Source: Acetobacteraceae bacterium (GTDB lineage Bacteria > Pseudomonadota > Alphaproteobacteria > Acetobacterales > Acetobacteraceae). Taken from it: a stretch of 64,000 nucleotides of DNA. This document shows positions 1 through 64,000 of the stretch, piece by piece. The DNA is taken from contig CANJLW010000001.1 of assembly GCA_947475245.1 (NCBI GenBank), positions 36,025-100,024 of the forward strand, read 5' to 3'. Every line of letters begins with the position of its first letter. Position 1 is the first letter of the stretch. The translations under genes and the position numbers were made by a program. The notes under the pieces were generated by a model. The model searched no databases, had not been told where the DNA came from, and saw nothing but the letters and a program-made list of their open reading frames with translations.

Positions 1-1514
1 GTCACGACCTCTATGATCTCCCCTTTTCGCAGCCCGCCGTTGCCGTGGTCAAACGGTTTGGCACCGCCCTTCAGCACGATATCGGCCAACCCGCCGGGCT
101 CCCCACCGAACAGACCCCATGGCCTGGACAGGATGCGCGCCCCATCGATCCGCACGCGGCAGTCGTGATCGGCGCGATAGACCCGTCGCAGCCCCATGCC
201 GCCGCGCTGCCGCCCGGCACCGCCCGACCCATCGACCAACTCGTAGCGCAGCAGTGTCAGCGGGTATTCCAGCTCCAATGCCTCCACCGGCAGGTTAGAG
301 GTGTTGGTCATGTGCACATGCACGCCGTCCAGCCCATCGCGCGTCGCGCGCGCGCCCGACCCACCGCCGATCGTTTCCAGATAGACCCAGATCGTGTTGT
401 CTTTCGGCTGATGCCCGACGAAAGTGATGGAGAAACACGCGCCGTTCGAAGCCGCGGTCACCCTGTCCGGCACTGCCGGGGCCAGCGCGCCGTGGATCAG
501 ATCGACCACGCGCTGACACGGACCCAGCCGACCGTTCACCGCGGCGGGATGAACGCAATTCACGATCGTTCCCGACGGCGCCGTCACCGTCAACGGCCGA
601 GCGAGGCCGGCGTTGGGCAGGATTGTCGGATCGACAACGGCCTTGACCGCGTAATAGACTGTCGACAGCAGCGCCGTCATCGTCATGTTCAGCCCGGCCC
701 GCACCTGCGCCGGCGCGTCGAAATGCAGCCGCATGGCATCGCCGACGACCTCGATCTCGCAGGTCATGTCCAGTTCGCCGTCGATCTCCGGGCAGTCGTA
801 ACGGTCAGAGAAACGATATACGCCGTCGGGTATCGCCGCGATGCCGGCGCGCATCTTGCGTTCGGCATAATCCTGCAACGCCGAACCCGCCGCCAGCACG
901 GTCGCGCGTCCGTATTTGCGACACAGCGCCTGCAAGCGTTGCACCCCCAGTCGATTGGCCGCCATCTGTGCACGAAAGTCGGAGATTCGTTCGCGCGGCA
1001 CCTGGCAGTTCAGCAAAATCAACGCCTGCACATCGTCCTGCAGCACGCCGGCGCGGTATAGCCGGATCGGCGGAATGCGCAGACCCTCCTGATAGATATG
1101 CGCGTGGCCGCGATCGGCGAAATCGGCGTGATGCGCCAGATTGACCGCCCAAAAACTCATGACTCCGTCGACGAAAACCGGTTCTGCAAGCACGATGTCG
1201 GGCAGATGCGTTCCGCCGCCTTCATACGCGTCGTTGCCGCAAAATACATCGCCCGGCCGCATGTCCGCCACTGGATGGCGCTTCATGATGTGCGGGATCA
1301 GATCCAGGAAACTGCCCAGATGCATCGGGATATGTTCGGCCTGACACAACGTATTGCCCGCCAGATCGAACAGCGCGGTGGAACAATCGCGCCGCTCCTT
1401 GATGTTGGTCGAATACGACGCGCGGATCAGCGCCTCGCCCATCTCCTCGACAATGGACGACAGCGCGCTGCCGATGATTTCGACCGTGATCGGATCGACC
1501 GCCATCTGTGTCAT
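1..1514 (-). CDS. Hydantoinase B / 5-oxoprolinase subunit B family protein (3' end runs off the left edge)
   Basis: Manual minus-strand translation from ATG 1514: MTQMAVDPITVEIIGSALSSIVEEMGEALIRASYSTNIKERRDCSTALFD, the typical HyuB N-terminus. At the window edge the same frame reads ...KPFDHGNGGLRKGEIIEVV. ATGA overlap with the upstream HyuA-like stop. Absent from the ORF track, presumably because its stop lies outside the window. Confidence 0.9.
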   Translation of the reverse strand, partial: MTQMAVDPITVEIIGSALSSIVEEMGEALIRASYSTNIKERRDCSTALFDLAGNTLCQAEHIPMHLGSFLDLIPHIMKRHPVADMRPGDVFCGNDAYEGGGTHLPDIVLAEPVFVDGVMSFWAVNLAHHADFADRGHAHIYQEGLRIPPIRLYRAGVLQDDVQALILLNCQVPRERISDFRAQMAANRLGVQRLQALCRKYGRATVLAAGSALQDYAERKMRAGIAAIPDGVYRFSDRYDCPEIDGELDMTCEIEVVGDAMRLHFDAPAQVRAGLNMTMTALLSTVYYAVKAVVDPTILPNAGLARPLTVTAPSGTIVNCVHPAAVNGRLGPCQRVVDLIHGALAPAVPDRVTAASNGACFSITFVGHQPKDNTIWVYLETIGGGSGARATRDGLDGVHVHMTNTSNLPVEALELEYPLTLLRYELVDGSGGAGRQRGGMGLRRVYRADHDCRVRIDGARILSRPWGLFGGEPGGLADIVLKGGAKPFDHGNGGLRKGEIIEVV

Positions 1515-3565
1515 GCCGCCTCCAGGATCAAATTCAAACAGGGTTCCACGCGCGCGATCATGTCGGGCAGCACGACCGTAGTGGAGTCCATCTGCTCGAC
1601 AATTGCTGGACCGGTCAGGCAATTCCCGGCGCGCAGCAAGGCCCGGTCGTAGACGGGGCAATCGACGAAGCCACCCGCTTCCGGCAGCCACACCGGACGA
1701 TGCCCGCTCCGCGCGGCGGAGGCATCGGGCCCGGCATCCGCATGCGTCGCAAAGCCGGCCTTGGGCGACAATCCCGTCGCTTCCACCCGAAACGTAACGA
1801 GTTGCACCGGCTCGTCCTCGGCCGCGAAGCCATAGCTGCGCAAATGTTCGGCGGCGAAATCCCGCGCCAGACCGGCCAATGTCTCTTCCCCGATCGGTCC
1901 GTTGGGCAACCCGATCGGCAATTCGTAGTTCTGCCCGGCGTAGCGCATGTCCACGGTGAGCTTCAGCACCCGCGCATCGTCCGCGATCCCCTCCTCGGCG
2001 AACCAGCGATCGGCGCGATCCGCCAACGCCGCGAAGACCGCTTGCGTTGTCCCCACCGCGTCCATCTCCGCCAGCGGAGTCAGCCGTGTCGCGGCGAAAT
2101 CGGCGCGCGGATCGGTCAGCAGCAGCCCCGTCGCGCAGAGAATGCCGGGATTCAGCGGCACCAGAACCCGCCCGATGTCCAACTCCCGCGCCAGACGCAC
2201 CGCGTGCAGCGGCCCCGCGCCGCCGAACGCCACCAGCGTATAGTCGCGCGGATCGTGGCCGCGCTGCACCGAAATCACCCGGATCGCCCGCGCCATGTTG
2301 GCGGTCACGACCGAAACGATCCCCTGCGCCGTCGCCATCGTCTCCATGCCCAATCGCGCCGCCAGCCGCTCGATCGCCGCCAGCGCCAGATCGCGCCGCA
2401 CCGCCATCCGCCCGCCCAGCAGATGCGTCGGATGTAACGTGCCCAGCACGACATTGGCATCCGTCACCGTCGCCTCGTCATTGCCGAGGCCGTAACAAAC
2501 CGGCCCGGGATCGGCCCCGGCGCTGCGCGGGCCGACCTTCAGCAGGCCGCCGTTGTCGATATACGCGATCGATCCGCCGCCCGCGCCCACCGTGTGGATA
2601 TCCAGCATCGGCGCCTTGATCGGATAGCCGTGCACCACGGCCTCGCTCGTCAGCCGGCACACCCCGCCCGCCATCAGCGCGACGTCGGTGGAGGTCCCGC
2701 CCATGTCGAACGTGATCAGATCGTCGAACCCCGTCACTCGCCCGATTTCCCGCGCGCCGACCACGCCGGTGGACGGCCCCGACAGCACCGTGCGCACCGG
2801 CAGGCGCGCGGCCTGATCGAAGCCGATCACCCCGCCGTTCGACTGCGTCAGATGCGGCGTCGCCGTCATCCCCAGCCCCAGCAAACGCGCCGCCAGACGT
2901 TCGATGTAGCCCTGCATCGTCGGACCGAGATAGGCGTTCACAACCGTCGTCGACATCCGCTCATACTCGCGGAACTCCGGCGCGACGCGGTGCGACACGC
3001 AGGAAAACGCCTCGGGAAATTCCTCCGCCAGGATGCGTTCGGCGGCTTCCTCGTGCGCCGACCGCACGAAGCTGTACAGGAAGCACACTGCCACCGCCTT
3101 GACCCCGGCGGCCCGCAGCGCGCGCACGGCCGATCGTAAACCGTCCTCGTCCAGCGCCGTTTCAACCGACCCATCCCGGCGCACCCGTTCGGCGACTTCC
3201 AGGCGCAGATCGCGGCTGACCAGGACGGGAGCTTTCTCGGCCTGCAGGTCATACAAATCGGGCCGCTTCTGCCGCCCGATCTCCAACAGATCGCGGAATC
3301 CGTCGGTGACGATCAGCCCCGTCTTCACCCCGCGATGCTGGATCAGCGCGTTCGTCGCCACCGTCGTGCCGTGCCCGAAATACCCGACCTCCGCCGCCGT
3401 CGCGCCCACCCGCGCCACGCCTTCTTCCACCCCGCGCGCGATCCCGATCGACGGGTCCCCCGGCGTGGACGGCACTTTCCAGACCTCCACCCGTCCCGTC
3501 GCGTCGTCGAACAGGCAGACATCGGTAAAGGTCCCACCGGAATCGACGCCAATCCGCCATGCCAT
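1511..3565 (-). CDS. Hydantoinase A / 5-oxoprolinase subunit A family protein
   Basis: ORF 1511..3637 trimmed to MAWRIGVDSGGTFTD. Motifs HGTTVATNAL, SNGG, LSGPSTG, DMGGTSTDV, VGAGGGSI, SAGADPGP and FGGAGPLH are typical of the family. Confidence 0.92.
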   Translation of the reverse strand: MAWRIGVDSGGTFTDVCLFDDATGRVEVWKVPSTPGDPSIGIARGVEEGVARVGATAAEVGYFGHGTTVATNALIQHRGVKTGLIVTDGFRDLLEIGRQKRPDLYDLQAEKAPVLVSRDLRLEVAERVRRDGSVETALDEDGLRSAVRALRAAGVKAVAVCFLYSFVRSAHEEAAERILAEEFPEAFSCVSHRVAPEFREYERMSTTVVNAYLGPTMQGYIERLAARLLGLGMTATPHLTQSNGGVIGFDQAARLPVRTVLSGPSTGVVGAREIGRVTGFDDLITFDMGGTSTDVALMAGGVCRLTSEAVVHGYPIKAPMLDIHTVGAGGGSIAYIDNGGLLKVGPRSAGADPGPVCYGLGNDEATVTDANVVLGTLHPTHLLGGRMAVRRDLALAAIERLAARLGMETMATAQGIVSVVTANMARAIRVISVQRGHDPRDYTLVAFGGAGPLHAVRLARELDIGRVLVPLNPGILCATGLLLTDPRADFAATRLTPLAEMDAVGTTQAVFAALADRADRWFAEEGIADDARVLKLTVDMRYAGQNYELPIGLPNGPIGEETLAGLARDFAAEHLRSYGFAAEDEPVQLVTFRVEATGLSPKAGFATHADAGPDASAARSGHRPVWLPEAGGFVDCPVYDRALLRAGNCLTGPAIVEQMDSTTVVLPDMIARVEPCLNLILEAA

Positions 3566-3657
3566 GCCGCAAACCCCACCAAGCCGTTCGCCGCAGCGTA
3601 GGCGAGCACGCCGCGAACCGCTACCATCGACGCGCACACCAACAGGCAGAGCACGCC

Positions 3658-4974
3658 ATGTCCCCTCCCGTCGATCAGGTCCGCTCCGACACCGAACTCC
3701 CCGACCGAGTCAGTGTCGTCGTCATCGGCGGCGGCATCATCGGCGTCACCACCGCGCTGTTCCTGGCGGAGAAAGGCATCTCCGTCGCCCTGATCGAAAA
3801 AGGCCGCATCGGTGGGGAGCAGTCGAGCCGCAACTGGGGCTGGTGCCGCACCATGGGGCGCGACATCGGCGAAATCCCGATGGCGCTGGAAAGCCTGCGC
3901 CTGTGGCGCGGCATGAACGAGCGCACCGGCCGCGAAACCGGCTTTCGCCAGCCCGGCATCCTCTATCTCTGCCGGACCGAGCAGGAAGTCGCCGCCCAGG
4001 AAGCCTGGCTGGATCAGGCGCGCCAATACCAGGTCGAATCCCGCCTGCTGCGCGGCGCCGCCCTGGAAGCCGCCATGCCCGGCGCAAGCGCCAACTTCAT
4101 CGCCGGCATGCACACCCCGTCGGACGGGCGCGCCGAACCCGCCCAGGCCGCGCCCGCCATCGCCGAAGCCGCCCGCGACCGCGGCGCGCTGATCTTCACC
4201 GGCTGCGCCGCCCGCGGCCTGGATATCCACAACGGCCGCGTCGTCGGCGTCATCACCGAACGGGGCCGCATCCGCTGCGAGTCCGTCGTCCTCGCGGGCG
4301 GCGCCTGGTCACGCCTGTTCGCCGGCAACGCCGGGCTCGATCTGCCGCAGCTTAAAGTCCTCGGCTCCGTCTTTCGCACCAAGCCGCTGTCCGGCGGGCC
4401 GGAGATCACCGCCGCCGGCTCCGTCTTCGCGCTCCGCAAGCGCCTCGACGGCGGCTATTCCATCGCGCGCCGCAATGCCAACACGACCGAAATCACCCCC
4501 GACCACTTCCGCCTGCTGTCGGACTTCCTGCCCACCATGATCGCCAACTGGCGCGAAATCCGCCTGCGCGTCGGCCAACGCAGTTGGGAGGAGTTGCGCA
4601 CCGCCCGCCATTGGTCGCTGGACGAAATCACGCCGTTCGAGGCCGTGCGCATCCTCGACCCCAAACCCAACGAAACCATCCTGCGGGAGGTCCGCGCCGA
4701 ACTGTCGCGCCTGTTCCCCGTCTTCGCGAAGATGGAAGTCGCGGAATCCTGGGGCGGGCTGATGGATGTAACGCCCGACGCCGTGCCGGTGATCGACGAG
4801 GTGCGGAAAATCCCCGGCTTCTTCGTCGCCACCGGCTTTTCCGGCCACGGCTTCGGCATCGGACCCGGCGCCGGGCGGCTGATGGCCGATCTGGTCGCGG
4901 GCGACCGCCCCGTCGTCGATCCCGCCCCGTTCCGCCTGGATCGCTTCCCGCGCACGCAAAAGCCGGTTCCCTGA
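3658..4974 (+). CDS. FAD-dependent oxidoreductase, DAO / sarcosine oxidase beta-like (AgaE-like amine oxidase)
   Basis: Start at MSPPVDQ. Rossmann motif VVVIGGGIIG, EQSSRNWGWCR, and C-terminal TPDAVPVI and GFSGHGFGIGPGAG. Confidence 0.88.
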   Translation: MSPPVDQVRSDTELPDRVSVVVIGGGIIGVTTALFLAEKGISVALIEKGRIGGEQSSRNWGWCRTMGRDIGEIPMALESLRLWRGMNERTGRETGFRQPGILYLCRTEQEVAAQEAWLDQARQYQVESRLLRGAALEAAMPGASANFIAGMHTPSDGRAEPAQAAPAIAEAARDRGALIFTGCAARGLDIHNGRVVGVITERGRIRCESVVLAGGAWSRLFAGNAGLDLPQLKVLGSVFRTKPLSGGPEITAAGSVFALRKRLDGGYSIARRNANTTEITPDHFRLLSDFLPTMIANWREIRLRVGQRSWEELRTARHWSLDEITPFEAVRILDPKPNETILREVRAELSRLFPVFAKMEVAESWGGLMDVTPDAVPVIDEVRKIPGFFVATGFSGHGFGIGPGAGRLMADLVAGDRPVVDPAPFRLDRFPRTQKPVP

Positions 4975-4988
4975 TAGGACCCGCGTCG

Positions 4989-5891
4989 ATGAGCACGTCC
5001 CTGCGCCAACGCGGGATGTTCGCCTTCATCTGCTTTGTCTGGGGCACGACCTGGCTGGGCATGAAGATCGGCATCGCCGCCGTGCCGCCCGGAGTCTTCG
5101 CCGGCCTGCGGTGGACCGTCTGCGGCGTCATCCTGCTGACCCTGCTGCGCCTGCGCGGGCACCGCGTGCTGCCGCCGCCCCGTCTGCTGCCCCGGCTGGT
5201 CTTCGTGTCGGTGTTCCTGATCACGCTGAACCAGGTGATCCAACTCTACGGCCTGAAATACATCACCGCCGGCCTCGCCGCCGTCATCAGTTCCGCCCTT
5301 ACCCCCGTCGCCCTGCTCGGCTTTGCCGTGCTGCTGGGGCAGGAACGCTTTACCTGGCGACAGGTCGGCGCAATCGCGCTGGGCATCGCCGGAGTCCTGA
5401 CCCTGTTCGGCCCCGCCGCCCTGGCCGGCACGCTGGACCTGTGGGAACTGGTCGGTGCCGGCGGAGTCACCATCGGATGCCTGTGCTATTCCTTCGGATC
5501 GGTGCTGACCCGACCGATGATGCGCACCATCGCCCCGGTGCAACTGGCCGGGCTGACGGGGCTGATCGGCGGGTCGATCCTGCTGAGCGCCTCTCTGCTG
5601 CTGGAACCCGGCGGGTGGGACGCACTGCGCCTGCACTGGGGCTGGTCGGCCTGGCTGGCCTGGCTGTATTTGCTGATCCCGGGATCGCTGATCTCCACCA
5701 CCATGTATTTCCTGCTGGTGCGCGACTGGGGCGCGAGCAAGCCCGGCACCTACGCGTTCATTTCTCCGGTGATCGCGGTCATCGTCGGCTGTTCCCTGTT
5801 CGGAGAAAAACTCCACTGGCCCGACGCGCTCGGCATGGCGCTGATGCTGTCCGGCGCGGGGCTGGCGCTGCGGCGCGGCCCGCAATCTTGA
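4989..5891 (+). CDS. EamA/DMT family transporter
   Basis: ORF 4584..5891 trimmed to MSTSLRQRGMFAFICFVWGTTW. About 10 hydrophobic segments in two repeats; WGTTW and YAFISPVIAV motifs. Confidence 0.88.
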   Translation: MSTSLRQRGMFAFICFVWGTTWLGMKIGIAAVPPGVFAGLRWTVCGVILLTLLRLRGHRVLPPPRLLPRLVFVSVFLITLNQVIQLYGLKYITAGLAAVISSALTPVALLGFAVLLGQERFTWRQVGAIALGIAGVLTLFGPAALAGTLDLWELVGAGGVTIGCLCYSFGSVLTRPMMRTIAPVQLAGLTGLIGGSILLSASLLLEPGGWDALRLHWGWSAWLAWLYLLIPGSLISTTMYFLLVRDWGASKPGTYAFISPVIAVIVGCSLFGEKLHWPDALGMALMLSGAGLALRRGPQS

Positions 5892-5904
5892 TGTGAAACA
5901 GTGT

Positions 5905-6080
5905 GGGTATCTTCGCGGCATTTCACTGGCCGAGAGAGCTGATTTTTACCACAAAGGACACCGAGGACCACAAAGGATGCACAAAGGTGTCTGAGGCGGC
6001 GTAACTCTTTGTGCCTCCTCTGTGGTCCTCGGTGTCCTCTGTGGTAAAAAATGCGATCGCGCGACCGCTCGGACGTCACC
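5905..6080. repeat. 176-bp intergenic repeat, copy 1, with long imperfect inverted repeat (arms 5942-5986 and 6007-6052)
   Basis: Ungapped match to 7086-7261 at offset 1181, 26 mismatches in 176 nt by manual count. Left arm atttttaccacaaaggacaccgaggaccacaaaggatgcacaaag matches the reverse complement of the right arm with 3 substitutions. Confidence 0.92.
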
Positions 6081-6184
6081 TGCCGGTCTCCGGCTGAACG
6101 GTAACGGGAATAAATGCGCATTTGACCCGTCCGACGGGGGCGCGTAGGGCACGCGTGCCGGCGAGCAAGGGATTGGGGGACGGA

Positions 6185-7030
6185 ATGGCGGTTGAACAGA
6201 ACGATCTGCTTCGATATGCGAATATGCAGAAATCGGTCTATAATCCAGTCGGTAAGGACAATCCGGAGGAGATCGTCGGGTGGTACGGCTACCACGAGAA
6301 TGTACCGTATGAAACGAACCTGCTGTATCGCTACGGGGATATCAGGCGCCCCATCTTTCCCGATTTTCAGAAGCTGAGGGCATTCGACATCGGATGCGGC
6401 GAAGGGCGGATGATCCGCCGCATGCAGCGGATTTTCGGCCAGGTGGACGGCGCCGATATCAGCGAGGCCATGGTGGAACACGCCCGCGCGCGCAGCCCGA
6501 ACAGTGAGATTTATGTCTCCTCGGGGCTGGATGCGGGTCAGGCACCGTCGGACACGTATGATTTTGCCTATTGCACGATTTCACTTCAGCATGTCTGCGT
6601 GCACGCCACGCGGGACGCGATTCTCGACGATATCGTCCGTATTCTGAAGCCGGACGGCAAGATGACGCTGCAAATGCTATTTTCGAAGTATTACCCTTTC
6701 CACCACCCGCGGCGGATCAGGCAACTTGGCCGATGGGGCCTGCAACTGTTCAATAAGGACAGTAACAACGGCACCTGGTTTCAAAACAAAACCGACGCGC
6801 AAGGCACCAACGGGCGCTGCGACGTGGTGATCGGCACCAACGAACTGACCGCCGTCCGCGCCGATCTGCTGAAGAAATTCGGCGTTGTCGAGTTCTGGTT
6901 CTACGATATCTCCATCGATCGCGCCGGCGCGCGTTCGTTGCCGGAGAACCATCTCAACAGTCATATCGACGATCAATACTGGGGAACGCATTTCGTCTTC
7001 ATCCACTGCGCGGAACCGCGCAAGGGCTGA
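6185..7030 (+). CDS. Class I SAM-dependent methyltransferase (Methyltransf_11/25-like)
   Basis: Motif I FDIGCGEGR, motif II VDGADISEAMV, later YDFAYCTISLQH and RILKPDGK. GC is visibly lower than the flanks. Confidence 0.85.
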   Translation: MAVEQNDLLRYANMQKSVYNPVGKDNPEEIVGWYGYHENVPYETNLLYRYGDIRRPIFPDFQKLRAFDIGCGEGRMIRRMQRIFGQVDGADISEAMVEHARARSPNSEIYVSSGLDAGQAPSDTYDFAYCTISLQHVCVHATRDAILDDIVRILKPDGKMTLQMLFSKYYPFHHPRRIRQLGRWGLQLFNKDSNNGTWFQNKTDAQGTNGRCDVVIGTNELTAVRADLLKKFGVVEFWFYDISIDRAGARSLPENHLNSHIDDQYWGTHFVFIHCAEPRKG

Positions 7031-7037
7031 GTCGCGG

Positions 7038-7057
7038 TCAGGGGGCGATCCCCCTGA
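7038..7057 (+). terminator. Perfect 8-bp GC hairpin just after the methyltransferase stop (possible weak terminator)
   Basis: TCAGGGGG-CGAT-CCCCCTGA; only a short TTG tail follows. Confidence 0.45.
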
Positions 7058-7085
7058 TTGCCGTCATGATCGGTCGAGACAGTTC

Positions 7086-7261
7086 GGGTATCCTGGCGGC
7101 GTTTCAGTGGTCGAGAGGCCGGATTTTTACCACGGAGGACACGGAGAACCACAAAGGATGCACAAAGGTGCCTGAGGAGGCGTCAATCTTTGTGCCTCCT
7201 TTGTGGTCCTTTGTGTCCTTTGTGGTAAAAAATGCGGTCTCGCAACCGGTTGGACGTGACC
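7086..7261. repeat. 176-bp intergenic repeat, copy 2, with long imperfect inverted repeat (about 7123-7233)
   Basis: Direct repeat of 5905-6080 with the same hairpin architecture. Confidence 0.92.
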
Positions 7262-7381
7262 CGTGCCCCCCGTCAACGCGCCGAACGAACACCCGCACGG
7301 CATTCCCTTCCCCCCGATGCCGCCGTATGCTGCGCTTGCTGCCCAACCGACGGGGAAGGGGCAAGGGAGAACCGATCGCTC

Positions 7382-8782
7382 GTGGCGCTGAAACCGACGG
7401 GATTCTGGAGCTATTCCAGCACTGACGAGGCTGCCTCCAATGGCCGGTTAAGCCGGTTGCGGCAGCAGATCGAACGCGAGTTACAGCTACAAGTCGGTCG
7501 GCCGAAGGTTGAAATCTTCCACGATATCACCTCCATTCCGCCTGGCACGGATTGGAACGACGTGATCACGGCGGCGCTCGAAAACTCCTCCTTCTTCATT
7601 CCAATCATTACCCCCGCTTTCCTGCACAGCGAGGTTTGCGCGTGGGAGGTAAAGACGTTCCGCGACATCATGAAAAAGCGTGGTCGTCACGACCTGATAG
7701 TCCCTATCTATTATTTGGATGTGGATGCACACGGGGTCGAACGCCGCCACGAATGGCACGATCCGACGATCCTGGATTTTTTGTTGACAAAGCACTGGTT
7801 GGATTTTCGTGCGTTGCGCGTCCGGGATCCGTCGACCGAGCCGGTGACCGAGTGGGTCGCCAAGACCGGGAAGGCAATCTATGCGACGCTCTCTAAGCCA
7901 CCCTCTAAACCGTTCACGACGTCGCCCGAGCAGAATACCCAGCAAGACCATCCGACTCCGCAGCCTTCGGTGTCCGTCAAACCCGTCCGCGCCCCCGGCA
8001 CCCGCTTCCGCGACCAGCCCCACTTTCCCGAAATGGTCGTCATCTCCCCCGGTCGCTTCATCATGGGTAGCGACAAATCCGGCCCCCACGCCGAACCGGG
8101 ACACAACAGCGACGAATCCCCCGCCCACGAAGTCGGCATCGCCGCCGCTTTCGCGCTCGGCCGCCTGCCGGTCACAAGGGGCGAATACGCCGCCTTCGTC
8201 AAGGCAACCGGCTACGATGCGGGCTCGGACTGGCAAGAACCCGACTTCCCCCAGACCGACGATCACCCCGTCGTGGGCGTGTCGTGGATCGATGCGGAGG
8301 CGTTTATCGATTGGCTGAACGCAGACCTTGCCGATAAACCCTACCGCCTGCCGACGGAGGCGGAATGGGAATACGCCGCGCGAGGGCAGACCGTGCTCGG
8401 CCCCCGGACGGAATTCGCGACCGGCGCGCGGATCGAACCCAACCAGGCGCAATACCGTTGGTCCGAAAGCTACGCCGGGTCGAAAACCCGATCCAAGGGC
8501 GCGCCCGGCACGGCGGTCGCGGGCAGCTTCCCGGGCAATGCGTTCGGCCTGCGCGATATGCACGGCAACGTCTGGGAATGGACGCAGGATGCCTATCGGG
8601 ACTCCTACAACGGCGCCCCGGACGACGGCAGCGCCATGGAGTTCACCCATTTCGAGTATCGCGTCCTGCGGGGCGGGTCCTGGATCTACAAGCCAAGGGA
8701 CCTGCGTTCTGCAACCCGCATCGAGGGTAAGCCTTCCGTCCGTGCCCCCTGGCTCGGCGTTCGGGTTGCGAGGACGCTGTAA
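7382..8782 (+). CDS. TIR-domain + FGE-sulfatase (SUMF1 / C-type lectin fold) fusion protein
   Basis: Probable GTG start at 7382 after GGAGA, in frame with ORF 7232..8782. TIR N-terminus: GFWSYSSTD, IFHDITSIPPGTDW, FFIPIITPAFLHSEVCAWEV. A Pro/Gln/Thr/Ser linker follows, then FGE motifs FPEMVVISPGRFIMGS, DESPAHEV, HPVVGVSWIDA, YRLPTEAEWEYAAR, NAFGLRDMHGNVWEW and RVLRGGSW. Confidence 0.88.
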   Translation: MALKPTGFWSYSSTDEAASNGRLSRLRQQIERELQLQVGRPKVEIFHDITSIPPGTDWNDVITAALENSSFFIPIITPAFLHSEVCAWEVKTFRDIMKKRGRHDLIVPIYYLDVDAHGVERRHEWHDPTILDFLLTKHWLDFRALRVRDPSTEPVTEWVAKTGKAIYATLSKPPSKPFTTSPEQNTQQDHPTPQPSVSVKPVRAPGTRFRDQPHFPEMVVISPGRFIMGSDKSGPHAEPGHNSDESPAHEVGIAAAFALGRLPVTRGEYAAFVKATGYDAGSDWQEPDFPQTDDHPVVGVSWIDAEAFIDWLNADLADKPYRLPTEAEWEYAARGQTVLGPRTEFATGARIEPNQAQYRWSESYAGSKTRSKGAPGTAVAGSFPGNAFGLRDMHGNVWEWTQDAYRDSYNGAPDDGSAMEFTHFEYRVLRGGSWIYKPRDLRSATRIEGKPSVRAPWLGVRVARTL

Positions 8783-8839
8783 CCTCTTGATTTTTTCAAT
8801 TTTTTACCTCTTGGGGTGGTCTGGAGGGGCGCTTGCCCC
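8660..8839 (+). other. Candidate DGR variable region with downstream pyrimidine tract and GC hairpin
   Basis: The C-terminus RVLRGGSW-IYK-P-R-D-LRSA-T-R-IEGK-P-SV-R-APWL-G-V-RVARTL* fits the DGR CLec VR scaffold. It is followed by cctctt-T-rich-cctctt (8783-8812) and the hairpin GGGGC-GCTT-GCCCC (8826-8839). No template repeat or RT in the window. Confidence 0.5.
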
Positions 8840-8961
8840 GCGGCCGTGCCGCCGTTCCGGCCGGTAACGCCGAGCTTGGCGCGCGGGAAGGGTGTTTCGT
8901 ATAATCGACGGTCCTGATCCACCCCGCCCGCCCGGTCAAAGCCGGACTTTGTTTTGCCGCG

Positions 8962-9660
8962 AAAGAACCCCTTGCACCCTGAACAACACCCCGCCGCCCG
9001 GTGCCGCAAGCCGACGCTTTTCGATGCCGGGAGTGACACGGTGTCGGCGCGGCGTTTCACGAAGGCGTTGGATCGACGCGCGGCAGGCCACCCGAACCTC
9101 CGCCGGACCCGCGCGGACAAGCAATCCGACGGCAACACCCTATGCGCCGTGAGGATGCCTCCCGCGGTCCGGCAGGCTCCGCGAAACGCCCACGCAAACA
9201 ATGTCGCCCAACCCGCCCCCGCGCGGGCCGCGTCGAATGGAAATCCAACAGCAAAGACCCCATGCAACCTGAACAACGCCCCACCGCCCGGTGCCGCCCT
9301 TATGATGCACGGAGTTTCACGAAGTCATCGGATCGACGCGCGGCAGGCCACCCGAACCTCCGCCGGACCCGCGCGGAAAAGCAGTCCGACGGCAACACCC
9401 TATGCGCCGTGAGGATGCCTCCCGCGGTCCGGCAGGCTCCGCGAACCTCCCACGCAAACACTGTCGCCCAACCCGCCCCCGCCGAGGCCGCGTGGAATGG
9501 AAATCCGACGCAAAGACCCCATGCACCCTGAACAACGCCCCGCCGCCCGCCGCCGCTTACCGCGATGGCGCGGCGTTTCACAAAGGCGTCGGATCGCCCC
9601 GCCGCCATCGAGAACCGGAAATCCGGGGGAATTACCCCATACACCCTGAGCAATCCCCGC
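8962..9660. repeat. Degenerate tandem repeat: units 8962-9252, 9253-9511, partial 9512-about 9630, fourth motif about 9631-9660
   Basis: Each unit opens with a variant of aaagaccccatgcaccctgaacaac. Segments 9071-9250 and 9331-9510 differ at 11 of 180 positions (manual count). Confidence 0.9.
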
Positions 9661-9677
9661 GGGCCGAGGCGTCGGCG

Positions 9678-9995
9678 CTACTTCCCAGGCTCGACCCGCG
9701 CCACCCAGACCAGCCGACCCAGACGCGCCAGGTTCTCCGGCGTCACCTGGCGCAGGCGGATGCGGTTCACCGCCTTGTCACGCCCGGCGAAGACGCCGTA
9801 GCGGGCCAGACGTTCATTGTGGAACCGTTCCGGATTGAAATCCAGCACCACGATCACGGTGCGCGGCTCGCTCGCCCCGCGCAGGCTTGGGTCAAGCCGA
9901 TGCGCCGCCGTCGCCATGCCGACAAGGTCCTGCCCGAACAGCACCAGGGCGATCAGCAGTACGCCGATCAGCAGGCGTATGCGCGCGGCGCGCAT
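9678..9995 (-). CDS. Small hypothetical protein (105 aa) with N-terminal signal/TM segment; last gene of the ABC operon
   Basis: ATG 3 bp after the permease stop; hydrophobic stretch LLIGVLLIALVLFG; GC-rich third codon positions. Confidence 0.65.
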   Translation of the reverse strand: MRAARIRLLIGVLLIALVLFGQDLVGMATAAHRLDPSLRGASEPRTVIVVLDFNPERFHNERLARYGVFAGRDKAVNRIRLRQVTPENLARLGRLVWVARVEPGK

Positions 9996-9998
9996 GGC

Positions 9999-10784
9999 TC
10001 AGCGGCTCCGGTCCGGGGCGATCAGGCCCCAGCGCTGCACGGTGCGGCGTTCGATCGGCAGCAGCAGCCAGCGATCCATGGCCATGGCGATGGCGCCGAT
10101 GATCAGGCAGCCCGCCACGATGATGTCGGCGCGGTGATACTCCGCCCCGCTGAAGATCAACTGCCCCAGCCCGGTCGTCGCGCCCACCAGTTCCGCCGCG
10201 ATCAGCGCGCGCCAGCCGAACCCAAGGCCGGATCGGATGCCGGTCAGGATATAGGGCAGGGCGCCCGGCAGGGTGACGGATCGGATCGACTCCCACCGGC
10301 TCGCTCCCAGCGTGCGCACGCCGTATTCCAGCACTTCCGGCACCAGTTGCACGCCCAGAACGGTATTCTGGAACACGATGAAGAACACGCTGTTCCAGAT
10401 CAGGAAGATCGCCAGCGCGCTGCCGACGCCGAACCAGCCGATGACCAGCGGCAGCCAGACGATGCCGGAAATGGCGTTGAAGAACACAACCAGCGGCGTA
10501 AGGAACGCCGCGATCGGACGATGCAGCCCGGCAACGAAGCCGGCGATCGTGCCGGTAACGATGCCGCACGCCGCCCCGCCCAGCAAACGGCCCAGACTGG
10601 CCAGGATGTCGGCGCCCAGCCGGTCGCCGAGCGCGAGTTCGCCGAAGGTGGCGATAACCCCGACGACCGATGGCATGACGGACGGCGGCGGCTGCTCGAT
10701 CGCCCAGTAGATCGACCAGGCCAGCAGCAGAACGGCGGGCGGGGCGGCGGGCAGCAGCCGCCAGACGATACGGTTCACCGTCAT
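9999..10784 (-). CDS. NitT/TauT family ABC transporter permease
   Basis: True start MTVNRIVWRLL (ATGA overlap at 10781-10784) inside ORF 9999..11489. EAA-like loop YGVRTLGASRWESIRSVTLPGALP and WRALIAAEL. Confidence 0.88.
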   Translation of the reverse strand: MTVNRIVWRLLPAAPPAVLLLAWSIYWAIEQPPPSVMPSVVGVIATFGELALGDRLGADILASLGRLLGGAACGIVTGTIAGFVAGLHRPIAAFLTPLVVFFNAISGIVWLPLVIGWFGVGSALAIFLIWNSVFFIVFQNTVLGVQLVPEVLEYGVRTLGASRWESIRSVTLPGALPYILTGIRSGLGFGWRALIAAELVGATTGLGQLIFSGAEYHRADIIVAGCLIIGAIAMAMDRWLLLPIERRTVQRWGLIAPDRSR

Positions 10785-11545
10785 TGCCGCAACAGCCCCC
10801 AGCGGGCGAGCGTCATGGACTCCACCGGCTGCACCAGCAGGCGATCGACGACGATATACAGGCAGCCGATCGCGATCATGCCGACCATGATACGATCGAT
10901 CTGGTTGAAGGTGCGCGCGCCGAAGATCAGGTCGCCGAGACCGCCCTGGCGGACCAGCATTTCGGAGGCGATCAGCGCGCGCCAGCCATAGCCCATGCCC
11001 AGGCGCGTGCCGACGACGATGCTGGGCAGCGCGCCCGGCAGATAGACGTCGCGCACGATGCGCAGCCGGCCCGCGCCCAGGGATTGCAGGGCCAGGACGT
11101 AGTTCTCGGGGATCGCGCGAACGCCGACCATGGTGTTGAAGACGATCGGCACGACCAGGGTATAGATGACGATGACCAGCGTGGTGGTGTGGGTGAAGCC
11201 GAACCACAGAATGGCCAACGGCAGCCAGGCAATGCCCGATATACCCTGAAAGAAGCGCAGGAACGGCTCCAACGCGCGGGCGGCGTATCGATTGGCGCCG
11301 ACGGCAAAGCCCAGGGGAACGCCGATGCCGAACGATATCAGCGCGGCGACGCCGATCAGATACAGGCTCGACGCGGCGTATTCCGCGAGGATGCCGTGCG
11401 TGACCAGATGCACGAAGGCATCCCAGACCGCGGGCGGCGCGACCAGCATCGTGTCGGACACCTGGGCGCCGACCTTGATCGCCCACCACAGCGCGATCAG
11501 CACGATGAAGGGCAGCAGGATGCGCAGTTCGCGAAGCAGCCGCAT
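10781..11545 (-). CDS. NitT/TauT family ABC transporter permease
   Basis: LALQSLGAGRLRIVRDVYLPGALPSI, GYGWRALIASEM; multiple TM segments. Confidence 0.9.
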   Translation of the reverse strand: MRLLRELRILLPFIVLIALWWAIKVGAQVSDTMLVAPPAVWDAFVHLVTHGILAEYAASSLYLIGVAALISFGIGVPLGFAVGANRYAARALEPFLRFFQGISGIAWLPLAILWFGFTHTTTLVIVIYTLVVPIVFNTMVGVRAIPENYVLALQSLGAGRLRIVRDVYLPGALPSIVVGTRLGMGYGWRALIASEMLVRQGGLGDLIFGARTFNQIDRIMVGMIAIGCLYIVVDRLLVQPVESMTLARWGLLRQ

Positions 11546-12321
11546 CAGACGCGTTCGGCGTGCACGAGGTGCATGACCTTCTCCGCGATGTCGCGCATTT
11601 CCGGATCGGCCGTGAAACTGTCCCAGTCGCGCCCGCCGGCGTTGCGGCGCGGGACGGCGAGTTCGGCCTTGATGGTGCCGGGGCGGCGGGTCATGACCAG
11701 GACGCGATCGGCCAGGAAGATGGCTTCTTCGACGCTATGGGTGATGAAGAACACCGTCTTGCCGGTGGCGGCGCAGAGACGGGCGAGTTCTTCCTGCAAC
11801 GTCAGCCGCGTCATCGCGTCGACGGCGGCGAAGGGCTCGTCCATCAGGATGATCTCGGGATCGGCCGCCCAGGTCCGCGCGACCGCGACGCGCTGCTTCA
11901 TGCCGCCGGACAGTTCGTGGGGATAACGGTCTTCGAAGCCGGTCAGGCTCATCAAGTCGATCAGGCGGGCGACGGTTTTGTCGCGTTCGGCTTTCGATGC
12001 GCCGGCGATTTCAAGCCCGTGGCCGATGTTCCGCCGCACCGTGCGCCAGGGCAGAATGGCGAGTTCCTGGAACACGACTCCGCGGTCGCGCCCCGGCCCC
12101 TTGATCGGCTTGCCGTCGCACAGGATCGTGCCTTCGCTGGGCTGGATGAAGCCGGCGATGGCTTTCAGCAGCGTGGTCTTGCCGCAGCCGGACGGGCCGA
12201 CCAGGGTCACGAACTCCCCCGGTTGGATCGTCAGATCGATGGTGCCGGTCGCCTGGACCGGCCCGGCTTCCGTCTGGAAGACATGACGAAAGCCGCTGAC
12301 GGCGATTTTGTCGGTCGCCAT
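11545..12321 (-). CDS. NitT/TauT family ABC transporter ATP-binding protein
   Basis: Walker A GPSGCGKT, signature LSGGMKQR, Walker B ILMDEPF, H-loop ITHS. Confidence 0.93.
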   Translation of the reverse strand: MATDKIAVSGFRHVFQTEAGPVQATGTIDLTIQPGEFVTLVGPSGCGKTTLLKAIAGFIQPSEGTILCDGKPIKGPGRDRGVVFQELAILPWRTVRRNIGHGLEIAGASKAERDKTVARLIDLMSLTGFEDRYPHELSGGMKQRVAVARTWAADPEIILMDEPFAAVDAMTRLTLQEELARLCAATGKTVFFITHSVEEAIFLADRVLVMTRRPGTIKAELAVPRRNAGGRDWDSFTADPEMRDIAEKVMHLVHAERV

Positions 12322-13379
12322 CAGTTGTCCAACTGGCCCTTGCAGTCCTCGACCTTGGTCGGCAGCGGCGGCAGACCCGCGAACAGGTCGGGGTGTTTGG
12401 CGACGATCCGTTCATAGACCGTGGTGTTGTAGAAGTCGGCGGCGACGAACGGCCGATCCATCTTGATCTGCCCGCTGCGCGCCAGGCCGTTGCCGCTGCG
12501 GATGCTGCCTTCGAGCGCGCAGACCGAGATGCGCGGGTCCCAGATCAGATGCGACAGACCCTCCGCCGCGTCGACGATGTTCAGCCCGTCGAGGTAGCGG
12601 GCGACGATTTCGGCGGTTTCCTGGCGGTTTTCGCGAATGAACTTCGTCGCCTGGACAATGCCGAGCGCGTATTTCTCGACGATGTCGGGGTTCTTGGCGA
12701 TCCAGGCTTCGTTGCCGACCAGCCCGACATTGTCGGACAGCAGGCCGGCTTCGCCGCGGCTGAGGATCGCGGCGTTGGCGCCGAGTTCGCGGATGGTCTG
12801 CGATGCGTAGGGTTCCCACGGCACGGTCGCGTCGACGATGCCTTGCGCCAGTGCCACCGGCATGTCTTCCACCAGCACGCTGACCAGTTGCACCTTGCCG
12901 ATATCGAGCCTCTGGCGGCGGAACCACTGCTTCATGTAGTATTCGTCGGTGCCCGCGGTGAAGCCCAGCTTCTTGCCCAGGATCGACGCCGGATTGGCCG
13001 CATCGATCCCGCGATCCCGCCTCCCCACAATCGCATACGCGCTTGCTCGGCCCATGTAGTCGGCGGCGTTGTAATAGGGGATGACACCGATCAGCTTGTC
13101 GCCCCCGGCCCGCGCGATGGCGAGTGTCCCGCTGATCGCGACATGGCCGAGTTGCGCTTCTCCGGCCTGCAGGGCCTGCACGACCATGCGTCCGCCGCCG
13201 GTCAGTTTCAGTTGCACGTTCAGGCCCTGTTCGGCCCAGTAGCCGTTTTCCAACGCCACGAAATGCGGCGACGACAGCAGGTTCTTGACCACGTAGGCGT
13301 TGAGGTCCTGCATTTTCTGGGCGAAAGCCGGCATCGCGGCGGCCAAAAACCCGAGGGCGAACAAGACTATGCGAGTCAC
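12321..13379 (-). CDS. NitT/TauT (SsuA/NMT1-like) ABC substrate-binding protein
   Basis: Signal peptide ending AFA; GKKLGFTAGTDEY and GIVDATVPWEPY; first gene of the operon. Confidence 0.85.
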   Translation of the reverse strand: MTRIVLFALGFLAAAMPAFAQKMQDLNAYVVKNLLSSPHFVALENGYWAEQGLNVQLKLTGGGRMVVQALQAGEAQLGHVAISGTLAIARAGGDKLIGVIPYYNAADYMGRASAYAIVGRRDRGIDAANPASILGKKLGFTAGTDEYYMKQWFRRQRLDIGKVQLVSVLVEDMPVALAQGIVDATVPWEPYASQTIRELGANAAILSRGEAGLLSDNVGLVGNEAWIAKNPDIVEKYALGIVQATKFIRENRQETAEIVARYLDGLNIVDAAEGLSHLIWDPRISVCALEGSIRSGNGLARSGQIKMDRPFVAADFYNTTVYERIVAKHPDLFAGLPPLPTKVEDCKGQLDN

Positions 13380-13465
13380 CTGACGATCCTTCCCATCCGC
13401 GCCGTTGTTCGGCGTCGGTTTGTTGCCGGACTATCTTACGGACGGGGTGGGGGTGCGCAAGGGCG

Positions 13466-14584
13466 CTACAGAAAGGCGAGCAGTCGTTCGGTAACCTGCT
13501 CGGGCTGTTCCTGCTGCACCCAATGGCCGGCGCCGGCCAGCAGGTCCACGCTGCGCATGTTGGGGCAGACGGTTGCCGCCATGCGTTCGATCGCGCCCGG
13601 CGACTGGTGAATGCCCCAGTCGGAGTGACCGGCGATGAACAGCGACGGGATGTCGATGGTGCGGCCGGCAAACAGTTGCTGGTCGGACAGGCCGACGGAT
13701 TGCGTGCGGCAGCGATACCATTGCAGCCCGCCCTGGAAACCGTTGCGTCGATACTCCTCACTGTAAACCCGCATTTCGTGGTCGGGCAGCCAGCGATTGG
13801 CGTCGATCGCGGCCTGGTCCGGCATTTCCGTCGCGACGGTTTCCGCCATGGTTTGGTGCAGGTCCATCACATAGTAGGTCGGCATTTTCGCCAGTTCGGG
13901 CGCGGTCCAACCCGTCAGCCGGAACGGTTGGTTCTGTGTCCAGTCGGCGCTTTTGTGGTGGTAATAGGCGCGCAGGAAGTCGTGAACACCTTGCTCGCAG
14001 TGAACCATGTCCGCGTTGGCCGAGCGGGTGGAGTAATACCATTGGTAGTGTTTGCGGGGGCGATCGAGCGAGGCCAGCGCGGCGTGGATGTCGGGGCTGG
14101 ACGGGGGCGTCGGCAAGGGTGGCGGGCCGCCGAACGGCGCGCTCATCAGTACAAGCTTCGGGAAGATGTCGGGGCGGACCAGCGCGCACCAACCGGCGAC
14201 GGAGGCACCGAAATCGTGCCCGACGACGGCGGCGACCGAACGATAGCCCAGGGCGGCGAGCAGGCCCATTGTGTCGCGCACGAGGTTCAGCAGGCGATAC
14301 GAGTAAAGATCGCCGTCATAGTCCGGGTCCCAACCCGTGGTGCGCCCATAGCCGCGCTGGTCCGGCGCGATGACGTGATACCCGGCCTGTGCGAGGGGCA
14401 CCATGATCTTGCGCCAGGAATAGGCCAGCTCGGGGAAGCCGTGCAGCAGCAGCAGGCAGGGCCGGTTCGGCGTCTCGAACCCGGCTTCGAGCATGTGCAT
14501 GAGCAGGCCGTTGCCGTTATCGACAAAGCGGGCACGGATACCGACGGGAAGAACGGCGGCGTCGAGGGGATGGATCTCGGTCAT
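13466..14584 (-). CDS. Alpha/beta-fold epoxide hydrolase
   Basis: HGFP oxyanion motif, APDQRGYG, Asp nucleophile GHDFGA, lid tyrosines (HYQWYY, LQWYR), catalytic His in GAGHWVQQE. Confidence 0.82.
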   Translation of the reverse strand: MTEIHPLDAAVLPVGIRARFVDNGNGLLMHMLEAGFETPNRPCLLLLHGFPELAYSWRKIMVPLAQAGYHVIAPDQRGYGRTTGWDPDYDGDLYSYRLLNLVRDTMGLLAALGYRSVAAVVGHDFGASVAGWCALVRPDIFPKLVLMSAPFGGPPPLPTPPSSPDIHAALASLDRPRKHYQWYYSTRSANADMVHCEQGVHDFLRAYYHHKSADWTQNQPFRLTGWTAPELAKMPTYYVMDLHQTMAETVATEMPDQAAIDANRWLPDHEMRVYSEEYRRNGFQGGLQWYRCRTQSVGLSDQQLFAGRTIDIPSLFIAGHSDWGIHQSPGAIERMAATVCPNMRSVDLLAGAGHWVQQEQPEQVTERLLAFL

Positions 14585-14680
14585 GGCGACAGCCGTAGCA
14601 TTGGCGGCGTGTCTCGGCCATCCATTGCCGGTGGGCCGATCGCGCCGGCGCAGAGTAACCTCCGCGCCGGCGTCGGTTCG

Positions 14681-15937
14681 TTAAGCCGGAATGCGTACCT
14701 TCATTTCGGTGATGCCGTGAATGAAGTTTGAGTAGATGCGCTTCGGCTCTTCCATCAGTTCGATGCGTGGGAAGCGCTTCATGATTTCTTCCCACAAGAT
14801 GATCAACTGCATCTCCGCCAGTCGGTTGCCGACGCAGCGATGCACGCCGAAGCCGAACGACAGGTGATGACGCGGACGCGCGCGGTCGATGATGAATTCG
14901 TTCGGTCGATCGATGGAGTCTTCGTCCCGGTTGCCCGAGATGTACCACATCACGACCTTGTCGCCTTCCTTGATCTGCTTGCCGCCGAGTTCGGTGTCCG
15001 CCTTGGCGGTGCGGCGCATATGCACGATGGGTGACTGCCAACGGATGATTTCCGGCACCATGCTGGGGATCAGGCCGGGATTGTCGCGCAGCTTCTGATA
15101 CTCGCCGGGGTTCTTGCACAGCGCCCAGAGACCGCCGCTCATGGAATTGCGCGTCGTGTCGTTGCCGCCGACGATCAGCAGAGTCAGGTTGCCGAGATAC
15201 TCCATGGGATCGTTGACCAGATCCTTCGTCGCCTCGGCATGCGCCAGCATCGAAATCAAATCGAAGCTCGGCGGGCGCGCGGCGCGTTCGTGCCACATGC
15301 CGGTGAAGGTGCGCAGCGCCTCCGTCAGGATTTCCAGCCGCTTTTCTTCGGAATCGACGATGCCGCCGGCGTTGACGTCGGCGGTGGCGCAGTCGGACCA
15401 AAACGTCAGCTTGGCGCGATCTTCTTCGGGGAAGTCGAACAGCGTCGTCAGCATCAGCGTCGTCAGTTCGATCGATACGTGCTGCACCCAGTCGAACGTC
15501 TCATTGCGCGGCAACCCGTCGAGCACCCGGCACACGCGCTCCCGAATGATGCCCGACATGTTGTTCAGATTGGCCGGCGCGACGATGGGGCTGACGGCCT
15601 TGCGCTGCTCGTCATGGCGCGGCGGGTCCATCGAGATGAAGCTGGATCGGCGATAGCGCGCCGGGCGATCGGTGATCGAGATGCCGCCCAACTGCGCGTC
15701 CGAGGAGAAAATCTCCGGCCGCGTCTCGACCGACATGATGTCCTTGAACTTCGTGACCGACCAGAACGAGCCGTACATGCCGTCCTTGCGGTAATGAACC
15801 GGGTCTTCCCGCCGCAGACGTTCGAAATACGGGTAGTAAATGTCGTCCTGGAACAGTTTCGGGTTGCTGACGTCGATCTGATCGAGCGGCAGCGCGTAGG
15901 CGTCCAGGGCGGGATCGAAGTTGACCGGCGCGTTCAT
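14681..15937 (-). CDS. Cytochrome P450, CYP153 family
   Basis: FISMDPPRHDEQRK, LLIVGGNDTTRNSMSG, EIIRWQSP, heme motif FGFGVHRCVG. The I-helix GGNDTTRNS and MDPP are characteristic of CYP153. Confidence 0.9.
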   Translation of the reverse strand: MNAPVNFDPALDAYALPLDQIDVSNPKLFQDDIYYPYFERLRREDPVHYRKDGMYGSFWSVTKFKDIMSVETRPEIFSSDAQLGGISITDRPARYRRSSFISMDPPRHDEQRKAVSPIVAPANLNNMSGIIRERVCRVLDGLPRNETFDWVQHVSIELTTLMLTTLFDFPEEDRAKLTFWSDCATADVNAGGIVDSEEKRLEILTEALRTFTGMWHERAARPPSFDLISMLAHAEATKDLVNDPMEYLGNLTLLIVGGNDTTRNSMSGGLWALCKNPGEYQKLRDNPGLIPSMVPEIIRWQSPIVHMRRTAKADTELGGKQIKEGDKVVMWYISGNRDEDSIDRPNEFIIDRARPRHHLSFGFGVHRCVGNRLAEMQLIILWEEIMKRFPRIELMEEPKRIYSNFIHGITEMKVRIPA

Positions 15938-15955
15938 GGCGAAGCCTCCTGAGAG

Positions 15956-17534
<1,579 letters not shown>

Positions 17535-17702
17535 GACCTTGGTTTCCTCTCGACTGACCCTGCGTCGATAGCGAGGGGCAGCCGCCTGGGCAAGGGCTGG
17601 GTAATGTAAGGTAAGAAACGTGTGAATTCCCATGTGGCGGCGCGAATCTGCTAGAATCGGGTCTCGTTTCCGGGATCGATTCGCAACCATGACCGCCGCC
17701 GC

Positions 17703-18308
17703 ATGATCGCGTTGTTGACAGGACGGGTAGACAGCCTGTCGGAGGGCGTCTGCGTGCTCGATGTGAACGGCGTCGGCTATCTCGTCCACGCCTCCACCCG
17801 CACGCTGGCGGCGCTGCCGCAACCGCCGGCGGCCGCGCGGATGTTGATCGAAACCCAGGTGCGCGAAGATGCGATCATCTTGTATGGCTTCGCTGAGTCC
17901 GCCGAACGCGACTGGTTTCGCCTGTTGACGACGGTCCAGGGGGTCGGCGGCAAGGTGGCGTTGTCGGTGCTGTCGGCTTTGTCGCCAAAGGACCTGATCG
18001 GGGCAATCGCGGCCGGCGACAAGGCCGGTCTGACCCGCGCGCCCGGTGTCGGTCCCCGTCTGGCGGTGCGCCTGCTCACGGAATTGCGCGACAAGGCGGG
18101 CGCGATGCCGTCCTCCTCGCTGGCGGCACCGCTCGTCGCGGCCCCGGCCGGCACGGCGGACGATGCGCTCTCCGCGCTGGTCAATCTGGGTTATCGCCGC
18201 CAGGAAGCTCAGCCGGCGATCGCGCGGGTGATCGAACAACTGGGCGATGACGCCTCGATCGACGCGGTGATTCGCCAGAGCCTGCGCGCGCTGGCGCAGA
18301 AGCCATGA
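17703..18308 (+). CDS. ruvA: Holliday junction branch migration protein RuvA
   Basis: [39 protein letters not shown]. Confidence 0.95.
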
Positions 18309-19348
18309 GCGACGGCGACCGCACCCTGTCCCCGGTTCGACGGGAAGAAGATGCCGCGGAATCGAGCCTGCGACCGCGCACGCTGGCGGATTTCACGGGG
18401 CAGAAGGCGTCGCGGGAAAACCTGGCGATCTTCATCGCGGCGGCTCGGGCGCGGGGTGAGGCTCTGGACCATGTGTTGCTGCACGGCCCGCCCGGATTGG
18501 GCAAGACGACGCTGGCGCAGATCGTGGCGGGGGAACTCGGCGTCGGGTTTCGCGCGACATCCGGGCCGGTGATCGCGCGCGCCGGCGATCTGGCGGCGAT
18601 CCTGACCAATCTGCAACCGCGCGACGTGCTGTTCATCGACGAAATCCATCGCCTGCAACCGGCGATCGAGGAAATCCTGTATCCGGCGATGGAGGATTTT
18701 CAGCTCGATCTGATCATCGGCGAAGGGCCGGCGGCGCGCAGCGTGCGCATCGATCTGCCGCCGTTCACCCTGGTCGGCGCGACGACGCGCGCGGGGCTGC
18801 TGGCCACGCCGCTGCGCGATCGCTTCGGGATTCCCTTGCGCCTGATCTTCTACACGCCCGAAGAACTGCAACTGATCATCACGCGGGGCGCGCGTATCCT
18901 GGGCCTGGCCTTGACCGAGGACGGCGCGGCGGAGATCGCGCGTCGTTCCCGCGGCACGCCGCGCATCGCCGGGCGGTTGCTGCGCCGGGTGCGCGATTTC
19001 GCCGCCGTGGCGGGGGACGCGCCCGTGACCCGCGCGGTGGCCGACGCCGCGCTGACACGGTTGGAGGTCGATCGGCTGGGACTCGACGCGATGGACCGGC
19101 GCTATCTGCGCCGCATCGCCGACCATCATGCCGGCGGTCCGGTCGGGGTCGAAACCCTGGCGGCGGCATTGGCCGAGGCCCGCGATACGCTGGAAGACGT
19201 GATCGAGCCCTACCTTATCCAGGAAGGACTGATCCTGCGTACCAGCCGCGGGCGGATGTTGGGCGATCCCGGTTGGCGGCACATGGACCTGCGTCCGCCG
19301 CGCCAGGCCGCGCCGCTGCTCGACCTGTTGCCGGACGACGCAGAATGA
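18305..19348 (+). CDS. ruvB: Holliday junction branch migration helicase RuvB
   Basis: [46 protein letters not shown]. Confidence 0.97.
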
Positions 19349-19821
19349 CCAACGCGCCGAAAGTTAACCCTGCCTCCATCGCGACAGACGGCTGCCATCG
19401 TTATGCCGTCCGCGTCTATTACGAAGACACCGACGCGGGCGGGGTCGTCTACTATGCAAACTATCTGCGTTACGCCGAACGGGCGCGCACGGAAGCCTTG
19501 CGAGAGGCGGGAATCCCGCATGCGGAACTGGTGGAGCAATTTGGCCTGATGTTCATGGTGCGGCGCGTCGAAGTCGATTATGTGCGTGCCGCGCGCCTGG
19601 ACGATTCGCTGATCGTGGAAACCGAGACGACGGAGGTTGGCGGCGCGACCGTGCGGCTGCGTCAGGTCGTAATCGGGCCGGACGGCCCCTGCGCCGAACT
19701 GACCCTGCGGCTGGCATGCGTGCGGACTGACGGGGCAACCAAACCAGGACGTATTCCGCCGCGCTGGCGGGAGGGACTCGGACGCTTGCGCACGCGCGAC
19801 GCGGATCGAACAGGAGGTTAG
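19345..19821 (+). CDS. ybgC: Tol-Pal-associated acyl-CoA thioesterase YbgC
   Basis: [29 protein letters not shown]; start MTNAPK at 19345; position before tolQ. Confidence 0.92.
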
Positions 19822-19827
19822 AGAGCA

Positions 19828-20544
19828 GTGGATCGGGCAGTCGATGCGATAAACCTGGGTGCCGCGGGCGGCGACCTGTCGCTGTGGGGTCTGTTCAGGC
19901 AGGCCGATATCGTCGTCAAACTCGTGATGATCGGGCTGCTGGGCGCCAGCGTCTGGGTCTGGGCGGTCGTGTTCGAGAAGTGGTCGGTGCTGCGCAAGGC
20001 CAACAAGGCCGCCAATGGGTTCGAGGACCGGTTCTGGGCAGGCGGCAGCCTCGACGAACTGTTCGATCAGGAAGGCGGCAGTCCGTCGCACCCGATGGCC
20101 GCGGTCTTTGCCGCCGCGATGGGCGAATGGCGGCGTTCCCTGCGCATATCCGGGGCGGATATCGGGCATACCAACGTTCGTGACCGCATCGATCGCGCCA
20201 TCGCCGTCACCATCTCCCGAGAAATGGAGCGGATGGAACGTTGGATGGTCTTTCTGGCCTCGGTCGGCGCGACGGCGCCGTTCATCGGCCTGTTCGGCAC
20301 CGTATGGGGCATCATGAACAGCTTCGCCGCCATCGCCGCGATGCATAACACCAACCTCGCCGTGGTTGCGCCGGGCATCGCCGAAGCGTTGTTCGCCACC
20401 GCCATCGGTCTGGTCGCCGCGATCCCGGCCGTGCTCGCCTATAACCAGATATCGACCTCGCTCACGCGCTTCGCCGCGCGCCTGGAAAGCTTCGGCAGCG
20501 AGTTCAGCGCAATTCTGTCGCGTCAGAGCGAGGAGCGGAACTAG
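19828..20544 (+). CDS. tolQ: TolQ
   Basis: LASVGATAPFIGLFGTVWGIM, VVAPGIAEALFATAIGL. Confidence 0.95.
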   Translation: MDRAVDAINLGAAGGDLSLWGLFRQADIVVKLVMIGLLGASVWVWAVVFEKWSVLRKANKAANGFEDRFWAGGSLDELFDQEGGSPSHPMAAVFAAAMGEWRRSLRISGADIGHTNVRDRIDRAIAVTISREMERMERWMVFLASVGATAPFIGLFGTVWGIMNSFAAIAAMHNTNLAVVAPGIAEALFATAIGLVAAIPAVLAYNQISTSLTRFAARLESFGSEFSAILSRQSEERN

Positions 20545-20547
20545 GCC

Positions 20548-21033
<486 letters not shown>

Positions 21034-21041
21034 AGGCGCGC

Positions 21042-22061
21042 GTGCTGCAACAGGCGATACGCGAGATCGGCGAGCGCGCTTCCAGCCGGGGGCGGGAAAT
21101 CCGGGGCGGCGTTGCCGCGTCCGTATTGCTGCATCTCGGCGTCGTGCTCGTCTTGCTGATCGGGCCGTTGCGCGAGAAGCCCAAGGAAGAGGAAATCCCC
21201 GAACAGACCGTCGCGATGGTGTTCGAGGGGACGGCGCAGGCATCGATGCAGGCCCCGAATCCCGCGCCGATCCCGGCACCGGCAACCAACGTCGCGCCGC
21301 CCGCGCCGAAAGTGACGGAGCCGCCGAAGCCGCAGCCGGAACAACCGCCTCCGCCGCCGCCTCCCCCTCCGCCGCCACCACCGCCGCCGACGCCCGCGCC
21401 GCCGGTACCGACTCCGCCGACCCCCGCCGTGCCGCCGCCGCCGACGCCGGACCCGACCCCGTCGCCGATCCCACCGCCGCCGCCGACGCCCCCGACACCG
21501 CCGCAACCCGCGCCGCCCAAGCCGGAGCCCGCGTTGCCCTTGCCGCCGCCGTTGACGCCGCCGCCGCCCGCGCCGCCGAGCATCACGTCGCAGCCCAATG
21601 TGACGAAGAACCCGGCGCCGAACAGCCCGTCCGTGGATAATACGTTGCAGCGCTTGCGGCAGATGCAGGCCCAGCAGCAACCGCCGACCGCGAAGGCCAA
21701 TCCGCGCTCTGGCGGGCAGCCGAATTCCGGCGGTAATCCACTGGGCAACGATACCGCAGCGCTCAGCGCGGATCAGCGCGGCGCGATCGGCGAAAAAGTG
21801 CGGGAGTGCTGGACGAAGGACGCCGGCGCGCTGGACCTGGATAAGCAGCGCGTGCTGCTGACCGTCACCACCGACGGGGCCGGTGTCGCGCGAAAGGCGG
21901 AGATCGCGGGGGAGGATATCGGTAAAATGTCCGATCCGCGCTTCCGCGCCTTTGCCGAACGGGCGGTGCGCGCCGTCATGGATGCGCGCTGCGCCAATCT
22001 TCCGTTGCCCAGCACCTTGATGGGCAAGACCAACGTCCTGACATTCCGCTTTAGCCCATAA
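21042..22061 (+). CDS. tolA: TolA-like protein with proline-rich linker
   Basis: TM anchor SVLLHLGVV (S-x3-H), long Pro-rich linker, TonB_C-like C-terminal domain; located between tolR and tolB. Confidence 0.8.
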   Translation: MLQQAIREIGERASSRGREIRGGVAASVLLHLGVVLVLLIGPLREKPKEEEIPEQTVAMVFEGTAQASMQAPNPAPIPAPATNVAPPAPKVTEPPKPQPEQPPPPPPPPPPPPPPPTPAPPVPTPPTPAVPPPPTPDPTPSPIPPPPPTPPTPPQPAPPKPEPALPLPPPLTPPPPAPPSITSQPNVTKNPAPNSPSVDNTLQRLRQMQAQQQPPTAKANPRSGGQPNSGGNPLGNDTAALSADQRGAIGEKVRECWTKDAGALDLDKQRVLLTVTTDGAGVARKAEIAGEDIGKMSDPRFRAFAERAVRAVMDARCANLPLPSTLMGKTNVLTFRFSP

Positions 22062-22093
22062 GCCCGAATCCGCTATCGCCCCAACAGCCAGCC

Positions 22094-23491
22094 GTGGAAC
22101 CCAACGCCATGATCCAGATTATCAATCCCGTTGTCGGTCGTCGTGGTCTGATCGCCAGTTCGGCGGCGCTGCTGGCCACGCGCGCGCCGGTGCAGGCGCA
22201 ACCCTTACCCGGCGGGTCGCAAAGCGCCGTCATCGACGTCAGCCGAGCACGGGTGGAGCCGATCCCGATCGCCGTCCCGGAAATGGGCGGCAGCGACGGT
22301 GCCTCCGCCAAGCTCGGCAGCGACATGGCGCGCGTGATCGCCAACGATCTGGCGCGCTCCGGGCTGTTCCGACTGGTCGACAAGGCGGCGTCGTTTCAGG
22401 CCGGGCCCGCCGCGCCGGGAGCGACTCCGAATTTCCAGGAGTGGAAAGTCAGCGGCGCGCAAGCGGTCGTGATCGGACGCGTGGAAGCCGCCGGCGGCGG
22501 GAATGTGCGGGTGGAATTCCGCCTGTGGGACGTGCTGCCGCAAAAGCAAATCCAGGGGACCGCCTATACCACCACGCAAGGCAACTGGCGGCGCATCGCG
22601 CACATCATCGCCGATGTGATTTACGAACGTCTGTTGGGCGAGAAGGGCTATTTTGACACGCGGGTGGTTTATATCTCCGCCACCGGCCCGAAGGATCGCC
22701 GCACCAAGCGGCTGGCGATCATGGATCAGGACAGCGAAAACAACCGCTTCCTGACGGATGGGTCGTGGTTGGTGCTGACACCGCGGTTCCACCCGACGCG
22801 CGATGAGATCGCGTTCATGAGCTATGCCAACAACCGACCGCGCGTTTATCTGTTCAACCTCGGGTCCGGGCAGCAGCGTCTGCTGGGGGACTTTGGCGAG
22901 ATGACGTTCGGCCCCCGGTTTTCCCCCGATGGCGGCAGCGTGGCGATGTCGGTTTCCAACGGCGGCGGGTCGGACATCGTTCTGGTCGGGGCCGGCGGCG
23001 GTGGGCCGCGCCATCTGACCAGTTCCGGATCCATCGATGTCAGCCCGTGCTTCAGCCCGGACGGTTCGCAGATCGCGTTCGCGTCGGATCGGGGCGGCGA
23101 TCAGCAGATCTACGTGATGGACGCGAACGGCGGCGGCGCGAAGCGGATCAGCTTCGGCGAGGGGCGTTATGCGACTCCGGTCTGGTCGCCGCGCGGCGAT
23201 CTGATCGCGTTCACGCGGTATGGCGGCGACAACGCCAATTTCAACATCGGGGTCATGCATCCCGATGGGTCCGGTGAGCGGATTCTGTCCGAAGGTTGGT
23301 TGGTCGAAGGGCCGACCTTCGCGCCGAACGGTCGCGTCATCATGTTCTGGCGGGAATCGCGCGGCCGCGATCAGCGCGGAACCGGGTTTTCCTCCCGCCT
23401 CGTTTCGGTCGATATCACGGGGTTCAACGAGCGTGTGGCGGATACGCCGACGGACGCTTCGGAACCGGCCTGGTCGCCGCTTGGGACCTGA
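22094..23491 (+). CDS. tolB: TolB beta-propeller protein (start may be ATG 22109)
   Basis: PIPIAVP, RRIAHIIADVIYERLLGEKGYFDTR, PD40 repeats (PRFSPDG, PCFSPDG, PVWSPRG, PAWSP). Confidence 0.95.
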   Translation: MEPNAMIQIINPVVGRRGLIASSAALLATRAPVQAQPLPGGSQSAVIDVSRARVEPIPIAVPEMGGSDGASAKLGSDMARVIANDLARSGLFRLVDKAASFQAGPAAPGATPNFQEWKVSGAQAVVIGRVEAAGGGNVRVEFRLWDVLPQKQIQGTAYTTTQGNWRRIAHIIADVIYERLLGEKGYFDTRVVYISATGPKDRRTKRLAIMDQDSENNRFLTDGSWLVLTPRFHPTRDEIAFMSYANNRPRVYLFNLGSGQQRLLGDFGEMTFGPRFSPDGGSVAMSVSNGGGSDIVLVGAGGGGPRHLTSSGSIDVSPCFSPDGSQIAFASDRGGDQQIYVMDANGGGAKRISFGEGRYATPVWSPRGDLIAFTRYGGDNANFNIGVMHPDGSGERILSEGWLVEGPTFAPNGRVIMFWRESRGRDQRGTGFSSRLVSVDITGFNERVADTPTDASEPAWSPLGT

Positions 23492-23673
23492 CGGTAGGAA
23501 ACTGCGGCTATCGCGTCACAGCATGGAAGATATGTGTGTCGTATTCGCCTCAGGGAACTTGACCGAAAAGTGCCGAACACGCTAATCGCTCCGTCTGATG
23601 ACACGAGGCGCGTGGGCGTCCGTAGTGCCATGCCTAAAACCCCAGTGCACCCCCTTCCAGGGACGAAAAAGAG

Positions 23674-24138
23674 ATGAACACGAAGATCCTCGGCGCTTTC
23701 GCCGCCGTCGCCCTGTTGGCGGCTTGCGCGGAACAGACCACCACTGCCGCCGGCGGCGGCGCGACCAGCCAGGGCATTGTTCCGGGCAGCCAGGAAGACC
23801 TCGTCGCCAATGTCGGCGACCGGGTGTTCTATGACTTCAACAAGTCCGTCGTGACCAAGGCCGGTCAGGACACGCTGGCGAAGCAGGCCGCCTGGCTCGC
23901 GAAGTATCCGAACAATAACGTTCAGATCGCCGGCAACTGCGACGAACGCGGCACGACCGAATACAACCTCGCTCTGGGCAAGCGCCGCGCGAACGCCGCC
24001 GTTGCTTACCTCAAGGCCAAGGGCGTTGCCGCCGCGCGCATGACCTCCATCAGCTACGGCAAGGACCGCCCGACGGCGACCGGCTCCAACGAGCAGGCTT
24101 GGGCGCAGAACCGCAACGCGATCACCTCGGTCCGCTAA
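23674..24138 (+). CDS. pal: Peptidoglycan-associated lipoprotein Pal
   Basis: Lipobox LAAC; DERGTTEYNLALGKRRA, ISYGKDRP, AQNR. Confidence 0.95.
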   Translation: MNTKILGAFAAVALLAACAEQTTTAAGGGATSQGIVPGSQEDLVANVGDRVFYDFNKSVVTKAGQDTLAKQAAWLAKYPNNNVQIAGNCDERGTTEYNLALGKRRANAAVAYLKAKGVAAARMTSISYGKDRPTATGSNEQAWAQNRNAITSVR

Positions 24139-24188
24139 TCGGCGAACCGGTGCGGTCCATTGGGACCGCTATCGCGATGATACGGTAT

Positions 24189-24222
24189 AACCGGCGGCCC
24201 TCGGGTCGCCGGTTTTCTTTTG
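24189..24222 (+). terminator. Rho-independent terminator after pal
   Basis: aaccggcggccc-tc-gggtcgccggtt stem followed by TTCTTTT. Confidence 0.75.
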
Positions 24223-24309
24223 GCTGTTCCTCCGTCACCGTTCGCCACTGCCGTTTTGGCGGGCGATGCGGTATCAATCGGCTCGCGATTCGCACGCAGG
24301 AGAGACCGG

Positions 24310-25137
24310 ATGCGCTGGTTGAAGTTTCCCGTTGTCATGGTGGCGGCGATGCTGGCGGCGCCAATGGCGCAAGCCCAGGTCGACAGTCGTGAGGCGATTG
24401 CCTTGCAGAACCAGATCTACCAACTCCGCCAGGACATGCAGACGATGATGGACCGTGGCGGGTCCGGCCCGTCGCGCGGGTCGTCGTCGCAGGCCTCGGT
24501 GCCGAATGAGTTGGTCGCCCAGTTACTGACCCGGGTCGATGCGCTGGAGGAGCAGGTACGCCAACTGCGCGGCCGCATGGACGAGCAGCAGAACATGGCG
24601 CAGCGGCAGAATGCCGAATTGAACAAGAAGATCGACGATCTGGCATTCCAGATGTCGAATGGGGCCGGCGCGCCGAACGTGCCGGTAGCACCGCCGTTGG
24701 CGGTACCGGGCGCCAAGCCGGCAGCCCCGCCGCCGCCGGCCGCCGCCGCGCCTCGGACCCCGGAAATCGCGATGCAGCAGGGATCGGCCGCTTTGGCGCG
24801 CCGGGACTATCCGGCGGCGGAGCAGGCGGCGCGGGAAGTGCTGGCGAACCGGACCTCTCCCAAGGCGTATGACGCACAGTTGTTGCTGGCGCAGGCGCTG
24901 TCGGGGCAGCGGCAGTTTCCCCAGGCCGCGATTGCTTATGACGATGCCTATAACCGCTCCAGAAAGGGCGTTCACGCGCCGGATGCTTTGTTGGGGCTGG
25001 CGAATTCGCTGACCGCGATCAACGAGAAAAAGGCCGCGTGCGATACGCTGGTGCGGCTGCAATCGGAATTCCCGCAACCGCGGGGCGATCTGCGTGAGTC
25101 GATCGCGGCGGCGCACCAGCGCGCCGGATGCCGCTAG
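24310..25137 (+). CDS. cpoB: Cell division coordinator CpoB/YbgF
   Basis: Start MRWLKFP after AGGAG; signal peptide, coiled coil, TPR C-terminus (APDALLGLA, ACDTL); position after pal. Confidence 0.82.
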   Translation: MRWLKFPVVMVAAMLAAPMAQAQVDSREAIALQNQIYQLRQDMQTMMDRGGSGPSRGSSSQASVPNELVAQLLTRVDALEEQVRQLRGRMDEQQNMAQRQNAELNKKIDDLAFQMSNGAGAPNVPVAPPLAVPGAKPAAPPPPAAAAPRTPEIAMQQGSAALARRDYPAAEQAAREVLANRTSPKAYDAQLLLAQALSGQRQFPQAAIAYDDAYNRSRKGVHAPDALLGLANSLTAINEKKAACDTLVRLQSEFPQPRGDLRESIAAAHQRAGCR

Positions 25138-26381
25138 GGGCGGTATCGACGGAGCAACCTCCCGCCGCGGCGTTTGCCGCGGCGATGGCCTGCATGGGAC
25201 CGTTCGCCGCCGCACCGCGCCTGGCGGCGGGCGTGTCGGGCGGGGCTGACAGCCTTGCATTGGCGCTTCTGGCAAGGAATTGGGCGCGCGCGCATGGCGG
25301 ATCGCTTTTGGCGCTGGTCGTCGATCACGGCCTGCGTTCTGAGTCCGGTGCCGAAGCAGCGCTGACTGTTTCCCGTCTGGCGGCGTTGGGCATCGACGCT
25401 CGGCTGTTGAAAATTTGTGATTTGCGGCTGGGTTCGGCGATGGCCGAGCGGGCGCGGGCGGCGCGGTACGAGATTTTGGCGCGGGCCTGCGCGGAAGCCG
25501 GGATCGTCGACCTTTTGGTCGGACATCACGCCGAGGATCAGGCGGAAACGGCGATGATCCGGGTATTGTCGCGGAGCGGGGATCGAGGGCTGGCGGCAAT
25601 GCCCGCCGTTGCCGAGGGCGTGCGCGTGCGGTTGCTGAGGCCGTTGCTGCGGGTGTCTCCGGACATTTTGCGGTCGATGCTGCGCGGGTTGGGTGTCGCC
25701 TGGGTAGATGACCCATCCAATCGGGACAGGCGGGCGCTGCGACCGCGCTTGCGGCTGTTGAGCGCGCCGTTCGACACGCGCGCGGTGGCGGAAGCGACGC
25801 GGGTCGCGGGGCGGGCGCGTGCGATGGGTGAGGCAGGGGATGCCGAGGCGTTGGCGCGTCTAGTGACGATCCGGCCGGAAGGGTTCGCGATCGTCCGTCC
25901 CGGTGCTCTGCCGGCGGAGGCGTTGGCGGCGCTGATCCGCGCGTTGTCCGGGCAACCCTATGGGCCGAGCGGAGAACGGGTGGAGGGGGTTGCGAGGGAG
26001 CGATCGGCGGTGACCGTGGGCGGCGTGCGGTTTTTACCGGCGGGCCGACTGGGGCCGGGTTGGCTGGCGGTGCGCGAGGCATCACGGATGCATGGCGCGA
26101 TCCCGGCTGTGTCCGGCGCGGTTTGGGATGGCCGGTTTCGGCTGGTTCGGGCGGCGGGAGAAGGATTGAGCCTGGGGGCCTTGGGTCGGGATGCGAGGGA
26201 ATTGCGCGCGCATTCGGACCTGCCGCACGCTGTTTTGGCGACGCTGCCGGCGATCCGCCGCGGTAAAGTTCTGGTCTCCGTGCCGCTTTTGGGGTATCCT
26301 GATGAGGATGCATGCGCGCATTTTCGTTTGGTTTTCAGCCCTTCCCGGCCCGTGGCCGGTGCTCCGTTCCTGAGTTTTTGA
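25128..26381 (+). CDS. tilS: tRNA(Ile)-lysidine synthetase TilS
   Basis: GVSGGADSLAL, VDHGLR, ARAARY, GHHAEDQAET, RPLL, DDPSN. Confidence 0.93.
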   Translation: MPLGAVSTEQPPAAAFAAAMACMGPFAAAPRLAAGVSGGADSLALALLARNWARAHGGSLLALVVDHGLRSESGAEAALTVSRLAALGIDARLLKICDLRLGSAMAERARAARYEILARACAEAGIVDLLVGHHAEDQAETAMIRVLSRSGDRGLAAMPAVAEGVRVRLLRPLLRVSPDILRSMLRGLGVAWVDDPSNRDRRALRPRLRLLSAPFDTRAVAEATRVAGRARAMGEAGDAEALARLVTIRPEGFAIVRPGALPAEALAALIRALSGQPYGPSGERVEGVARERSAVTVGGVRFLPAGRLGPGWLAVREASRMHGAIPAVSGAVWDGRFRLVRAAGEGLSLGALGRDARELRAHSDLPHAVLATLPAIRRGKVLVSVPLLGYPDEDACAHFRLVFSPSRPVAGAPFLSF

Positions 26382-26521
26382 TGGTGGAATGGAGCTGCCA
26401 AACGCGAATGGGGATGCAGGATGCGGGACGACACCCTATGTTGGGTTTTCAAGCGCTGACGGTTCGCCGATCCTTGAACCCGATGCGGTAATTTCTGGTC
26501 CGTGAACGTGAGCAACGAGAC

Positions 26522-28444
<1,923 letters not shown>

Positions 28445-28466
28445 GGCGTCAGTCGCCTCAGGGTCT

Positions 28467-29282
28467 ATGGGAACGGAGTTCTGGCGTCGGGATCGCCCAT
28501 GGATCATGGGCATCCTGAACGTCACGCCGGACAGCTTCAGTGACGGCGGTCGCCACGCCATTCCGGCCATAGCGATTAAGGCCGGAATGGCGATGATCGC
28601 CGCCGGTGCCGATATTCTGGACGTCGGTGGCGAAAGCACACGTCCCGGTTCCGTCGCCGTTTCACCGGAAATCGAACAAGACCGAGTGCTGCCGGTCATT
28701 CGCGCCCTGGCCGCATCGGGCGCGCTTGTTTCCGTCGACACCCGTCATGCCTCCACCATGGCGGCGGCCTTGGCTGCCGGTGCTGCGATCGTCAACGACG
28801 TGTCCGCCCTGACGCACGACCCCGATGCGTTGAGCGTGGTGGCGCGGGCAGGGTGCCCGGTGGTGTTGATGCATATGCGCGGAACGCCTGAAACCATGAA
28901 CGGGTTGGCGTGCTACGACAACGTCGTCTCCGACGTGCGCGCGGAACTGGCCGAGACGCTGGCACGCGCGGTTCACGGCGGCGTCGCTGCGGAGCGCATT
29001 GCGCTCGACCCCGGCATCGGCTTCGCGAAGACGGCGGAACAAAGCCTTGCATTGCTGCGCGGGTTGCCCGACCTGGCCACGCTGGGTCGGCCTCTGCTGG
29101 TTGGCGTATCGAGAAAGTCCTTCATCGGTCGCATTGCGGAGCAGCCCGATGCGGCCCGTCGTGTGGGTGGATCGCTGGCGGCGGGGTTGTACGCGCTGTC
29201 GCGCGGGGCGCGCATTCTGCGCGTGCACGATGTCGAGGAAACGGTTCAGGCAGTGCGGGTTTGGTCCAGCTTGACGAATTAG
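28467..29282 (+). CDS. folP: Dihydropteroate synthase
   Basis: MGILNVTPDSFSDGG, DVGGESTRPG, LDPGIGFAKT, GVSRKSFIG, LRVHDV. Confidence 0.96.
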   Translation: MGTEFWRRDRPWIMGILNVTPDSFSDGGRHAIPAIAIKAGMAMIAAGADILDVGGESTRPGSVAVSPEIEQDRVLPVIRALAASGALVSVDTRHASTMAAALAAGAAIVNDVSALTHDPDALSVVARAGCPVVLMHMRGTPETMNGLACYDNVVSDVRAELAETLARAVHGGVAAERIALDPGIGFAKTAEQSLALLRGLPDLATLGRPLLVGVSRKSFIGRIAEQPDAARRVGGSLAAGLYALSRGARILRVHDVEETVQAVRVWSSLTN

Positions 29283-29351
29283 CGACCGTGACGCTTCCCC
29301 AATGTGACACTGACGGGCTAAATGGGCGGCAGCGGGGGTGACGGAGATCTG

Positions 29352-30719
29352 ATGACTAAAACCAGACGCCTGTTTGGCACCGACGGCATTCGCGGCAGAG
29401 CCAATACCGACCCGATGACCGCCGGGACCGCGCTGCGGCTGGGCCAGGCCGCGGGGCTTTTGTTCACGCGCGGCGCGTATCGTCACAAGGTGGTCATCGG
29501 CAAGGACACCCGCCTGTCCGGCTATATGATCGAGCCGGCGTTGACCGCCGGGTTCATCGGCGCCGGCATGGATGTGACGCTGCTGGGGCCGTTGCCGACG
29601 CCGGCGATCGCGATGTTGACGCGCAGCATGCGGGCCGATCTTGGCGTGATGATCTCCGCCTCGCACAACTCCTATGAAGATAACGGCATCAAGCTGTTCG
29701 GGCCGGACGGGACCAAACTGTCGGATGAGCGCGAGGACGAGATCGAGGCGCTGATGGACGAAGGCTTTGCCGATCGTCTGCCGCAAGGGGCCGGCTTGGG
29801 CCGCGCGGTGCGTCTGGAAGATGCGGGAAGCCGTTATATCGAGGTGGCAAAGGCGACATTCCCGCGCGGACTGCGGCTCGATGGACTGAAGATCGTGATC
29901 GATTGCGCGAACGGTGCCGGGTACAAGGTTGCACCGACGGTGTTGTGGGAGTTGGGGGCGCAGATCATCCCGGTCGGCGTGTCACCCAGCGGCACCAACA
30001 TCAATAAGGGCTGCGGGTCTACCGCGCCGGAATTTCTCTGCGCGCAGGTACTGGAACACGGGGCGCATCTCGGGATCGCGCTGGATGGCGACGCCGACCG
30101 GTTGGTGATCGCGGATGAGCGTGGCGAAGTCGTGGACGGCGACCAGATCATCGCCCTGATCGCGCGATCGTTACAGGAAAGCCAGCAGTTGCGCGGCGGC
30201 GGCGTGGTCGCCACGGTGATGTCGAACCTGGGGCTGGAACGGTTTTTGACCGGACGCGGCCTGGCTCTGCATCGCACCAAGGTCGGTGACCGCTATGTCG
30301 CTGAACGCATGCGAGAGACCGGGATTAACGTGGGCGGGGAGCAGTCGGGCCACGTCATTCTCTCTGACTTCGCCACAACCGGGGACGGGCTGTTGGCTGC
30401 GTTGCAGGTTCTGGCGGTGCTGGTTCAGGAAGGCCGGTCGGCCGGCGAGGCCTGCCGCGTGTTCGAAAAGCTGCCGCAGGTCCTGAAGAATGTGCGCTTC
30501 AGCGGCGTCTCTCCGTTGCAGTCGCCGCTCGTGCAGCGGCACATCGCCGATGTCGAGGGGCGCCTGAACGGTGCCGGTCGCGTGCTGATCCGCGAGAGCG
30601 GAACCGAACCTCTGGTGCGCGTGATGGCGGAAGGCGAAGACGAGTCGATGGTGGCGCGGGTCGTAGACGAGTTGTGCGCCACAATCGCCGAAGCCGCGCG
30701 CGCGTCGGGGCGCGGCTGA
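29352..30719 (+). CDS. glmM: Phosphoglucosamine mutase
   Basis: [39 protein letters not shown]; start MTKTRR at 29352. Confidence 0.96.
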
Positions 30720-31525
30720 TGTTGGGGCGGGTTTTGGTCATCGCGGGGTCGGATTCCGGCGGTGGGGCAGGGATCCAGGCGGACATCAAGGCGATCACCG
30801 CATTGGGAGCTTTCGCGGCGACCGCGGTGACGGCGCTGACGGCGCAGAACACGCTGGGCGTGCATGGTGTTCATGTCGTTCCGCCGGCGTTTATCCGTCA
30901 GCAGATCGAAGTCGTGATGGCCGATATCGGCGCCGATGCCATCAAAACCGGCATGCTGGGCGACGCCGCGACGATCGAGACGGTGTGTGAGACCTTGGCG
31001 GCGTGTGCCGCGGGCGTGCCCGTCGTGGTCGATCCGGTCATGGTGGCCAAGGGCGGGCATAGCCTGTTGGCGGCCGAGGCCGTCGCGACCTTGCGTCGTC
31101 GGCTGTTGCCGATGGCCACCGTGTTGACTCCCAATTTACCGGAAGCCGAGGCGTTGACCGGGCTGACGATTCAGACTGTTTCCGACATGCGCGTCGCCGC
31201 GTCGGTACTGCTGTCCCTTGGCGTGCCGGCGGTGCTGCTGAAAGGTGGGCATCTGGATGGAGACACGCTGGTCGATCTGTTGGCGACGGCGGACGGGATA
31301 GAGGCGTTTTCGTCGCCGCGCATCCAGACGCGCCATACGCACGGCACCGGCTGCACCACGGCTTCGGCTGTCGCCGCGGGATTGGCGCAGGGGATGAACC
31401 TGCGCGACGCGGTGATTCGCGCGCGGGCTTATGTGCGCGCGGCGATCGCCGGTGCTCCTGGATACGGCGCGGGGCACGGGCCGTTGGATCACGCCGTCAC
31501 CGCCGATGTCACGAGGATCGGCTGA
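30719..31525 (+). CDS. thiD: Hydroxymethylpyrimidine / phosphomethylpyrimidine kinase
   Basis: VLVIAGSDSGGGAGIQAD, AIKTGML, DPVMVAKGG, LTPNLPEA, HTHGTGCT. Confidence 0.95.
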   Translation: MLGRVLVIAGSDSGGGAGIQADIKAITALGAFAATAVTALTAQNTLGVHGVHVVPPAFIRQQIEVVMADIGADAIKTGMLGDAATIETVCETLAACAAGVPVVVDPVMVAKGGHSLLAAEAVATLRRRLLPMATVLTPNLPEAEALTGLTIQTVSDMRVAASVLLSLGVPAVLLKGGHLDGDTLVDLLATADGIEAFSSPRIQTRHTHGTGCTTASAVAAGLAQGMNLRDAVIRARAYVRAAIAGAPGYGAGHGPLDHAVTADVTRIG

Positions 31526-32256
31526 TGTTGCCCAAGGCGATCTTGTTCGACATGGATGACACGTTGATCTCCGCCTATGCGCAGCCGGAACTAGCCTGGC
31601 GAGCGATCTCGGCGGAGTTCGCGACGGCGTTGGAGCCGCTGTCGGCGCAATTGGTGGCCGACGCGGTGGCGGTGGCGTCCGATGCGTTTTGGGCGGACGA
31701 GGAACGCCATCGGCTCGGTCGTCTTAACCTGATCGATGCACGCACGGGTATTGTGGCGGAGGCCTTCGCGGCCTTGGCGTCCGCCGGGCACTCGGCACCG
31801 TCGGCCACCGTTGCGCGCGATATGGCGCATCGCTACGGCACCTATCGCGACGAGCAGATGTATCTGTTCGATCGCGCGCACGAGGTTGTGGACTGGTTCC
31901 GCGATCAGGGGGTGCGACTGGCTTTGGTGACCAACGGGACGAGCGCGGCGCAACGCGCGAAGATCGAGCGGTTCGATCTGGAACACCGGTTTCACCACAT
32001 CCAGATCGAAGGCGAGCACGGCTTCGGCAAGCCGGAAGAACGCGCCTATCGCCATGCCTTGGCGGTGCTGGGGACGGAGGCGCACGAGACCTGGATGGTG
32101 GGCGATAATCTGGAGTGGGAGATCGCGGCGCCGCAGCGCCTGGGGATTCGGGGTATCTGGCACGACTCGCTCGGGCGCGGGCTGCCGGCGGGAACGGTTG
32201 TGCGTCCCGACCGTATCATTCGGTCGCTGGGGGAGTTGTTGCCGGGAGGAGCGTGA
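31525..32256 (+). CDS. HAD-superfamily hydrolase (subfamily IA)
   Basis: Motif I FDMDDTL, motif II VTNG, KP, motif IV MVGDNLEWEI. Confidence 0.88.
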   Translation: MLPKAILFDMDDTLISAYAQPELAWRAISAEFATALEPLSAQLVADAVAVASDAFWADEERHRLGRLNLIDARTGIVAEAFAALASAGHSAPSATVARDMAHRYGTYRDEQMYLFDRAHEVVDWFRDQGVRLALVTNGTSAAQRAKIERFDLEHRFHHIQIEGEHGFGKPEERAYRHALAVLGTEAHETWMVGDNLEWEIAAPQRLGIRGIWHDSLGRGLPAGTVVRPDRIIRSLGELLPGGA

Positions 32257-32278
32257 GCGACGGTGTCACCCTCCCATT

Positions 32279-33133
32279 TCACCCGCCCCGGTGATCCAAC
32301 CCGATATCCAAAACCTGCGCACTGTGCGTCAGCCACCCCACCGACATCAGGTCGACGCCGGATTGTGCGATCGGCAGCGCGGTTTCCGGGCGGATGCGAC
32401 CCGAAGCCTCGGTGATCGCGCGTCCCGCGACAATGCCGACGGCCTCACGCAGCATGTCCGGGCCCATATTGTCGAGCAGAACGGCATCGACGCCCAGGTC
32501 CATCGCCTCGCGCAATTGATCCAGCGTGTCGACCTCCAACTCAATCTTGACCAAGTGTCCTACCCCAGCGCGGGCACGCTCCACCGCGGTGCGTACGCCG
32601 CCGGCGATGGCGACGTGATTGTCCTTGATCAGGACTGCGTCATCCAAACCGAAGCGATGGTTCGACCCACCGCCCACCCGCACCGCGTATTTCTGCGCCG
32701 AGCGCAGACCGGGCATGGTTTTACGGGTGCAGCAGACTTGCGCTTTGTGACCGGCAATTGCGTCGGCGATGCCGCGCGTGGCCGATGCCACGCCGCTGAG
32801 GTGCGACAGGAAGTTCAGAGCCACACGCTCCCCGGTCAGAATCCCACGCGCGGGACCGCTGACGGTCGCGATCAGATCGCCGGGCTTCAGGCGGCTGCCA
32901 TCCGTCAGAGCGACCCGGAACTGGATCGCGGGATCGATCAAATGGAAGGCGATGCGGGCGAAATCCAACCCGGCCACGACTCCGGGTTGACGCGCGACCA
33001 GGGCGCATTCCGTCCGAGCCTCCGCCGGCACGATCGAATCTGTCGTCAGGTCCCCCGCTCGGCCTAAATCCTCCAGCAGCGCGGCGCGCACCGAAGGCTC
33101 GATCATGATGGCGGGAAGGGCAGGGATCGACAT
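32279..33133 (-). CDS. nadC: Nicotinate-nucleotide diphosphorylase (quinolinate phosphoribosyltransferase)
   Basis: ALLEDLGRAGDLTT, ERVALNFL, TRKTMPGLR, HRFGLDDAVLIKDNH, LEVDTL, LLDNM; start MSIPALP at 33133. Confidence 0.96.
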   Translation of the reverse strand: MSIPALPAIMIEPSVRAALLEDLGRAGDLTTDSIVPAEARTECALVARQPGVVAGLDFARIAFHLIDPAIQFRVALTDGSRLKPGDLIATVSGPARGILTGERVALNFLSHLSGVASATRGIADAIAGHKAQVCCTRKTMPGLRSAQKYAVRVGGGSNHRFGLDDAVLIKDNHVAIAGGVRTAVERARAGVGHLVKIELEVDTLDQLREAMDLGVDAVLLDNMGPDMLREAVGIVAGRAITEASGRIRPETALPIAQSGVDLMSVGWLTHSAQVLDIGLDHRGG

Positions 33134-33135
33134 GA

Positions 33136-34119
33136 TCAGCGCACCGCCAGCATGCGTTCGACGGAAAGGCGGGCCCGATCCATCAACATCGGGTCGATGG
33201 TTACTTCGTGCGTCATCGTTTCCAGCGAGCGACGAATCTTCGGCAGTGTGATCCGCTTCATGTGCGGGCAAAGATTGCACGGACGCACGAACGACACGGC
33301 GGGATGGTTGACCGAGATATTGTCGGCCATGGAGCATTCGGTCAGCAACACGACGCGCGCCGGCTGTTCACGCCCGACATAGGCGTTCATGTCGGCGGTG
33401 GAACCGGCGTAATCGGCCTCGGCCAGAACATCCGGCGGGCATTCGGGGTGGGCGAGGATGATCACGCCGGGATGATCGGCGCGCAGCGCGCGGACCTCGG
33501 CCGGGGTGAAACGCTCGTGCACCTCGCAATGGCCGGCCCAGGCGATGATCTTCACCTTGGTTTGCGCGGCGATATTCTGGGCGAGGTATTCGTCGGGCAG
33601 CATGATGACGGTATCGACGCCGAGGGACTCCACGACCTTTTTGGCATTGCCCGATGTGCAGCAGATATCCGATTCCGCCTTCACCTCGGCGGTCGAGTTC
33701 ACATAGGTGACGATCGGCACGCCGGGATGGCGCGCGCGCATCAGGCGCACATCGGCGGCGGTGATGGAGGATGCGAGGGAGCAGCCGGCATCCAGGTCGG
33801 GGATCAGCACAGTCTTCGACGGGTTCAGCATCTTGGCGGTTTCCGCCATGAAGTGGACGCCGGCGAGGACGATGACATCTGCATCGACGGTCATGGCTTC
33901 ACGCGCCAGCGCCAGGCTGTCGCCGACGATGTCGGCCACGCAGTGGAAGATTTCCGGTGTCTGGTAATTGTGCGCCAGGATGACGGCGTTGCGTTCGCGC
34001 TTCAGGCGGAGGATGGCCTCGATATCGTCGGCGAAGACCGGCCACTCGATGCGCGGGATGACGGACTTGACGCGGTCGTACAGCGGCGCGGTGCGTTCCA
34101 TGACGGTGGAAGCGGACAT
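33136..34119 (-). CDS. nadA: Quinolinate synthase
   Basis: [44 protein letters not shown]; start MSASTV after AAGGAGG. Confidence 0.96.
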
Positions 34120-34137
34120 GGTGTGGCCCTCCTTCAT

Positions 34138-34186
34138 ATATGCTCTATATGAGCATTTATGATTTTTATGCTAGAGATGAGCATAA
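34138..34186. promoter_or_regulatory. Two tandem 21-bp palindromic operators upstream of nadA (NadQ-type boxes)
   Basis: atATGCTCtatatGAGCATtt (34138-34158) and ttATGCTAgagatGAGCATaa (34166-34186), matching the NadQ consensus as I recall it (ttATRCTCannntGAGYATaa). Confidence 0.8.
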
Positions 34187-34264
34187 GATTGTCAAGAGCC
34201 GTCATCGGCGGAGGCATCCGACGCCGAGCGCGTCGAATGCCTCCAACCAATCAAACCGAAGGTG

Positions 34265-35140
34265 TCAGGCCTTCGGGGCGAGCTTGTCCTGAGTCTTGGT
34301 GTCGAAATCGCCGGCGTCGTGGCGTTCGTGCAACTGGCTCGCCGAAGCGCCCTGCAGGCGGTTCACCATGCGGCCGCGCCGCACCGCCGGACGTTGCCCG
34401 ATTGTGTCGGCCCAGCGTTGCACATTCTTGTATTCGTCGACCGCCAGGAATTCGCCGGCCCCATACAGAAGACCCTTCGCCAGACCGCCGTACCATGGCC
34501 AGACCGCGATGTCCGCAATCGTGTACTCGTCCCCGCCGAGATAGGCCGTTTCGCCGAGACGGCGATCCAGAACGTCCAACTGGCGCTTGGTTTCCATCGC
34601 GAAGCGATCGATCGCGTACTCAATCTTGGTCGGGGCATAGGCGTAGAAGTGCCCAAAGCCGCCGCCCAGATAGGGCGCGCTGCCCATTTGCCAGAACAGC
34701 CAGGACATGCACTCGGCGCGGGCCGCGGCTTCGGTCGGCAGAAGCGCGCCGAATTTTTCGGCCAGATAGACCAGGATCGCGCCGGATTCGAATACGCGGA
34801 TAGGGTTCGGGCCGCTACGGTCCATCAGCGCGGGAATCTTGGAGTTCGGGTTGATCGATACGAACCCGCTGCCGAACTGGTCGCCATCGCCGATCTTGAT
34901 CAGCCAGGCATCGTATTCCGCGCCGGAGTGGCCAAGGGCCAGCAACTCCTCCAGCATCACCGTCACTTTCTGGCCGTTCGGGGTACCCAGCGAATAAAGC
35001 TGCAACGGGTGGCGACCGATCGGCAGTTCCTTCTCGTGCGTAGCCCCCGCGATCGGGCGATTGATGTTCGCGAACCGGCCGCCGCTGGCCTTGTCCCAGG
35101 TCCAGACCTTCGGCGGTGTGTACTCGGTAGAACTGCTCAT
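34265..35140 (-). CDS. yghU: Glutathione-dependent disulfide-bond oxidoreductase (GST family) YghU
   Basis: YTPPKVWTW, FANINRPIAG, LYSLGTPNGQKV, NPNSKIPAL, QLHERHDA. Confidence 0.9.
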   Translation of the reverse strand: MSSSTEYTPPKVWTWDKASGGRFANINRPIAGATHEKELPIGRHPLQLYSLGTPNGQKVTVMLEELLALGHSGAEYDAWLIKIGDGDQFGSGFVSINPNSKIPALMDRSGPNPIRVFESGAILVYLAEKFGALLPTEAAARAECMSWLFWQMGSAPYLGGGFGHFYAYAPTKIEYAIDRFAMETKRQLDVLDRRLGETAYLGGDEYTIADIAVWPWYGGLAKGLLYGAGEFLAVDEYKNVQRWADTIGQRPAVRRGRMVNRLQGASASQLHERHDAGDFDTKTQDKLAPKA

Positions 35141-35270
35141 TGCTCACATCTCCAGAGATTCGGCGGGCAGCGTTCTCGCTCCGCTGATGCCGCGCAGGTT
35201 GGCACACCGGGTGGGGTGGCGTCACCCAGTGGGAAATCAGATGGAGGAGACGCGGCGGGAGTGTCCGGTG

Positions 35271-38063
35271 TTAGCCGAAAGCCCCGACCTCGTGCGTAAT
35301 GGCCGTGGCGATTTCGCGCACCATGGCGAACAATGTGCGCATCGGCGCGAAGATTTCCCGATGTTCGCGGATATAGGCGTCTGTCGCGCGCGGCGCAGCC
35401 GGTTCAGCGTAGTCGCGATCGGCCGCCGGGTCCGGCGCGGCGGGAAAGATTTCCGCGAGAATTTTCAATGACTCGTCGATATCCAACCGCAGGATCGCCG
35501 CTTCCAGCACCAACCGGGTGACCCCGTGGCGCGGCGAGAAGTCAGAGATTTCGGTCGACAACAGCCAGATGCGATGAATCAGCGCCAACCGCAGCGCGTG
35601 CAGCAATACTTCCCGGGTCGCCATGCGGGGCGCATCGGGCCACGCGACCCGCAGTGCGAGGTGATCGGCCGAGATCCGTCGGAACATCGATTGTGCGTTT
35701 GCCCAGACGCCAAGCCGTTCCAACGACCGTGCCACGGAAACCAGCGCTTCCCGCCGCCCGGGCAAACGGGTCTGCGCCGCGCGATCGAACCAACTGCCGG
35801 GGTCAAGCGTCGCGATCACAGCGCGCAGCACATCGATATCGGAATGCGCCAGCCCGTGCGCCGCAAGATCGAGTGCTCGGCGAAAGCGCCGGCTTTTCTC
35901 TCGCATTTCGGCGAAGATCTCGGGGTGGCGCGCGGCGGCGGCCCCGATCCCTTGCAGCGTATTCGCGCACCAGCCGAGTTGCTGCAAAATCGCGTTGTTC
36001 GGGATCGCCCGTAATTCTCGGGGATGGCGGATACGCGCCGCACCCGCCACGCCGTCTGACTGCCGAGCGGAAGGGCGCGATCCCGTGGGATCGAGAAGAG
36101 ATGGGCCGAAGGCACCCAGCAGAGAGCCATAGCCGGCGTCCTCGACCAACCCTTCCATGGCACCGCGGATTGTCGCGAAGAAATCGGCCGAGAAATCGGA
36201 ATCGGCGTAGACCGGGTCCTCGATCGGACCGGCGGCGCGATGAAATGTCTGTTCGGCAATCCGCGTTACGGTCGCCAGCGCGAGTTCCGGCGTTCCGAAC
36301 AGCAAATACCCATCGCCCCCCTGAAACGCGCTCTCCTCCCTTACCTTCAGCCCTGCTCGGCTGAGTGCCTGGCGAGACGCGGTGGGCGACAGGTATTTCA
36401 GGCGATCGGCGAGTGAGCCGGGATGCGAACCGCGCCCGACACTTTCGCCGTGAGTATCGAACAGAATGACCTCGACGCCTGAAATCCCGTGCTTTGCGAG
36501 GGTTTCGCCGATTTTCAGCCGCAGCCGCTCGATCAGGTAGCTGGCGGCGAGCTGGCCGATGTAGCGGCCGGAATCCGAGTAGCCGAACTGTAGCGCGAGA
36601 CGTCCGGTCGCCTTCAGATAGGCGCGATAATGGGGGCTGCGTAGGGCTTCATCCAGAACACGTGCACCGCTTTCCAAAGCGTCCGCCGTTTCGAACAACG
36701 GACTGATTTCGATATTGCGTTCGATCCCGAACAGTTTCGCCAGCCACAGCGCGGCGAGCAATGTGTAGCCGGTTTCGGTTTCGGCGATCAGAAAACGAAC
36801 CGGGGCCGAACTGTCGACGTGTTTGACGATCTGCGCGACGGTCATCATGAGCCGAGCGGCTGACGCCTGTTCGGCGAGGAGCGCGCCGAAATCGACGGGG
36901 ATTGGTTGGACGGAATCCAGTGCCGCGTTGATTTTGGCGAACAGGGTGCGTCGGTGGGAGGGGTCCTCCGGCGGGTCGGCGATGCCGAGGCGCTGGCGGA
37001 CGACGTTATGGATTTGCGCGGCGTTCAGACGCGTGTGGGTATGAGCCAGCGCCAACCCGTGCGAGACCAGCCCAGCGCGCACCAAGGCCAGATCCTGCCG
37101 AACCGCATCGGATGGCGCGGCGGCGATCGCGGTGTCGAACAGCGGTAACAACGGGGCCGGGGAGGTCATTGCCGCCTCGCGCCCGTCGATCATGATGCGC
37201 GCGAAGGATGCGACGGAGGACGGTTCGGGCTGGGTCGGGCAGGCGTCGATCTGTGCCGTCGTGGTGTCGAGCGCCAGTTGGACACGGCTTTCCAGTATCG
37301 CGACGCCGGCAACCCCCGCCAGAATGCGGTTCAACTGAAGCCGCTTCATTTCCAGCCGCAGTCGAAACGTGTCGGACCAGCCGATGTCGGTCCGCCCGTC
37401 GGTGTCGTAACCGACCCAGGTGGACAGGATGACGGGGCGCGGAGTCAGTTCCATCCAGCGGTCCGGCCAGGCGGATCGCGCGACGTGCAACAGTGCCGCG
37501 TTGAACCGATCGATCGCGTCGCGGCCATAGGATATCGCGACCAGCGCGCGTTCAAACTCTTCTCGAAGCGTAATGGGCGGCGGGCGATGGGAGCCGGTCG
37601 GAAGCCCCGGTCGACCACTCGCGGTTTCCGCCAGGGCGCGACCGATCGGTTCAGGCAGTGAGAAGGTCGGATGCGCGGTGAAGACCGCCGCGAAGCGGGA
37701 TCGTTCAACCAGATCCTTATACTCGGCCCAGCGGACTGGGGAGTCGTTCGGATCGGGGCGCAGCAGGGTTTCCGCCAGACCGCGCAACGCCGCGTCGTTC
37801 GCTGTTGTATCGACACCGCCGACATAGGCGGCCAGTCGATCGGCGCGCGCGGCAAAGGCGGTATCGCGGAGATGTTGGATCAGCGCCGCGATGGCGGTCA
37901 GATCGAGGTTGCCCTGGTCGATCCGCCGGGTTATCGCCAAGGCGACCAAAAGGACGGGATTACCGAACGGATCCTGTTCGACGCGGGCACCTAATCGCGC
38001 GGTCAGGTCCAGCAATTCCTGGGCGAGCGCGGTAGCCGGATCGGGGGGGGCTAAATCGGGCAT
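35271..38063 (-). CDS. ppc: Phosphoenolpyruvate carboxylase, divergent alphaproteobacterial form
   Basis: ORF 35271..38363 trimmed to MPDLAPP (930 aa). PEPC-like motifs VFTAHPT, ISPLFET, GYSDS, VGRG and LRAIP, with several non-canonical substitutions. Confidence 0.75.
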   Translation of the reverse strand: MPDLAPPDPATALAQELLDLTARLGARVEQDPFGNPVLLVALAITRRIDQGNLDLTAIAALIQHLRDTAFAARADRLAAYVGGVDTTANDAALRGLAETLLRPDPNDSPVRWAEYKDLVERSRFAAVFTAHPTFSLPEPIGRALAETASGRPGLPTGSHRPPPITLREEFERALVAISYGRDAIDRFNAALLHVARSAWPDRWMELTPRPVILSTWVGYDTDGRTDIGWSDTFRLRLEMKRLQLNRILAGVAGVAILESRVQLALDTTTAQIDACPTQPEPSSVASFARIMIDGREAAMTSPAPLLPLFDTAIAAAPSDAVRQDLALVRAGLVSHGLALAHTHTRLNAAQIHNVVRQRLGIADPPEDPSHRRTLFAKINAALDSVQPIPVDFGALLAEQASAARLMMTVAQIVKHVDSSAPVRFLIAETETGYTLLAALWLAKLFGIERNIEISPLFETADALESGARVLDEALRSPHYRAYLKATGRLALQFGYSDSGRYIGQLAASYLIERLRLKIGETLAKHGISGVEVILFDTHGESVGRGSHPGSLADRLKYLSPTASRQALSRAGLKVREESAFQGGDGYLLFGTPELALATVTRIAEQTFHRAAGPIEDPVYADSDFSADFFATIRGAMEGLVEDAGYGSLLGAFGPSLLDPTGSRPSARQSDGVAGAARIRHPRELRAIPNNAILQQLGWCANTLQGIGAAAARHPEIFAEMREKSRRFRRALDLAAHGLAHSDIDVLRAVIATLDPGSWFDRAAQTRLPGRREALVSVARSLERLGVWANAQSMFRRISADHLALRVAWPDAPRMATREVLLHALRLALIHRIWLLSTEISDFSPRHGVTRLVLEAAILRLDIDESLKILAEIFPAAPDPAADRDYAEPAAPRATDAYIREHREIFAPMRTLFAMVREIATAITHEVGAFG

Positions 38064-38197
38064 GCAGGCAGCATGACTCGATTTGTGCAGTGCAGCAATA
38101 GGCATAACGCGCTGAAAAGCGACCATGGGGCGGGACGAGGAATGGCTCTTGCTGCACCGCAGCATAACTGACAACATCCTCTGGAGGTACAGGCAAG

Positions 38198-40693
38198 GTG
38201 GGGCAATTGGACGATACAACCAACTCTCGCGGCATGATCGGCCCGCTTCCGGACATGGCGGCTCGGACGCCGGAGGCGTTGCGCGCGGCCATCCTGACCA
38301 AGTTGACCTCCCACGTCGGGAAGCGCCGCACGATTGCGACGGACCGGGACTGGTTGCTGGCAACCGCGATCGCGGTGCGCGATCTGGCGGTGGATCGATG
38401 GCTGGCGAGCATCGACGCGGCGTATCAGCAGGGCGAAAAGCGCGTCTATTATCTGTCGCTGGAGTTTCTGATCGGCCGGTTGTTGTTCGACAACCTGAAC
38501 AACCTTGGCATCATGGACGCGGTGCGCGCCGCATTGGCGGGGCTTGACGTCGATCTCGATCGTTTGCGCGCGCTGGAACCCGATGCGGCGCTGGGTAACG
38601 GCGGCCTGGGCCGCCTTGCCGCATGCTTTATGGAAAGCATGGCGACACTGGGCATTCCCGCGCACGGCTATGGGATCCGTTACGATCACGGCCTGTTCCG
38701 GCAGGTCATCATGAACGGCTGGCAGGAAGAATTCCCCGAGGAGTGGCTGTCGTTCGGCAATCCCTGGGAGTTTGAACGTCCCGAGGTGCAGTACGATATC
38801 GGCTTCGGCGGTTCTGTCGCGACGATGCTTGGCGATGACGATATCGATCATCATACGTGGCGGCCGGCGGAAACTGTTGTGGCGGTGGCTTACGACACGC
38901 CATCGGTGGGCTGGCGCGGCCGGCGGGTCAACACGCTGCGACTGTGGTCGGCGCGCCCGGTCGACCCGTTGCGGCTGGACGTGTTCAACCATGGGGACCA
39001 TGCCGGCGCGCTCGCGGCGCGGGTGCGGGCGGAAGCGATTTCCAAAGTATTGTACCCGTCCGATGCAACCCCGGCCGGGGAGGAGTTGCGACTGCGGCAG
39101 GAGTATTTCTTCGCGTCCGCGTCGCTGCAGGATCTGGTGCGGCGGCATATCAAGGCGTTCGGAGATATCGCGTCGCTGCCGGAGAAAACCGCGATTCAGT
39201 TAAACGACACGCATCCCGCCATCGCGGTCGCGGAGCTGATGCGGATCCTGGTCGATCTGCATCACGTTCCCTGGGAAGAGGCGTGGCGGATGACCCAGGC
39301 GACGATCGCCTATACCAATCACACCTTGTTGCCGGAGGCGTTGGAAACCTGGCCGGTGCCGTTGATGGAGCGCTTGCTCCCCCGGCACATGCAAATCATC
39401 TATCTCATCAATGCTCGGCATTTGGCGGCTTTGCAGGCCGGTAATCCCGGGGACGACGGGCTGATGTCGCGTCTGTCGATAATCGACGAGCAGCGCGGGC
39501 GGCGCGTGCGCATGAGCCACCTGGCCTTCCTGGGCTCTCATCGGGTCAACGGTGTCTCCGCATTACACACCGACCTGATGCGGGAAACTGTGTTTCGCGA
39601 TCTGCACGCCTTGCGGCCGGGACAGATCGTCAGCGTTACCAATGGCATCGCGTTCCGTCGCTGGCTGCACGAAGCCAATCCGGGTCTGACGCGGTTATTG
39701 GTCGATGCGCTTGGTCCACGTGTGCTCGATAGCGAAAACATCCTTGCCGATCTGCGGCCATTTGCGACCGACGCGGCGTTTCAGGAGCGGTTTGAGGCGG
39801 CGCGTCAGGTCAATAAGGCGGCGTTGGTGCGTCTGATCCGCCGCGAAACCCAGATCAGGGTCGATCCCTCCGCGCTGTTCGACGTGCACATCAAGCGTAT
39901 CCACGAATACAAGCGGCAATTGCTGAATATTCTTGAGACCATCGCGCTTTACAACGCGATCCGCACCCATCCGACCTACGATTGGGCGCCCAGGGTCAAG
40001 CTGTTCGCCGGCAAGGCGGCGGCGAGCTATCATCAGGCCAAGCTGATCATCAAATTGGCGCATGACGTTGCGCGCGTGATCAACAGCGATCCCGTCGTCC
40101 GCGATCGGCTGAGCCTTGTTTTTCTGCCCAATTATTCCGTGAGCCTGGCGGAGGCAATCATTCCGGCTTCCGATGTATCGGAACAGATTTCCACGGCCGG
40201 GATGGAAGCTTCCGGCACGGGGAATATGAAATTCGCCCTCAACGGTGCGTTGACCATCGGTACCTTGGATGGCGCGAACATCGAAATTCGCGATCAGGTC
40301 GGCGCTGACAATATCTTCATCTTCGGCCTTACCGCCGCGGAGGTCGAGTCAAGCCGAGCGCATGGGATCGACGCGACGGCGACGATCGCGGGCTCGCCGA
40401 TTTTGGCGGAGGTGTTGGAGGCCATCGCCGGCGGGGTGTTCTCTCCCGACGAGCGGGATCGCTACGCAGGACTGGTGAACAGTCTGCGGCATCACGACTA
40501 CTTCATGGTTTGCGCGGATTTTGACGCCTACTATCGCAGTCAGCGAGAGGTTGGTGCGTTATGGCGTCGGCCGCGGGATTGGTGGCGCGCCAGCATCATG
40601 AATACCGCGGGTGTGGGCTGGTTTTCCTCCGATCGCGCGATCCGCGATTATGCCAGGGAAGTCTGGGATGTCCCGGTCTGGCGAGAGGATTGA
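38198..40693 (+). CDS. glgP: Glycogen / starch phosphorylase
   Basis: YYLSLEFLIG, LGNGGLGRLAACF, IQLNDTHP, KRIHEYKRQLL, EASGTGNMK (PLP lysine); GGAGG RBS before GTG. Confidence 0.97.
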   Translation: MGQLDDTTNSRGMIGPLPDMAARTPEALRAAILTKLTSHVGKRRTIATDRDWLLATAIAVRDLAVDRWLASIDAAYQQGEKRVYYLSLEFLIGRLLFDNLNNLGIMDAVRAALAGLDVDLDRLRALEPDAALGNGGLGRLAACFMESMATLGIPAHGYGIRYDHGLFRQVIMNGWQEEFPEEWLSFGNPWEFERPEVQYDIGFGGSVATMLGDDDIDHHTWRPAETVVAVAYDTPSVGWRGRRVNTLRLWSARPVDPLRLDVFNHGDHAGALAARVRAEAISKVLYPSDATPAGEELRLRQEYFFASASLQDLVRRHIKAFGDIASLPEKTAIQLNDTHPAIAVAELMRILVDLHHVPWEEAWRMTQATIAYTNHTLLPEALETWPVPLMERLLPRHMQIIYLINARHLAALQAGNPGDDGLMSRLSIIDEQRGRRVRMSHLAFLGSHRVNGVSALHTDLMRETVFRDLHALRPGQIVSVTNGIAFRRWLHEANPGLTRLLVDALGPRVLDSENILADLRPFATDAAFQERFEAARQVNKAALVRLIRRETQIRVDPSALFDVHIKRIHEYKRQLLNILETIALYNAIRTHPTYDWAPRVKLFAGKAAASYHQAKLIIKLAHDVARVINSDPVVRDRLSLVFLPNYSVSLAEAIIPASDVSEQISTAGMEASGTGNMKFALNGALTIGTLDGANIEIRDQVGADNIFIFGLTAAEVESSRAHGIDATATIAGSPILAEVLEAIAGGVFSPDERDRYAGLVNSLRHHDYFMVCADFDAYYRSQREVGALWRRPRDWWRASIMNTAGVGWFSSDRAIRDYAREVWDVPVWRED

Positions 40694-40695
40694 TC

Positions 40696-42897
40696 ATGAC
40701 CGGCTGGCGGGCGGAGGCAACGGACGTCGCGGCGATCGTCGGGGCGTATCATGCCGATCCCTTCGCGGTTCTTGGACCGCATGGGCTGCCCGATGGGACA
40801 TGTGCGATCCGGGCCTTCGTGCCGGACGCCGATCGGCTGATCCTGCTTCGCGACGGCGACCTGCCGAAATTCGATTTTGTACGGCGGGAGGAGAGCGGCT
40901 TCTTTGAGCTCCTGCTCGATACGCCGAGCGGCTATCGGCTGCGCGCGGAGCGGGGTGGCGACGCGTGGGAGTTCCGCGATCCCTTCGCCTTTGGGCCAAT
41001 CCTGGGGGCGATGGACGAGCATTTGCTGCTCGAAGGCACGCATCGTCGGCTTTACGACCACCTGGGGGCGCACCCGCGCCGGCATCAAGGCGTGGATGGA
41101 GTCAATTTCGCGGTCTGGGCACCGAACGCGACGCGTGTTTCCGTTGTCGGCGATTTCAACCGCTGGGACGGGCGGCGTCATCCCATGCGCAAGCGCGTCG
41201 ATAGCGGCATCTGGGAGATTTTCCTGCCGGACCTGGGCGAAGGCCTTGTCTACAAGTACGAAATTCTCGCTCGCGACGGTCGGGTACTGCCGCTGAAAGC
41301 CGATCCGTTCGGCTTTGCCGCGGAGATGCGCCCGTCCACCGCGTCGGTCGTGGCGCGGACGGATCGGTTTCGGTTTGCCTCGGCTTCGCCGTCTGCCGCG
41401 GAGCCTCGGCGGGCACCGATGGCGACGTACGAAGTGCATTTGGGGTCATGGCGGCGCGGCGCGAACGGGCGTTACCTCAGCTACGACGAACTGGCCGATA
41501 CGTTGATCCCCTATGCCGCCGATCTGGGCTTTACCCATCTTGAACTGCTGCCGGTCAGTGAGCATCCGCTGGATGCGTCATGGGGTTATCAGCCGATCGG
41601 TCTGTTCGCGCCCAGCGCGCGGTTCGGCGATCCCGCGGGGTTCGCCCGCTTCGTCGATCGCGCGCATGCGGCAGGGTTGTCGGTTATTCTTGATTGGGTG
41701 CCCGCGCATTTTCCGACCGATCCGCACGGGCTCGCGGATTTCGACGGTGGGCCGCTTTACGAACACGCTGACCCTAAAAGAGGGTTTCACCCCGACTGGA
41801 ATACGGCGATCTACGATTACGGACGGCGCGAGGTCGCGAATTTTCTGATCGCGTCGGCCCTGTACTGGTTGGATCGGTTTCGGATCGATGGTCTTCGCGT
41901 CGATGCTGTCGCATCGATGTTGTATCTCGACTATTCCCGCGGCCCCGGCGGATGGACAGCGAATGCCGACGGGTCGAACGACAATCGCGATGCCGTCGCC
42001 TTTCTGAAGCAATTCAACCGGACTGTGTGCGATGCCTATCCCGGGGCCGTCGCGATCGCCGAGGAATCGACGGCCTGGCAGGGGGTGTCGCACCCGATCG
42101 AGGACGGCGGGCTCGGGTTTGGGTTCAAGTGGAATATGGGTTGGATGCACGACACGCTGGATTATATGGCGGCGGACCCGGTGCATCGCCGATGGCACCA
42201 CGACAAGATGACGTTCGGGATTGTCTACGCATTCTCCGAAAATTTTGTTTTGCCGTTGTCGCATGATGAAGTTGTGCACGGTAAGCGCACGATCCTGGGC
42301 CGCATGCCCGGCGACGCGGGGAGTCAGTTCGCCAATCTGCGCGCCTATTACGCATTCATGTGGGCGCAGCCCGGCAAAAAGCTGCTGTTCATGGGGCAGG
42401 AGTTCGGGCAGCGACGTGAGTGGAACGCCGATACGGAACTGGACTGGGACCTGTTGGATCAAGCTCCGCATCGCGGCGTGGCGTCGGTGATCCGAGATTT
42501 GAACCGATTGTATCGGACACAACCGGCCCTGCATGCGCGGGACTGCGAGGCGGACGGCTTTCGCTGGATCGTCGCGGACGATCGCGAACAATCCGTGTTT
42601 GCATGGTTGCGCCTCGCGCCAGGTTCGGCGCCTGTTGCCATTGTGGTGAACTTCACGCCCGTGCCTCGTACGGGGTATCGGATTGGCCTGCCTTCTGCCG
42701 GGCGCTGGCGAGAAATATTGAATACCGACAGCACCGATTACGGCGGTGGCGGTCGCGGCAATCTCGGGGGCATTGACGCCGATCCCGTACCCTCGCACGG
42801 CTTCCCGGCGTCGGCTGTCGTAACCGTGCCGCCGCTTGCCGCCGTTTATTTTGTCTACGAACCAACCAAGAACGCTCAAGCGCAGGAGCAGAACTGA
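40696..42897 (+). CDS. glgB: 1,4-alpha-glucan branching enzyme
   Basis: [55 protein letters not shown]. Confidence 0.96.
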
Positions 42898-44153
42898 TGC
42901 CGCCACCGATCACATCGCTCGCTCGTTCCACCATGGCGTACGTGCTGGCCGGCGGCCGCGGTTCCCGTTTGCTGGAATTGACCGACATTCGCGCAAAGCC
43001 CGCCGTCTATTTCGGGGGCAAAAGCCGGATCATCGATTTTGCTCTGTCCAACGCGGTGAACTCCGGCATTCGCCGCATCGGTGTCGCGACCCAGTACAAG
43101 GCGCACAGTCTGATCCGTCATCTTAATCGGGGATGGAACTTCTTTCGCCAGGAACGAAATGAAGGTTTCGACATCCTGCCGGCCTCACAGCGTTCGGGCG
43201 GCGAATGGTACGCCGGTACCGCGGACGCGGTCTACCAGAACATCGACATCATCGAAGATTACGCGCCCAGCCTGATCGTCATCCTGGCCGGAGATCACAT
43301 CTACAAGATGGACTACGGCCCCATGCTCGCCCAGCACGTGGATCAGGGCGCGGACGTGACGGTGGGCTGCATCGTGGTGCCGCGTCAGGAGGCAAGCGGC
43401 TTCGGCGTGATGGATGTCGACGCCAACGACCGCATTGTTTCCTTCGTCGAAAAGCCCGCCGATCCGCCGGGGATGCTCGATCGTCCCGACATGTCGCTGG
43501 CCTCGATGGGGATCTATGTCTTTTCCACCCGGTTCCTGATCGAACAATTGAAGCGCGATGCAGCCGACCCGACATCCAGCCGCGATTTCGGCAAGGATAT
43601 CATCCCGTATCTCGTCCGGAACGGTAAGGCCGTCGCCCATCCATTGGAACGCTCGTGCATCCGGTCGGGATACGAGAGCGAGGATTACTGGCGCGACGTC
43701 GGCACCGTCGATGCTTACTTCGATGCCAATATCGACCTGACCAGCACGCTGCCGGCACTCGATCTTTACGATCGCGACTGGCCGATCTGGACTTATGCCG
43801 AGATCACGCCCCCCGCGAAATTCGTGCACGATCTCGACGGCCGACGCGGAGAGGCCATAACCTCGTTGGTTTCCGGCGGCTGCATCGTTTCCGGTGGGAC
43901 GTTGCGCAACACGCTGTTGTTCACGAACGTCCACGTTCACTCCTTCGCGAAGATCGAAAGCGGCGTCATCCTCCCCAATGTCAGCATCGGTCGCGGTGCT
44001 CGGCTTTCCCGCGTGATCGTGGAAAAGGGCGTGCGTATTCCTCCGAACCTCGTTGTTGGAGAGGACCCGGTTGAGGACGCCCGTCGGTTCACGCGAACCG
44101 AAAAGGGCGTGTGCCTGATTACGCAGTCGATGCTGGATCGTTTGCCCGCGTGA
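42897..44153 (+). CDS. glgC: Glucose-1-phosphate adenylyltransferase
   Basis: [44 protein letters not shown]. Confidence 0.97.
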
Positions 44154-45598
44154 GCCAGGTTAACGTTCTGGCCGTCGCGTCGGAGGTTTTCCCGCTGATC
44201 AAGACCGGCGGGCTTGCCGACGTGACTGGCGCATTGCCGCTGGCGCTGGCCGCCGAAGGCGTGCGGTCGGTGACAATGGTGCCGGGCTATCCGACGGTGC
44301 TGGCGGCGCTGAAGGGCGCCGAAGTTGTTTGGCGGTTCCCCGATTTGTTCGGTGCGCCCGCTCGGCTTTTGCGCGGAAAGGCCTCTGGGCTTGAGGTTTT
44401 GGCCGTGGACGCGCCGCATCTGTTTGACCGTCCCGGCAATCCCTACGCAGGACCCGACGGACGTGACTGGCCCGACAATGCGCTGCGTTTTGCCGGATTG
44501 GCCCGTGCCGCGGCGGATGTCGCGCGGGGCTGCCTGCCGAGCTTCGTCCCAGAGATTGTGCATGCGCATGACTGGCAGGCGGGCCTGACGTCGGCGTTTT
44601 TACATTACGGTGGGGAACGGCGGCCCGGAACCGTCATGACCATCCATAACCTGGCCTTTCAGGGTTCGTTCCCGCGCGATGTTTTGGGGCCGATCGGATT
44701 GCCGCCGAACGCGTGGAGCATCGACGGCGTCGAGTTTCATGGCTCCGTCAGTTATCTCAAGGCCGGTCTGGCGCTTTCCGATCGCATCACCACGGTGTCG
44801 CCGACCTATGCCGCAGAGATTCGTTCGGCCGAAGGCGGCATGGGCTTCGACGGCCTGTTGCGGGCGCGATCCCGTGTGCTGTTTGGCATCCTGAACGGTA
44901 TCGACGACGGCATCTGGAACCCTGCGACCGATCCACTGATCGCCGCGAATTTCGACGCCCGGCGCATGGTTCGGCGGGGCATTAACAAACAGGCCGTGCA
45001 GGATCGTTTCGGTCTGGCGCGCTCCCCCGACGCGTTGTTGCTGGGCGTCGTCAGCCGGCTGAGCTGGCAGAAGGGGCTGGATTTGTTGCTGGACGCGTTG
45101 GGCCCGATCCTCGACCTTGGCGTGCAACTCGCGGTCATCGGCACGGGCGAACGCGCGTTGGAGGAGGGCTTCCGCGCGGCGGCCGAGGCGAACCGGGGAC
45201 GTGTCGGCTGTGTCATCGGCTATGACGAGGGGTTGGCGCATCAGTTGCAGGCAGGGGTGGACGCGCTGGTCGTGCCATCGCGGTTCGAACCGTGCGGCCT
45301 GACCCAGCTTTGCGCGTTACGCTACGGCGCAATACCCGTGGTGGCCCGCGTAGGTGGTCTGGCCGATACGATCGTCGACGCCAATGAAGCCGCGATCGGC
45401 ACAGGGGGCGGGACCGGCGTTCAGTTTGCCCCCGGCATGCTGATGTCGGGTATCGAACGGACGGTGGCCTTGTGGCGGCAACCCGAGGTTTGGAGCCGCC
45501 TGCGGCGCAATGCGATGCGCGGCGATGTGTCTTGGCGTCGCCCGGCGGCACATTACGCCGCCCTTTATCGCGAATTGATCGACGCCCGCGCGCGATGA
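44150..45598 (+). CDS. glgA: Glycogen synthase
   Basis: GTG start 44150; [37 protein letters not shown]. Confidence 0.96.
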
Positions 45599-48500
45599 AT
45601 GGTCTGATCGTTACCGATGGGCTGGCGGAGCCGCTGGGACCTTCGCTGACGCGAACCGGTCTGAACATCGCCGTTGTTTCCACCGGCGCGTCCGCGATCG
45701 CCGTTTCGGTCTATGACGCTGCCGACCGAGAGGTCGCGCGGGTGGCATTGCCGGGGCGGACGGGCGAAGTGTTTCACGGTCATATCGCCGAACTGGGGGC
45801 GGGAACGCGCTATGGTTTGCGTGCGTTCGGGCCTTGGGACCCGGCGCGCGGCCAAAAATTCAATCCCTCGAAACTGCTGGTCGATCCCTATGCGACGGCG
45901 TTGGACCGGCCGTTCCAGCTTCACCAGTCCCTTTTCGACCGAGACCGACCCGACCCGACCGACACCGCGCCGTGGGTGCCCAAAGCGGTGGTGGAAGCCG
46001 CCGCCGAACCGATGCAGGCCCGCGCCACATTTGATTGGCGCAATCAGGTCATTCAGGAACTGCACGTCCGCGGCTTTACCATGCGCCATCCCGCCATTCC
46101 CGCCGCCATTCGCGGTACATTCGCGGGGTTGGCGCATCCGGCCGCGGTCGAATATCTGAAAAGTCTTGGTATTACCGCGGTCGAGATCATGCCTGTCGCG
46201 GCCTGGGTGGACGAGCGTCATCTCCCGCCGCTCGGGTTGACCAACTACTGGGGATACAATCCCGTCAGCTTTCTTGCGCCTGATCCGCGCCTCGCGCCCG
46301 GCGGTTGGGCAGAGATCAGAGCCGCCGTCACGGCCCTGCGTTCGGCCGGCATCGCCGTTATCGTCGATGTCGTGCTGAACCATACCGGAGAGGGCGATGA
46401 ACTGGGACCGACGCTGTCGCTGCGGGGGCTGGACGATGCGCTTTACTATCGGCGGATCGATGGGCGCTATGTCAATGATACCGGCTGCGGTCATACCCTG
46501 GCGCTGGATCGCCCGCCGGTGTGGCGGTTGGCACTGGACACACTGCGTTGTTGGGCGGAGCGTGGCGGGGTTGACGGATTTCGGCTCGATCTCGCGACGA
46601 CGCTGGGGCGGCGCGATGACGGGTTCGATCCCGCGGCGCCGCTGCTGTCGGCGATGGGCGCCGATCCAGTTCTGTCCCGAATGGCAATCATTGCCGAACC
46701 CTGGGATATCGGACCGGGTGGGTATCAGTTAGGGGCTTTTCCGGCGGCCTGGGGCGAATGGAACGATCAATTCCGCGATACCGTCCGTCGGTTTTGGCGT
46801 GGGGACGGCGGCATGTTGGGCGACCTCGCGACCCGCTTCGCCGGATCGGCGGACATTTTTGCCGGGCGTCATCGACCGTTGGACCGAAGCATCAATTTCA
46901 TTACGGCGCATGATGGCTTCACGCTGATTGATCTCGTGTCCCACACGGCCAAGCGTAACATGGCGAATGGGGAGGATAACCGTGACGGCACGGACCGCAA
47001 CCTGAGTTGGAACAACGGTACCGAGGGACCCACGACCGATCCGGCAACCCTTGCTCGGCGTGCCGGCGATGTCAGCGCCTTGCTGGCAACGTTGCTGTTG
47101 GCGCGCGGCACGCCGATGTTGTCGATGGGGGATGAATGCGGACGAGGGCAGGGAGGTAACAACAACGCTTATGCGCAAGACAACGAAACCAGTTGGTTCG
47201 ATTGGGACGGGTTGGACGCCGACCTGTTGTCGTTCACCAGGCGATTGATCGCGTTGCGCCGAAGCAGCCCGTGTCTGTCCGATCCAAGGCCGCTCACGGG
47301 CGAGATTATCGGTGAAAGCGGGTTCGCGGATGTCGCCTGGCTACGTCTCGACGGCGCGAAGATGCGGGACGCGGACTGGCAGGATGCCGATCGTCGTACC
47401 CTGATTGCGATGTTGCACACAGCGGCCCCTACTGAAGAAACACTGATCGTGATGTTGCATGCCGGGACCGAACCGGCGTGCGCTGTGCTGCCCGACGCGC
47501 CGCCGGGGATGCGTTGGCACGTGGCGATCGACAGCGCGGACCCCGAGCGCGAAGGGGACGTGGACGATGCGGTCGCGCTATCCGCTCGTTCGGTCGTGTT
47601 GCTGCGCGCTCGCGCGGGACGGGCCAACCGATCCGGGGTCTCCGACGCCGAACTCGACCACTTGGCGACCGCCGCGGGGATTGCCCCGGTTTGGTGGGAT
47701 ATTTCAGGCCGCGAGCACCGGACGGGCAACGATACCAAACGGGCGTTGCTGCTATCGATGCGCCTGCCGGCGGAAACGCGCGACGATTGGCGCGATAGCC
47801 TGTGGCGTTTGCAAGCACCGCGTGCCTTGCCGACCTCGCTGACCGTTTCGGTCGACGAGCCGGTGACATTGCCGATCCGGCGCGGCGTCTGGGGTTCGTT
47901 GCTGACCGAGGATGGGGGAACGATCCGGATCCCGGTTGCCGAGGGATTGCTGACTTTGCCGCCTCTCGAGGTCGGGCGCCACAGGGTCATCCTGGATGAC
48001 GAACCGTCCACGACGTGCCATCTGATGGTCGCCCCTTCGTCTTGCTTTCTGCCGGAGGTTTTGGCGGCGGGCGGGCGTCGCTTCGGCATCGGCGCGCACC
48101 TGTATTCCTTACGCGGCACTTCCGATAAGGGCATCGGCGATTTCGCGACCTTGGCCGAACTGGGTGGTGTCGCAGGCCGAGCGGGCGCGGCGGTTGTGGG
48201 CTTGAATCCGATGCACGCGCTGTTTCCAGGCGATCGGTCGCGCGCCAGTCCGTATCATCCGTCGCATCGTATGTTCCTGGACCCGATTTATATCGATGTC
48301 GACGAGTTCCCGGCTGCCGAACCGACGCCATTCGCCGGTCTGTCCGCATTGAACATGGTCGATTACGACGCCGTCTGGAAAGCGAAGCTGCGGATTCTGG
48401 AAGCTGCCTTCGCCGCATCCGGCGGCGACGATCCCGATCTCGACAGGTTTATCGCGTCCGAAGGTGTCGCACTGCGTGACTTCGGTCGGTTCGAGGTTAT

Positions 48501-49644
48501 CGCGTCGGTCGTCGGTCATACCAACTGGCACGATTGGCCGGATGGGCTGCGAAGCCCGGATGCGTCCGATGTCGCCGGTTTCGCAGCGGACCATGCCCGT
48601 GCCATTCGGTTCATTTGCTATATGCAACTTCTGGCCGAACGGCAGCTTGGTCGAGCGGCCAGACAATCGCGGGAGGCGGGTTTATCGATCGGTCTGTATC
48701 GCGATCTCGCGATCGGATGTGCTCCGGACGGCGCGGAGGCATGGGCAAATCAGGATGTCATGCTGTCGGGCGTTTCTGTCGGCGCGCCGCCCGATCCGTT
48801 CTCCGCCACCGGGCAGGTATGGGGGCTGCCGCCATACGATCCGTTGGCGATGGCGCGGGACGGCTATCGCGTGTTCGCGGGGTTGCTCGCCGCGAATATG
48901 CGCCATGCCGGGGCGTTGCGGATCGACCACGTCATGGGGCTTCGCCGACTGTTTTTGGTGCCGAACGGCGCGACGGCGGCCGATGGTGCCTATCTCGACT
49001 ACCCTCTCCGCGACCTGATGGGTCAGTTGGCGCTGGAGAGTATGCGTGCCCGTTGCCTGATCGTCGGAGAGGACCTTGGGACCGTGCCGGACGGCATGCG
49101 GGAGGCACTGAACGCAGCGCGCGTGCTGTCCTATCGGGTTTTGTGGTTCGAGAAAGATGGTTCGGCGTTTCGGCCACCCGCGACCTGGCCCGCCCTGGCG
49201 GCGGCCTGCGTATCGACTCACGACCTGCCGACGTCGCGCGGTTGGTGGGAGGGCGCGGATATCGCCGAACAACAGGCGCTTGGTTTGTTGGAAGCGCCGG
49301 CTGCCGATAAGGCACGACAGGATCGGCTGGCGGATAAGGGGGCGCTGCTCGACTTTATGCGCGACGAAGGTGTCGCTGTCGGAACCACCGATCCGACATC
49401 GGCGGAAGCGCCGACCGTCGCCATGCATGCGCTGATGGCCTCGACCCCCTGCCTGCTGGCGTTGGCGCAGGCGGACGATCTGACCGGCGAGCAGCGTGCG
49501 GTCAACCTGCCCGGCACGGATCGGGAACGTCCAAACTGGCGGCGCCGTCTGGAGATCCCGGTGTCAGGTTTGTGCGACGGTCCCATCGCAACCCCAATTC
49601 TGACCGCCTTGCACGAGGGCGGGCGCGGCGCGGAGCTGGATTAA
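45595..49644 (+). CDS. glgX: Fusion of glycogen debranching enzyme GlgX and 4-alpha-glucanotransferase MalQ
   Basis: Single ORF from MNGLIV. GlgX part: [41 protein letters not shown]. MalQ part: [60 protein letters not shown]. Confidence 0.9.
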
Positions 49645-49727
49645 CCGGCGGCATAGGCGATTGCCGCGATATTGACGCGGCGCGGCGCGTGGTGGAGCTT
49701 GGTGCAGGGAGAAAACGGATAACCTGC

Positions 49728-50750
49728 ATGCGGGACGGACGCGACGGCGCGCCTTTGCTGACGGTCGAGAAGCTGTGCGTGCATTTCAACAACGGTCGCC
49801 AGGATGTGCAGGCGACGCGCGACATCGCGTTCTCTGTCCAGCCGGGTGAACGCGTTGGGATCGTCGGCGAAAGCGGTTGCGGCAAGACCGTTACCGGGCT
49901 GTCTCTGCTCGGCCTTTTGCCGCGTCACACCAGCCGGGTGACGGGAACCGCGCTGTTCGAGGGACAAAATCTGATCGGTTTGGCACCGGACAGGCTGCGC
50001 CAAATCCGCGGTCGAAAGATCGGCATGATCTTTCAGGAACCGATGAGCGCGCTCGATCCGGTTTTCACCATCGGCAGTCAGATCGGCGAAACCATTCGCA
50101 CCCATTTTGCGGTCGGCAAGAAAGAAGCGCGTCAGCGGGCGATCGCGGCGTTGGACAGCGTCGGTATCTCCAGCCCGGAGCGGGTGCATGACAGCTATCC
50201 GCATCAACTATCCGGCGGGATGCGCCAGCGCGCGATGATCGCGATCGCCCTGGTTTGCGAACCCAGGCTGCTTATTGCCGATGAGCCGACAACCGCGCTG
50301 GATGTCACCATTCAGGCGCAAATCATCGATCTGTTGATGAACCTGAGCACGCGTTCCGGCACCGCCTTGTTGTTCATTACCCACGACCTGGGGGTGATTG
50401 CCGAAACCTGCACGCGCATGATTACGATGTATGCGGGAGAGGTCGTGGAGGATGCGCCGGTCGATACGGCGCTTGTGCGGCCTTTGCATCCCTATACGTC
50501 CGGACTGTTGCGCTCCTTGCCGCGTCTGTCGGCACCGGGCACCAAGCTGCATTCCATTCCCGGGCGCGTGCCGTCGCCGCAGGCCATGCCGGATGGATGC
50601 CGGTTCGAGGAGAGATGCCCGCACGCGCTGCCCGATTGTCGGCGGCACCAGGTGCTGGATCAGGTCGGGCCGGATCGGCGGGTGCGCTGTTTCCGCCATG
50701 ACGCATTGACGCTGCCCGGCGCGCTGACGGAGCAGGAGGCTTTGGTATGA
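49728..50750 (+). CDS. Peptide/nickel ABC transporter ATP-binding protein (DppD/OppD-like)
   Basis: [30 protein letters not shown]-terminal Cys motif. Confidence 0.92.
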
Positions 50751-51721
50751 CCGCACCGATCCTTGCCGCGCGGGATTTGCGGATACGCTTCCCGACTCAG
50801 GATGGGCAGGAGACGGTTAAGGCCGTCGACGGCGTCAGCTTCGACGTCGAGGCGGGCGAGACTTTCGGGGTGATCGGTGAATCCGGTTCCGGCAAATCGA
50901 CCCTGGGCCGAGCGGCTGTGTGTTTGTTACGACCGACGAGTGGGGAGGTGCTGCATCGCGGCGGCAATCCGTATTTGTTGCCATCCAAGGCGTTGCGCCA
51001 ACAGCGGCGCGACTATCAGATCATTTTCCAGGACCCCAACGCGGCGTTGAACCCGCGGATGAGGATCGTTGATTCGATCCGAGAGCCGCTCGATATCCTC
51101 GGTGCCGGGTCGCGCGCGCAACGAACGGCGCAGGCCATGGCGATGCTGGAAATGGTCGGATTGAGGGCCGAGTTCGGCGCGCGTTATCCGCACGAACTGT
51201 CCGGGGGGCAGAAGCAGCGGGTCAACATCGCCCGCGTGCTGACCGTTCGTCCGAAACTGGTCGTGTGTGATGAGGTCGTTGCCGCGTTGGATGTGTCGAT
51301 CCGCGCGGACATCCTGAACCTGTTCGCCAGTCTGCAGGGCGAATTTGGTCTGACCTATCTGTTCATTACGCACGATATCGGCGTTGTCTCGCATGTCAGT
51401 TCGCGCATCGCGGTGATGTATCTGGGACGGTTCATGGAGCTTGGGCCGGCCGAAACGATCACGCATCGGCCGTTGCACCCCTATTCCGTGGCATTGCTGT
51501 CGGCCGAACCGACGCCGTTGCCGTCTGCGATGCGGACGGGAAAACGGATCGTGTTGCAGGGGGAAATTCCCAGCCCGACCGCTCCGCCGTCCGGTTGTCG
51601 GTTTCGCACGCGGTGTCCGGTCGCGCGGGACGCGTGCGCGGAAACCGAGCCCGAATGGCGGGAAGTCAGCACCGGGCACTTCATTGCGTGTCACTTCCCC
51701 GGATCATTGGCTGCTCACTGA
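50747..51721 (+). CDS. Peptide/nickel ABC transporter ATP-binding protein (DppF/OppF-like)
   Basis: GESGSGKST, LSGGQKQR, CDEVVAALD, GCRFRTRCP. Confidence 0.92.
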   Translation: MTAPILAARDLRIRFPTQDGQETVKAVDGVSFDVEAGETFGVIGESGSGKSTLGRAAVCLLRPTSGEVLHRGGNPYLLPSKALRQQRRDYQIIFQDPNAALNPRMRIVDSIREPLDILGAGSRAQRTAQAMAMLEMVGLRAEFGARYPHELSGGQKQRVNIARVLTVRPKLVVCDEVVAALDVSIRADILNLFASLQGEFGLTYLFITHDIGVVSHVSSRIAVMYLGRFMELGPAETITHRPLHPYSVALLSAEPTPLPSAMRTGKRIVLQGEIPSPTAPPSGCRFRTRCPVARDACAETEPEWREVSTGHFIACHFPGSLAAH

Positions 51722-51736
51722 ACAGGAACGCCCATC

Positions 51737-53275
51737 ATGCAATCGCCCTTCGAACTTGATCGTCGCGCCTTTCTGGCCATGTTGGCGGCTGCTGCTCCCG
51801 TGGGGAGTGCCTATGCGCAGGGTACGCCGCGCAAGGGTGGGATTTTGAAGGTTTCCGCGGCCTCCAACCCGTCCAGTCTGGACCCAACCACGGGCGGCGC
51901 CGGATCGGATCACATCTTTCTGTACACGATGTTCGATACGTTGGTCGCGTTCGACTACGCGACGTTGCAGCCGATACCGGGGCTTGCGGAAAGCTGGACG
52001 TACGACGACCCGCTGACTTTGACGCTGAACATTCGACCGGGCGTGGTGTTTCACGATGGCACGCCGTGCGATGCCGCGGCGGTGAAGGAGAATTTGGACC
52101 GCAACCGCTTCGACGAGCGATCCAACGTCAAGCCGGACCTTTCGACCGTGGCCGACGTCGCGGTGACCGGTCCCTTACAACTCGTGCTGAAGTTGAAGCA
52201 ACCGGATACCGCGTTGCCCCTCATCCTGTCGGATCGTGCCGGAATGATGTCGTCCCCCACCGCTTTCAAGGCGCTTGGGCGCGGGCACGATCGCGCTCCG
52301 GTCGGAGCCGGGCCATGGAAGTTCGTCAGTTGGGCGGATAACGAGCGGGTTATTGTCACGCGGCACGATCGCTACTGGCGTGCGGGGATGCCGTTTCTGG
52401 ACGGGGTGGAGTTTCAGGTGATCCCGGAGGTGAACACCGGCCTGCGCTCCGTCATCGCCGGGCAGAACGATTTCGTATACTTCCTGTCGCCGCAGCAGAA
52501 GCAGATCATAGATCGCGCCAAGAATCTGACCGCCGTGACCGGTCCCACGCTGTACTGCGTGCAGTTCTACATCAATACGGCGCGCGGCCCGATGGGCGAC
52601 GTACGGGTGCGCCAAGCATTGAACCATGCCGTGGACCGAGAGGAGTTCAATCGCGCCACGATGAACGGTCTGTCGGAACCGGCGACACTGACTTTGCCGT
52701 CGGCGCATTGGGCTTTCGACAAGCAGATGGCGCAGGCCTATCCGTATGATCCCGACAAGGCCCGTAAACTGCTGGCCGAGGCAGGTTTCAAGGACGGGTT
52801 GGACATTCAGGCGCTGGGCTACACGGATCAACGACACGTCCAACGTCAGGAAGTGTTGATCGAGCAGTATCGTAAAGTCGGCATCCGACTGAAATTCACC
52901 AACGGTACGATCCCGGAGATGACCAACGCGTTCTTCGTCGAGAAAAAGGGCGACATCTACCTGAGCGCCTGGACGGGGCGACCGGACCCGAGCCTGACCT
53001 ACCAACTGATGTTCGGCGCCGGATCGTTCTATAACGCGAGCCGAACAGAAGCGGTTCCGGAAATCGGACCGGCTCTGCTGGAAACGCGTCGCAGTCAGGA
53101 TTTGGCCGGGCGGCAAAAGGCGTTCGCCGCGCTGCAGAAAATCATTACCGAAAATGCTCTGGTCGTGCCGCTGGTGTTCCAGTTCGAGATGGATGCCCAC
53201 GGCCAGAAGGTCAAAGGCTATAAGCCGAACCTGCTGGGAAAGCCGAAGTTCGAAAACGTGTGGCTCGAAGGCTGA
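51737..53275 (+). CDS. ABC transporter substrate-binding protein, family 5, Tat signal
   Basis: DRRAFL twin-arginine signal; SLDP, PGLAESW, VGAGPWKF, VRQALNHAVDR. Confidence 0.9.
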   Translation: MQSPFELDRRAFLAMLAAAAPVGSAYAQGTPRKGGILKVSAASNPSSLDPTTGGAGSDHIFLYTMFDTLVAFDYATLQPIPGLAESWTYDDPLTLTLNIRPGVVFHDGTPCDAAAVKENLDRNRFDERSNVKPDLSTVADVAVTGPLQLVLKLKQPDTALPLILSDRAGMMSSPTAFKALGRGHDRAPVGAGPWKFVSWADNERVIVTRHDRYWRAGMPFLDGVEFQVIPEVNTGLRSVIAGQNDFVYFLSPQQKQIIDRAKNLTAVTGPTLYCVQFYINTARGPMGDVRVRQALNHAVDREEFNRATMNGLSEPATLTLPSAHWAFDKQMAQAYPYDPDKARKLLAEAGFKDGLDIQALGYTDQRHVQRQEVLIEQYRKVGIRLKFTNGTIPEMTNAFFVEKKGDIYLSAWTGRPDPSLTYQLMFGAGSFYNASRTEAVPEIGPALLETRRSQDLAGRQKAFAALQKIITENALVVPLVFQFEMDAHGQKVKGYKPNLLGKPKFENVWLEG

Positions 53276-53281
53276 TCGGGC

Positions 53282-54241
53282 ATGATACTGCTGCGCCATG
53301 GCAGGATGATAAGACGTCGCGCGTTTCAGATCGTGCCGGTGATTATTCTCGCGACGTTCGTGGTCTTTGGTCTTCTGCAACTCGTACCGGGCGATATCGC
53401 GGTTACGCTGGCTGGGGAGAACGCGACGGACGCGCGGATCCAGCAGATCAGGCAATCCTATGGCCTGGATCGCCCTTTCCTGGTGCAGTACGGAACCTGG
53501 CTATGGAATGCCGTGCATCTCGATTTGTCCCGGTCGTATCTCTCGAATGAGCCGGTCCTGGGCCAGATTTTGCACCGATTTCCGACCTCTCTGCTGATCG
53601 TCGGCGGTGCACTGAGCCTTTCGTTGCTGATCGGCATTCCACTGGGCGTGCTGGCCGCGACGAAATCGGGGTCGAAGCTTGATACCGCGGTAACCAGCTT
53701 TGCCTCCCTGGGCGTGGCATTGCCGAATTTCTGGCTGGCAATGATCCTGGTGGCCACGTTCGCCCTGTCATGGAACTGGTTCCCCGCCACGGGATCGGTG
53801 GCACTGGCGAAAGACCCTGCCAAGGCGCTGTTGCACGCGGCGCTTCCCGCCATCGCCCTCGCCGCAGGCGGTGTCGCCGAAGTTGCTCGGCAGTTGCGCA
53901 GTGCCTTGATCGAAATTCTGTCGTCGCAATACGTTCGGACACTGCATGCCAAAGGTCTGTCGCCGATGGCGATCCTTTGGAAGCATGGGCTGAAGAACGT
54001 CAGCGTGACGCTGCTGACGGTTATTGGGTTGCTGGTGAACCGGCTGTTGGGCGCGACGGTGGTGGTGGAGGCAGTTTTCGCAATCCCCGGCATGGGAAGC
54101 TTGATCGTCCATGCCGCGATCCATAAGGACTTCCCGGTCGTCCAAGGCGTCGTTCTATCCATGGTCGTGATTGTGATCAGTCTGAATCTGCTGATCGACC
54201 TGCTCTATACGTTGCTCGATCCCCGGGTGGGTTTGAAATGA
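53282..54241 (+). CDS. Peptide/nickel ABC transporter permease (DppB-like)
   Basis: YVRTLHAKGL, VVVEAVFAIPGMG, DFPVVQG, DLLYTLLDPRV. Confidence 0.92.
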   Translation: MILLRHGRMIRRRAFQIVPVIILATFVVFGLLQLVPGDIAVTLAGENATDARIQQIRQSYGLDRPFLVQYGTWLWNAVHLDLSRSYLSNEPVLGQILHRFPTSLLIVGGALSLSLLIGIPLGVLAATKSGSKLDTAVTSFASLGVALPNFWLAMILVATFALSWNWFPATGSVALAKDPAKALLHAALPAIALAAGGVAEVARQLRSALIEILSSQYVRTLHAKGLSPMAILWKHGLKNVSVTLLTVIGLLVNRLLGATVVVEAVFAIPGMGSLIVHAAIHKDFPVVQGVVLSMVVIVISLNLLIDLLYTLLDPRVGLK

Positions 54242-55074
54242 TCATCTCATTGATTCGCTGGGCGCGTTCCCACCCAAGCGCCGGGATAAGCTTGGTGTTT
54301 CTGATCGCGCTTTTTGCCCTTGCGCTGACCGCGCCGGTTGTCGCCCCGTTCGCGCCTACTACCCAAAACGTCAATAACACCCTGGCGGAGCCGTCATTGC
54401 AGCATCTGCTGGGCACCGATGACCTTGGACGGGACGTTTTCAGCCGCTTGATCCACGGTGCGCCGACCACGTTGTATGCCAGTTTTCTGGCGGTCTGCGT
54501 CGCCTGCGTGTTGGGGATCCCCGTCGGTCTGCTCGCCGGCTTTCTGGGCGGATGGGTCGACGATGCGATCAGCCGGGTGATCGATACATTATTGTCGTTT
54601 CCAGCCATCGTGCTCGCGATTGGTGTGACGGGCGCGCTGGGTATTGGCCTGACCAACGGCATGATTTCCGTGGGCATCGTGTTTTCGCCGCAGCTTGCTC
54701 GCCTGGTGCGGGCACAGACTTTGGTGGTGAAGCAAGAGCTGTACGTGGACGCAGCGCGCTGCTTCGGTGCGAGTTTGTGGCGGATTATTCTGCGCCACAT
54801 CATGCCGAACGCGATTCAGCCGGTGATTGTGCAGATCACGTTGCTGCTTGCCGTTGCACTGCTGGCGGAAGCGAGTTTGAGTTTTCTTGGTCTGGGTGTG
54901 CAACCGCCGCAGCCAAGCTGGGGCGCGATGTTGGCGCGCGCGTATAACTACATGGAGATCGCGCCGGAGCAGATGTACGCTCCGGGCTTGGCGATCATGT
55001 TTACGGCGCTTGCATTCAACACGCTTGGGGAAGCGTTGCGTGTTGCCCTGGACCCTACGGCGAAGCGGCGGTAG
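54238..55074 (+). CDS. Peptide/nickel ABC transporter permease (DppC-like)
   Basis: HLLGTDDLGRDVFSR, YVDAARCFGAS, EASLSFLGLG, PSWG. Confidence 0.92.
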   Translation: MIISLIRWARSHPSAGISLVFLIALFALALTAPVVAPFAPTTQNVNNTLAEPSLQHLLGTDDLGRDVFSRLIHGAPTTLYASFLAVCVACVLGIPVGLLAGFLGGWVDDAISRVIDTLLSFPAIVLAIGVTGALGIGLTNGMISVGIVFSPQLARLVRAQTLVVKQELYVDAARCFGASLWRIILRHIMPNAIQPVIVQITLLLAVALLAEASLSFLGLGVQPPQPSWGAMLARAYNYMEIAPEQMYAPGLAIMFTALAFNTLGEALRVALDPTAKRR

Positions 55075-55101
55075 GGGGCCTTGTCGCGAGCGTCCTTGGG
55101 A

Positions 55102-55560
55102 TCAGGCTTCGGGCGGTGCCATCGACTTGATAAGGTCGAAGAAGCGCTTGCGAATGGCGGGATCGGTGATTCGATAATAGGCGCGCACCAATTCCAACGT
55201 TTCACGGCGGTTCAAGGTGTCGTCGCTGAACCCGTCTTGCTGTTCCAGCGCGCCGACTGCCTTGCGGGAGCTTGCCATGCCAAACGAATTGGTAAGGCTG
55301 TCGGGCATGTCGTCGAAGAAGAAGCTGATGGGAACATCGAGGACGCGCGACAGGTCGAACAGGCGCGATGCGCCGACGCGGTTCACGCCCCGTTCGTATT
55401 TTTGAACTTGCTGGAAGGTCAGCCCGAGGGCTTCACCCAGCCGTTCCTGGGACATGCCGAGCAATGTACGGCGCAGGCGAATTCGTGTTCCGACATGGAC
55501 GTCGATTGGGCTTGGCCGCCCCTCTCGATCTGTTCCGCCGCCTTGCTCAGCTAACGCCAT
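55102..55560 (-). CDS. XRE-family HTH transcriptional regulator
   Basis: DVHVGTRIRLRRTLLGMSQERLGEALGLTFQQVQKYERGVNRV. Confidence 0.92.
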   Translation of the reverse strand: MALAEQGGGTDREGRPSPIDVHVGTRIRLRRTLLGMSQERLGEALGLTFQQVQKYERGVNRVGASRLFDLSRVLDVPISFFFDDMPDSLTNSFGMASSRKAVGALEQQDGFSDDTLNRRETLELVRAYYRITDPAIRKRFFDLIKSMAPPEA

Positions 55561-55843
55561 TCAAGCCCCCAAACCCGCAGTTTCGAGCACGGACAATCTT
55601 TTCGGGGATTTTGAAACCACCCACTCTACCATGCCGTGCCTTGCATCGTAGCGACCCTACCAACACAACCCAAAATTGTCAATTGTGTGTTAACGATCCA
55701 ACGGATGGTGTAAATTTCTCGCTCTGTGATATTTTATAAGTCAAATGTGCCTACGCTTGTAATTTATATATCGCGACGATGAAAGTGCAAGGCGCTTGCA
55801 TCAGGTGTTTCGCAATTCGATCATCCCCGCGAGTGAATTTTTT

Positions 55844-56743
55844 TCAAATTCCATCGATTGATCCGCCGGTCAGCAGCGCCTTGGCGGCCTCAACGACCGA
55901 CTCGGTTGTAATACTGTCCATCGCCGCATCCGGACCAACCAAGGCGCGCGCCTGGCGACCGGCAGGGCCGTATTCCCGTGCGTTCGTCGGTCCGAACAGG
56001 CCGAGCGTGGGGGTACCGGAAGCGGCGGCGAGGTGCATTAATCCGGAGTCGTTGCCGATAAACAGCGTGCCGCGCTTCAGGCAGGCGGCTGCCTCGGGCA
56101 AGGTCAGGCGGCCGACAAGATCGATAGCGCCGGGCAAGGCGGCCAGCAGAGGGGCCGCCATGGCACGTTCGGTCGGCCCCGGACCGGCAATAACGGCTGG
56201 AATACAATCGCCGATGACCTGCGCTTTCAGCATTTCAAACGCCGCGGCGAACCGATCGATTGGCCAAATTTTCGGTAGCCAGTTTGCGGTGGGGGCAAGG
56301 AACACGACACGCTGCCCGTCCGGCAGAATGCGCGCGGCGACCCGATCATCGGCCTCCGACGTCCAAGTGACGGGCAAGGGCGGCGGATCGAGTTTCAGGA
56401 TAGCGGCAAGTTGGGCGGTCTTATGACCTTCACCCCGTCGCATCGTCGCGCGACGGCGGGTCGGTACCAGCCAGGACAGTGCGGAGCCGCGGATATCCAC
56501 GACAAGGTCCCACCACGTCGTGACCGCGGTTGCCCATAGCGGCAGCCAGTGTCGTCCGAACGGGCGCTTTTCCAGGACGATGATGCGTTCAAGGTTCGGC
56601 ATCCGTCCGAAAATTCCTTCCGCGACTTTGCCGCAGACTACGGTGATTCGGGCGTCGGGATGGGTTCGGATCAGATGGTCGAGCAACCCGGTGGACAGGA
56701 TTGCATCGCCGAGGCGGTTGGAGGTCACGAACAGGATGCGCAT
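55844..56743 (-). CDS. Glycosyltransferase family 9 (heptosyltransferase-like)
   Basis: RLGDAILST, KIWPIDRFA, FIGNDSGLMHLAAA, LFGPT. Confidence 0.9.
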   Translation of the reverse strand: MRILFVTSNRLGDAILSTGLLDHLIRTHPDARITVVCGKVAEGIFGRMPNLERIIVLEKRPFGRHWLPLWATAVTTWWDLVVDIRGSALSWLVPTRRRATMRRGEGHKTAQLAAILKLDPPPLPVTWTSEADDRVAARILPDGQRVVFLAPTANWLPKIWPIDRFAAAFEMLKAQVIGDCIPAVIAGPGPTERAMAAPLLAALPGAIDLVGRLTLPEAAACLKRGTLFIGNDSGLMHLAAASGTPTLGLFGPTNAREYGPAGRQARALVGPDAAMDSITTESVVEAAKALLTGGSIDGI

Positions 56744-56801
56744 GACCGCCCCGATAGCAGTGTCGCCGGCCGTTTGCGACCGGCGACACAGGCGTATGGC
56801 G

Positions 56802-58034
56802 TTACCCGATCGCGCCTTCGGACTTCAGGCTCGCGACCGCGGCATCGTTGAGGCCCAACCAATCGCTGAGAACACGGTCGGTATGCTCGCCCAGCATGGG
56901 GGAGGACGTCAGGCGCGATGGTTTGCCGTCGACCCGGACCGGCCATGCCGGCATTTTGAACGGCCGATGCACGGGGTGAACCATGGTCTGCATGATTCCC
57001 CGCTGTTCGAATGTCACATCGCTGTTCAGTTCGTCGGTATCCAGCACGGCGCCGGCGGGGATGCCGGCCTCTCCGACGGCCTTCATGGCGTCGTGTTTGC
57101 TGCGCGTGCGGGTCCAGGCGGCGATGATTTCGTCGACCTCGGGTTCCAGCGCGACGCGATCGGCGGGGGTTGCATAACGCTTGTCGCCGACCAGATCCTC
57201 CCGCCCGATCAGTTTCAGCAGTCGATCCCAATGATCCGGGTTCGCTCGGCTGGTCATGATGTAAACGTAATCGTTCGGGCCGCCCGGTGCGCAGGGATAC
57301 AGGCCCATCGGCGCATTGTTGACGCCTGGTACCTTGGCACCGCCGCGCTGCGCGGCTTTGCCGGTCAGTCCCTGCGTAGCGAAGTTGATGCGCATATAGT
57401 GCATGATCGCATCCTGCATCGCGACCTGCAGCTGGTGTCCTTCGCCGGTTTCGCGGCGCTTGTAGAGCGCGCCCAGGATGGTGATCGCCATCAGCATGCC
57501 GGTGCCGGTATCGCCCAGGGAAATGCCGGGGCGGGTCGGGGGGCCGTTCGGGTCGCCGGTTACGCTGAACGTGCCGCCGCAGGCCTGTGCGATCATATCG
57601 AACGCAAGGTTCTTTTCGTACGGGCTGCCTTCGCCGAAGCCCTTGATCTGGGCATAGATGATGCCGGGATTGATGGCCTTGACGACGTCATAGCTCAGCC
57701 CGAGTCGCTCGATCGCGCCCGGGGCGAAGTTTTCGATGCAGACGTCGGCGGTGCGCAGCATATCCTTCACGAGATCCAATCCCTTTTGGGACTTCAGATT
57801 GACCGTGATGGACTTCTTGTTCGCGTTAAACACGTGGAAATAGTACGGGTCGTTGTCGGGTTGGCCGGGACGCAGGCGGCGTCCTGGGTCGCCCATTTTC
57901 GGGTTTTCGATCTTGACGACGTCCGCGCCGAGCCAGGCGAGGGCTTCGGTGCAGGATGGGCCGGCTTCGAATTGGGTGAAGTCGACGATTTTGACGCCTG
58001 ATAAGAATTTGAACTCGGCGGTGATGTCGTTCAT
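56802..58034 (-). CDS. Family III CoA-transferase (CaiB/BaiF; formyl-CoA transferase-like)
   Basis: Start MNDITAEF. LSGVKIVDFTQFEAGPSCT, LGADVVKIE, NANKKSITVNL, ENFAPG, PGISLGDTGTG (catalytic Asp region), PMLGEHT. Confidence 0.88.
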   Translation of the reverse strand: MNDITAEFKFLSGVKIVDFTQFEAGPSCTEALAWLGADVVKIENPKMGDPGRRLRPGQPDNDPYYFHVFNANKKSITVNLKSQKGLDLVKDMLRTADVCIENFAPGAIERLGLSYDVVKAINPGIIYAQIKGFGEGSPYEKNLAFDMIAQACGGTFSVTGDPNGPPTRPGISLGDTGTGMLMAITILGALYKRRETGEGHQLQVAMQDAIMHYMRINFATQGLTGKAAQRGGAKVPGVNNAPMGLYPCAPGGPNDYVYIMTSRANPDHWDRLLKLIGREDLVGDKRYATPADRVALEPEVDEIIAAWTRTRSKHDAMKAVGEAGIPAGAVLDTDELNSDVTFEQRGIMQTMVHPVHRPFKMPAWPVRVDGKPSRLTSSPMLGEHTDRVLSDWLGLNDAAVASLKSEGAIG

Positions 58035-58138
58035 GACGTGGTTTCCTCGCGGCTGTGCCTGACGAAACCCTGCCATATTGGCGCGTCGGGGCCAAATCGT
58101 GATAGCGTCGCTCGTTACATAAGATGGAGCGGCAGGCG

Positions 58139-58885
58139 ATGGACGACGCAACAGGCGCGGTGTGTGGACCGGACGGGTGCGACGATGTGTCGGCTACGAC
58201 CGCGTTGCCGACGGCGACCGGCGTTGGTACGCGGATTGATATAGTATCCGATGTCATTTGCCCCTGGTGCTATATCGGCAAGCGGCAGTTGGAACGCGCT
58301 TTGGCGATGCTGGCCGCGGAAGGGCTGCACTTCTCCATCCACTGGAACCCGTTCCAGCTTAATCCGGACATGCCGGCGGAAGGGCGCGACCGCGCCGCGT
58401 ATCGCGCGATGAAGTTCGGCAGCGCGGAAAAGGCGGTGGCGTTGGATCGCAGGATCGTGGAGGCGGCGGCGGGCGTCGACCTGGCCTTCCGGACCGATCT
58501 GATGACCCGGACACCAAACACCATCAAGGCCCATCGACTGATCTGGTTCGCCGGACAGAAGGGTGTGCAGGATGCCGCGATGGAACGCGTCTTCCAGGCC
58601 TATTTCACCCAGGGCGCGGACGTCGGCAACACCGACGTACTGGCCGATTGCGCGGCGGATGTCGGGCTGGACAGGGCGGAGGTCGTCGCCTTCCTGAACG
58701 GAACGCTCGCGGATAAAGAGATGCGCGCCGGGGATCAGGCAGCGCGGGAGGCCGGGGTTAACGGCGTGCCGTCGTTCTTTCTTGACGGCTACGGGTTGTT
58801 CTCCGGTGCCATGCCCGCCGAAAGCATCGCCGACGCGCTGCGGCGCGGACATCGGACTCTGACAGAGCGCACCGCCGCGGCCTGA
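58139..58885 (+). CDS. DsbA/FrnE-family oxidoreductase
   Basis: SDVICPWCYIG (CxxC), PFQLNP, GVNGVPSF; start chosen by GGAG RBS (alternative 58124). Confidence 0.88.
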   Translation: MDDATGAVCGPDGCDDVSATTALPTATGVGTRIDIVSDVICPWCYIGKRQLERALAMLAAEGLHFSIHWNPFQLNPDMPAEGRDRAAYRAMKFGSAEKAVALDRRIVEAAAGVDLAFRTDLMTRTPNTIKAHRLIWFAGQKGVQDAAMERVFQAYFTQGADVGNTDVLADCAADVGLDRAEVVAFLNGTLADKEMRAGDQAAREAGVNGVPSFFLDGYGLFSGAMPAESIADALRRGHRTLTERTAAA

Positions 58886-58890
58886 TCGCC

Positions 58891-60036
58891 TTGAGTCTGC
58901 GGGAAGTCTCCCGACTGGCCTATGTCGACTGTGTGCGCGGCTATGCCGTGCTGTTGGTTATCAGTTGTCATTTGGCCTACGAATACGTGAACCTGCCCTG
59001 GCCGGTACACCGGCTGGCGGTTCTGGGCTGGCACGGCGTTCAGCTTTTCTTCATGGCAAGCGCATTGACGCTGTTGCTGTCATGGCAGCGGGAGCGTGAA
59101 CGCACAGGGCGGATGAACGTCACCGCGTTCTTCGTGCGTCGCTTTTTCCGGATTGCCCCGGTCTATTACGCCGCCGCGGCCTTCTACTATTGGCTGACGC
59201 CACCCGCCGGCGGATTGGACGTTGTCCAGCTTCTCGCCTCTCTCGCCTTCGCAAATGGCTGGCATCCCGCGATCATGCCAACGACGTCCAGCGGCTGGTC
59301 CGTCGTGCCGGGTGGGTGGAGCATTGGCGTCGAATTTTCATTCTACGCCGTGTTTCCCGTCTTCGTTTTCTGGGTCACGTCGCTTCGCCGATGGTCGGGG
59401 CTTTTGGTAGCCTCGCTTGTTATCGCGGTTGTCGCGAACCTTGCCGCCCAATCCGTGTTGCTTACTCAATACAACGCCGTGACCGTGGACAATTTTCTGT
59501 ACTTCTGGCTGCCCAACCAATTCCCGGTTTTTGTTCTCGGGGCTGGGGTGTTTCTGGTGCTGGGGAAGGACGGTTTCGCGCGACTGACGCCGACGATTAA
59601 GGCGTGGTCCGTACCCCTGGCACTTCTGGCGGCCTTGCTGTTTTTTGCGACCGCCTACTCCGGCGGACCGCTCTGGCTTGGGCAGCCTTCTCCGATCCCT
59701 CCCAGATTCATCATTGCGTCCTTCGCGTTTGCGGTATTCCTGCTCGCGATGTCGGTGACGGAAAGCCGATGGCTGATCAACGGCGCCATCGCCGCGATGG
59801 GGCGGGTCAGCTTCAGCGCCTATCTCTGGCACTTCGCCGTGCTGCGGCTTTTGCCGGGAGCATTCGGAAACCTGTTTCACACCGAGGCGACGGATTACGG
59901 GGCTATCCTGGCATTCGTCTGCGCGTGGCCGGTCGTCGTTCTGGCGACCTTCGCGGTATCGTGGGTCACGTTTCAGGCGATCGAGCAGCCGGGGATTCGC
60001 CTGGGGCAAGGATTTTTGAAACGCCTGCGGGCGTAA
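58891..60036 (+). CDS. Acyltransferase family 3 (OafA/YrhL-like membrane O-acyltransferase)
   Basis: DCVRGYAVLLV, GVQLFF, FFVRRFFRIAP, WSIGVEFSFY, GRVSFSAYLWH, IEQP. Confidence 0.88.
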   Translation: MSLREVSRLAYVDCVRGYAVLLVISCHLAYEYVNLPWPVHRLAVLGWHGVQLFFMASALTLLLSWQRERERTGRMNVTAFFVRRFFRIAPVYYAAAAFYYWLTPPAGGLDVVQLLASLAFANGWHPAIMPTTSSGWSVVPGGWSIGVEFSFYAVFPVFVFWVTSLRRWSGLLVASLVIAVVANLAAQSVLLTQYNAVTVDNFLYFWLPNQFPVFVLGAGVFLVLGKDGFARLTPTIKAWSVPLALLAALLFFATAYSGGPLWLGQPSPIPPRFIIASFAFAVFLLAMSVTESRWLINGAIAAMGRVSFSAYLWHFAVLRLLPGAFGNLFHTEATDYGAILAFVCAWPVVVLATFAVSWVTFQAIEQPGIRLGQGFLKRLRA

Positions 60037-60183
60037 TTCTTCTCAATGCGCGGTCGATTGCAGCATGATGTTCGCCAATGCGGCGTCCGTCAGGCAGCAT
60101 CCGACCAAGCTTACATGCGGCGTTTACCGCGCAATCGCCTTCAGCGTAGTGTGCCGCGCAATGAATGGACAGGAGTGAACGTC

Positions 60184-61476
60184 ATGGCCTCAAAGCATCC
60201 CGAAACGCTGGCGCTGCATGCCGGATGGCGCCGCGACAGCGCCACCAATGCCGTTGCTGTCCCGATCTATCAGACGACCTCGTTCCAGTTTGACAGCAGC
60301 GAACACGCCGCGAATCTGTTTGGCCTCAAAGAACTCGGCAATATCTATACCCGAATCATGAACCCGACGCAGGACGCGTTCGAGCAGCGGATTGCCGCGC
60401 TTGAAGGCGGCGTCGCCGCGTTGGGTCTGGCCTCAGGGCAGGCCGCAACCGCGTTTTCGGTGCAAAACCTCGCGCGCGCGGGTGACAACATCGTCAGCTC
60501 GACCGACCTTTACGGCGGAACCTGGAACCTGTTCGCCAACACGCTGAAGGATCAGGGGATCGAGGTCCGCTTTGTCGACCCGGCGGACCCGGAAGCCTTT
60601 GCGCGCGCGACCGACAGCAAGACGCGCGCCTATTACGCCGAGACTCTGCCAAATCCGAAGCTGATACCGTTCCCGATCGCCGAGGTTGCCGCGATCGGCC
60701 GGAAATTGGGTATTCCGCTGATCATGGACAACACCGCGGCACCGCTGTTGGTGCGCCCGTTCGATCACGGCGCGGCAGTGGTGATGTATTCCAGCACGAA
60801 ATATATCGGCGGCCATGGAACGTCGATCGGCGGCGTCGTCATTGACGGCGGTAATTTCGATTGGGAGGCCTTCCCTGAACGGCAGCCTCTGCTGAACCAG
60901 CCCGACCCGTCCTATCACGGCGCGGTCTGGTCGCAGGCGGTCAAGCCGCTGGGGCCGATTGCCTATATCCTGAAGATGCGCGTGACGCTGTTGCGCGACC
61001 TCGGCGCGGCGATGGCGCCGTTCAACGCATTCATGTTCATCCAGGGCATCGAAACGCTGCCACTGCGGATGCGGGCGCATTGCGAGAACGCCGCCGCGGT
61101 CGCAACCTTCCTGGCGGGACGTAAGGACGTCAGCCGGGTCATTCATCCGTCGCACCACACGGGCGTCGGCGCGGAACGCACCGCGAAATACATGCCCAAG
61201 GGGCAGGGCGGTCTGGTTGGGTTCGAGCTTTCCGGCGGGACGGAGGCCGGGCGCAAGTTCATCGACGCGCTGAAAATGTTCTACCATGTCGCCAACATCG
61301 GCGATGCCCGCAGCCTGGCCATTCATCCCGCCAGCACCACGCATTCTCAGTTGACCGAGGCCGAACAGGCGGCGACGGGCGTCACACCGGGCTATGTCAG
61401 ACTGTCGATCGGTATCGAACATATCGACGATATTCTGGCCGATCTGTCGCAGGCGCTGGACGCCGCGACCGCCTGA
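60184..61476 (+). CDS. metY: O-acetylhomoserine aminocarboxypropyltransferase
   Basis: PIYQTTS, GNIYTRIMNPT, ASGQAA, DNT, SSTKYIGGHG (PLP lysine), ANIGDARSL, HPASTTH, RLSIGIE. Confidence 0.92.
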   Translation: MASKHPETLALHAGWRRDSATNAVAVPIYQTTSFQFDSSEHAANLFGLKELGNIYTRIMNPTQDAFEQRIAALEGGVAALGLASGQAATAFSVQNLARAGDNIVSSTDLYGGTWNLFANTLKDQGIEVRFVDPADPEAFARATDSKTRAYYAETLPNPKLIPFPIAEVAAIGRKLGIPLIMDNTAAPLLVRPFDHGAAVVMYSSTKYIGGHGTSIGGVVIDGGNFDWEAFPERQPLLNQPDPSYHGAVWSQAVKPLGPIAYILKMRVTLLRDLGAAMAPFNAFMFIQGIETLPLRMRAHCENAAAVATFLAGRKDVSRVIHPSHHTGVGAERTAKYMPKGQGGLVGFELSGGTEAGRKFIDALKMFYHVANIGDARSLAIHPASTTHSQLTEAEQAATGVTPGYVRLSIGIEHIDDILADLSQALDAATA

Positions 61477-61482
61477 TCGGAT

Positions 61483-61516
61483 GAGCATGGCCTCCTGATC
61501 GAGGCCATGCTCCTTT
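61483..61516 (+). terminator. Hairpin after metY, probable terminator
   Basis: Perfect 12-bp stem GAGCATGGCCTC-ctgatc-GAGGCCATGCTC followed by CTTT. Confidence 0.6.
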
Positions 61517-61529
61517 CCCCGTTCAAACG

Positions 61530-62420
61530 TTGACTTCCCGGTCCACCGCTCAACGCACCACGCTTGGCGCGTTGATGATGCTGTCCATGTTCGGCTTCGC
61601 CAGCATGGACGCGATGACGAAGTTCCTGGTGCGCGATCTGCCGGTCTTTCAGACCTTGTGGATCCGCTACATGATCTTCGCGGTGTTCGCGCTGCTGATC
61701 GCCCGCCCTCTGGGCATTCGTCGGACCATGCGCAGCAAGCGACCCTTCATGCAGGCCGCCCGCGGCGTGCTGGCATTGGTCGAAAGCTTTGTCTTCGTTC
61801 TGGCGTTTCACTATTTACCGCTGGCGGAAACGCACGCGGTCGGGGCGGCCTCTCCGCTGATCGTGATCGCGCTGTCGGTGCCGTTGTTGCGCGAAAAGGC
61901 CGGGCTGCATCGATGGTTGGCCGTGATCGTCGGGTTCGTCGGCGTGATGCTGATTATTCGGCCGGGGTTCGAGTCGATTTCCCTGCCTTTGCTCCTGCCG
62001 TTGCTAGGCGCCTTCCTGTGGGGACTCTATCAGATTCTTGTGCGGCTGGTTTCGCGCGGCGATCGGCCGGAGACGACATTGTTGTGGTCGGCGTTTTCCG
62101 GCCTGATCGTGGTTTCCTGCATCGCGCCGTTCCACTGGCAGGCACCGGATTCGCTTGCCTGGCTGCTTCTGATCGGCGTCGGTATTCTCGGCAGTCTGTC
62201 GCACTACGCGCTGATCAAGGCTCTGGACTTTGCCGAGGCTGGGGCAATGCAGCCGTTCAGCTACATGCTGCTGGTCTGGGCGACCGTCATGGGGGCAATC
62301 GTCTTCGGCGACATCCCCGCCGCCTGGACCATCCTGGGGGCATGCCTGATCGTTGCGAGTGGACTATACGCGTGGCGGCACGATGTGCGGACGGCGGCGG
62401 GGAAACAGGAAAATTCATGA
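61530..62420 (+). CDS. EamA/DMT family transporter
   Basis: Ten TM segments; LPLAETHAV, LLREK, PFSY. Confidence 0.88.
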   Translation: MTSRSTAQRTTLGALMMLSMFGFASMDAMTKFLVRDLPVFQTLWIRYMIFAVFALLIARPLGIRRTMRSKRPFMQAARGVLALVESFVFVLAFHYLPLAETHAVGAASPLIVIALSVPLLREKAGLHRWLAVIVGFVGVMLIIRPGFESISLPLLLPLLGAFLWGLYQILVRLVSRGDRPETTLLWSAFSGLIVVSCIAPFHWQAPDSLAWLLLIGVGILGSLSHYALIKALDFAEAGAMQPFSYMLLVWATVMGAIVFGDIPAAWTILGACLIVASGLYAWRHDVRTAAGKQENS

Positions 62421-62854
62421 TCGATCTGCGCATAGTGTTCGAACCGTTCCCGGACGACGATTTGGCCCGCTTCCTGGAAGACAACGTCATCGCGCATAGC
62501 TTCGCGCGTACCGGCGTCTCCGAGTGGCACCCCCTCGGGTTTTTCGTCCGCAATGCGCGGGGGGAATGGCTCGGCGGCTGTATGGGTTATATTTGGGGCG
62601 GGTGGCTGCAAATCCGCTGGCTATGGGTCACCGAGGCACTCCGTGGACAAGGCTACGGCCGACGGCTGATGGACGCGGCGGAAGAGATGGGTGTCGAACG
62701 CGGCGCGCGATCTTCGACTCTCGAGACGCATAACCCGGAGGCGTTGCAGTTCTATCAGGCACGCGGCTACGAAGTGTTCGCAGCGCTGGAGGACTACCCG
62801 CCAGGGCACAGCAAATTCTTTCTACGTAAGGCTTTGACCGCCGACGTTCGGTGA
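62417..62854 (+). CDS. GNAT family N-acetyltransferase
   Basis: Start MIDLRIV (ATGA overlap); LWVTEALRGQGYGRRLM, ALQFYQARGY. Confidence 0.88.
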   Translation: MIDLRIVFEPFPDDDLARFLEDNVIAHSFARTGVSEWHPLGFFVRNARGEWLGGCMGYIWGGWLQIRWLWVTEALRGQGYGRRLMDAAEEMGVERGARSSTLETHNPEALQFYQARGYEVFAALEDYPPGHSKFFLRKALTADVR

Positions 62855-62863
62855 GCGGGACGG

Positions 62864-63508
62864 CTACCGGGTTATACGCCGCAGCTCCGCGACCCGAGCC
62901 ATCAATGCGCGTCGCGCCTTCGCCGCGTCTGATCCAAGCGCCAAAAGTGCCGGCAACTGAAAGGGATGGCGCAGCACCGATCCGATGACTCGGCCAAGGC
63001 CGATCACGCCGGCTTGGTTGAGCGCGATCAGCGCCGCCGGCGGCAGATCACGTTCCGCCGGATCGCAGATCGCGCGCAGAACGGCGAACGGCACGCCGTG
63101 TTCTGTCGCGACCGAGGCGACAGAGCCGGATTCCAGATCGATGGCCACCGCGCCAGTCATTTCAAACAGCCGGCGCTTGTCGATAGCGGTCGCGGCAACC
63201 GCGTCTCCCGCGAACACCGCTTGTCCGTTCGCACCGCCAAGCAAACGGTTCAATACGTCGGAACCGCGGTAGCGATCCGTTGCCGTCAGAACGGTTTCCG
63301 CGACGATCAGGTCTCCGGGTCGCAATGCCGGGTCAAGCCCGCCGGCGAGGCCAAAGCTGATCAGAGCGGTCGCACCGTCGGCGATGGCTCGGCGCGCGGC
63401 GATCAGCGCGCCCTGGATGTCTCCGCCGCCCACGACCACCGGCCACCCCAGGCCGCGGGCGATGCGGGCTTCGGCTTGCAGTCCGACGACGACAGTTGGG
63501 CGGTTCAC
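62864..63508 (-). CDS. hpnG: HpnG-like hopanoid-associated nucleoside phosphorylase (PNP_UDP_1 family); start uncertain (63508 or 63535)
   Basis: VVVGLQAEARIA, LISFGLAGGLDPALRPGDL, GAVAIDLES, PFAVLRAICDPA, DLPPAA. Confidence 0.7.
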   Translation of the reverse strand: MNRPTVVVGLQAEARIARGLGWPVVVGGGDIQGALIAARRAIADGATALISFGLAGGLDPALRPGDLIVAETVLTATDRYRGSDVLNRLLGGANGQAVFAGDAVAATAIDKRRLFEMTGAVAIDLESGSVASVATEHGVPFAVLRAICDPAERDLPPAALIALNQAGVIGLGRVIGSVLRHPFQLPALLALGSDAAKARRALMARVAELRRITR

Positions 63509-63542
63509 CAAGCGCGGGAAGCCGGAAGGCACCACGCCGGGA

Positions 63543-64000
63543 TCATTTGATGGTGACGAAGCGATACGGGAAGAAATTATCCGCCGGTTGAGCCAATGAC
63601 ACGTTGCTCTTGGCGGCCCAGACGATCGACTGCTGATGCAGCGGCAGAAGCGGCAGATCATTTTGCACGATCGTCGTCGCTTCGCGGAGCATTGCCTGCC
63701 GCTTAATGGGGTCTGTTTCCGTGCCGACGGAAGCGATCAACCCATCCAGAACGGGGTTCGAATAGCCGCCGACATTGACCTCCCCACGCTTGCCGTCGCG
63801 GGTGCCGAGCAGGGTGTAAAGGACATTGTGGGCGTCGTAGGTGCCGGGGGTCCAACCCAACAGATAGAAATCGGTGTCGTATTTCGGGGCCAGAATCTTC
63901 GAGAAGAAGCGTGTCTTGCTCTGGGTGGACGCTTCGACCTTGATGCCGATCCGCGCGAGCATACCGATGGCCGCGGTACAGATGTGTTCGTCCATCAGAT
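63543..64000 (-). CDS. Family 5 (dipeptide-type) ABC substrate-binding protein, 3' part only
   Basis: FYLLGWTP, GGYSNP, DPIKRQAML, LPLLPLHQQ; the frame continues past the right edge. Confidence 0.82.
   Translation of the reverse strand, partial: LMDEHICTAAIGMLARIGIKVEASTQSKTRFFSKILAPKYDTDFYLLGWTPGTYDAHNVLYTLLGTRDGKRGEVNVGGYSNPVLDGLIASVGTETDPIKRQAMLREATTIVQNDLPLLPLHQQSIVWAAKSNVSLAQPADNFFPYRFVTIK

Follow-up and report, generated by a model that had tools for sequence, protein, structure and literature searches.

The window analysed here is a 64,000-nt stretch of contig CANJLW010000001.1 from a lake bacterium of the family Acetobacteraceae. In one small segment of it, an EamA-family transporter gene is followed in turn by a hairpin, a methyltransferase gene, a second hairpin, a gene for a TIR domain fused to an FGE-sulfatase-like domain (TIR-FGE) and a further repeat array. 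In window coordinates, the features are as follows.

4989–5891, plus strand: EamA-family transporter gene (Pfam EamA; also called in same-species MAGs)
5895–6080, plus strand: repeat copy 1 (left flank 5895–5942, left arm 5943–5986, loop 5987–6006, right arm 6007–6050, right flank 6051–6080)
5943–6050, no strand assigned: hairpin core of copy 1 (108 nt, T5/A6 caps)
6185–7030, plus strand: class I SAM-dependent methyltransferase gene (Pfam Methyltransf_11/25/12/23; start at 6224 in public gene calls)
7076–7261, plus strand: repeat copy 2 (left arm 7124–7167, loop 7168–7187, right arm 7188–7231)
7382–8782, plus strand: TIR domain fused to an FGE-sulfatase-like domain (Pfam TIR_2 + FGE-sulfatase; gene call of 466 aa)
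8950–9660, no strand assigned: repeat array of another arm dialect (about 2.5 tandem 260-bp units)

EamA is the last genus-conserved gene before the variable segment. Its orthologues were found in 17 genomes of the genus (71–77% amino-acid identity), and in the eight downstream regions compared DNA homology stops at about 5872–5885, that is, at the stop codon. The GC content of EamA is 67.9% (GC3 88%) and that of the genome 64.6%, compared with 56.5% (GC3 73%) for the methyltransferase and 62.5% (GC3 77%) for TIR-FGE. Both downstream genes are therefore compositionally foreign, and no orthologue of the methyltransferase was found among 24 genomes of the same genus; on these grounds an earlier observation, that each repeat copy lies upstream of a foreign-looking gene, holds. 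The TIR-FGE product is probably a conflict- or defence-type protein. Homologues of the methyltransferase elsewhere are lone genes in varied surroundings. Hairpins were absent beside them in four unrelated contexts, and the idea that hairpin and methyltransferase travel together as a cassette is not supported. The array at 8950–9660 is built of tandem-unit inverted arms (GGAGTTTCACGAAG... / ...CTCCGCGAAAC), and its copy number varies among same-species MAGs.

A repeat search of the window returned a single direct-repeat family, at 5895–6080 and 7076–7261, whose two 186-nt copies align ungapped at 84% identity with a spacing of 1181. The 176-bp direct repeats of about 85% identity and offset 1181 given in the preliminary description were thus confirmed and extended 10 nt leftward. 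The copies differ at 29 positions and share a longest identical run of 23 nt. By gapped alignment, strong homology between them was confined to approximately 5886–6083, and similarity outside these limits was weak and GC-driven. Because homology is so confined and the downstream genes are unrelated, local duplication of a gene leader was ruled out.

Each copy contains a near-perfect 108-nt hairpin of two 44-nt arms and a 20-nt loop, with T5 on the 5′ side and A6 on the 3′ side. Ungapped arm complementarity is 93% in copy 1 and 86% in copy 2, where the palindrome extends weakly for a further 14 nt or so past the A/T runs. Predicted fold energies ranged from −63 to −79 kcal/mol (z = −11.5 to −14.3 relative to dinucleotide shuffles), and none of 200 shuffles folded equally well. 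Each arm consists of four units of 9–11 nt, CAC-RR-AGG / CCT-YY-GTG; in copy 1 these read ACCAC-AAAGGA-CAC-CGAGGA-CCAC-AAAGGA-TGCAC-AAAG plus the complement. The general grammar is a T-run, ACCAC and then (RR-AGG-(A)-CAC)n, and the window arms carry at least three tandem 8–11-nt units with a T-run/ACCAC cap. The 48-nt left and 30-nt right flanks are common to the two window copies only, and the hairpin model alone does not account for them.

The outer three units of the window arms fit a pattern, CCTNNGTGKTYCTNNGYGTYCTNNGTGGTRA (about 50 bits), that matched more than 117 stretches, spread over at least 13 bacterial phyla, as well as sequences in nine viral contigs; by our own arithmetic the number of matches expected by chance is about 0.001. 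The window copies very probably belong to this cross-phylum family of tandem-unit hairpins. Across the phyla, the arms are tied to genes of the GxxExxY family (PF13366), which encode PD-(D/E)XK proteins, and not to a recombinase, a link invisible to the preliminary description. To our knowledge, PF13366 is a very large orphan PD-(D/E)XK family whose function is not known. The literature searched held passing mentions of GxxExxY or PF13366 only, with no functional study, no demonstration of nuclease activity, binding or mobility, and no description of the tandem-unit hairpin / GxxExxY cassette family (our informal grouping); a search by sequence string gave no match.

Among the 117 matches listed, a PF13366 gene stands immediately beside the arms, and is bracketed by them, at only two loci. 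At one (L055) it lies inside the loop of a single hairpin, and at the other (L077) it is flanked by two complete direct-repeat hairpins, a layout like that of the window. All-against-all clustering of ORFs at the 117 listed loci gave no recurrent gene family beside the arms, the largest cluster covering 15 loci and being without annotation. At the level of whole genomes, 10 of the 12 that bear the arms, drawn from several phyla, had PF13366 genes; the corresponding figures were 3 of 14 for control genomes and 1 of 12 for alphaproteobacterial genomes that do not belong to the genus. About 10 of the 12 PF13366 genes examined in arm-bearing genomes have tandem-unit arms of the same grammar; about eight of these are bracketed by inverted arms and the rest lie among complete hairpins. 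Cassettes of the genus, in which arms also enclose or flank the gene, use the same grammar in many dialects. The gene-carrying cassette is about 0.5 kb long and comprises inverted arms and one small PD-(D/E)XK gene (protein of about 125–135 aa). PF13366 genes are patchily distributed, with 0–14 per genome, and are often fragmented or interrupted by stop codons. Since these arms surround or border a PF13366 gene in other genomes, the window copies appear, by sequence comparison, to be gene-less, loop-only, MITE-like derivatives of the GxxExxY cassette family.

In this genome the element is small, non-coding and dispersed over about nine sites, comprising about five hairpins and four solo arms. 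Because a tandem-unit periodicity filter missed arms that alternate between 9- and 10-nt units, the list of 91 hairpins was inspected by eye. Other copies adjoin the genes for LpxB, ATP synthase B, an acyl-CoA dehydrogenase and a fatty-acid desaturase, and also a TIR-NACHT-TPR gene. An exclusive bias toward accessory genes is therefore not supported. The genome has three GxxExxY genes (contig 55 at 2638, contig 18 at 20473 and contig 3 at 348156), each adjoining a different arm dialect. Neither this genome nor the 30 genus cassettes examined yielded a full-length cassette with the window dialect (CACAAAGGA / CACCGAGGA), and the window copies may be orphans.

Related strains are polymorphic at the locus, with the breakpoint exactly at the outer edge of the hairpin. 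In short, low-depth metagenome contigs of three runs from different studies (X13, X15 and X16), the hairpin is joined differently. The A-run of the hairpin in X15 and X16 is followed by 12 nt and then by sequence matching the window from 6900 onward, a point within the 3′ end of the methyltransferase ORF. X13 and X15 carry 28 extra nt on the EamA side, where X17 has a similar loose end. The arrangement of the window is retained in X14, a strain of about 98% identity. The 3′ (FGE) part of TIR-FGE, the part that was compared, has diverged further among strains than the genes around it, its identity in X15 and X16 being 88–92% compared with 96.6–99% for EamA. These variants are replacements, not clean insertions or excisions. 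Across the genus, synteny breaks at EamA; because the downstream genes differ and homology ends at the EamA stop (in the eight downstream regions compared), no empty site is definable, and with strain variants that are replacements neither a target-site duplication nor a precise empty site could be defined. Same-species MAGs were 100% identical over 5000–9185 and are therefore uninformative on turnover of the element. 

Accretion of gene cassettes by a palindromic element, as first proposed for this locus, agrees with the foreign genes at hairpin junctions and with the strain allele, but not with the hairpin-free homologues of the methyltransferase. In its integron-like form, the hairpins would be folded single-strand analogues of attC at which a site-specific recombinase adds or excises genes, with the methyltransferase and TIR-FGE as captured cassettes. 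The co-oriented element-gene-element-gene layout, the foreign composition of both genes, the gene between two complete hairpins at L077 and the variation at the hairpin edge would all suit such a system, which we nevertheless regard as highly improbable. No integron integrase scored above the cut-off in this 99%-complete genome (the best TIGR02249 score, on another contig, was 73 bits compared with a cut-off of 265), and the sole tyrosine recombinases lie on other contigs. The analogy also fails at the sites themselves, as the element ends are TTTTTACCAC ... GTGGTAAAAA rather than RYYYAAC/GTTRRRY, R″/R′ core sites are lacking and the near-perfect stems have no extrahelical bases; the arm mismatches are, in addition, strand-symmetric, and the copies elsewhere in the genome adjoin core genes. 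The predicted excision of 1181 bp was seen neither as a deletion nor as a circle junction in contigs of 10 runs, contigs being a form of data that drops rare variants. A REPIN/RAYT-type element or a classical transposase-driven MITE, the other possibility raised at the outset, is exceedingly improbable, even though inverted pairs and solo arms recall REPINs and REP singlets, and a short, non-coding sequence with inverted repeats in several dispersed copies is what would be expected of a MITE. What stands of that proposal is a palindromic, MITE/REP-like repeat family. The RAYT idea fails, since PF01797 (Y1/RAYT) had no match in the genome under a search that was positive in 6 of 14 control genomes. 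There are about nine sites where REPINs number tens to hundreds of short REP palindromes, the arms are unit arrays, and no transposase recurs near the 117 listed loci; the partner gene of relatives that have one encodes a PF13366 PD-(D/E)XK protein and not a transposase with the same ends.

Two further readings place the function of the hairpins in gene expression. As a cis-regulatory module duplicated upstream of two co-regulated genes, the phased arrays would bind a conserved protein, or the hairpin, together with the small stem-loops beside it, would serve as a terminator or insulator. The 9–11-bp phasing of the units and conservation that acts per arm and not via pairing are consistent with this, as are the position of both copies 134–150 nt 5′ of downstream start codons in the same orientation and the small GC-rich stem-loops, each followed by a T-run and facing inward, that occur at three of the four element borders. 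Across 126 arms, however, no bias of orientation or position relative to genes was detected by a naive longest-ORF approach that is rough in high-GC DNA, arms that follow a stop codon being about as frequent as arms that precede a start. No sigma-70-like promoter was found, the genes on either side of the copies are unrelated across at least 13 phyla, and because gene-containing forms exist a selfish cassette is favoured over cis-regulation, which we consider unlikely. A structured RNA, in which the transcribed hairpin is an RNase III site or a small RNA whose AGGA motifs mimic Shine-Dalgarno or CsrA sites, could draw on the very stable fold, on A(N)GGA repeats in the purine arm with CCUC motifs in the opposite arm, and on the inner unit region directly 5′ of the nuclease start codon in full-length cassettes. 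It too is very unlikely. Rfam (E≤1) returned only miRNA look-alikes (25–34 bits compared with gathering scores of 70–91), the strand that folds better is the minus strand for copy 1 and the plus strand for copy 2, and the arms show no orientation bias; a search for RNA runs containing the stretch found none. In 34 distinct hairpins the mismatches are strand-symmetric (77 G.T and 68 A.C, so that G.U and A.C would be balanced in RNA) and cluster at the free ‘NN’ positions, and over the outermost 31 nt of the arms 19.5% of pairs depart from Watson-Crick pairing without compensation. Mismatches distributed in this way point to constraint on the units of each arm rather than on the pairing of one RNA strand. 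Resemblances to DnaA, MraZ and PhoB boxes and to CsrA sites were considered and dropped, since they fit poorly and the elements are scattered with no set orientation.

The explanation we favour, and consider probable, is that the two repeats are diverged, gene-less copies of a palindromic element related to the GxxExxY cassettes, lying in a strain-variable foreign segment. The two 186-bp repeats would then be copies, now 84% identical, of one non-coding element, and would occupy both intergenic spacers of a small, compositionally foreign segment. They may have been made or moved in trans by a nuclease of the GxxExxY type with recognition of the unit arrays, and the copies might act as fragile sites or as portable homology that favours gain and loss of the adjoining genes, without being sites of a dedicated cassette recombinase. 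That GxxExxY nucleases mobilise the hairpin element is put forward tentatively, and active mediation of gene turnover by the hairpins at this locus is more doubtful. Less likely again is the strongest form of the idea, in which the hairpins are working sites of a transposase-free, pan-bacterial selfish system whose nuclease cuts at the outer edge, after which repair copies the element and deletes, replaces or imports adjacent genes; hairpin-methyltransferase-hairpin segments would then be exchanged much like cassettes, by a nuclease instead of an integrase. The A-run breakpoint in related strains and the L077 layout are compatible with nuclease-driven exchange and do not amount to a demonstration of it.

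Two properties of the element are unusual, namely an arm sequence that is nearly constant across at least 13 phyla and gene-carrying relatives that encode GxxExxY (PF13366) proteins. If a nuclease does mobilise the arrays, this would represent a new route for the spread of selfish DNA and would provide a function for the PF13366 family. The hairpins also mark a hot spot at which defence-type (TIR-FGE) and orphan genes vary among otherwise near-identical lake strains, and thus bear on the turnover of such islets. For annotation, a hairpin-gene-hairpin layout should not be taken for integron cassettes.

Among the closest published parallels are the ‘nonanucleotide repeats’ of Geobacter bemidjiensis, TTT[WCCTCTGTGR0-1Y0-1]nGTGAG, which Aklujkar et al. 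(2010, PMC2996986, Table S6) catalogued among multicopy sequences of intergenic DNA. Their unit, CCTCTGTG, and the grammar of their ends are the same as in the window element, whose dialect differs in comprising four units with CTYYGTG variants; the catalogue makes no link to hairpins, GxxExxY genes or other phyla. Like integron attC sites, the window hairpins are imperfect palindromes separating promoter-less accessory genes that all point the same way, but they differ in having no IntI, no core sites, ungapped 44-bp stems and a cargo gene that is unlinked elsewhere. The intervening sequences of 23S rRNA genes (Leptospira/Coxiella type) contain a short ORF within long inverted repeats, which pair into an extended stem, whereas the window copies lie outside rRNA and are without an ORF. 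REP/REPIN sequences, for which movement in trans by a domesticated, single-copy RAYT (Y1 HUH) enzyme has been proposed, share the hairpin-forming inverted pairs and single arms; the window element differs in the lack of a RAYT in the genome, in its low copy number and in its arm architecture and associated gene. MITEs such as Correia/NEMIS of Neisseria are likewise small intergenic inverted repeats found beside longer, gene-carrying relatives with the same ends. Here the partner is a PD-(D/E)XK gene rather than a transposase, the inverted repeats are arrays of 9–11-nt units and no target-site duplication has been established; we know of no described MITE whose arms are conserved across at least 13 phyla. 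By analogy, the window copies may stand to the GxxExxY cassette as a MITE stands to its transposon.

The methyltransferase gene (6185-7030, plus strand) lies between two direct repeats, 5895-6080 (copy 1) and 7076-7261 (copy 2), which a repeat search of the window returned as one family of 186 nt with 84% identity and no gaps at an offset of 1181. The gap-free pair reported in the preliminary description is confirmed, with the repeat reaching 10 nt further left; gapped alignment confined solid homology to approximately 5886 to 6083. An inverted-repeat search identified a hairpin in each copy:

5943-5986 and 6007-6050: arms of the copy 1 hairpin, 44 nt each, with a 20-nt loop
7124-7167 and 7188-7231: arms of the copy 2 hairpin, 44 nt each, with a 20-nt loop

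Both hairpins are capped by T5 before and A6 after, and fold at -63 to -79 kcal/mol (z -11.5 to -14.3), the stronger fold being on the minus strand for copy 1 and the plus strand for copy 2. Four phased units are arrayed in each arm, with the pyrimidine arm reading CTTTGTGCAT-CCTYYGTGGT-YCTYNGTGT-CCTYYGTGGT-AAAAA and the other arm being complementary. Mismatches between the copies, whose longest identical run is 23 nt, fall mainly at two 'free' positions per unit and are mainly transitions. Small GC-rich stem-loops (6053-6068, 7108-7121 and 7235-7248) sit just outside the big hairpins and, read inward, lead to the element's T-run, resembling intrinsic terminators that face into the element, from left and right at copy 2 and from the right only at copy 1.

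The degenerate pattern CCTNNGTGKTYCTNNGYGTYCTNNGTGGTRA, covering the outer three units (∼50 bits), was run against a set with each prokaryote species represented by one genome, and matched more than 117 stretches, against a chance expectation of ∼0.001 by our arithmetic. Matches were found in Acidobacteriota, Planctomycetota, Chloroflexota, Clostridia, Chlamydiota, Kiritimatiellota, Gemmatimonadota, Bacteroidota, Spirochaetota, Hydrogenedentes, Armatimonadota, the Geobacter/Syntrophobacteraceae group and Alpha-, Beta- and Gammaproteobacteria, as well as in nine IMG/VR viral contigs, and the arms occur as hairpins, solo arms and tandem arrays. Within the source assembly (5.23 Mb, 89 contigs, 99% complete), a 48-nt left flank and a 30-nt right flank are common to the window copies only; the copies in one Clostridia MAG behave likewise, having lineage-specific sequence in common on the outside of the hairpin. 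Conservation is therefore a property of the hairpin core, and flanks are local features. An uncultured Bacteroidales MAG (L102) carries two clusters of same-family hairpins head to tail (1633-2611 and 6336-7249), with arms repeating at multiples of ∼82 nt, far denser than anywhere in the window genome.

Watson-Crick pairs make up 80.5% of those in the outer 31 nt of the arms across 34 distinct hairpins; the remaining pairs cluster at the free unit positions and include 77 G.T pairs on one strand and 68 on the other. Since these mismatches are strand-balanced and no gene-relative orientation bias of the arms was found, a strand-specific structured RNA is disfavored; a search of Rfam gave no matching family. 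The sequences argue instead for constraint on the unit sequence of each arm, as would be expected if a protein recognizes the DNA.

A candidate partner is PF13366 (PDDEXK_3, or GxxExxY), a small PD-(D/E)XK nuclease-fold family. A PF13366 ORF occurs in 2 of the 117 listed pattern loci and is bracketed by arms in both, lying inside the loop of a single hairpin at one (L055) and between two complete direct-repeat hairpins at the other (L077), which repeats the window's hairpin-methyltransferase-hairpin arrangement. PF13366 genes were present in 10 of 12 arm-bearing genomes from different phyla, against 1 of 12 alphaproteobacterial genomes from other genera and 3 of 14 controls (one-sided Fisher ∼3e-4 by our arithmetic, for unmatched samples). 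Tandem-unit arms of the same grammar accompany about 10 of the 12 PF13366 genes examined in arm-bearing genomes; about 8 of the 12 are bracketed by inverted arms, and the other arm-carrying ones lie among complete hairpins. Genomes of the window's genus hold 0-14 PF13366 genes each, many fragmented or with stops, and with arms in many dialects (sequence variants of the unit arrays). The window's own genome has three, two adjoining arms of other dialects and none adjoining window-dialect arms. Upstream of many GxxExxY genes in genus relatives (L156, L200-L204, L210, L214) stands TTAA-N7-TTAAC, the CtrA-box consensus, a hint that their expression may be under cell-cycle control; own-genome GxxExxY genes on contig 18 (near 20440) and contig 55 (near 2600) have a single TTAACC only. 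Arrays of other dialects in this genome are:

Window 8950-9660: tandem array, ∼2.5 units of 260 bp, between TIR-FGE and an ABC transporter
Contig 3, 346802-348497: third-dialect array
Contig 37, 26754-28175: third-dialect array
Contig 50, 14319-15158: third-dialect array
Contig 74, 772-1771: third-dialect array

The window array has tandem-unit inverted arms in a second dialect (GGAGTTTCACGAAG... / ...CTCCGCGAAAC), resembles arrays on contig 15 (68687-69627) and differs by exactly one unit between same-species MAGs. The third dialect (...ACGCGGATGAAGA.GATCAGCGCGGATCGCGG...) forms long arrays in which 50-60-nt arms alternate in orientation, that on contig 3 ending directly at a GxxExxY gene (348156-348497).

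Window-type elements number about five hairpins and four solo arms in the assembly, with clear copies in 1 of 24 same-genus genomes (G004). Other own-genome copies adjoin genes for LpxB, ATP synthase subunit B, a fatty-acid desaturase, an acyl-CoA dehydrogenase, a solute-binding protein, a hydrolase and one TIR-NACHT-TPR protein, and those in G004 adjoin Fic/Doc, RelA-SpoT and LOG-family genes. With both core and conflict-type neighbors, the element is scattered, and the bias toward accessory genes raised in the preliminary description reduces to, at most, a mild leaning toward conflict-type genes. The TIR-NACHT(NPHP3_N)-TPR gene (863 aa; contig 5, 165-3038) is followed ∼106 nt past its end by a window-type hairpin with a loop of 57-68 nt instead of 20.

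The bracketed methyltransferase had been proposed as the cargo of a hairpin-delimited cassette, possibly analogous to integron attC. The gene has low GC and no orthologue within the genus. Its homologues (50-71% identity; Rhizomicrobium, Phenylobacterium and metagenomes) occur singly, in four unrelated contexts that lack the hairpins, so 'hairpin plus methyltransferase' is rejected as a conserved travelling unit. Four homologues (L166, L168, L170, L172; 56-65% identity) each stand alone on the plus strand amid housekeeping genes on the minus strand, in differing neighborhoods, which suggests that this methyltransferase family moves independently. A genome search found no integron integrase above cut-off and no Y1/RAYT transposase, and the element's ends and stems contain no attC features. 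Nor was a classical empty-site allele found in the genus, because synteny stops at the EamA stop codon.

Recombination between the copies had also been expected to excise 1181 bp. The window belongs to a freshwater/lake MAG; its locus is identical in several runs and other MAGs, and a ∼98% identical strain (run X14) retains the hairpin-methyltransferase-hairpin layout. In the four runs X13, X15, X16 and X17, which stem from different studies, EamA is 96.6-99% identical and the contigs differ at the locus. The EamA end (5897) leads in X13 and X15 through 28 extra nt to an element that shares 92% identity with copy 2, a comparable loose end follows 5895 in X17, and in X16 EamA runs directly into a hairpin mixing copy-1 and copy-2 variants. 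From the hairpin A-run (7232 or 6051), X15 and X16 pass through ATTACTTCCAAC into sequence that aligns with the window from 6900 on, within the methyltransferase ORF's 3′ end. By this join ∼850 nt (right flank, leader and 5′ 85% of the gene) is missing or replaced, on the suggestive evidence of short, low-depth contigs, and X13 probably has the same loss or replacement. The breakpoint in these short, low-depth contigs is exactly the hairpin's outer edge. These joins do not correspond to the simple 1181-bp recombination product, and no circle junction was seen in the same contigs. The distance from hairpin to FGE region in X16 is 1561 nt, versus 1941 nt in the window, and that region is only ∼88% identical, suggesting that the locus is a hot spot of rearrangement. 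The FGE (3′) part of TIR-FGE (7382-8782) is 88-92% identical between lake strains, compared with 96.6-99% for EamA, and its TIR part had no match of at least 82% in X13, X15 or X17; the sequences suggest allele replacement or fast divergence of this conflict-type gene.

The most plausible interpretation assigns the repeats to the GxxExxY-cassette family, as two old copies of one of its non-autonomous palindromic elements. Such elements would have lodged in spacers of a foreign, strain-variable segment, the bracketing of the methyltransferase reflecting their accumulation at insertion-tolerant junctions, and would spread by a PD-(D/E)XK nuclease acting in trans on the unit arrays. The copies may in addition be fragile sites or supply short, portable homology. 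The significance lies more in the element family as a whole than in this particular locus. The only published trace found is a table entry for Geobacter bemidjiensis, 'Nonanucleotide repeats TTT[WCCTCTGTGR0-1Y0-1]nGTGAG' (PMC2996986, Table S6). The earlier comparison with a MITE- or REPIN-like palindromic unit holds insofar as MITEs and REPINs are the nearest described kinds, but the window element differs from both in its partner gene, its unit-array arms and its conservation of sequence across phyla.

Follow-up and report, generated by a model that had tools for sequence, protein, structure and literature searches.

ERIC, RPE, Correia and other MITE-like palindromic repeats are gene-less, hairpin-forming sequences of 100 to 200 nt that lie dispersed between genes and are patchy among relatives. 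Catalytic formylglycine-generating enzymes (FGE) carry two active-site cysteines in their C-terminal segment, as in human SUMF1. In Geobacter metallireducens, multicopy and mostly intergenic sequences were described in 2009 as "class 2 global regulator binding sites," each consisting of at least three tandem TCTCCGTS[Y] units and paired, across a variable spacing, with a site on the opposite strand (PMC2700814). Variable proteins of DGRs, which are mutagenic retroelements, include C-type lectin/FGE types fused to effector domains (Doré et al. 2024, PMC10907252; Kaur et al. 2020, PMC7159879; TvpA, PDB 2y3c), and DGR homing depends on a downstream hairpin element (PMC3240598). Here, we describe a 3.8-kb interval in an Acetobacteraceae genome in which palindromic repeats, a methyltransferase gene, a gene for a TIR-FGE protein and a tandem array lie side by side. 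With a probability of roughly 0.75, we read this interval as an accessory patch located where synteny breaks, made of four independent components and not of one system.

Layout of the locus

The window is the whole 64,000-nt stretch of DNA that was analysed, and the feature under study is the interval 5905 to 9660; coordinates given without a contig label are positions within the window. All components listed in the original prediction (hairpins, methyltransferase, TIR-lectin gene and array) were found in place (Table 1). The patch begins behind the EamA gene (stop at 5891) and ends at an ABC-transporter operon, whose terminal 105-aa gene is retained at the operon end in congeners. G+C content is 0.53 to 0.61 across 5700 to 7900, versus 0.65 to 0.70 in the flanks. 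In an annotated copy of the locus, neither an integrase nor a transposase was among the called genes, in agreement with the original prediction. Comparison of the locus across genomes, which had been suggested as a check, showed an identical arrangement in all same-species assemblies; among congeners it yielded no empty site, since these have the EamA-side and ABC-operon-side flanks on separate contigs with different neighbours, and the ancestral junction therefore cannot be drawn.

Table 1. Features of the accessory patch and its right boundary (window coordinates)
Feature	Position	Strand	Details
Palindromic repeat, copy 1	5895..6080	none	CACGGAG-type periodic arms; core hairpin 5943-6050
Class I SAM-dependent methyltransferase gene, 281 aa	6185..7030	+	ATG 6185, stop 7030; Methyltransf_11, E 6e-16
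Palindromic repeat, copy 2	7076..7261	none	core hairpin 7124-7231
TIR-FGE (C-type lectin fold) gene, 466 aa	7382..8782	+	likely start GTG 7382, stop 8782; TIR_2 ~7496-7763, FGE-sulfatase ~8027-8774
Forty-codon scaffold of DGR variable-region type (RVLRGGSW...LGVRVARTL), probably now fixed	8660..8779	+	codon-by-codon comparison with L105 and L140 template repeats
Conserved element 3' of the variable region, degenerate here	8783..8850	+	TTACCTCTTGGGG ... GGGGC-GCTT-GCCCC; stem-loop 8826-8839
Tandem array, ~260-nt units	8961..9656	none	span by nhmmer
Last gene of ABC-transporter operon, 105 aa	9678..9995	-	right boundary of patch

Palindromic repeats and tandem array

The two hairpins are direct copies of an element that is palindromic across nearly its whole length and measures 186 nt, not 176 bp as first given. 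Each has 44-nt arms that are 86 to 93% complementary (93% in copy 1), composed of tandem 9- to 10-nt sub-repeats of the CACGGAG/CTCCGTG type and reading CCTCTGTGG-TCCTCGGTG-TCCTCTGTGG. Both copies contain four units per arm, where an inverted pair is defined by at least three tandem 8- to 10-nt TCTCCGTS units. Folded as single-stranded DNA, copy 1 reached −52.4 kcal/mol (z = −7.9 versus shuffles) and copy 2 reached −50.9 kcal/mol (z = −7.7). In copy 2, each outer end forms a small stem-loop with a T-run behind it, and the two point inward on opposite strands (7108-7121, plus; 7248-7235, minus); because each outer end has this structure, the hairpins may also serve as two-way transcription stops. 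An Rfam search over 5000 to 11000 matched the hairpins only to sub-threshold microRNA look-alikes and gave no match for the array.

This genome holds the hairpin family at about 9 to 11 loci (the core at about nine, plus two further periodic-arm variants), with housekeeping, toxin-antitoxin and defence-type genes alike as neighbours. Across the copies of this multicopy family, the spacer between arms varies from 20 to ~130 nt, and solo right arms occur at C36:10550, C3:42260, C79:1589 and C20:8962. Of 60 other congeneric species, three carry the hairpin, and the 27-nt arm motif was recovered in 30 stretches (about 0.02 expected by chance, by our own calculation) from taxa that include Bacteroidota, Planctomycetes, Acidobacteria, Chloroflexi, Synergistales and Methanocella. 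Because the arm motif spans phyla, the evidence argues for a mobile or selfish element over one species' regulator site, and the regulatory reading published for the class 2 sites is best taken as putative. The 2009 genome paper (PMC2700814) is the sole mention of the family that we found in the literature; searches by arm sequence returned primer coincidences only. The hairpins belong to a family of palindromic repeats that carry no gene, is widespread yet hardly described, and sits in any kind of intergenic DNA; they would spread as selfish DNA.

The array has a period of ~260 nt, and its units at 9047-9249 and 9307-9509 are 93% identical. Its family accounts for 89 nhmmer hits in 34 intergenic loci of this genome, with flanks in any orientation, and was not found in any of the 60 other sampled species of the genus. 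The arm motif is 26-fold enriched inside arrays (8.7 per kb, versus 0.33 per kb elsewhere). The arrays suggest that the palindromic repeat family can amplify in tandem. The window array is one unit shorter in two same-species assemblies. It is a single locus of its repeat family, whose arm motifs are related to the hairpin arms, and its unit number probably shifts by unequal recombination. A structured RNA was rejected for the array (19 full units gave −10 kcal/mol over 282 columns, with a covariation term of −0.19).

A broader reading would make the periodic-arm palindromes mobile two-way transcription stops and, in this species, the source of the satellite-like 260- to 300-nt arrays at the 34 intergenic loci. 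The hairpins and array of the window would then represent a single selfish element in two states, with a preference for sites around genes that are newly acquired or conflict-related. We regard this extension as doubtful.

Methyltransferase gene

The gene between the hairpin copies encodes an ordinary class I, small-molecule-type SAM enzyme, with homologues of 50 to 71% identity in Rhizomicrobium, Phenylobacterium and many metagenomes; a 65% identical homologue is a lone gene among housekeeping neighbours, next to grx, bolA and purL. A PADLOC match to "mad2" was rejected, as it covers the generic SAM-binding fold only. The gene, which is lower in G+C, was probably acquired by transfer, and its bracketing by hairpins may have arisen through two insertions or a local duplication.

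Alternatively, the gene and the two 186-nt palindromes could be a composite mobile unit that landed upstream of the TIR-FGE gene, comparable to MITE-mobilised genes. The left arm of copy 1 forms an inverted repeat with the right arm of copy 2 (93% complementary, 1,201 nt apart), the two copies are mutual closest relatives (84% identical, versus 75 to 81% to any other copy), and the bracketed content is exactly one gene of lower G+C, which such a unit fits as well as coincidence does. However, this genome has no second hairpin-methyltransferase-hairpin unit, the homologue checked in another genome has no flanking hairpins, reading of the sequence at the element ends revealed no target-site duplication, no transposase is known for the hairpin family, PF05635, a candidate cargo-gene family for full-length hairpins, is absent from this genome, and the arrangement does not vary among same-species assemblies. 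We therefore consider a composite unit improbable and retain transfer of the gene, with two insertions or a local duplication.

TIR-FGE gene

The TIR-FGE product matched the TIR_2 (E = 1.8e-11) and FGE-sulfatase (E = 8e-63) profiles and, in the PDB, PvdO (5hha; E = 2.7e-42) and TvpA (2y3c; E = 1.5e-13); the PADLOC matches of the TIR domain were weak. The glutamate of its SxxCxxE motif (E89) does not vary among 12 homologues and is read from the motif as the catalytic TIR Glu, with the NADase-type TIR assignment predicted. In translation, the last 40 residues contain no cysteine, unlike the C-terminal segment of a catalytic FGE. The protein would be a sensor-effector: ligand binding would fall to the FGE/C-type-lectin domain, itself non-catalytic, and NAD+ consumption or production of a signal to the TIR domain, which keeps its catalytic Glu, in the manner of TIR defence proteins.

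Judged from sequence comparisons, this gene, one of about seven FGE paralogues in the genome, is probably an orphan former DGR target that is now fixed. A related Acetobacteraceae MAG (L105) contains a real DGR in the order TIR, FGE, Avd, RT and TIR-FGE, whose template and variable regions mismatch almost only at adenines. Its homologue P0010, 42% identical to the window TIR-FGE protein, shares the scaffold and the downstream element and is a proven DGR target, so that the "DGR-like tail" of the original prediction was correct as a statement of ancestry. The L105-type RT, with pairs of template and variable region, occurs in about 13 of 60 congeners, and a DGR common in the genus would have diversified the window tail in the past. 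The downstream element of the window is homologous to that after both true L105 variable regions and after five other FGE paralogues here; its stem is left with 5 bp in the window copy versus 10 bp in paralogue C64 and in L105.

The machinery was sought in the 99%-complete assembly. No DGR reverse transcriptase was found, the sole RVT_1 match being a group II intron RT on C46, and tblastn with the L105 RT against this genome returned nothing better. The C46 gene lies beside an FGE gene and was rejected as a DGR component: with YADD and a maturase domain, it is the RT of a group II intron that has inserted at the hairpin behind the FGE gene, and no template/variable-region pair is present. With the L105 template as query, only paralogue tails were found in this genome, and no near-identical copy of 8400-8790 exists elsewhere in it. 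Two truncated Avd remnants persist (C5:179984-180187 and C12:17801-18112), neither followed by an RT, and both loci run straight into unrelated genes on intact contigs. Templates of congeners mismatch the window tail at many non-adenine sites and no sampled template fits, so the case for a DGR past rests on homology of scaffold and flank and not on a cognate template. The stretch 8660-8779 is identical in L087 to L090, the four other assemblies that extend to the tail, which come from several samples. The tail would therefore be a frozen, orphan variable region because the genome lost its RT and template repeat, and the label "hypervariable," which the receptor had been given, is not supported here.

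The gene could nevertheless be a remote DGR target that is still active, with the RT and template repeat on unassembled or unbinned DNA such as a plasmid or prophage. Its scaffold and downstream element are kept, the L105-type RT is carried by the congeners counted above, and the genome is a MAG of 89 contigs. Moreover, at the eight scaffold positions with AAY in the L105 template repeat, six window codons are NNC (ATC, GAC, ATC, GTC, GCC and CCC), as adenine mutagenesis of AAC would give. Set against this are the lack of RT and template repeat at 99% completeness, the continuation of both Avd loci into unrelated genes, the identity of the tail between samples and the decay of the downstream stem, and we judge continued activity very improbable. 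As a probable former target, the gene belongs to a clean natural case of DGR decay: about six FGE-type sensor genes, some of them fused to or paired with TIR, keep the scaffold and homing hairpin with the RT and template gone. About one-fifth of congeners keep an intact DGR, and the case bears on the fate of a diversified sensor repertoire after loss of its mutator.

Co-occurrence of the components

The original prediction proposed an undescribed system in which the palindromes deliver or delimit cassettes. This is contradicted by the components' failure to co-occur elsewhere in this genome or in others, the outcome that had been named with the prediction as refuting it, and there is no new cassette-delivery system at the locus; the evidence supports the hedge offered with it, that the parts came to lie together by chance at a variable spot. 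None of nine hairpin loci outside this locus lies within 3 kb of an array, and relatives of the methyltransferase or TIR-FGE protein were absent from all 38 other hairpin loci (congeners and other phyla). Hairpin arms were likewise absent from the four loci checked that hold such a relative (0/4), and no co-occurrence was found at the 33 other array loci.

Three near-misses were recorded: a hairpin 113 nt behind another TIR gene (C5:165-2756), a periodic-arm variant 0.7 kb behind the C18 FGE paralogue, and the C5 FGE locus 1.2 kb from an array, with two genes between. Three of 10 FGE genes lie within 3 kb of an array, one of them the housekeeping EgtB, and an association of FGE genes with arrays was rejected. 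In a permissive random model, with the window locus left out, the near-misses have a P of ~0.05 to 0.19, so such repeats may be weakly associated with islands of conflict genes. That the palindromes, methyltransferase, TIR receptor and array form a joint cassette-delivery or defence module is scarcely credible, as their adjacency here and the weak near-misses on C5 and C18 are outweighed by the lack of recurrence in 38 other hairpin, 33 other array and four homologue loci, by an array family not found in congeners and by a methyltransferase whose only PADLOC hit is a generic SAM-binding fold. Two side results of modest value follow from the locus, namely, the case of DGR decay and one more genome for a cross-phylum palindromic repeat family.

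Comparison with known systems

The window hairpins share periodic units, opposite-strand pairing and multicopy intergenic placement with the class 2 sites of G. metallireducens; they differ from that description in having four units per arm and outer arms (a T-run or A-run and a small stem-loop) that complete a 186-nt palindrome. Like ERIC, RPE, Correia and other MITE-like repeats, the family is gene-less, hairpin-forming, intergenic and patchy, but its arms are internally periodic, the arm motif is kept across phyla, and neither a target duplication nor a parent transposase was identified. The placement of an imperfect palindrome on either side of a single, promoter-less-looking gene recalls integron cassettes with attC sites. 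Unlike integron cassettes, the locus has no integrase among its called genes and no cassette array; unlike attC sites, the window stems are far longer (44 to 80 bp) and built of tandem units, and reading of the sequence found no RYYYAAC/GTTRRRY core sites at the arm ends. The TIR-FGE gene departs from DGR targets in that this genome has neither an RT nor an intact Avd nor a cognate template repeat, the tail is invariant between assemblies, and the downstream stem is degenerate; the gene resembles those of DGR variable proteins in its C-terminal FGE-type lectin domain, its scaffold at the very end, its N-terminal TIR effector and, in degenerate form, its downstream hairpin element.

Every component that the original prediction placed between the EamA stop and the end of the ABC operon is present in the sequence (see the table), and no integrase or transposase is called at the locus, as had been stated. 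G+C drops to 0.53-0.61 across 5700-7900. The EamA and ABC sides are not adjacent in any congener sampled, which argues that the accessory patch sits at a rearrangement breakpoint.

Features of the accessory interval and of the diversity-generating retroelement (DGR) loci compared with it (window coordinates unless a contig is named; G000, source genome; L105, related Acetobacteraceae MAG contig)
Feature	Position	Details
Accessory interval	5891-9678	EamA stop to ABC operon end
Hairpin direct repeat, copy 1	5895-6080	186 nt
Outer-arm GC stem-loop + T-run, copy 1	6068-6047 (-)	
SAM-methyltransferase gene	6185-7030	Between hairpin copies; Methyltransf_11, E 6e-16
Hairpin direct repeat, copy 2	7076-7261	186 nt
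Outer-arm GC stem-loops + T-runs, copy 2	7108-7128 (+), 7248-7229 (-)	
TIR-FGE gene	Likely start GTG 7382, stop 8782	After copy 2; TIR_2, E 1.8e-11; FGE-sulfatase, E 8e-63
Tandem array	8961-9656	After TIR-FGE gene; ~260-nt units; nhmmer
Intact DGR, L105 (ERZ27256799 k141_1142578)	1-6600	Two targets; next to BrxC/BrxD-like gene
Template repeat, L105	4612-4740	129 nt; end of RT gene
Variable regions, L105	2914-3040, 6366-6494	
Decayed DGR locus	G000:C5:179936-182407	TIR 178 aa, FGE 521 aa, truncated Avd 84 aa
Decayed DGR locus	G000:C12:16217-18445	Pentapeptide-FGE 485 aa, truncated Avd 103 aa

The hairpins, methyltransferase, TIR-FGE gene and array do not go together. They had been read as a candidate system, for which we found no support: outside the window locus the parts do not co-occur at the hairpin, array, FGE and homologue loci compared. 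With the window locus left out, no array lies within 3 kb of any of nine hairpin loci. One of nine FGE genes is near a hairpin variant (P 0.06-0.10), and one or two of the nine, the housekeeping EgtB included, have an array nearby (P 0.19 and 0.05), values in which chance is understated because the random model allows repeats anywhere in the genome. Among 38 hairpin loci in congeners and other phyla, no gene codes for a relative of the methyltransferase or the TIR-FGE protein, and hairpin arms were absent from all four methyltransferase or TIR-FGE homologue loci checked. Two congeners (G004 and G050) have both DGR and hairpins, on separate contigs. The evidence supports the alternative that the original prediction itself had offered, co-location by chance.

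The methyltransferase is an ordinary enzyme, with many homologues (50-71% identity) named class I SAM-dependent methyltransferases and a PADLOC match limited to the generic SAM-binding fold. Its position between direct repeats might suggest a composite mobile unit of hairpin, methyltransferase and hairpin, which we consider improbable; a 65% identical homologue is solitary, beside grx, bolA and purL, and no hairpin arms were found near it.

The TIR_2 plus FGE architecture is common: 7423 of 8000 scored candidates passed E 1e-10 in a homologue search with the TIR-FGE protein, and both domains occur together in many among the matches listed. The best full-length match has 44% identity, the relatives that carry a name are proteins from Acetobacteraceae and Rhodopila MAGs, and the source genome has ~10 FGE genes. 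The Glu of SxxCxxE in the TIR domain is kept and invariant. The lectin tail lacks cysteine, which rules out a catalytic FGE.

The context of a 42% identical homologue on L105 (P0010) is decisive, as it is a true DGR in a relative (locus order BrxC/D-like, TIR, FGE, bAvd, RVT_1, P0010). The targets are one split TIR + FGE pair and one fused TIR-FGE, and both FGE genes end in template-repeat copies whose mismatches fall almost only at template adenines (12/14 and 7/9). Both variable regions are followed by an element (...TTACCTCTTGGGGGTTTCCAAAGGGGGCTTGCCCCCTTTGG...); DGR homing is known to depend on a hairpin close behind the variable region (PMC3240598). The window gene shares the 40-codon scaffold of these variable regions and has TTTTTTACCTCTTGGGGTGGTCTGGAGGGGCGCTTGCCCC behind its stop, and the downstream element also lies behind five other FGE paralogues of the source genome. 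Of 60 congeners, ~13 have an RT of this DGR type (67-82% identity), together with paired template repeats and variable regions. No template repeat was found in the source genome, whose sole RT (455 aa, YADD, maturase domain) belongs to a group II intron. At this locus (G000:C46:7741-10092), the intron has entered exactly where the conserved hairpin follows a 463-aa TIR-FGE gene, and it interrupts the hairpin at ...CCAAAAGGGGTGCGCC. Two decayed DGR loci, on C5 and C12, have lost RT and template repeat; a truncated Avd gene is left behind the FGE gene at each, with unrelated genes directly after it.

Compared with the sampled templates, the window tail has many mismatches at sites other than adenines. 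The four other assemblies that reach it all have the identical tail, and its downstream stem is reduced to 5 bp. From these sequence comparisons, we regard the window TIR-FGE gene as an orphan left by a DGR that has been lost. Earlier work describes lectin sensors that are diversified by DGRs and linked to TIR and other effectors (PMC10907252; PMC7159879). In the window protein, the lectin face would sense a ligand, the TIR domain would then act on NAD+, and the ligand-binding site would now be fixed.

The hairpin copies are 84% identical, each with 44-nt arms (86-93% complementary) built of 9-10-nt units in runs, and fold as single-stranded DNA at -52.4 and -50.9 kcal/mol (z ~ -7.8). Copies from congeners reveal a palindrome that reaches outward (GGCGACAAACCGGTT...GACCGCATTTTTACCAC...), so the 186-nt unit in the window is the complete element, not a hairpin with a chance flank. 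PF05635, a family of small four-helix-bundle genes, is absent from the source genome. Its 108-nt core is present at ~9 loci of the source genome (5.23 Mb, 89 contigs, 99% complete), several of them solo right arms, beside diverse genes (msrA, lpxB + CobW-type GTPase, ATP synthase subunit b', toxin-antitoxin pairs, TIR-STAND-TPR). At G000:C5:165-3034, a family copy with arms 70 nt apart lies 113 nt behind an 863-aa TIR-STAND NTPase-TPR gene. The genome has two more periodic-arm variants. Second-type elements with CACGAAGTT/TCACGAAGG units (G000:C1:300411-300528 and G000:C18:20275-20312, the latter 0.7 kb behind an FGE paralogue) resemble the array-unit start. Among 60 other species of the genus, the hairpin element was present in only 3. 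A search of genome contigs with a 27-nt arm pattern gave 30 stretches (chance expectation ~0.02, our own estimate) in Bacteroidota, Planctomycetes, Acidobacteria, Chloroflexi, Synergistales, Kiritimatiellota, Abditibacteriaceae, Methanocella and others, and the window hairpins are copies of a dispersed repeat family that spans many phyla.

A small stem-loop with a T-run after it occurs at each outer end of copy 2 and at one end of copy 1; these structures face inward and lie on opposite strands. These look like intrinsic terminators for transcription arriving from either side, which raises the idea that the element is a candidate two-way transcription stop.

Profile search of the source genome found 89 array units at 34 loci, all intergenic, with flanking genes in every orientation combination; the family was not found in 60 congeners. 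No credible consensus RNA fold was obtained from 19 full units, and Rfam had no match on the array. Units start with CGCGGAGTTTCACGGAG and have, ~100 nt later, two to four CTCCGYG units in inverted orientation, spaced 10-12 nt apart. This motif is 26-fold enriched within arrays (8.7 versus 0.33 per kb), which suggests that the array units are degenerate relatives of periodic-arm elements. Two same-species assemblies (L087 and L090) have one 260-nt unit fewer (window 9047-9566 compared) and differ otherwise only within array repeats; the one-unit difference fits unequal recombination or assembly collapse. Several arrays lie at contig ends (G000 C39:33722-34663, C44:25427-26407 and C72:11494-11644). 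The family probably breaks the assembly, and its real copy number is likely above 34 loci.

What is most defensibly new is threefold: a DGR in decay that has left several sensor genes as orphans, one more genome with a little-known family of palindromic repeats, and the array family. Aklujkar et al. (2009) listed 47 "class 2 predicted global regulator binding sites" in Geobacter metallireducens, which are opposite-strand pairs at variable distance with three tandem TCTCCGTS[Y] each (PMC2700814); the window hairpins have the same architecture.

Follow-up and report, generated by a model that had tools for sequence, protein, structure and literature searches.

A soluble TIR-FGE protein of an Acetobacteraceae bacterium as a candidate sensor-effector of bacterial conflict

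Proteins that join an effector to an FGS or CLec sensor, those with TIR effectors included, have already been described (PMC7159879, PMC7517822, PMC10907252), and the effector-sensor logic considered in this work was predicted earlier (PMC7159879, PMC10907252, PMC7517822, PMC13581612). In the effector-plus-FGS conflict proteins (Kaur, Burroughs, Iyer, Aravind 2020, PMC7159879; 2021, PMC8195603), the FGS is C-terminal, its partner domain is N-terminal, and the FGS is non-catalytic and predicted to bind molecules of the invader. At the heart of these systems are MoxR-vWA ternary, iSTAND or GTPase cores, combined with effector-associated domains (EADs). The STAND/NLR-like bacterial receptors with FGE-sulfatase sensors (PMC13581612) follow the same logic with the same sensor fold. 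The CLec/FGE fold also occurs in the variable proteins of diversity-generating retroelements (DGRs; TvpA, PDB 2y3c; PMC7517822; PMC10907252), which include multidomain targets bearing TIR, kinase or caspase domains. On the effector side, the TIR NADases ThsB, SPARTA TIR-APAZ, AbTir and TIR-SAVED, and the TIR domains of plant TIR-NLRs, share one fold and a Glu in an SxxCxxE(L/V) helix.

The gene studied here lies in the window, that is, the whole stretch of 64,000 nucleotides analysed, and is an ordinary member of this class, known from comparative genomics; no experimental test of the TIR-FGE family was found in the literature searched. Its product has the domain order of the effector-plus-FGS proteins, the fold and helix Glu of the TIR NADases, and the fold and RGGSW...R...R...GFR scaffold of the DGR variable proteins (TvpA 2y3c is among its PDB matches), and its FGS-like domain is likewise a predicted non-catalytic binder. 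Unlike the published FGS systems, it consists of the two domains alone, without their cores and EADs, and comes from an alphaproteobacterial genome of unicellular type; it also lacks the STAND switch, and, in contrast to Thoeris, SPARTA and TIR-SAVED, its gene is not accompanied by ThsA, Argonaute, SAVED or an NTPase. The genome holds neither a template repeat (TR) nor a DGR reverse transcriptase (RT) for it. The features to which we refer are as follows.

7382..8782, + strand: TIR-FGE gene, 466 aa, GTG start, TAA stop
7382..7897, + strand: TIR domain, residues 1-172 (Pfam TIR_2, AlphaFold model, Foldseek)
7628..7651, + strand: SEVCAWEV motif, residues 83-90; the Glu89 codon (7646-7648) corresponds to the site of the catalytic glutamate in TIR NADases
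7898..8026, + strand: linker rich in Pro, Ser, Thr and Gln, residues 173-215, without a membrane segment
8027..8773, + strand: FGE-sulfatase (C-type-lectin-like) fold, residues 216-464, Cys-less and PvdO-like
8669..8764, + strand: scaffold of a DGR-type variable region (VR), residues 430-461, mapped onto the TR and VR of the DGR at locus L111
8763..8795, + strand: terminator-like hairpin and T-run overlapping the stop codon, from a consensus scan only
7124..7231, no strand: palindromic repeat element with 44-nt arms, directly upstream of the gene

The 466-codon frame is intact and retains every family-invariant residue. Its GC content by codon position follows the pattern of a genuine gene, its GC3 (0.76) is typical for genes of the genome, a plausible ribosome-binding site is present, and a database protein entry (P0002) has the identical 466-aa sequence. 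The homologues share the N-terminus M..L.P.GFWSY with the 7382 start (alignment A1). A longer ORF from the ATG at 7232 was dismissed, since the N-termini of the homologues begin at GFWSY and the palindromic repeat extends as far as 7231. The terminator-like hairpin suggests that the gene may form a monocistronic unit.

An earlier note had proposed an N-terminal TIR domain that keeps a Glu at the catalytic position, and both proposals were borne out. Pfam TIR_2 (PF13676) matched residues 39-127 (E 1.4e-11; 45.4 bits, Pfam cut-off 28 bits), the TIR part modelled alone by AlphaFold reached a pLDDT of 92.8, and its best 50 PDB matches in Foldseek were TIR domains without exception (50/50), in keeping with a flavodoxin-like TIR fold, among them RPP1, SPARTA TIR-APAZ, AbTir (target TM 0.74), L6/L7 and TLRs. 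By phmmer, SEVCAWEV pairs with SKWCLMEL of the flax L6 TIR, which places Glu89 at the position of the catalytic Glu in the alpha-C helix. Across the 29 full-length homologues of alignment A1, C86 and E89 never vary and S83 reaches at least 90% conservation, a level that all three residues also reach among the listed best representatives of the TIR clade. At position 85 the window protein has Val versus the Trp of the family consensus SEWCCxEV, in a column that varies across the family. The invariant Glu at the catalytic position points to an enzymatic use of the TIR domain. A conserved Glu alone is no proof of NADase activity, and some TIR domains are scaffolds.

The C-terminal part had been read as an FGE domain with RGGSW but without the catalytic Cys pair, and we found it to be so. 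The HMMER and AlphaFold checks that the same note had proposed thus gave matches to both TIR_2 and FGE-sulfatase and a TIR model for the N-terminus. The FGE-sulfatase match covers residues 216-464 (E 6e-63), with RGGSW at 430-434. In the full model, the best fold match of this part is PvdO (5hha; target TM 0.84), then true FGEs, with Foldseek E values of ~1e-17 to FGE structures; by sequence, PDB PvdO 5hha is matched at E 2.7e-42 with 36-37% identity. Human FGE Cys336 pairs with Tyr436 of the window protein and Cys341 has no counterpart owing to a 3-residue deletion, and Cys is found at the copper-binding pair positions (human C336/C341) in 0/29 homologues. A true formylglycine-generating enzyme (SUMF1/FGE) was rejected on these grounds, the fold being present and the copper-binding Cys pair missing. 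Identity with PvdO was also rejected (187.8 bits versus an NCBIfam cut-off of 500, no signal peptide, neighbours that are not pvd genes), as was an EgtB/OvoA/SenA sulfoxide synthase (no DinB_2 by Pfam; EgtB 101.7 bits versus a cut-off of 360). PvdO, which is the closest solved structure, and Tsi3 are Cys-less FGE folds too; however, both are periplasmic single-domain proteins of pyoverdine or T6SS clusters, whereas the window protein has a TIR domain, no signal peptide and neither context. Purified PvdO showed no cofactor and no activity (PMC6206403), and the FGE-like Tsi3 works through protein binding, not catalysis (bioRxiv 10.1101/2021.05.21.445229). The homologues bear the public product name 'SUMF1/EgtB/PvdO family nonheme iron enzyme', which probably misleads.

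As the earlier note had it, a signal peptide is absent: in a Kyte-Doolittle scan with a 19-residue window, neither a signal peptide nor a membrane segment was found in the window protein, because the highest mean is only 1.25. The 43-residue linker is disordered in the model (pLDDT <50 at residues 179-198). The TIR-FGE family includes soluble forms as well as TIR-membrane-FGE forms, and in the long-form homologues the membrane segment lies in the region equivalent to this linker. The FGE domains nearest to that of the window protein come from exported or membrane forms, and given this, a cytoplasmic ligand is an assumption on our part.

The tip of the FGE domain can be compared with that of a homologue, P0011, which is 42% identical to the window protein over its full length and forms part of a complete DGR that comprises bAvd, an IGNLTSQ-bearing RT, one TR and two VRs. 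In P0011, the DGR variable region is the C-terminal tip of this domain, and all TR/VR differences inside the repeat are at template adenines. The Asn positions of the TR are the highest-entropy columns of the family alignment. Mapped onto the window protein, the scaffold has R430, G431, G432, R442, R446 and R461 as invariant residues and 435, 437, 440, 447, 449, 453, 455, 456 and 457 as variable tip positions. Residues 435-441, which align with the Cys-pair segment of FGE, lie within the region hypermutated in P0011, and a fixed active site there is therefore incompatible with this diversification.

The window gene itself is not currently diversified, because its genome has lost the DGR reverse transcriptase. 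In the assembly searched (99% complete, 89 contigs), no DGR RT was detected with Pfam RVT_1, by tblastn with a real DGR RT or in a search for relatives at E <= 1e-25; the sole RT of the genome is in a group II intron and is 24% identical to the DGR RT query in tblastn. No template repeat for the window gene was found in the genome by blastn with the whole gene and with the last 260 nt of all nine FGE genes, its 3' end matching only paralogous coding regions, and repeats beside the paralogues, searched as candidate TRs, yielded none. The nine tip codons (6 NNC, 1 NNT, 2 NNG) do not differ significantly from the 45% C-ending background. The gene was thus dismissed as an active or remote DGR target, there being no TR, no DGR RT and no significant footprint of adenine mutagenesis. 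Two bAvd relics are present in the genome, each after another FGE gene; several DGR RTs are broken in congeners, and many homologues have no DGR nearby.

The neighbours of the gene are metabolic (hydantoinase, DAO, EamA, methyltransferase, ABC transporter), and no defence island was seen among them. PADLOC, which the earlier note had proposed to run, recognised no known defence system at the locus and gave weak generic TIR matches only. Thoeris was rejected, the ThsB match being weak (E 1e-4) and the neighbours scanned being a methyltransferase, EamA and an ABC permease. MoxR ATPase, vWA, VMAP and EAD were absent among the window neighbours scanned and beside the paralogues, and within the window protein no STAND NTPase or other oligomerisation module accompanies TIR_2 and FGE-sulfatase. 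Comparison of the genes around the window gene, three paralogues and four homologues revealed nothing in common and no conserved partner. One homologue adjoins PIN/HicB/Uma2 genes and another adjoins BrxC/BrxD-like genes.

The genome encodes four TIR-FGE genes, three for soluble forms and one for a membrane form whose FGE domain is predicted to lie on the outer, periplasmic side, and at least three pentapeptide-FGE paralogues; both kinds are scattered among housekeeping genes. Six paralogous TIR domains of one clade are present. One protein of this set, C14, has two TIR domains in a TIR-TM-X-TIR_2 arrangement and a hydrophobic stretch that probably spans the membrane; another, C2, is a TIR-only protein whose gene overlaps a 129-aa ORF downstream, the C-terminus of which is hydrophobic. 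The genealogies of the two domains conflict, the window TIR being nearest to paralogue C18 and the window FGE to C64, the membrane form. A search of 24 congeneric genomes gave no relative with more than 48% identity, and the nearest one is a paralogue encoded by the genome itself; judged from these genomes, the gene is species-specific and patchy across the genus. The window TIR domain matches ~1,900 representative clusters at E <= 1e-10. Among the 109 nearest representatives of the TIR clade, all carry TIR_2 (109/109) and roughly one quarter carry FGE (28), with Sel1 on 7, TPR on ~4, OmpA on 2 and WD40 on 1.

We hold, with middling confidence, that the window protein is a soluble cytoplasmic single-chain sensor-effector of bacterial conflict. 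Through its variable tip (residues 435-457), the FGE domain would bind a specific macromolecule, most likely a protein or glycan that belongs to a competitor, a phage or some other mobile element. Once bound, the ligand would gather the TIR domains, and the gathered TIRs may cleave NAD+, leading either to depletion with growth arrest or abortive infection, or to an ADP-ribose-derived signal; we infer both the ligand-driven clustering and the NADase output. As no conserved partner gene was found, the gene would act alone, as a member of a paralogous repertoire. The receptor proposed in the earlier note is thus upheld in part and by comparison only: the tip as a binding module agrees with the DGR target P0011 and with protein binding by Tsi3, and a modular receptor agrees with the fusion of TIRs of this clade to Sel1, TPR, WD40 and OmpA and with the discordant genealogies of the two domains. 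The accessory character of the gene is in line with conflict: it is species-specific, it lies at a synteny break between repeats with a local dip in GC, and it has homologues beside PIN/HicB/Uma2 or BrxC/BrxD-like genes. The metabolic neighbours, the housekeeping surroundings of the paralogues, the Val at position 85, and the absence of a known PADLOC system and of an oligomerisation module speak against this reading. If the mechanism holds, these would be the simplest conceivable immune receptors: a binding domain and an NAD-cleaving domain that need neither an NTPase switch nor a partner and that exist in both a cytoplasmic and a matching membrane-spanning version. The soluble 466-aa member, with its predicted catalytic E89 and predicted binding tip, is a convenient test case.

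Other readings of the same elements were weighed. The TIR domain could be an adaptor, not an enzyme, such that the TIR-FGE sensors signal through TIR-TIR contacts to C14 and C2, in the manner of a TLR and its adaptor. The six same-clade TIR domains, the two TIRs and hydrophobic stretch of C14 and the TIR-only C2 with its overlapping ORF are in line with this; however, the family keeps Glu at the catalytic position throughout, the paralogues are dispersed, not co-located, and we consider an adaptor rather unlikely. An extension of such contacts, which we regard as improbable, is that the four TIR-FGE genes and the pentapeptide-FGE genes form a germline, TLR-style receptor repertoire, with tips written by a DGR in an ancestor and frozen when the retroelement was lost, and with signalling to C14 and C2. 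If true, bacteria would here have a counterpart of fixed innate receptor families, one that arose from an adaptive-like diversification system. The same sensor-effector chemistry could also be used to recognise self or kin, or to respond to a physiological or stress signal. In favour are the housekeeping surroundings of the paralogues, away from any defence island, and the published reading of cyanobacterial multidomain DGR variable proteins as tuning regulatory pathways (PMC7517822). Yet the patchy distribution in the genus of a species-specific gene, the DGR diversification of a homologue, and the BrxC/D-like and toxin-antitoxin neighbours fit conflict better, which leaves a non-immune role distinctly unlikely.

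That the gene is a decaying relic, a former DGR variable protein left non-functional without its retroelement, would agree with the missing DGR RT and TR, the bAvd relics after two other FGE genes and the broken RTs of congeners. We judge it quite improbable, as the frame is intact with all family-invariant residues kept, the codon GC pattern fits a genuine gene, a terminator-like site and a plausible ribosome-binding site are present, and many homologues also lack a nearby DGR. It seems most improbable that the C-terminal domain is instead an enzyme (a PvdO-, FGE- or EgtB-like oxidoreductase or modifying enzyme) that the TIR domain only regulates or localises. PvdO is the best match in both NCBIfam and the PDB and the homologues carry an enzyme name, but the copper-binding Cys pair and DinB_2 are missing, all NCBIfam scores are far under their cut-offs (PvdO 188 versus 500, EgtB 102 versus 360), PvdO was inactive and cofactor-free when purified (PMC6206403), and residues 435-441 are inside the hypermutated region of the homologue.

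Repeats flank the gene, and one further feature lies directly downstream.

8962..9660, no strand: array of ~260 bp units

Synteny with four congeners stops just upstream of the TIR-FGE gene, after EamA. No empty site that would prove an insertion could be shown, the synteny simply ending there, and no tRNA or Rfam features were found near the gene. Tandem Repeats Finder reported nothing at 8700-9800, though blastn shows the ~260 bp units, which are 88-92% identical and belong to a repeat family present at at least six other loci. A second copy of the palindromic repeat is located at 5941-6054 of the window, and more copies occur elsewhere in the genome. The synteny break is flanked by repeat elements on either side of the gene, and there is a local dip in GC content.

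The gene at window 7382-8782 (+) comprises 466 codons. We place its start at the GTG of 7382, given that the databases list an identical protein of 466 aa, that the full-length homologues all share the N-terminus M..L.P.GFWSY, and that a 108-bp palindromic repeat ends at 7231, right before the alternative ATG at 7232. An earlier note, made from the sequence alone, had proposed an N-terminal TIR domain, and the proposal holds: Pfam places TIR_2 at residues 39-127 with 45.4 bits (cut-off 28), and each of the 50 best PDB matches of an AlphaFold model of this domain alone (pLDDT 92.8) is a TIR domain (RPP1, RPS4 and L6 of plants; SPARTA TIR-APAZ; AbTir; animal TLRs). FGE-sulfatase covers residues 216-464 (E 6e-63, Pfam). 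The full-length AlphaFold model (pLDDT 84) consists of two well-folded domains with a disordered linker, residues 179-198, between them; the C-terminal domain is nearest to PvdO (5hha, target TM 0.84), followed by true FGEs, ToxD, CalU17 and TvpA, a variable protein of a diversity-generating retroelement (DGR). The note had also described a Glu kept at the catalytic position within SEVCAWEV, an FGE domain without the catalytic Cys pair, and no evident signal peptide. By phmmer, SEVCAWEV aligns to SKWCLMEL of the flax L6 TIR, placing Glu89 opposite the Glu that serves as the catalytic residue in plant and bacterial TIR NADases. Glu89 is invariant across 29 full-length TIR-FGE homologues, as are F8, S10, Y11, D15, D48, G55, W58 and C86, and it is at least 90% conserved in the aligned best clade representatives among those listed. 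Against human FGE, Tyr436 stands opposite Cys336 and the position of Cys341 is lost to a three-residue deletion, so that the copper site of true FGEs is missing from the window protein, as from every homologue aligned. Hydropathy never exceeds 1.25 over any 19-residue stretch, and for this reason neither a signal peptide nor a membrane segment is predicted. These residue and hydropathy results bear out all of the note's sequence statements.

PF13676 and PF03781 were found in most of the 120 best clusters from the homologue search, and the TIR-FGE architecture is common. Its short class, to which the window protein belongs, is soluble (445-510 aa); in the long class (560-720 aa) a strongly hydrophobic segment separates the two domains, and the TIR should be intracellular and the FGE extracellular. 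The FGE domains nearest the window's (up to 57% identity) come from membrane forms or from proteins with N-terminal signal-like segments. With the window TIR domain as query, the count of representative clusters is 3,204 for E <= 0.001 and 1,911 for E <= 1e-10. TIR_2 is present in all of the nearest 109 representatives (the best 109 of 3,204), with FGE-sulfatase (28), Sel1 (7), TPR (about 4), OmpA (2) or WD40 (1) as extra domains, the remainder having no additional Pfam-recognised domain. These partners show the clade to be an N-terminal module that is combined with exchangeable binding domains and has no NTPase. The database names of the TIR-FGE homologues, 'SUMF1/EgtB/PvdO family nonheme iron enzyme' at NCBI and 'formylglycine-generating enzyme required for sulfatase activity' at JGI, seem misleading because the Cys pair and a DinB domain are both missing.

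P0011, a homologue 42% identical to the window protein over its full length, adjoins genes for a bAvd accessory protein and a reverse transcriptase (RT) on another Acetobacteraceae MAG contig (1-7500), where a 127-nt repeat occurs in three copies:

3914-4040, variable region of a split-pair target, repeat copy at the 3' end of the upstream FGE gene
4139-4528, bAvd
4470-5825, RT
5614-5740, template repeat, repeat copy within the RT gene as called, in its 3' part
7368-7494, variable region of the P0011 target, repeat copy at the 3' end of P0011

The split target is made of separate TIR (157 aa) and FGE (520 aa) proteins, and the other target is the fused P0011. All differences within the aligned repeat lie at adenines of the RT-proximal copy, and the RT has the IGxxxSQ motif, which is typical of DGR enzymes. 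The locus holds a complete DGR with a TIR-FGE protein among its targets. Its nine template Asn codons correspond to window residues 435, 437, 440, 447, 449, 453, 455, 456 and 457, whose columns have the highest entropy in the family alignment, and the invariant R430, G431, G432, R442, R446 and R461 bracket these variable positions; the FGE tip is a predicted binding surface. Independently, the T6SS immunity protein Tsi3 supports the view that an FGE fold lacking the Cys pair can work through binding alone (bioRxiv 10.1101/2021.05.21.445229). Two BrxC/BrxD-like genes lie directly upstream of the DGR.

Searched against the window's own genome (5.23 Mb, 64.6% GC, 89 contigs, 99% complete), the window gene and the terminal 260 nt of each of the nine FGE genes matched only one another's coding regions. 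The sole RT of this genome lies inside a group II intron (Rfam RF02005, RF00029; GGPLSP motif) that begins, by coordinate arithmetic, about 87 bp past the stop of the TIR-FGE gene on contig C46, and two bAvd genes or relics were found:

C46:7441-9295 (4040-5895 of locus L105), (-), group II intron with Rfam D1-D4-6 and domain V/VI and an RT-maturase ORF, looks complete
C12:17819-18109, (+), bAvd gene or relic immediately downstream of an FGE-domain gene
C5:179984-180187, (-), bAvd gene or relic immediately downstream of an FGE-domain gene

Neither a DGR RT nor a template repeat was found with the C12 and C5 genes or relics, and both loci look like decayed DGR cassettes. RTs of the P0011-locus type occur in 4 of 15 congeners (G004, G007, G014 and G015), each adjoining an FGE-domain gene; several are broken, being truncated or having stop codons inside, which suggests that DGR decay is recurrent in this genus. 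Taken together, the bAvd relics, the congener RTs and the lack of a DGR RT in this genome argue that the lineage once had DGR-FGE cassettes and that the enzyme has been lost here.

The genome encodes ten FGE-domain proteins: four TIR-FGE proteins (the window gene and those on C18, C46 and C64), three confirmed pentapeptide-FGE proteins, a double-FGE protein whose N-terminus is pentapeptide-like by eye, EgtB, and one with an N-terminus matching no assigned domain. The C18 paralogue is 48% identical to the window protein over its full length. The window TIR is nearest C18 (54%) and the window FGE nearest C64 (49%, 245 bits, compared with 175 for C18), a disagreement that indicates domain shuffling. 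Two more paralogues of the window's TIR clade, on C14 and C2, lack FGE:

C64:7404-9581 (locus L106), (-), TIR-FGE paralogue
C14:8836-10815 (4836-6815 of locus L107), (-), TIR-TM-X-TIR_2 protein, 659 aa
C2:303114-304111 (6114-7111 of locus L108), TIR-only paralogue and ORF

The layout of the C64 paralogue resembles that of a Toll-like receptor, with a predicted cytoplasmic TIR, a single membrane segment (FAAGVFGLAVGAGSAVAIV), a long spacer rich in Ala, Glu and Lys, probably a coiled coil, and the FGE domain. The C14 protein has an N-terminal TIR, a hydrophobic stretch, an unassigned middle and, at the C-terminus, another TIR_2 (125.7 bits for the two TIR_2 stretches); a Uma2-family gene adjoins it. 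The C2 TIR-only paralogue (202 aa) has the motif Cys replaced by Arg and the Glu kept. Its stop and the start of a 129-aa ORF overlap; that ORF has a hydrophobic C-terminus, and the two genes may together form a module of TIR and membrane protein.

We give about even chances to the window protein being a stand-alone cytoplasmic sensor-effector, in which the variable FGE tip would bind a macromolecular ligand, binding would draw the TIR domains together, and the assembled TIR domains would cleave NAD+. The receptor reading of the earlier note stands as to the folds, the conserved Glu, the absence of FGE catalytic residues, a diversifiable family tip, modularity and an accessory distribution; ligand, oligomerisation, NADase output and biological role are what we infer. 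It is rather unlikely that the TIR serves as an adaptor networked with other TIR paralogues; such paralogues exist, each standing alone in a housekeeping neighbourhood (GAPDH, ADH, EPSP-synthase-family, amidase), and no neighbour gene is common to them. A non-immune sensing role strikes us as quite improbable. No recognisable defence island was found around the window gene, and PADLOC returned only weak generic TIR matches for it.

Very doubtful is the idea that the window gene is what remains of a lost DGR system. Of the features of an active DGR target it has the scaffold only, and a role as a present-day target is not supported; its codons at the nine tip positions (six NNC, one NNT, two NNG) do not differ significantly from a 45% C-ending background (P ~0.17, binomial estimate). 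A PvdO-like enzyme we can hardly credit; PvdO is the nearest fold, and once purified it had neither cofactor nor activity (PMC6206403). Membership among true FGEs, EgtB, PvdO, Thoeris, STAND receptors or ternary systems was considered for the window gene and failed. The logic and architecture of the sensor-effector have already been described computationally: FGS domains paired with N-terminal effectors in conflict systems (PMC7159879), multidomain DGR variable proteins bearing TIR in cyanobacteria (PMC7517822), CLec 'antigen sensors' diversified by DGRs, with TIR or CHAT domains (PMC10907252), and STAND receptors carrying FGE-sulfatase sensors (PMC13581612). The window gene is best filed with the known, predicted class 'effector plus FGS/CLec sensor'. 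Its protein would be a compact, soluble test case, and the genome-level picture is of a paralogous receptor set left by a lost retroelement; the value of each is modest.

Upstream of the window gene lie hydantoinase, DAO oxidoreductase, EamA transporter and SAM methyltransferase genes, and downstream, on the opposite strand, an ABC transporter operon. No relative above 48% identity was found in the 24 congeneric genomes searched and synteny stops directly after EamA in four congeners, so the gene is species-specific and its site variable. GC is 0.57-0.60 over window 5500-8000 against 0.65-0.70 elsewhere, and two kinds of repeat are present:

window 5941-6054 and 7120-7235, 116-bp palindromic element, two copies 89% identical
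window 8962-9660, tandem array of about three units of ~260 bp, 88-92% identical

The palindromic element has 44-nt arms made of CCACAAAGG-like sub-repeats; its two copies flank the low-GC methyltransferase gene (window 6122-7030), and other full or half copies lie at C1:490903 and on C36, C5, C3 and C20. The array, which TRF does not detect, follows a terminator-like hairpin 3' of the TIR-FGE gene, and the ~260-bp repeat recurs at six or more other loci (C1:277905-278850, C2:42786-43797, C5:178070-179067, C27, C23 and C39). On C5, the array comes just after a further FGE gene and the bAvd relic belonging to it.

Follow-up and report, generated by a model that had tools for sequence, protein, structure and literature searches.

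The gene at positions 7382-8782 of the window (the whole 64,000-nt stretch of DNA that was analyzed) joins a TIR domain to a C-type-lectin-fold (CLec) domain of the FGE type. It raises the question of whether its 3′ end is the variable region (VR) of a diversity-generating retroelement (DGR) and, if so, whether the encoded receptor is still being diversified. We consider it probable, at roughly 70%, that positions 8656-8776 are the fossil VR of a DGR that has since been lost, and that this VR is one of six such targets in the genome. The relevant features are listed here, in window coordinates except for the window itself.

G000:C1:36025-100024, the window, which contains the gene and the VR under study
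7382..8782, plus strand, TIR–FGE(CLec) gene, 466 aa, GTG start (ORF list and Pfam)
7496..7763, plus strand, TIR domain core, TIR_2, residues 89-177 of the 516-aa frame (Pfam)
8027..8773, plus strand, FGE-sulfatase/C-type-lectin-fold domain (PF03781, E 8e-63), a ligand-binding scaffold
8656..8776, plus strand, variable region (VR), with scaffold codons the same as in the sister VR on contig C64
8756..8782, plus strand, IMH-like 3′ end of the VR, GGCGTTCGGGTTGCGAGGACGCTGTAA, its role predicted by analogy with characterized DGRs
8783..8825, plus strand, CT/T-rich 3′ flank, cctcttg…ttacctcttgggg, with homologous counterparts at five other DGR-type targets of this genome and at congeneric DGR VRs
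8826..8839, plus strand, short hairpin GGGGC-GCTT-GCCCC, with GGGGC at 8826-8830, the loop GCTT, and GCCCC at 8835-8839

The 466-aa product begins with MALKPTGFWSY, and the exact protein is already in the public record. Pfam analysis of the 7382-8782 product identified TIR_2 (E 1.8e-11) and FGE-sulfatase, the latter down to the last residues, and the protein ends in the peptide YRVLRGGSWIYKPRDLRSATRIEGKPSVRAPWLGVRVARTL*. Among solved structures, the relatives of the C-terminal domain comprise PvdO (5hha, the closest), FGEs, and the DGR target TvpA (2y3c, E 1.7e-14). Formylglycine-generating enzymes have a catalytic cysteine pair in the RGGSW…R segment, after the RGGS motif. The corresponding segment of the TIR–FGE protein, RGGSWIYKPRDLRSATRIEGKPSVRAPWLGVRVARTL, was read from the sequence and does not contain any Cys, which argues for a binding scaffold instead of an enzyme. 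The TIR domain retains a Glu within CAWEV, a position that we take to be the NADase catalytic residue of TIR domains. In an alignment to PDB 3ozi, this residue pairs with the Glu in CLMEL of the flax L6 TIR. With its putative catalytic Glu kept, the domain may act as an NADase or as a signaling effector. As the gene product lacks a transmembrane segment, it is predicted to be cytoplasmic. By analogy, its most likely role is that of a cytoplasmic sensor–effector: a ligand would be bound by the CLec face, the former VR, and the TIR domain would act on binding. Its nearest non-self homologues are at most 57% identical, and the PSVRA-type scaffold occurs in none of them.

The VR lies at the 3′ end of the ORF within a CLec/FGE-type fold, as DGR targets require (length ~100-150 nt). 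The scaffold, peptide, and codons described in the earlier note, which had proposed a remote DGR target here, are all present in the sequence. The VR comprises 18 variable sites spanning 8684 to 8753, with variable codons starting at 8684, 8687, 8690, 8693, 8696, 8699, and 8714, and further ones at 8720, 8723, 8726, 8729, 8747, and 8753. Its last 12 nt, AGGACGCTGTAA, are the same as the VR ends of a working DGR in the congener G004. A cognate template repeat (TR) would match GTATCGCGTCCTGCGGGGCGGGTCCTGG…CTGCGTTCTGCA…CCTTCCGTCCGTGCC…GGCGTTCGGGTTGCGAGG and carry an adenine at each variable site. Several scaffold codons are rare within their synonymous families, which applies to CCA (3.9%), AGG (2.6%), CGT (10.5%), TCT (2.8%), GCA (5.2%), CCT (3.2%), and GTT (8.3%). 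The atypical codon usage reported earlier is therefore real, and its effect is modest: a CAI-like score of 0.47 for the VR compares with 0.65 upstream, and the VR window ranks just 19th lowest of 426.

Downstream of the stop codon, the flank runs from cctctt (8783) through a T-rich stretch and a second cctctt (8807) to the hairpin, exactly the elements that had been noted before. Taken by itself, the hairpin is within chance (z −1.26), as 18 of 200 shuffles fold equally well. It corresponds to the inner 5 bp of an 11-bp stem on C64, which scores z −4.45 and carries a T-run, and the homology to C64 stops at its last base, 8839. The scaffold motif is likewise weak evidence alone, since it is the same as the Pfam FGE C-terminus found in non-DGR paralogues. 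Neither the scaffold motif nor the 5-bp hairpin proves anything by itself. The support that lifts the VR above chance is comparative, i.e., the sister copy on C64 and the homology of the flank to those of working DGR targets.

A DNA search revealed one other copy of the VR in the own genome, at C64:7347-7530 on the minus strand, with 83% identity over exactly 8656-8839. This copy ends a 718-aa TIR–TM–coiled-coil–FGE paralogue. Upstream, the FGE domains of the two genes share ~60% DNA identity, and the jump in identity begins at GTATCGCGTCC (8656). Between 8657 and 8782, the two copies show 20 base differences in 15 codons. Fifteen of these differences fall on codon positions 1-2, 12 are transversions, 11 have A in one of the copies, and the residue is altered in 12 of the 15 differing codons. 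The remaining VR codons match those of C64, synonymous sites included. At conserved residues, the same codon is used in 26 of 29 cases within the VR vs. 60 of 112 upstream (Fisher p = 2.5e-4). The homology continues beyond the stop codon, including part of the flank, which a duplication would also produce. However, the non-coding flank after the VR is just ~80% identical, whereas the scaffold codons are 100% identical, the reverse of what a single duplication followed by drift would leave. The scaffold thus seems to have been homogenized after the flanks diverged, which fits repeated copying (homing) from one TR. GTC at 8738, GCC at 8744, and TGG at 8750 are the same in both VRs, although they are Asn positions in the TRs of congeners. 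Either the lost TR had no A at these positions, or the two VRs partly share an ancestry that postdates diversification.

The DGRs of congeners provided a reference for this pattern. Congener G034 (L020) carries a complete canonical DGR in the order target (TIR–TM–FGE), Avd, RT, and TR. Its RT has the motifs IGNLTSQ and YVDD, its TR is Asn-rich, and each of the 14 mismatches between VR and TR coincides with a TR adenine (14/14). Homology between the G034 target and the window protein spans the TIR as well as the FGE domain (E 7e-90). In total, DGR RTs occur in 16 of 61 congeners, and 12 of these RTs are at least 71% identical to that of G034. Congener G004 has one VR linked to its RT (L075, G004:C66) and a second on another contig (L023, G004:C44:18700-18860), where it is more than 18 kb away from either contig end. 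Within the VR, the mismatches are at TR adenines in 15 of 15 cases for the linked copy and in 9 of 10 for the C44 copy; one extra mismatch per VR is located at the IMH boundary. G004 thus documents, as a positive control, that targets in the DGR lineage of this genus can be distant from the RT. Both of its VRs end in the same 12 nt as the window VR and have the same flank. Derived from a proven TR, these two VRs also differ from each other as the window and C64 VRs do, namely at the first two positions of Asn-type codons while the scaffold stays constant, and so serve as a positive control for the pairwise comparison.

The congeneric TRs equal the window VR in length, from W to A-S/R. Of the variable codons, 12 of 13 fall on codons with A at position 1 or 2 in a congeneric TR, vs. 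4 of 17 for the other codons (p = 2e-4), and the same test with three other TRs gave p-values of 0.0007-0.009. The earlier note had singled out nine codons as former Asn positions. Eight of them (atc, tac, gac, atc, ggt, gtc, gcc, and ccc) are indeed placed where congeneric TRs have AAC. For the ninth, acc, the assignment is valid for some congeneric TRs only, as others have ACC or ATC. The tgg at 8750 falls on an AAC position as well and does not fit, in agreement with the note. Identity between the congeneric TRs and the window VR scaffold is 50-67% at non-A positions, so these TRs are not the templates of the window VR. From the VR–VR comparison together with these heterologous TRs, we infer that past mutagenesis of the window VR was probably adenine-specific.

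An alignable CT-rich flank and hairpin is common to six targets of the own genome (C1, C64, C8:72777, C46, C5, and C12) and to the VRs of congeneric DGRs. The flank is absent from the ordinary FGE paralogues C18, C3, and C8:44893 and from the EgtB-like C1:282463. Three of the six CLec targets are fused to TIR. Querying with the Avd of G034 revealed two truncated Avd homologues, on C12 and C5, each just downstream of a sibling FGE target. The C12 homologue is 80% identical to G034 Avd, lacks ~19 C-terminal residues, and is followed by a HigA-like XRE gene, while the C5 homologue is 54% identical and cut after ~70 residues. No RT or TR follows either gene. Both remnants were detected with the G034 Avd protein only, and the Pfam model 23S_rRNA_IVP did not identify any Avd in the own genome.

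The loci of these siblings differ in their makeup. G000:C12:15914-18445 is a decayed DGR cassette with a pentapeptide-repeat–FGE target and the truncated avd, and the HigA-like XRE gene is found at the expected place of the RT. A second decayed cassette, G000:C5:179960-182431, comprises a separate TIR ORF, an FGE target, and the avd stump. The sixth DGR-type target, at G000:C8:~71550-72777 on the minus strand, has a pentapeptide-repeat N-terminus and an FGE C-terminus (…RVARGGSWSVIPRITRAGYRFGSDISDRSRLRAAIGFRVVRT). Its flank is of the same CT-rich type, its hairpin, CAAAGGGGGCGCGCCCCCTTTG, has a 10-bp stem, and there is no avd nearby.

The assembly, apparently a metagenome-assembled draft, consists of 89 contigs and is 99.1% complete. 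As the earlier note had stated, there is no RT, Avd, or TR within the 64,000-nt window. No DGR RT was found in the assembly either, and the G034 DGR RT query did not retrieve anything beyond an RT on contig C46. This protein, the sole RVT_1 match in the assembly (461 aa), was rejected as a DGR RT. It shows QGGPLSP and YADD motifs and a maturase-like tail, and the surrounding intron matches the Rfam models group-II-D1D4-6 and Intron_gpII (D1-D4, D5), identifying it as a group II intron RT. The contig ends of the assembly do not contain RT or TR fragments. The genome-wide BLASTN search that had been proposed for locating the TR (word size 7) did not produce a TR-like copy in the own genome and returned the sister VR on C64 instead. 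An Asn-rich RGGSW frame was also absent from the own genome in a scan that recovers the control TRs of G034 and G015. Beyond this genome, a search of 60 relatives, among them 36 of the same genus, did not reveal a cognate TR. In genome_contigs, an exact-pattern scan gave seven matches, none a cognate TR and all unrelated FGE C-termini from other phyla. In metagenome_contigs, a first pattern gave no match and a second gave 26, none of them a TR and none family-A-like, the best of the 26 showing 78% identity on a 45-nt fragment. With regard to the earlier proposal that the lack of both TR and RT in the genome and its close relatives would speak against a DGR target, both are absent from the genome, and a DGR RT is present in the 16 congeners mentioned above.

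On contig C46, the group II intron is placed directly 3′ of the third TIR–FGE paralogue (G000:C46:7440-9330, minus strand; L011). The insertion apparently separates the two arms of the target hairpin, in the order CCAAAAGGG, intron, …CCCCCTTTTGG, and then a T-run.

Ten loci, from two NCBI MAGs, four ENA assemblies, and four Logan runs, were compared to assess variation in the population. The VR DNA is identical in all 10 contigs, which represent at least eight samples; these are contig consensus sequences, in which minority variants would be hidden. The DNA of the gene and of its 118-nt flank is the same in the 10 loci, save for single SNPs at 8304 or 8586. At the protein level, the exact TIR–FGE protein occurs on 17 contigs, and its 90% cluster has three members, the other two of which each have a single residue change, located outside the VR. 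The C64 protein forms a one-member cluster and is found on nine contigs. The sampled population is nearly clonal, so the invariance of the VR samples little time. The "potentially hypervariable" receptor of the earlier note is thus not what we observe, as the VR is invariant in at least eight independent samples and the genome has truncated Avd but no DGR RT or TR. Its remote-target reading holds for a DGR-type VR in a TIR–CLec gene, away from any cassette and with the target flank of this lineage, and fails where it is put in the present tense. With the retroelement lost and the region the same in every public copy, the locus is best described as a relic and not as an actively hypervariable receptor.

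A plausible course of events can be outlined. A DGR lineage that is common in the genus, with its Avd, IGNLTSQ RT, and Asn-codon-rich TR, would have copied the TR by error-prone, adenine-specific reverse transcription. At least two dispersed targets of one family, equipped with IMH-like ends, CT-rich flanks, and GC hairpins, would have received these copies, i.e., the window gene and, on C64, the TIR–TM–FGE paralogue. RT and TR would have been lost later, so that six CLec targets were left as orphans, alongside two avd genes in truncated form. The VR would now evolve as ordinary DNA and be fixed in the population.

The strongest competing explanation, which we nevertheless consider unlikely, is that the VR is still a live target of a remote DGR. 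The RT, Avd, and cognate TR of this functional DGR would be located on DNA that the draft does not include, for example an unbinned contig, a plasmid, or a prophage, and would continue to diversify the VR, perhaps rarely or conditionally. The G004 DGR, which acts on a VR of another contig, speaks for such an arrangement, as do the RTs of the 16 congeners, the 89-contig state of the draft, the intact IMH-like end with 12 nt the same as in a working target, and the possibility that minority variants hide behind the contig consensus. Yet a 99.1%-complete assembly, contig ends included, holds no RT or TR fragment, both avd genes are truncated and without RT and TR, and the hairpin is down to 5 bp. 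Moreover, the VR DNA is the same in the 10 contigs from at least eight samples while SNPs exist elsewhere in the gene, and neither genome_contigs, metagenome_contigs, nor the 60 relatives yielded a cognate TR. Along the same line, the six dispersed CLec targets, three of them TIR-fused, could form a live repertoire served by an RT and TR on an unassembled or intermittently acquired mobile element. Specificities may then stay "locked in" between episodes of diversification. We regard this scenario as rather improbable, and a functional link between the group II intron in the C46 target hairpin and DGR target sites is still more speculative.

An origin without any DGR, in which an FGE paralogue was homogenized with C64 by gene conversion or segmental duplication and diversifying selection acted on the binding face, would agree with the scaffold motif being generic to Pfam FGE-sulfatase, with the absence of a TR that proves adenine mutagenesis, and with the GTC, GCC, and TGG codons common to both copies at TR Asn-codon positions, but is very unlikely given that the differences coincide with the A-bearing codons of related TRs, that proven DGR targets have a homologous flank which ordinary FGE paralogues lack, that avd remnants adjoin sibling targets, and that the G004 VR pair from a proven TR shows the same kind of differences.

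TIR–CLec proteins have already been described as DGR targets, both in cyanobacteria (PMC7517822) and in Thiohalocapsa PB-PSB1 and other multicellular bacteria (PMC10907252). For such DGR-diversified conflict systems, a sensor–effector role was proposed (PMC10907252), and the incomplete DGR loci of PB-PSB1 are mostly still diversified, in trans (PMC10907252). The fossil VR proposed here resembles the VRs of these cyanobacterial and PB-PSB1 targets in its position within the final ~120 nt of a CLec domain of the FGE type that is preceded by an N-terminal TIR domain, in the presence of dispersed paralogous targets away from an RT, and in its variable sites at codon positions 1-2. In contrast to them, the window genome lacks RT and TR, and the window VR is invariant in populations. 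Compared to the G034 and G004 cassettes, the window has homologous TIR and FGE domains, equal VR length, the scaffold, the CT-rich flank, and the hairpin, whereas its gene is devoid of the transmembrane segment and the Pro-rich linker, and its hairpin is shortened. TvpA of Treponema denticola shares the homologous FGE/CLec domain and a C-terminal VR; unlike the window protein, it is a lipoprotein without TIR and is encoded beside an intact DGR. FGEs and PvdO have the same fold as the window domain and belong to the same Pfam family.

Orphan targets of lost DGRs are invisible to surveys, because DGR surveys start from the RT. The present case indicates that relics can be recognized without a TR by paired VRs with the same scaffold codons, Asn-type differences, and a lineage-specific flank. 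Six relics in one genome, three of them TIR-fused, near truncated avd, would also provide a case for studying how receptor specificities are retained or selected after the DGR is gone. At the same time, they call for caution, as the C-terminus of a CLec protein should not be termed "hypervariable" on the basis of the scaffold alone.

Regarding other observations around the gene, the region downstream of it (8900-9660) contains degenerate repeats of ~260 bp, and similar peptide-like repeats are present near C5:177100-179500. Tandem Repeats Finder did not report any tandem repeats in 8700-10000. The MAG contig L038 is exactly 260 bp shorter in this repeat region than the window and L039, so the repeat copy number differs between assemblies. 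Just upstream of the TIR–FGE gene, a methyltransferase gene (6122-7030) is flanked by near-identical hairpin-forming repeats (…CACAAAGGATGCACAAAGGTGCC…GGCACAAAG…) at 7120-7235 and ~5950-6060, which resemble the termini of a small cassette that was inserted here.
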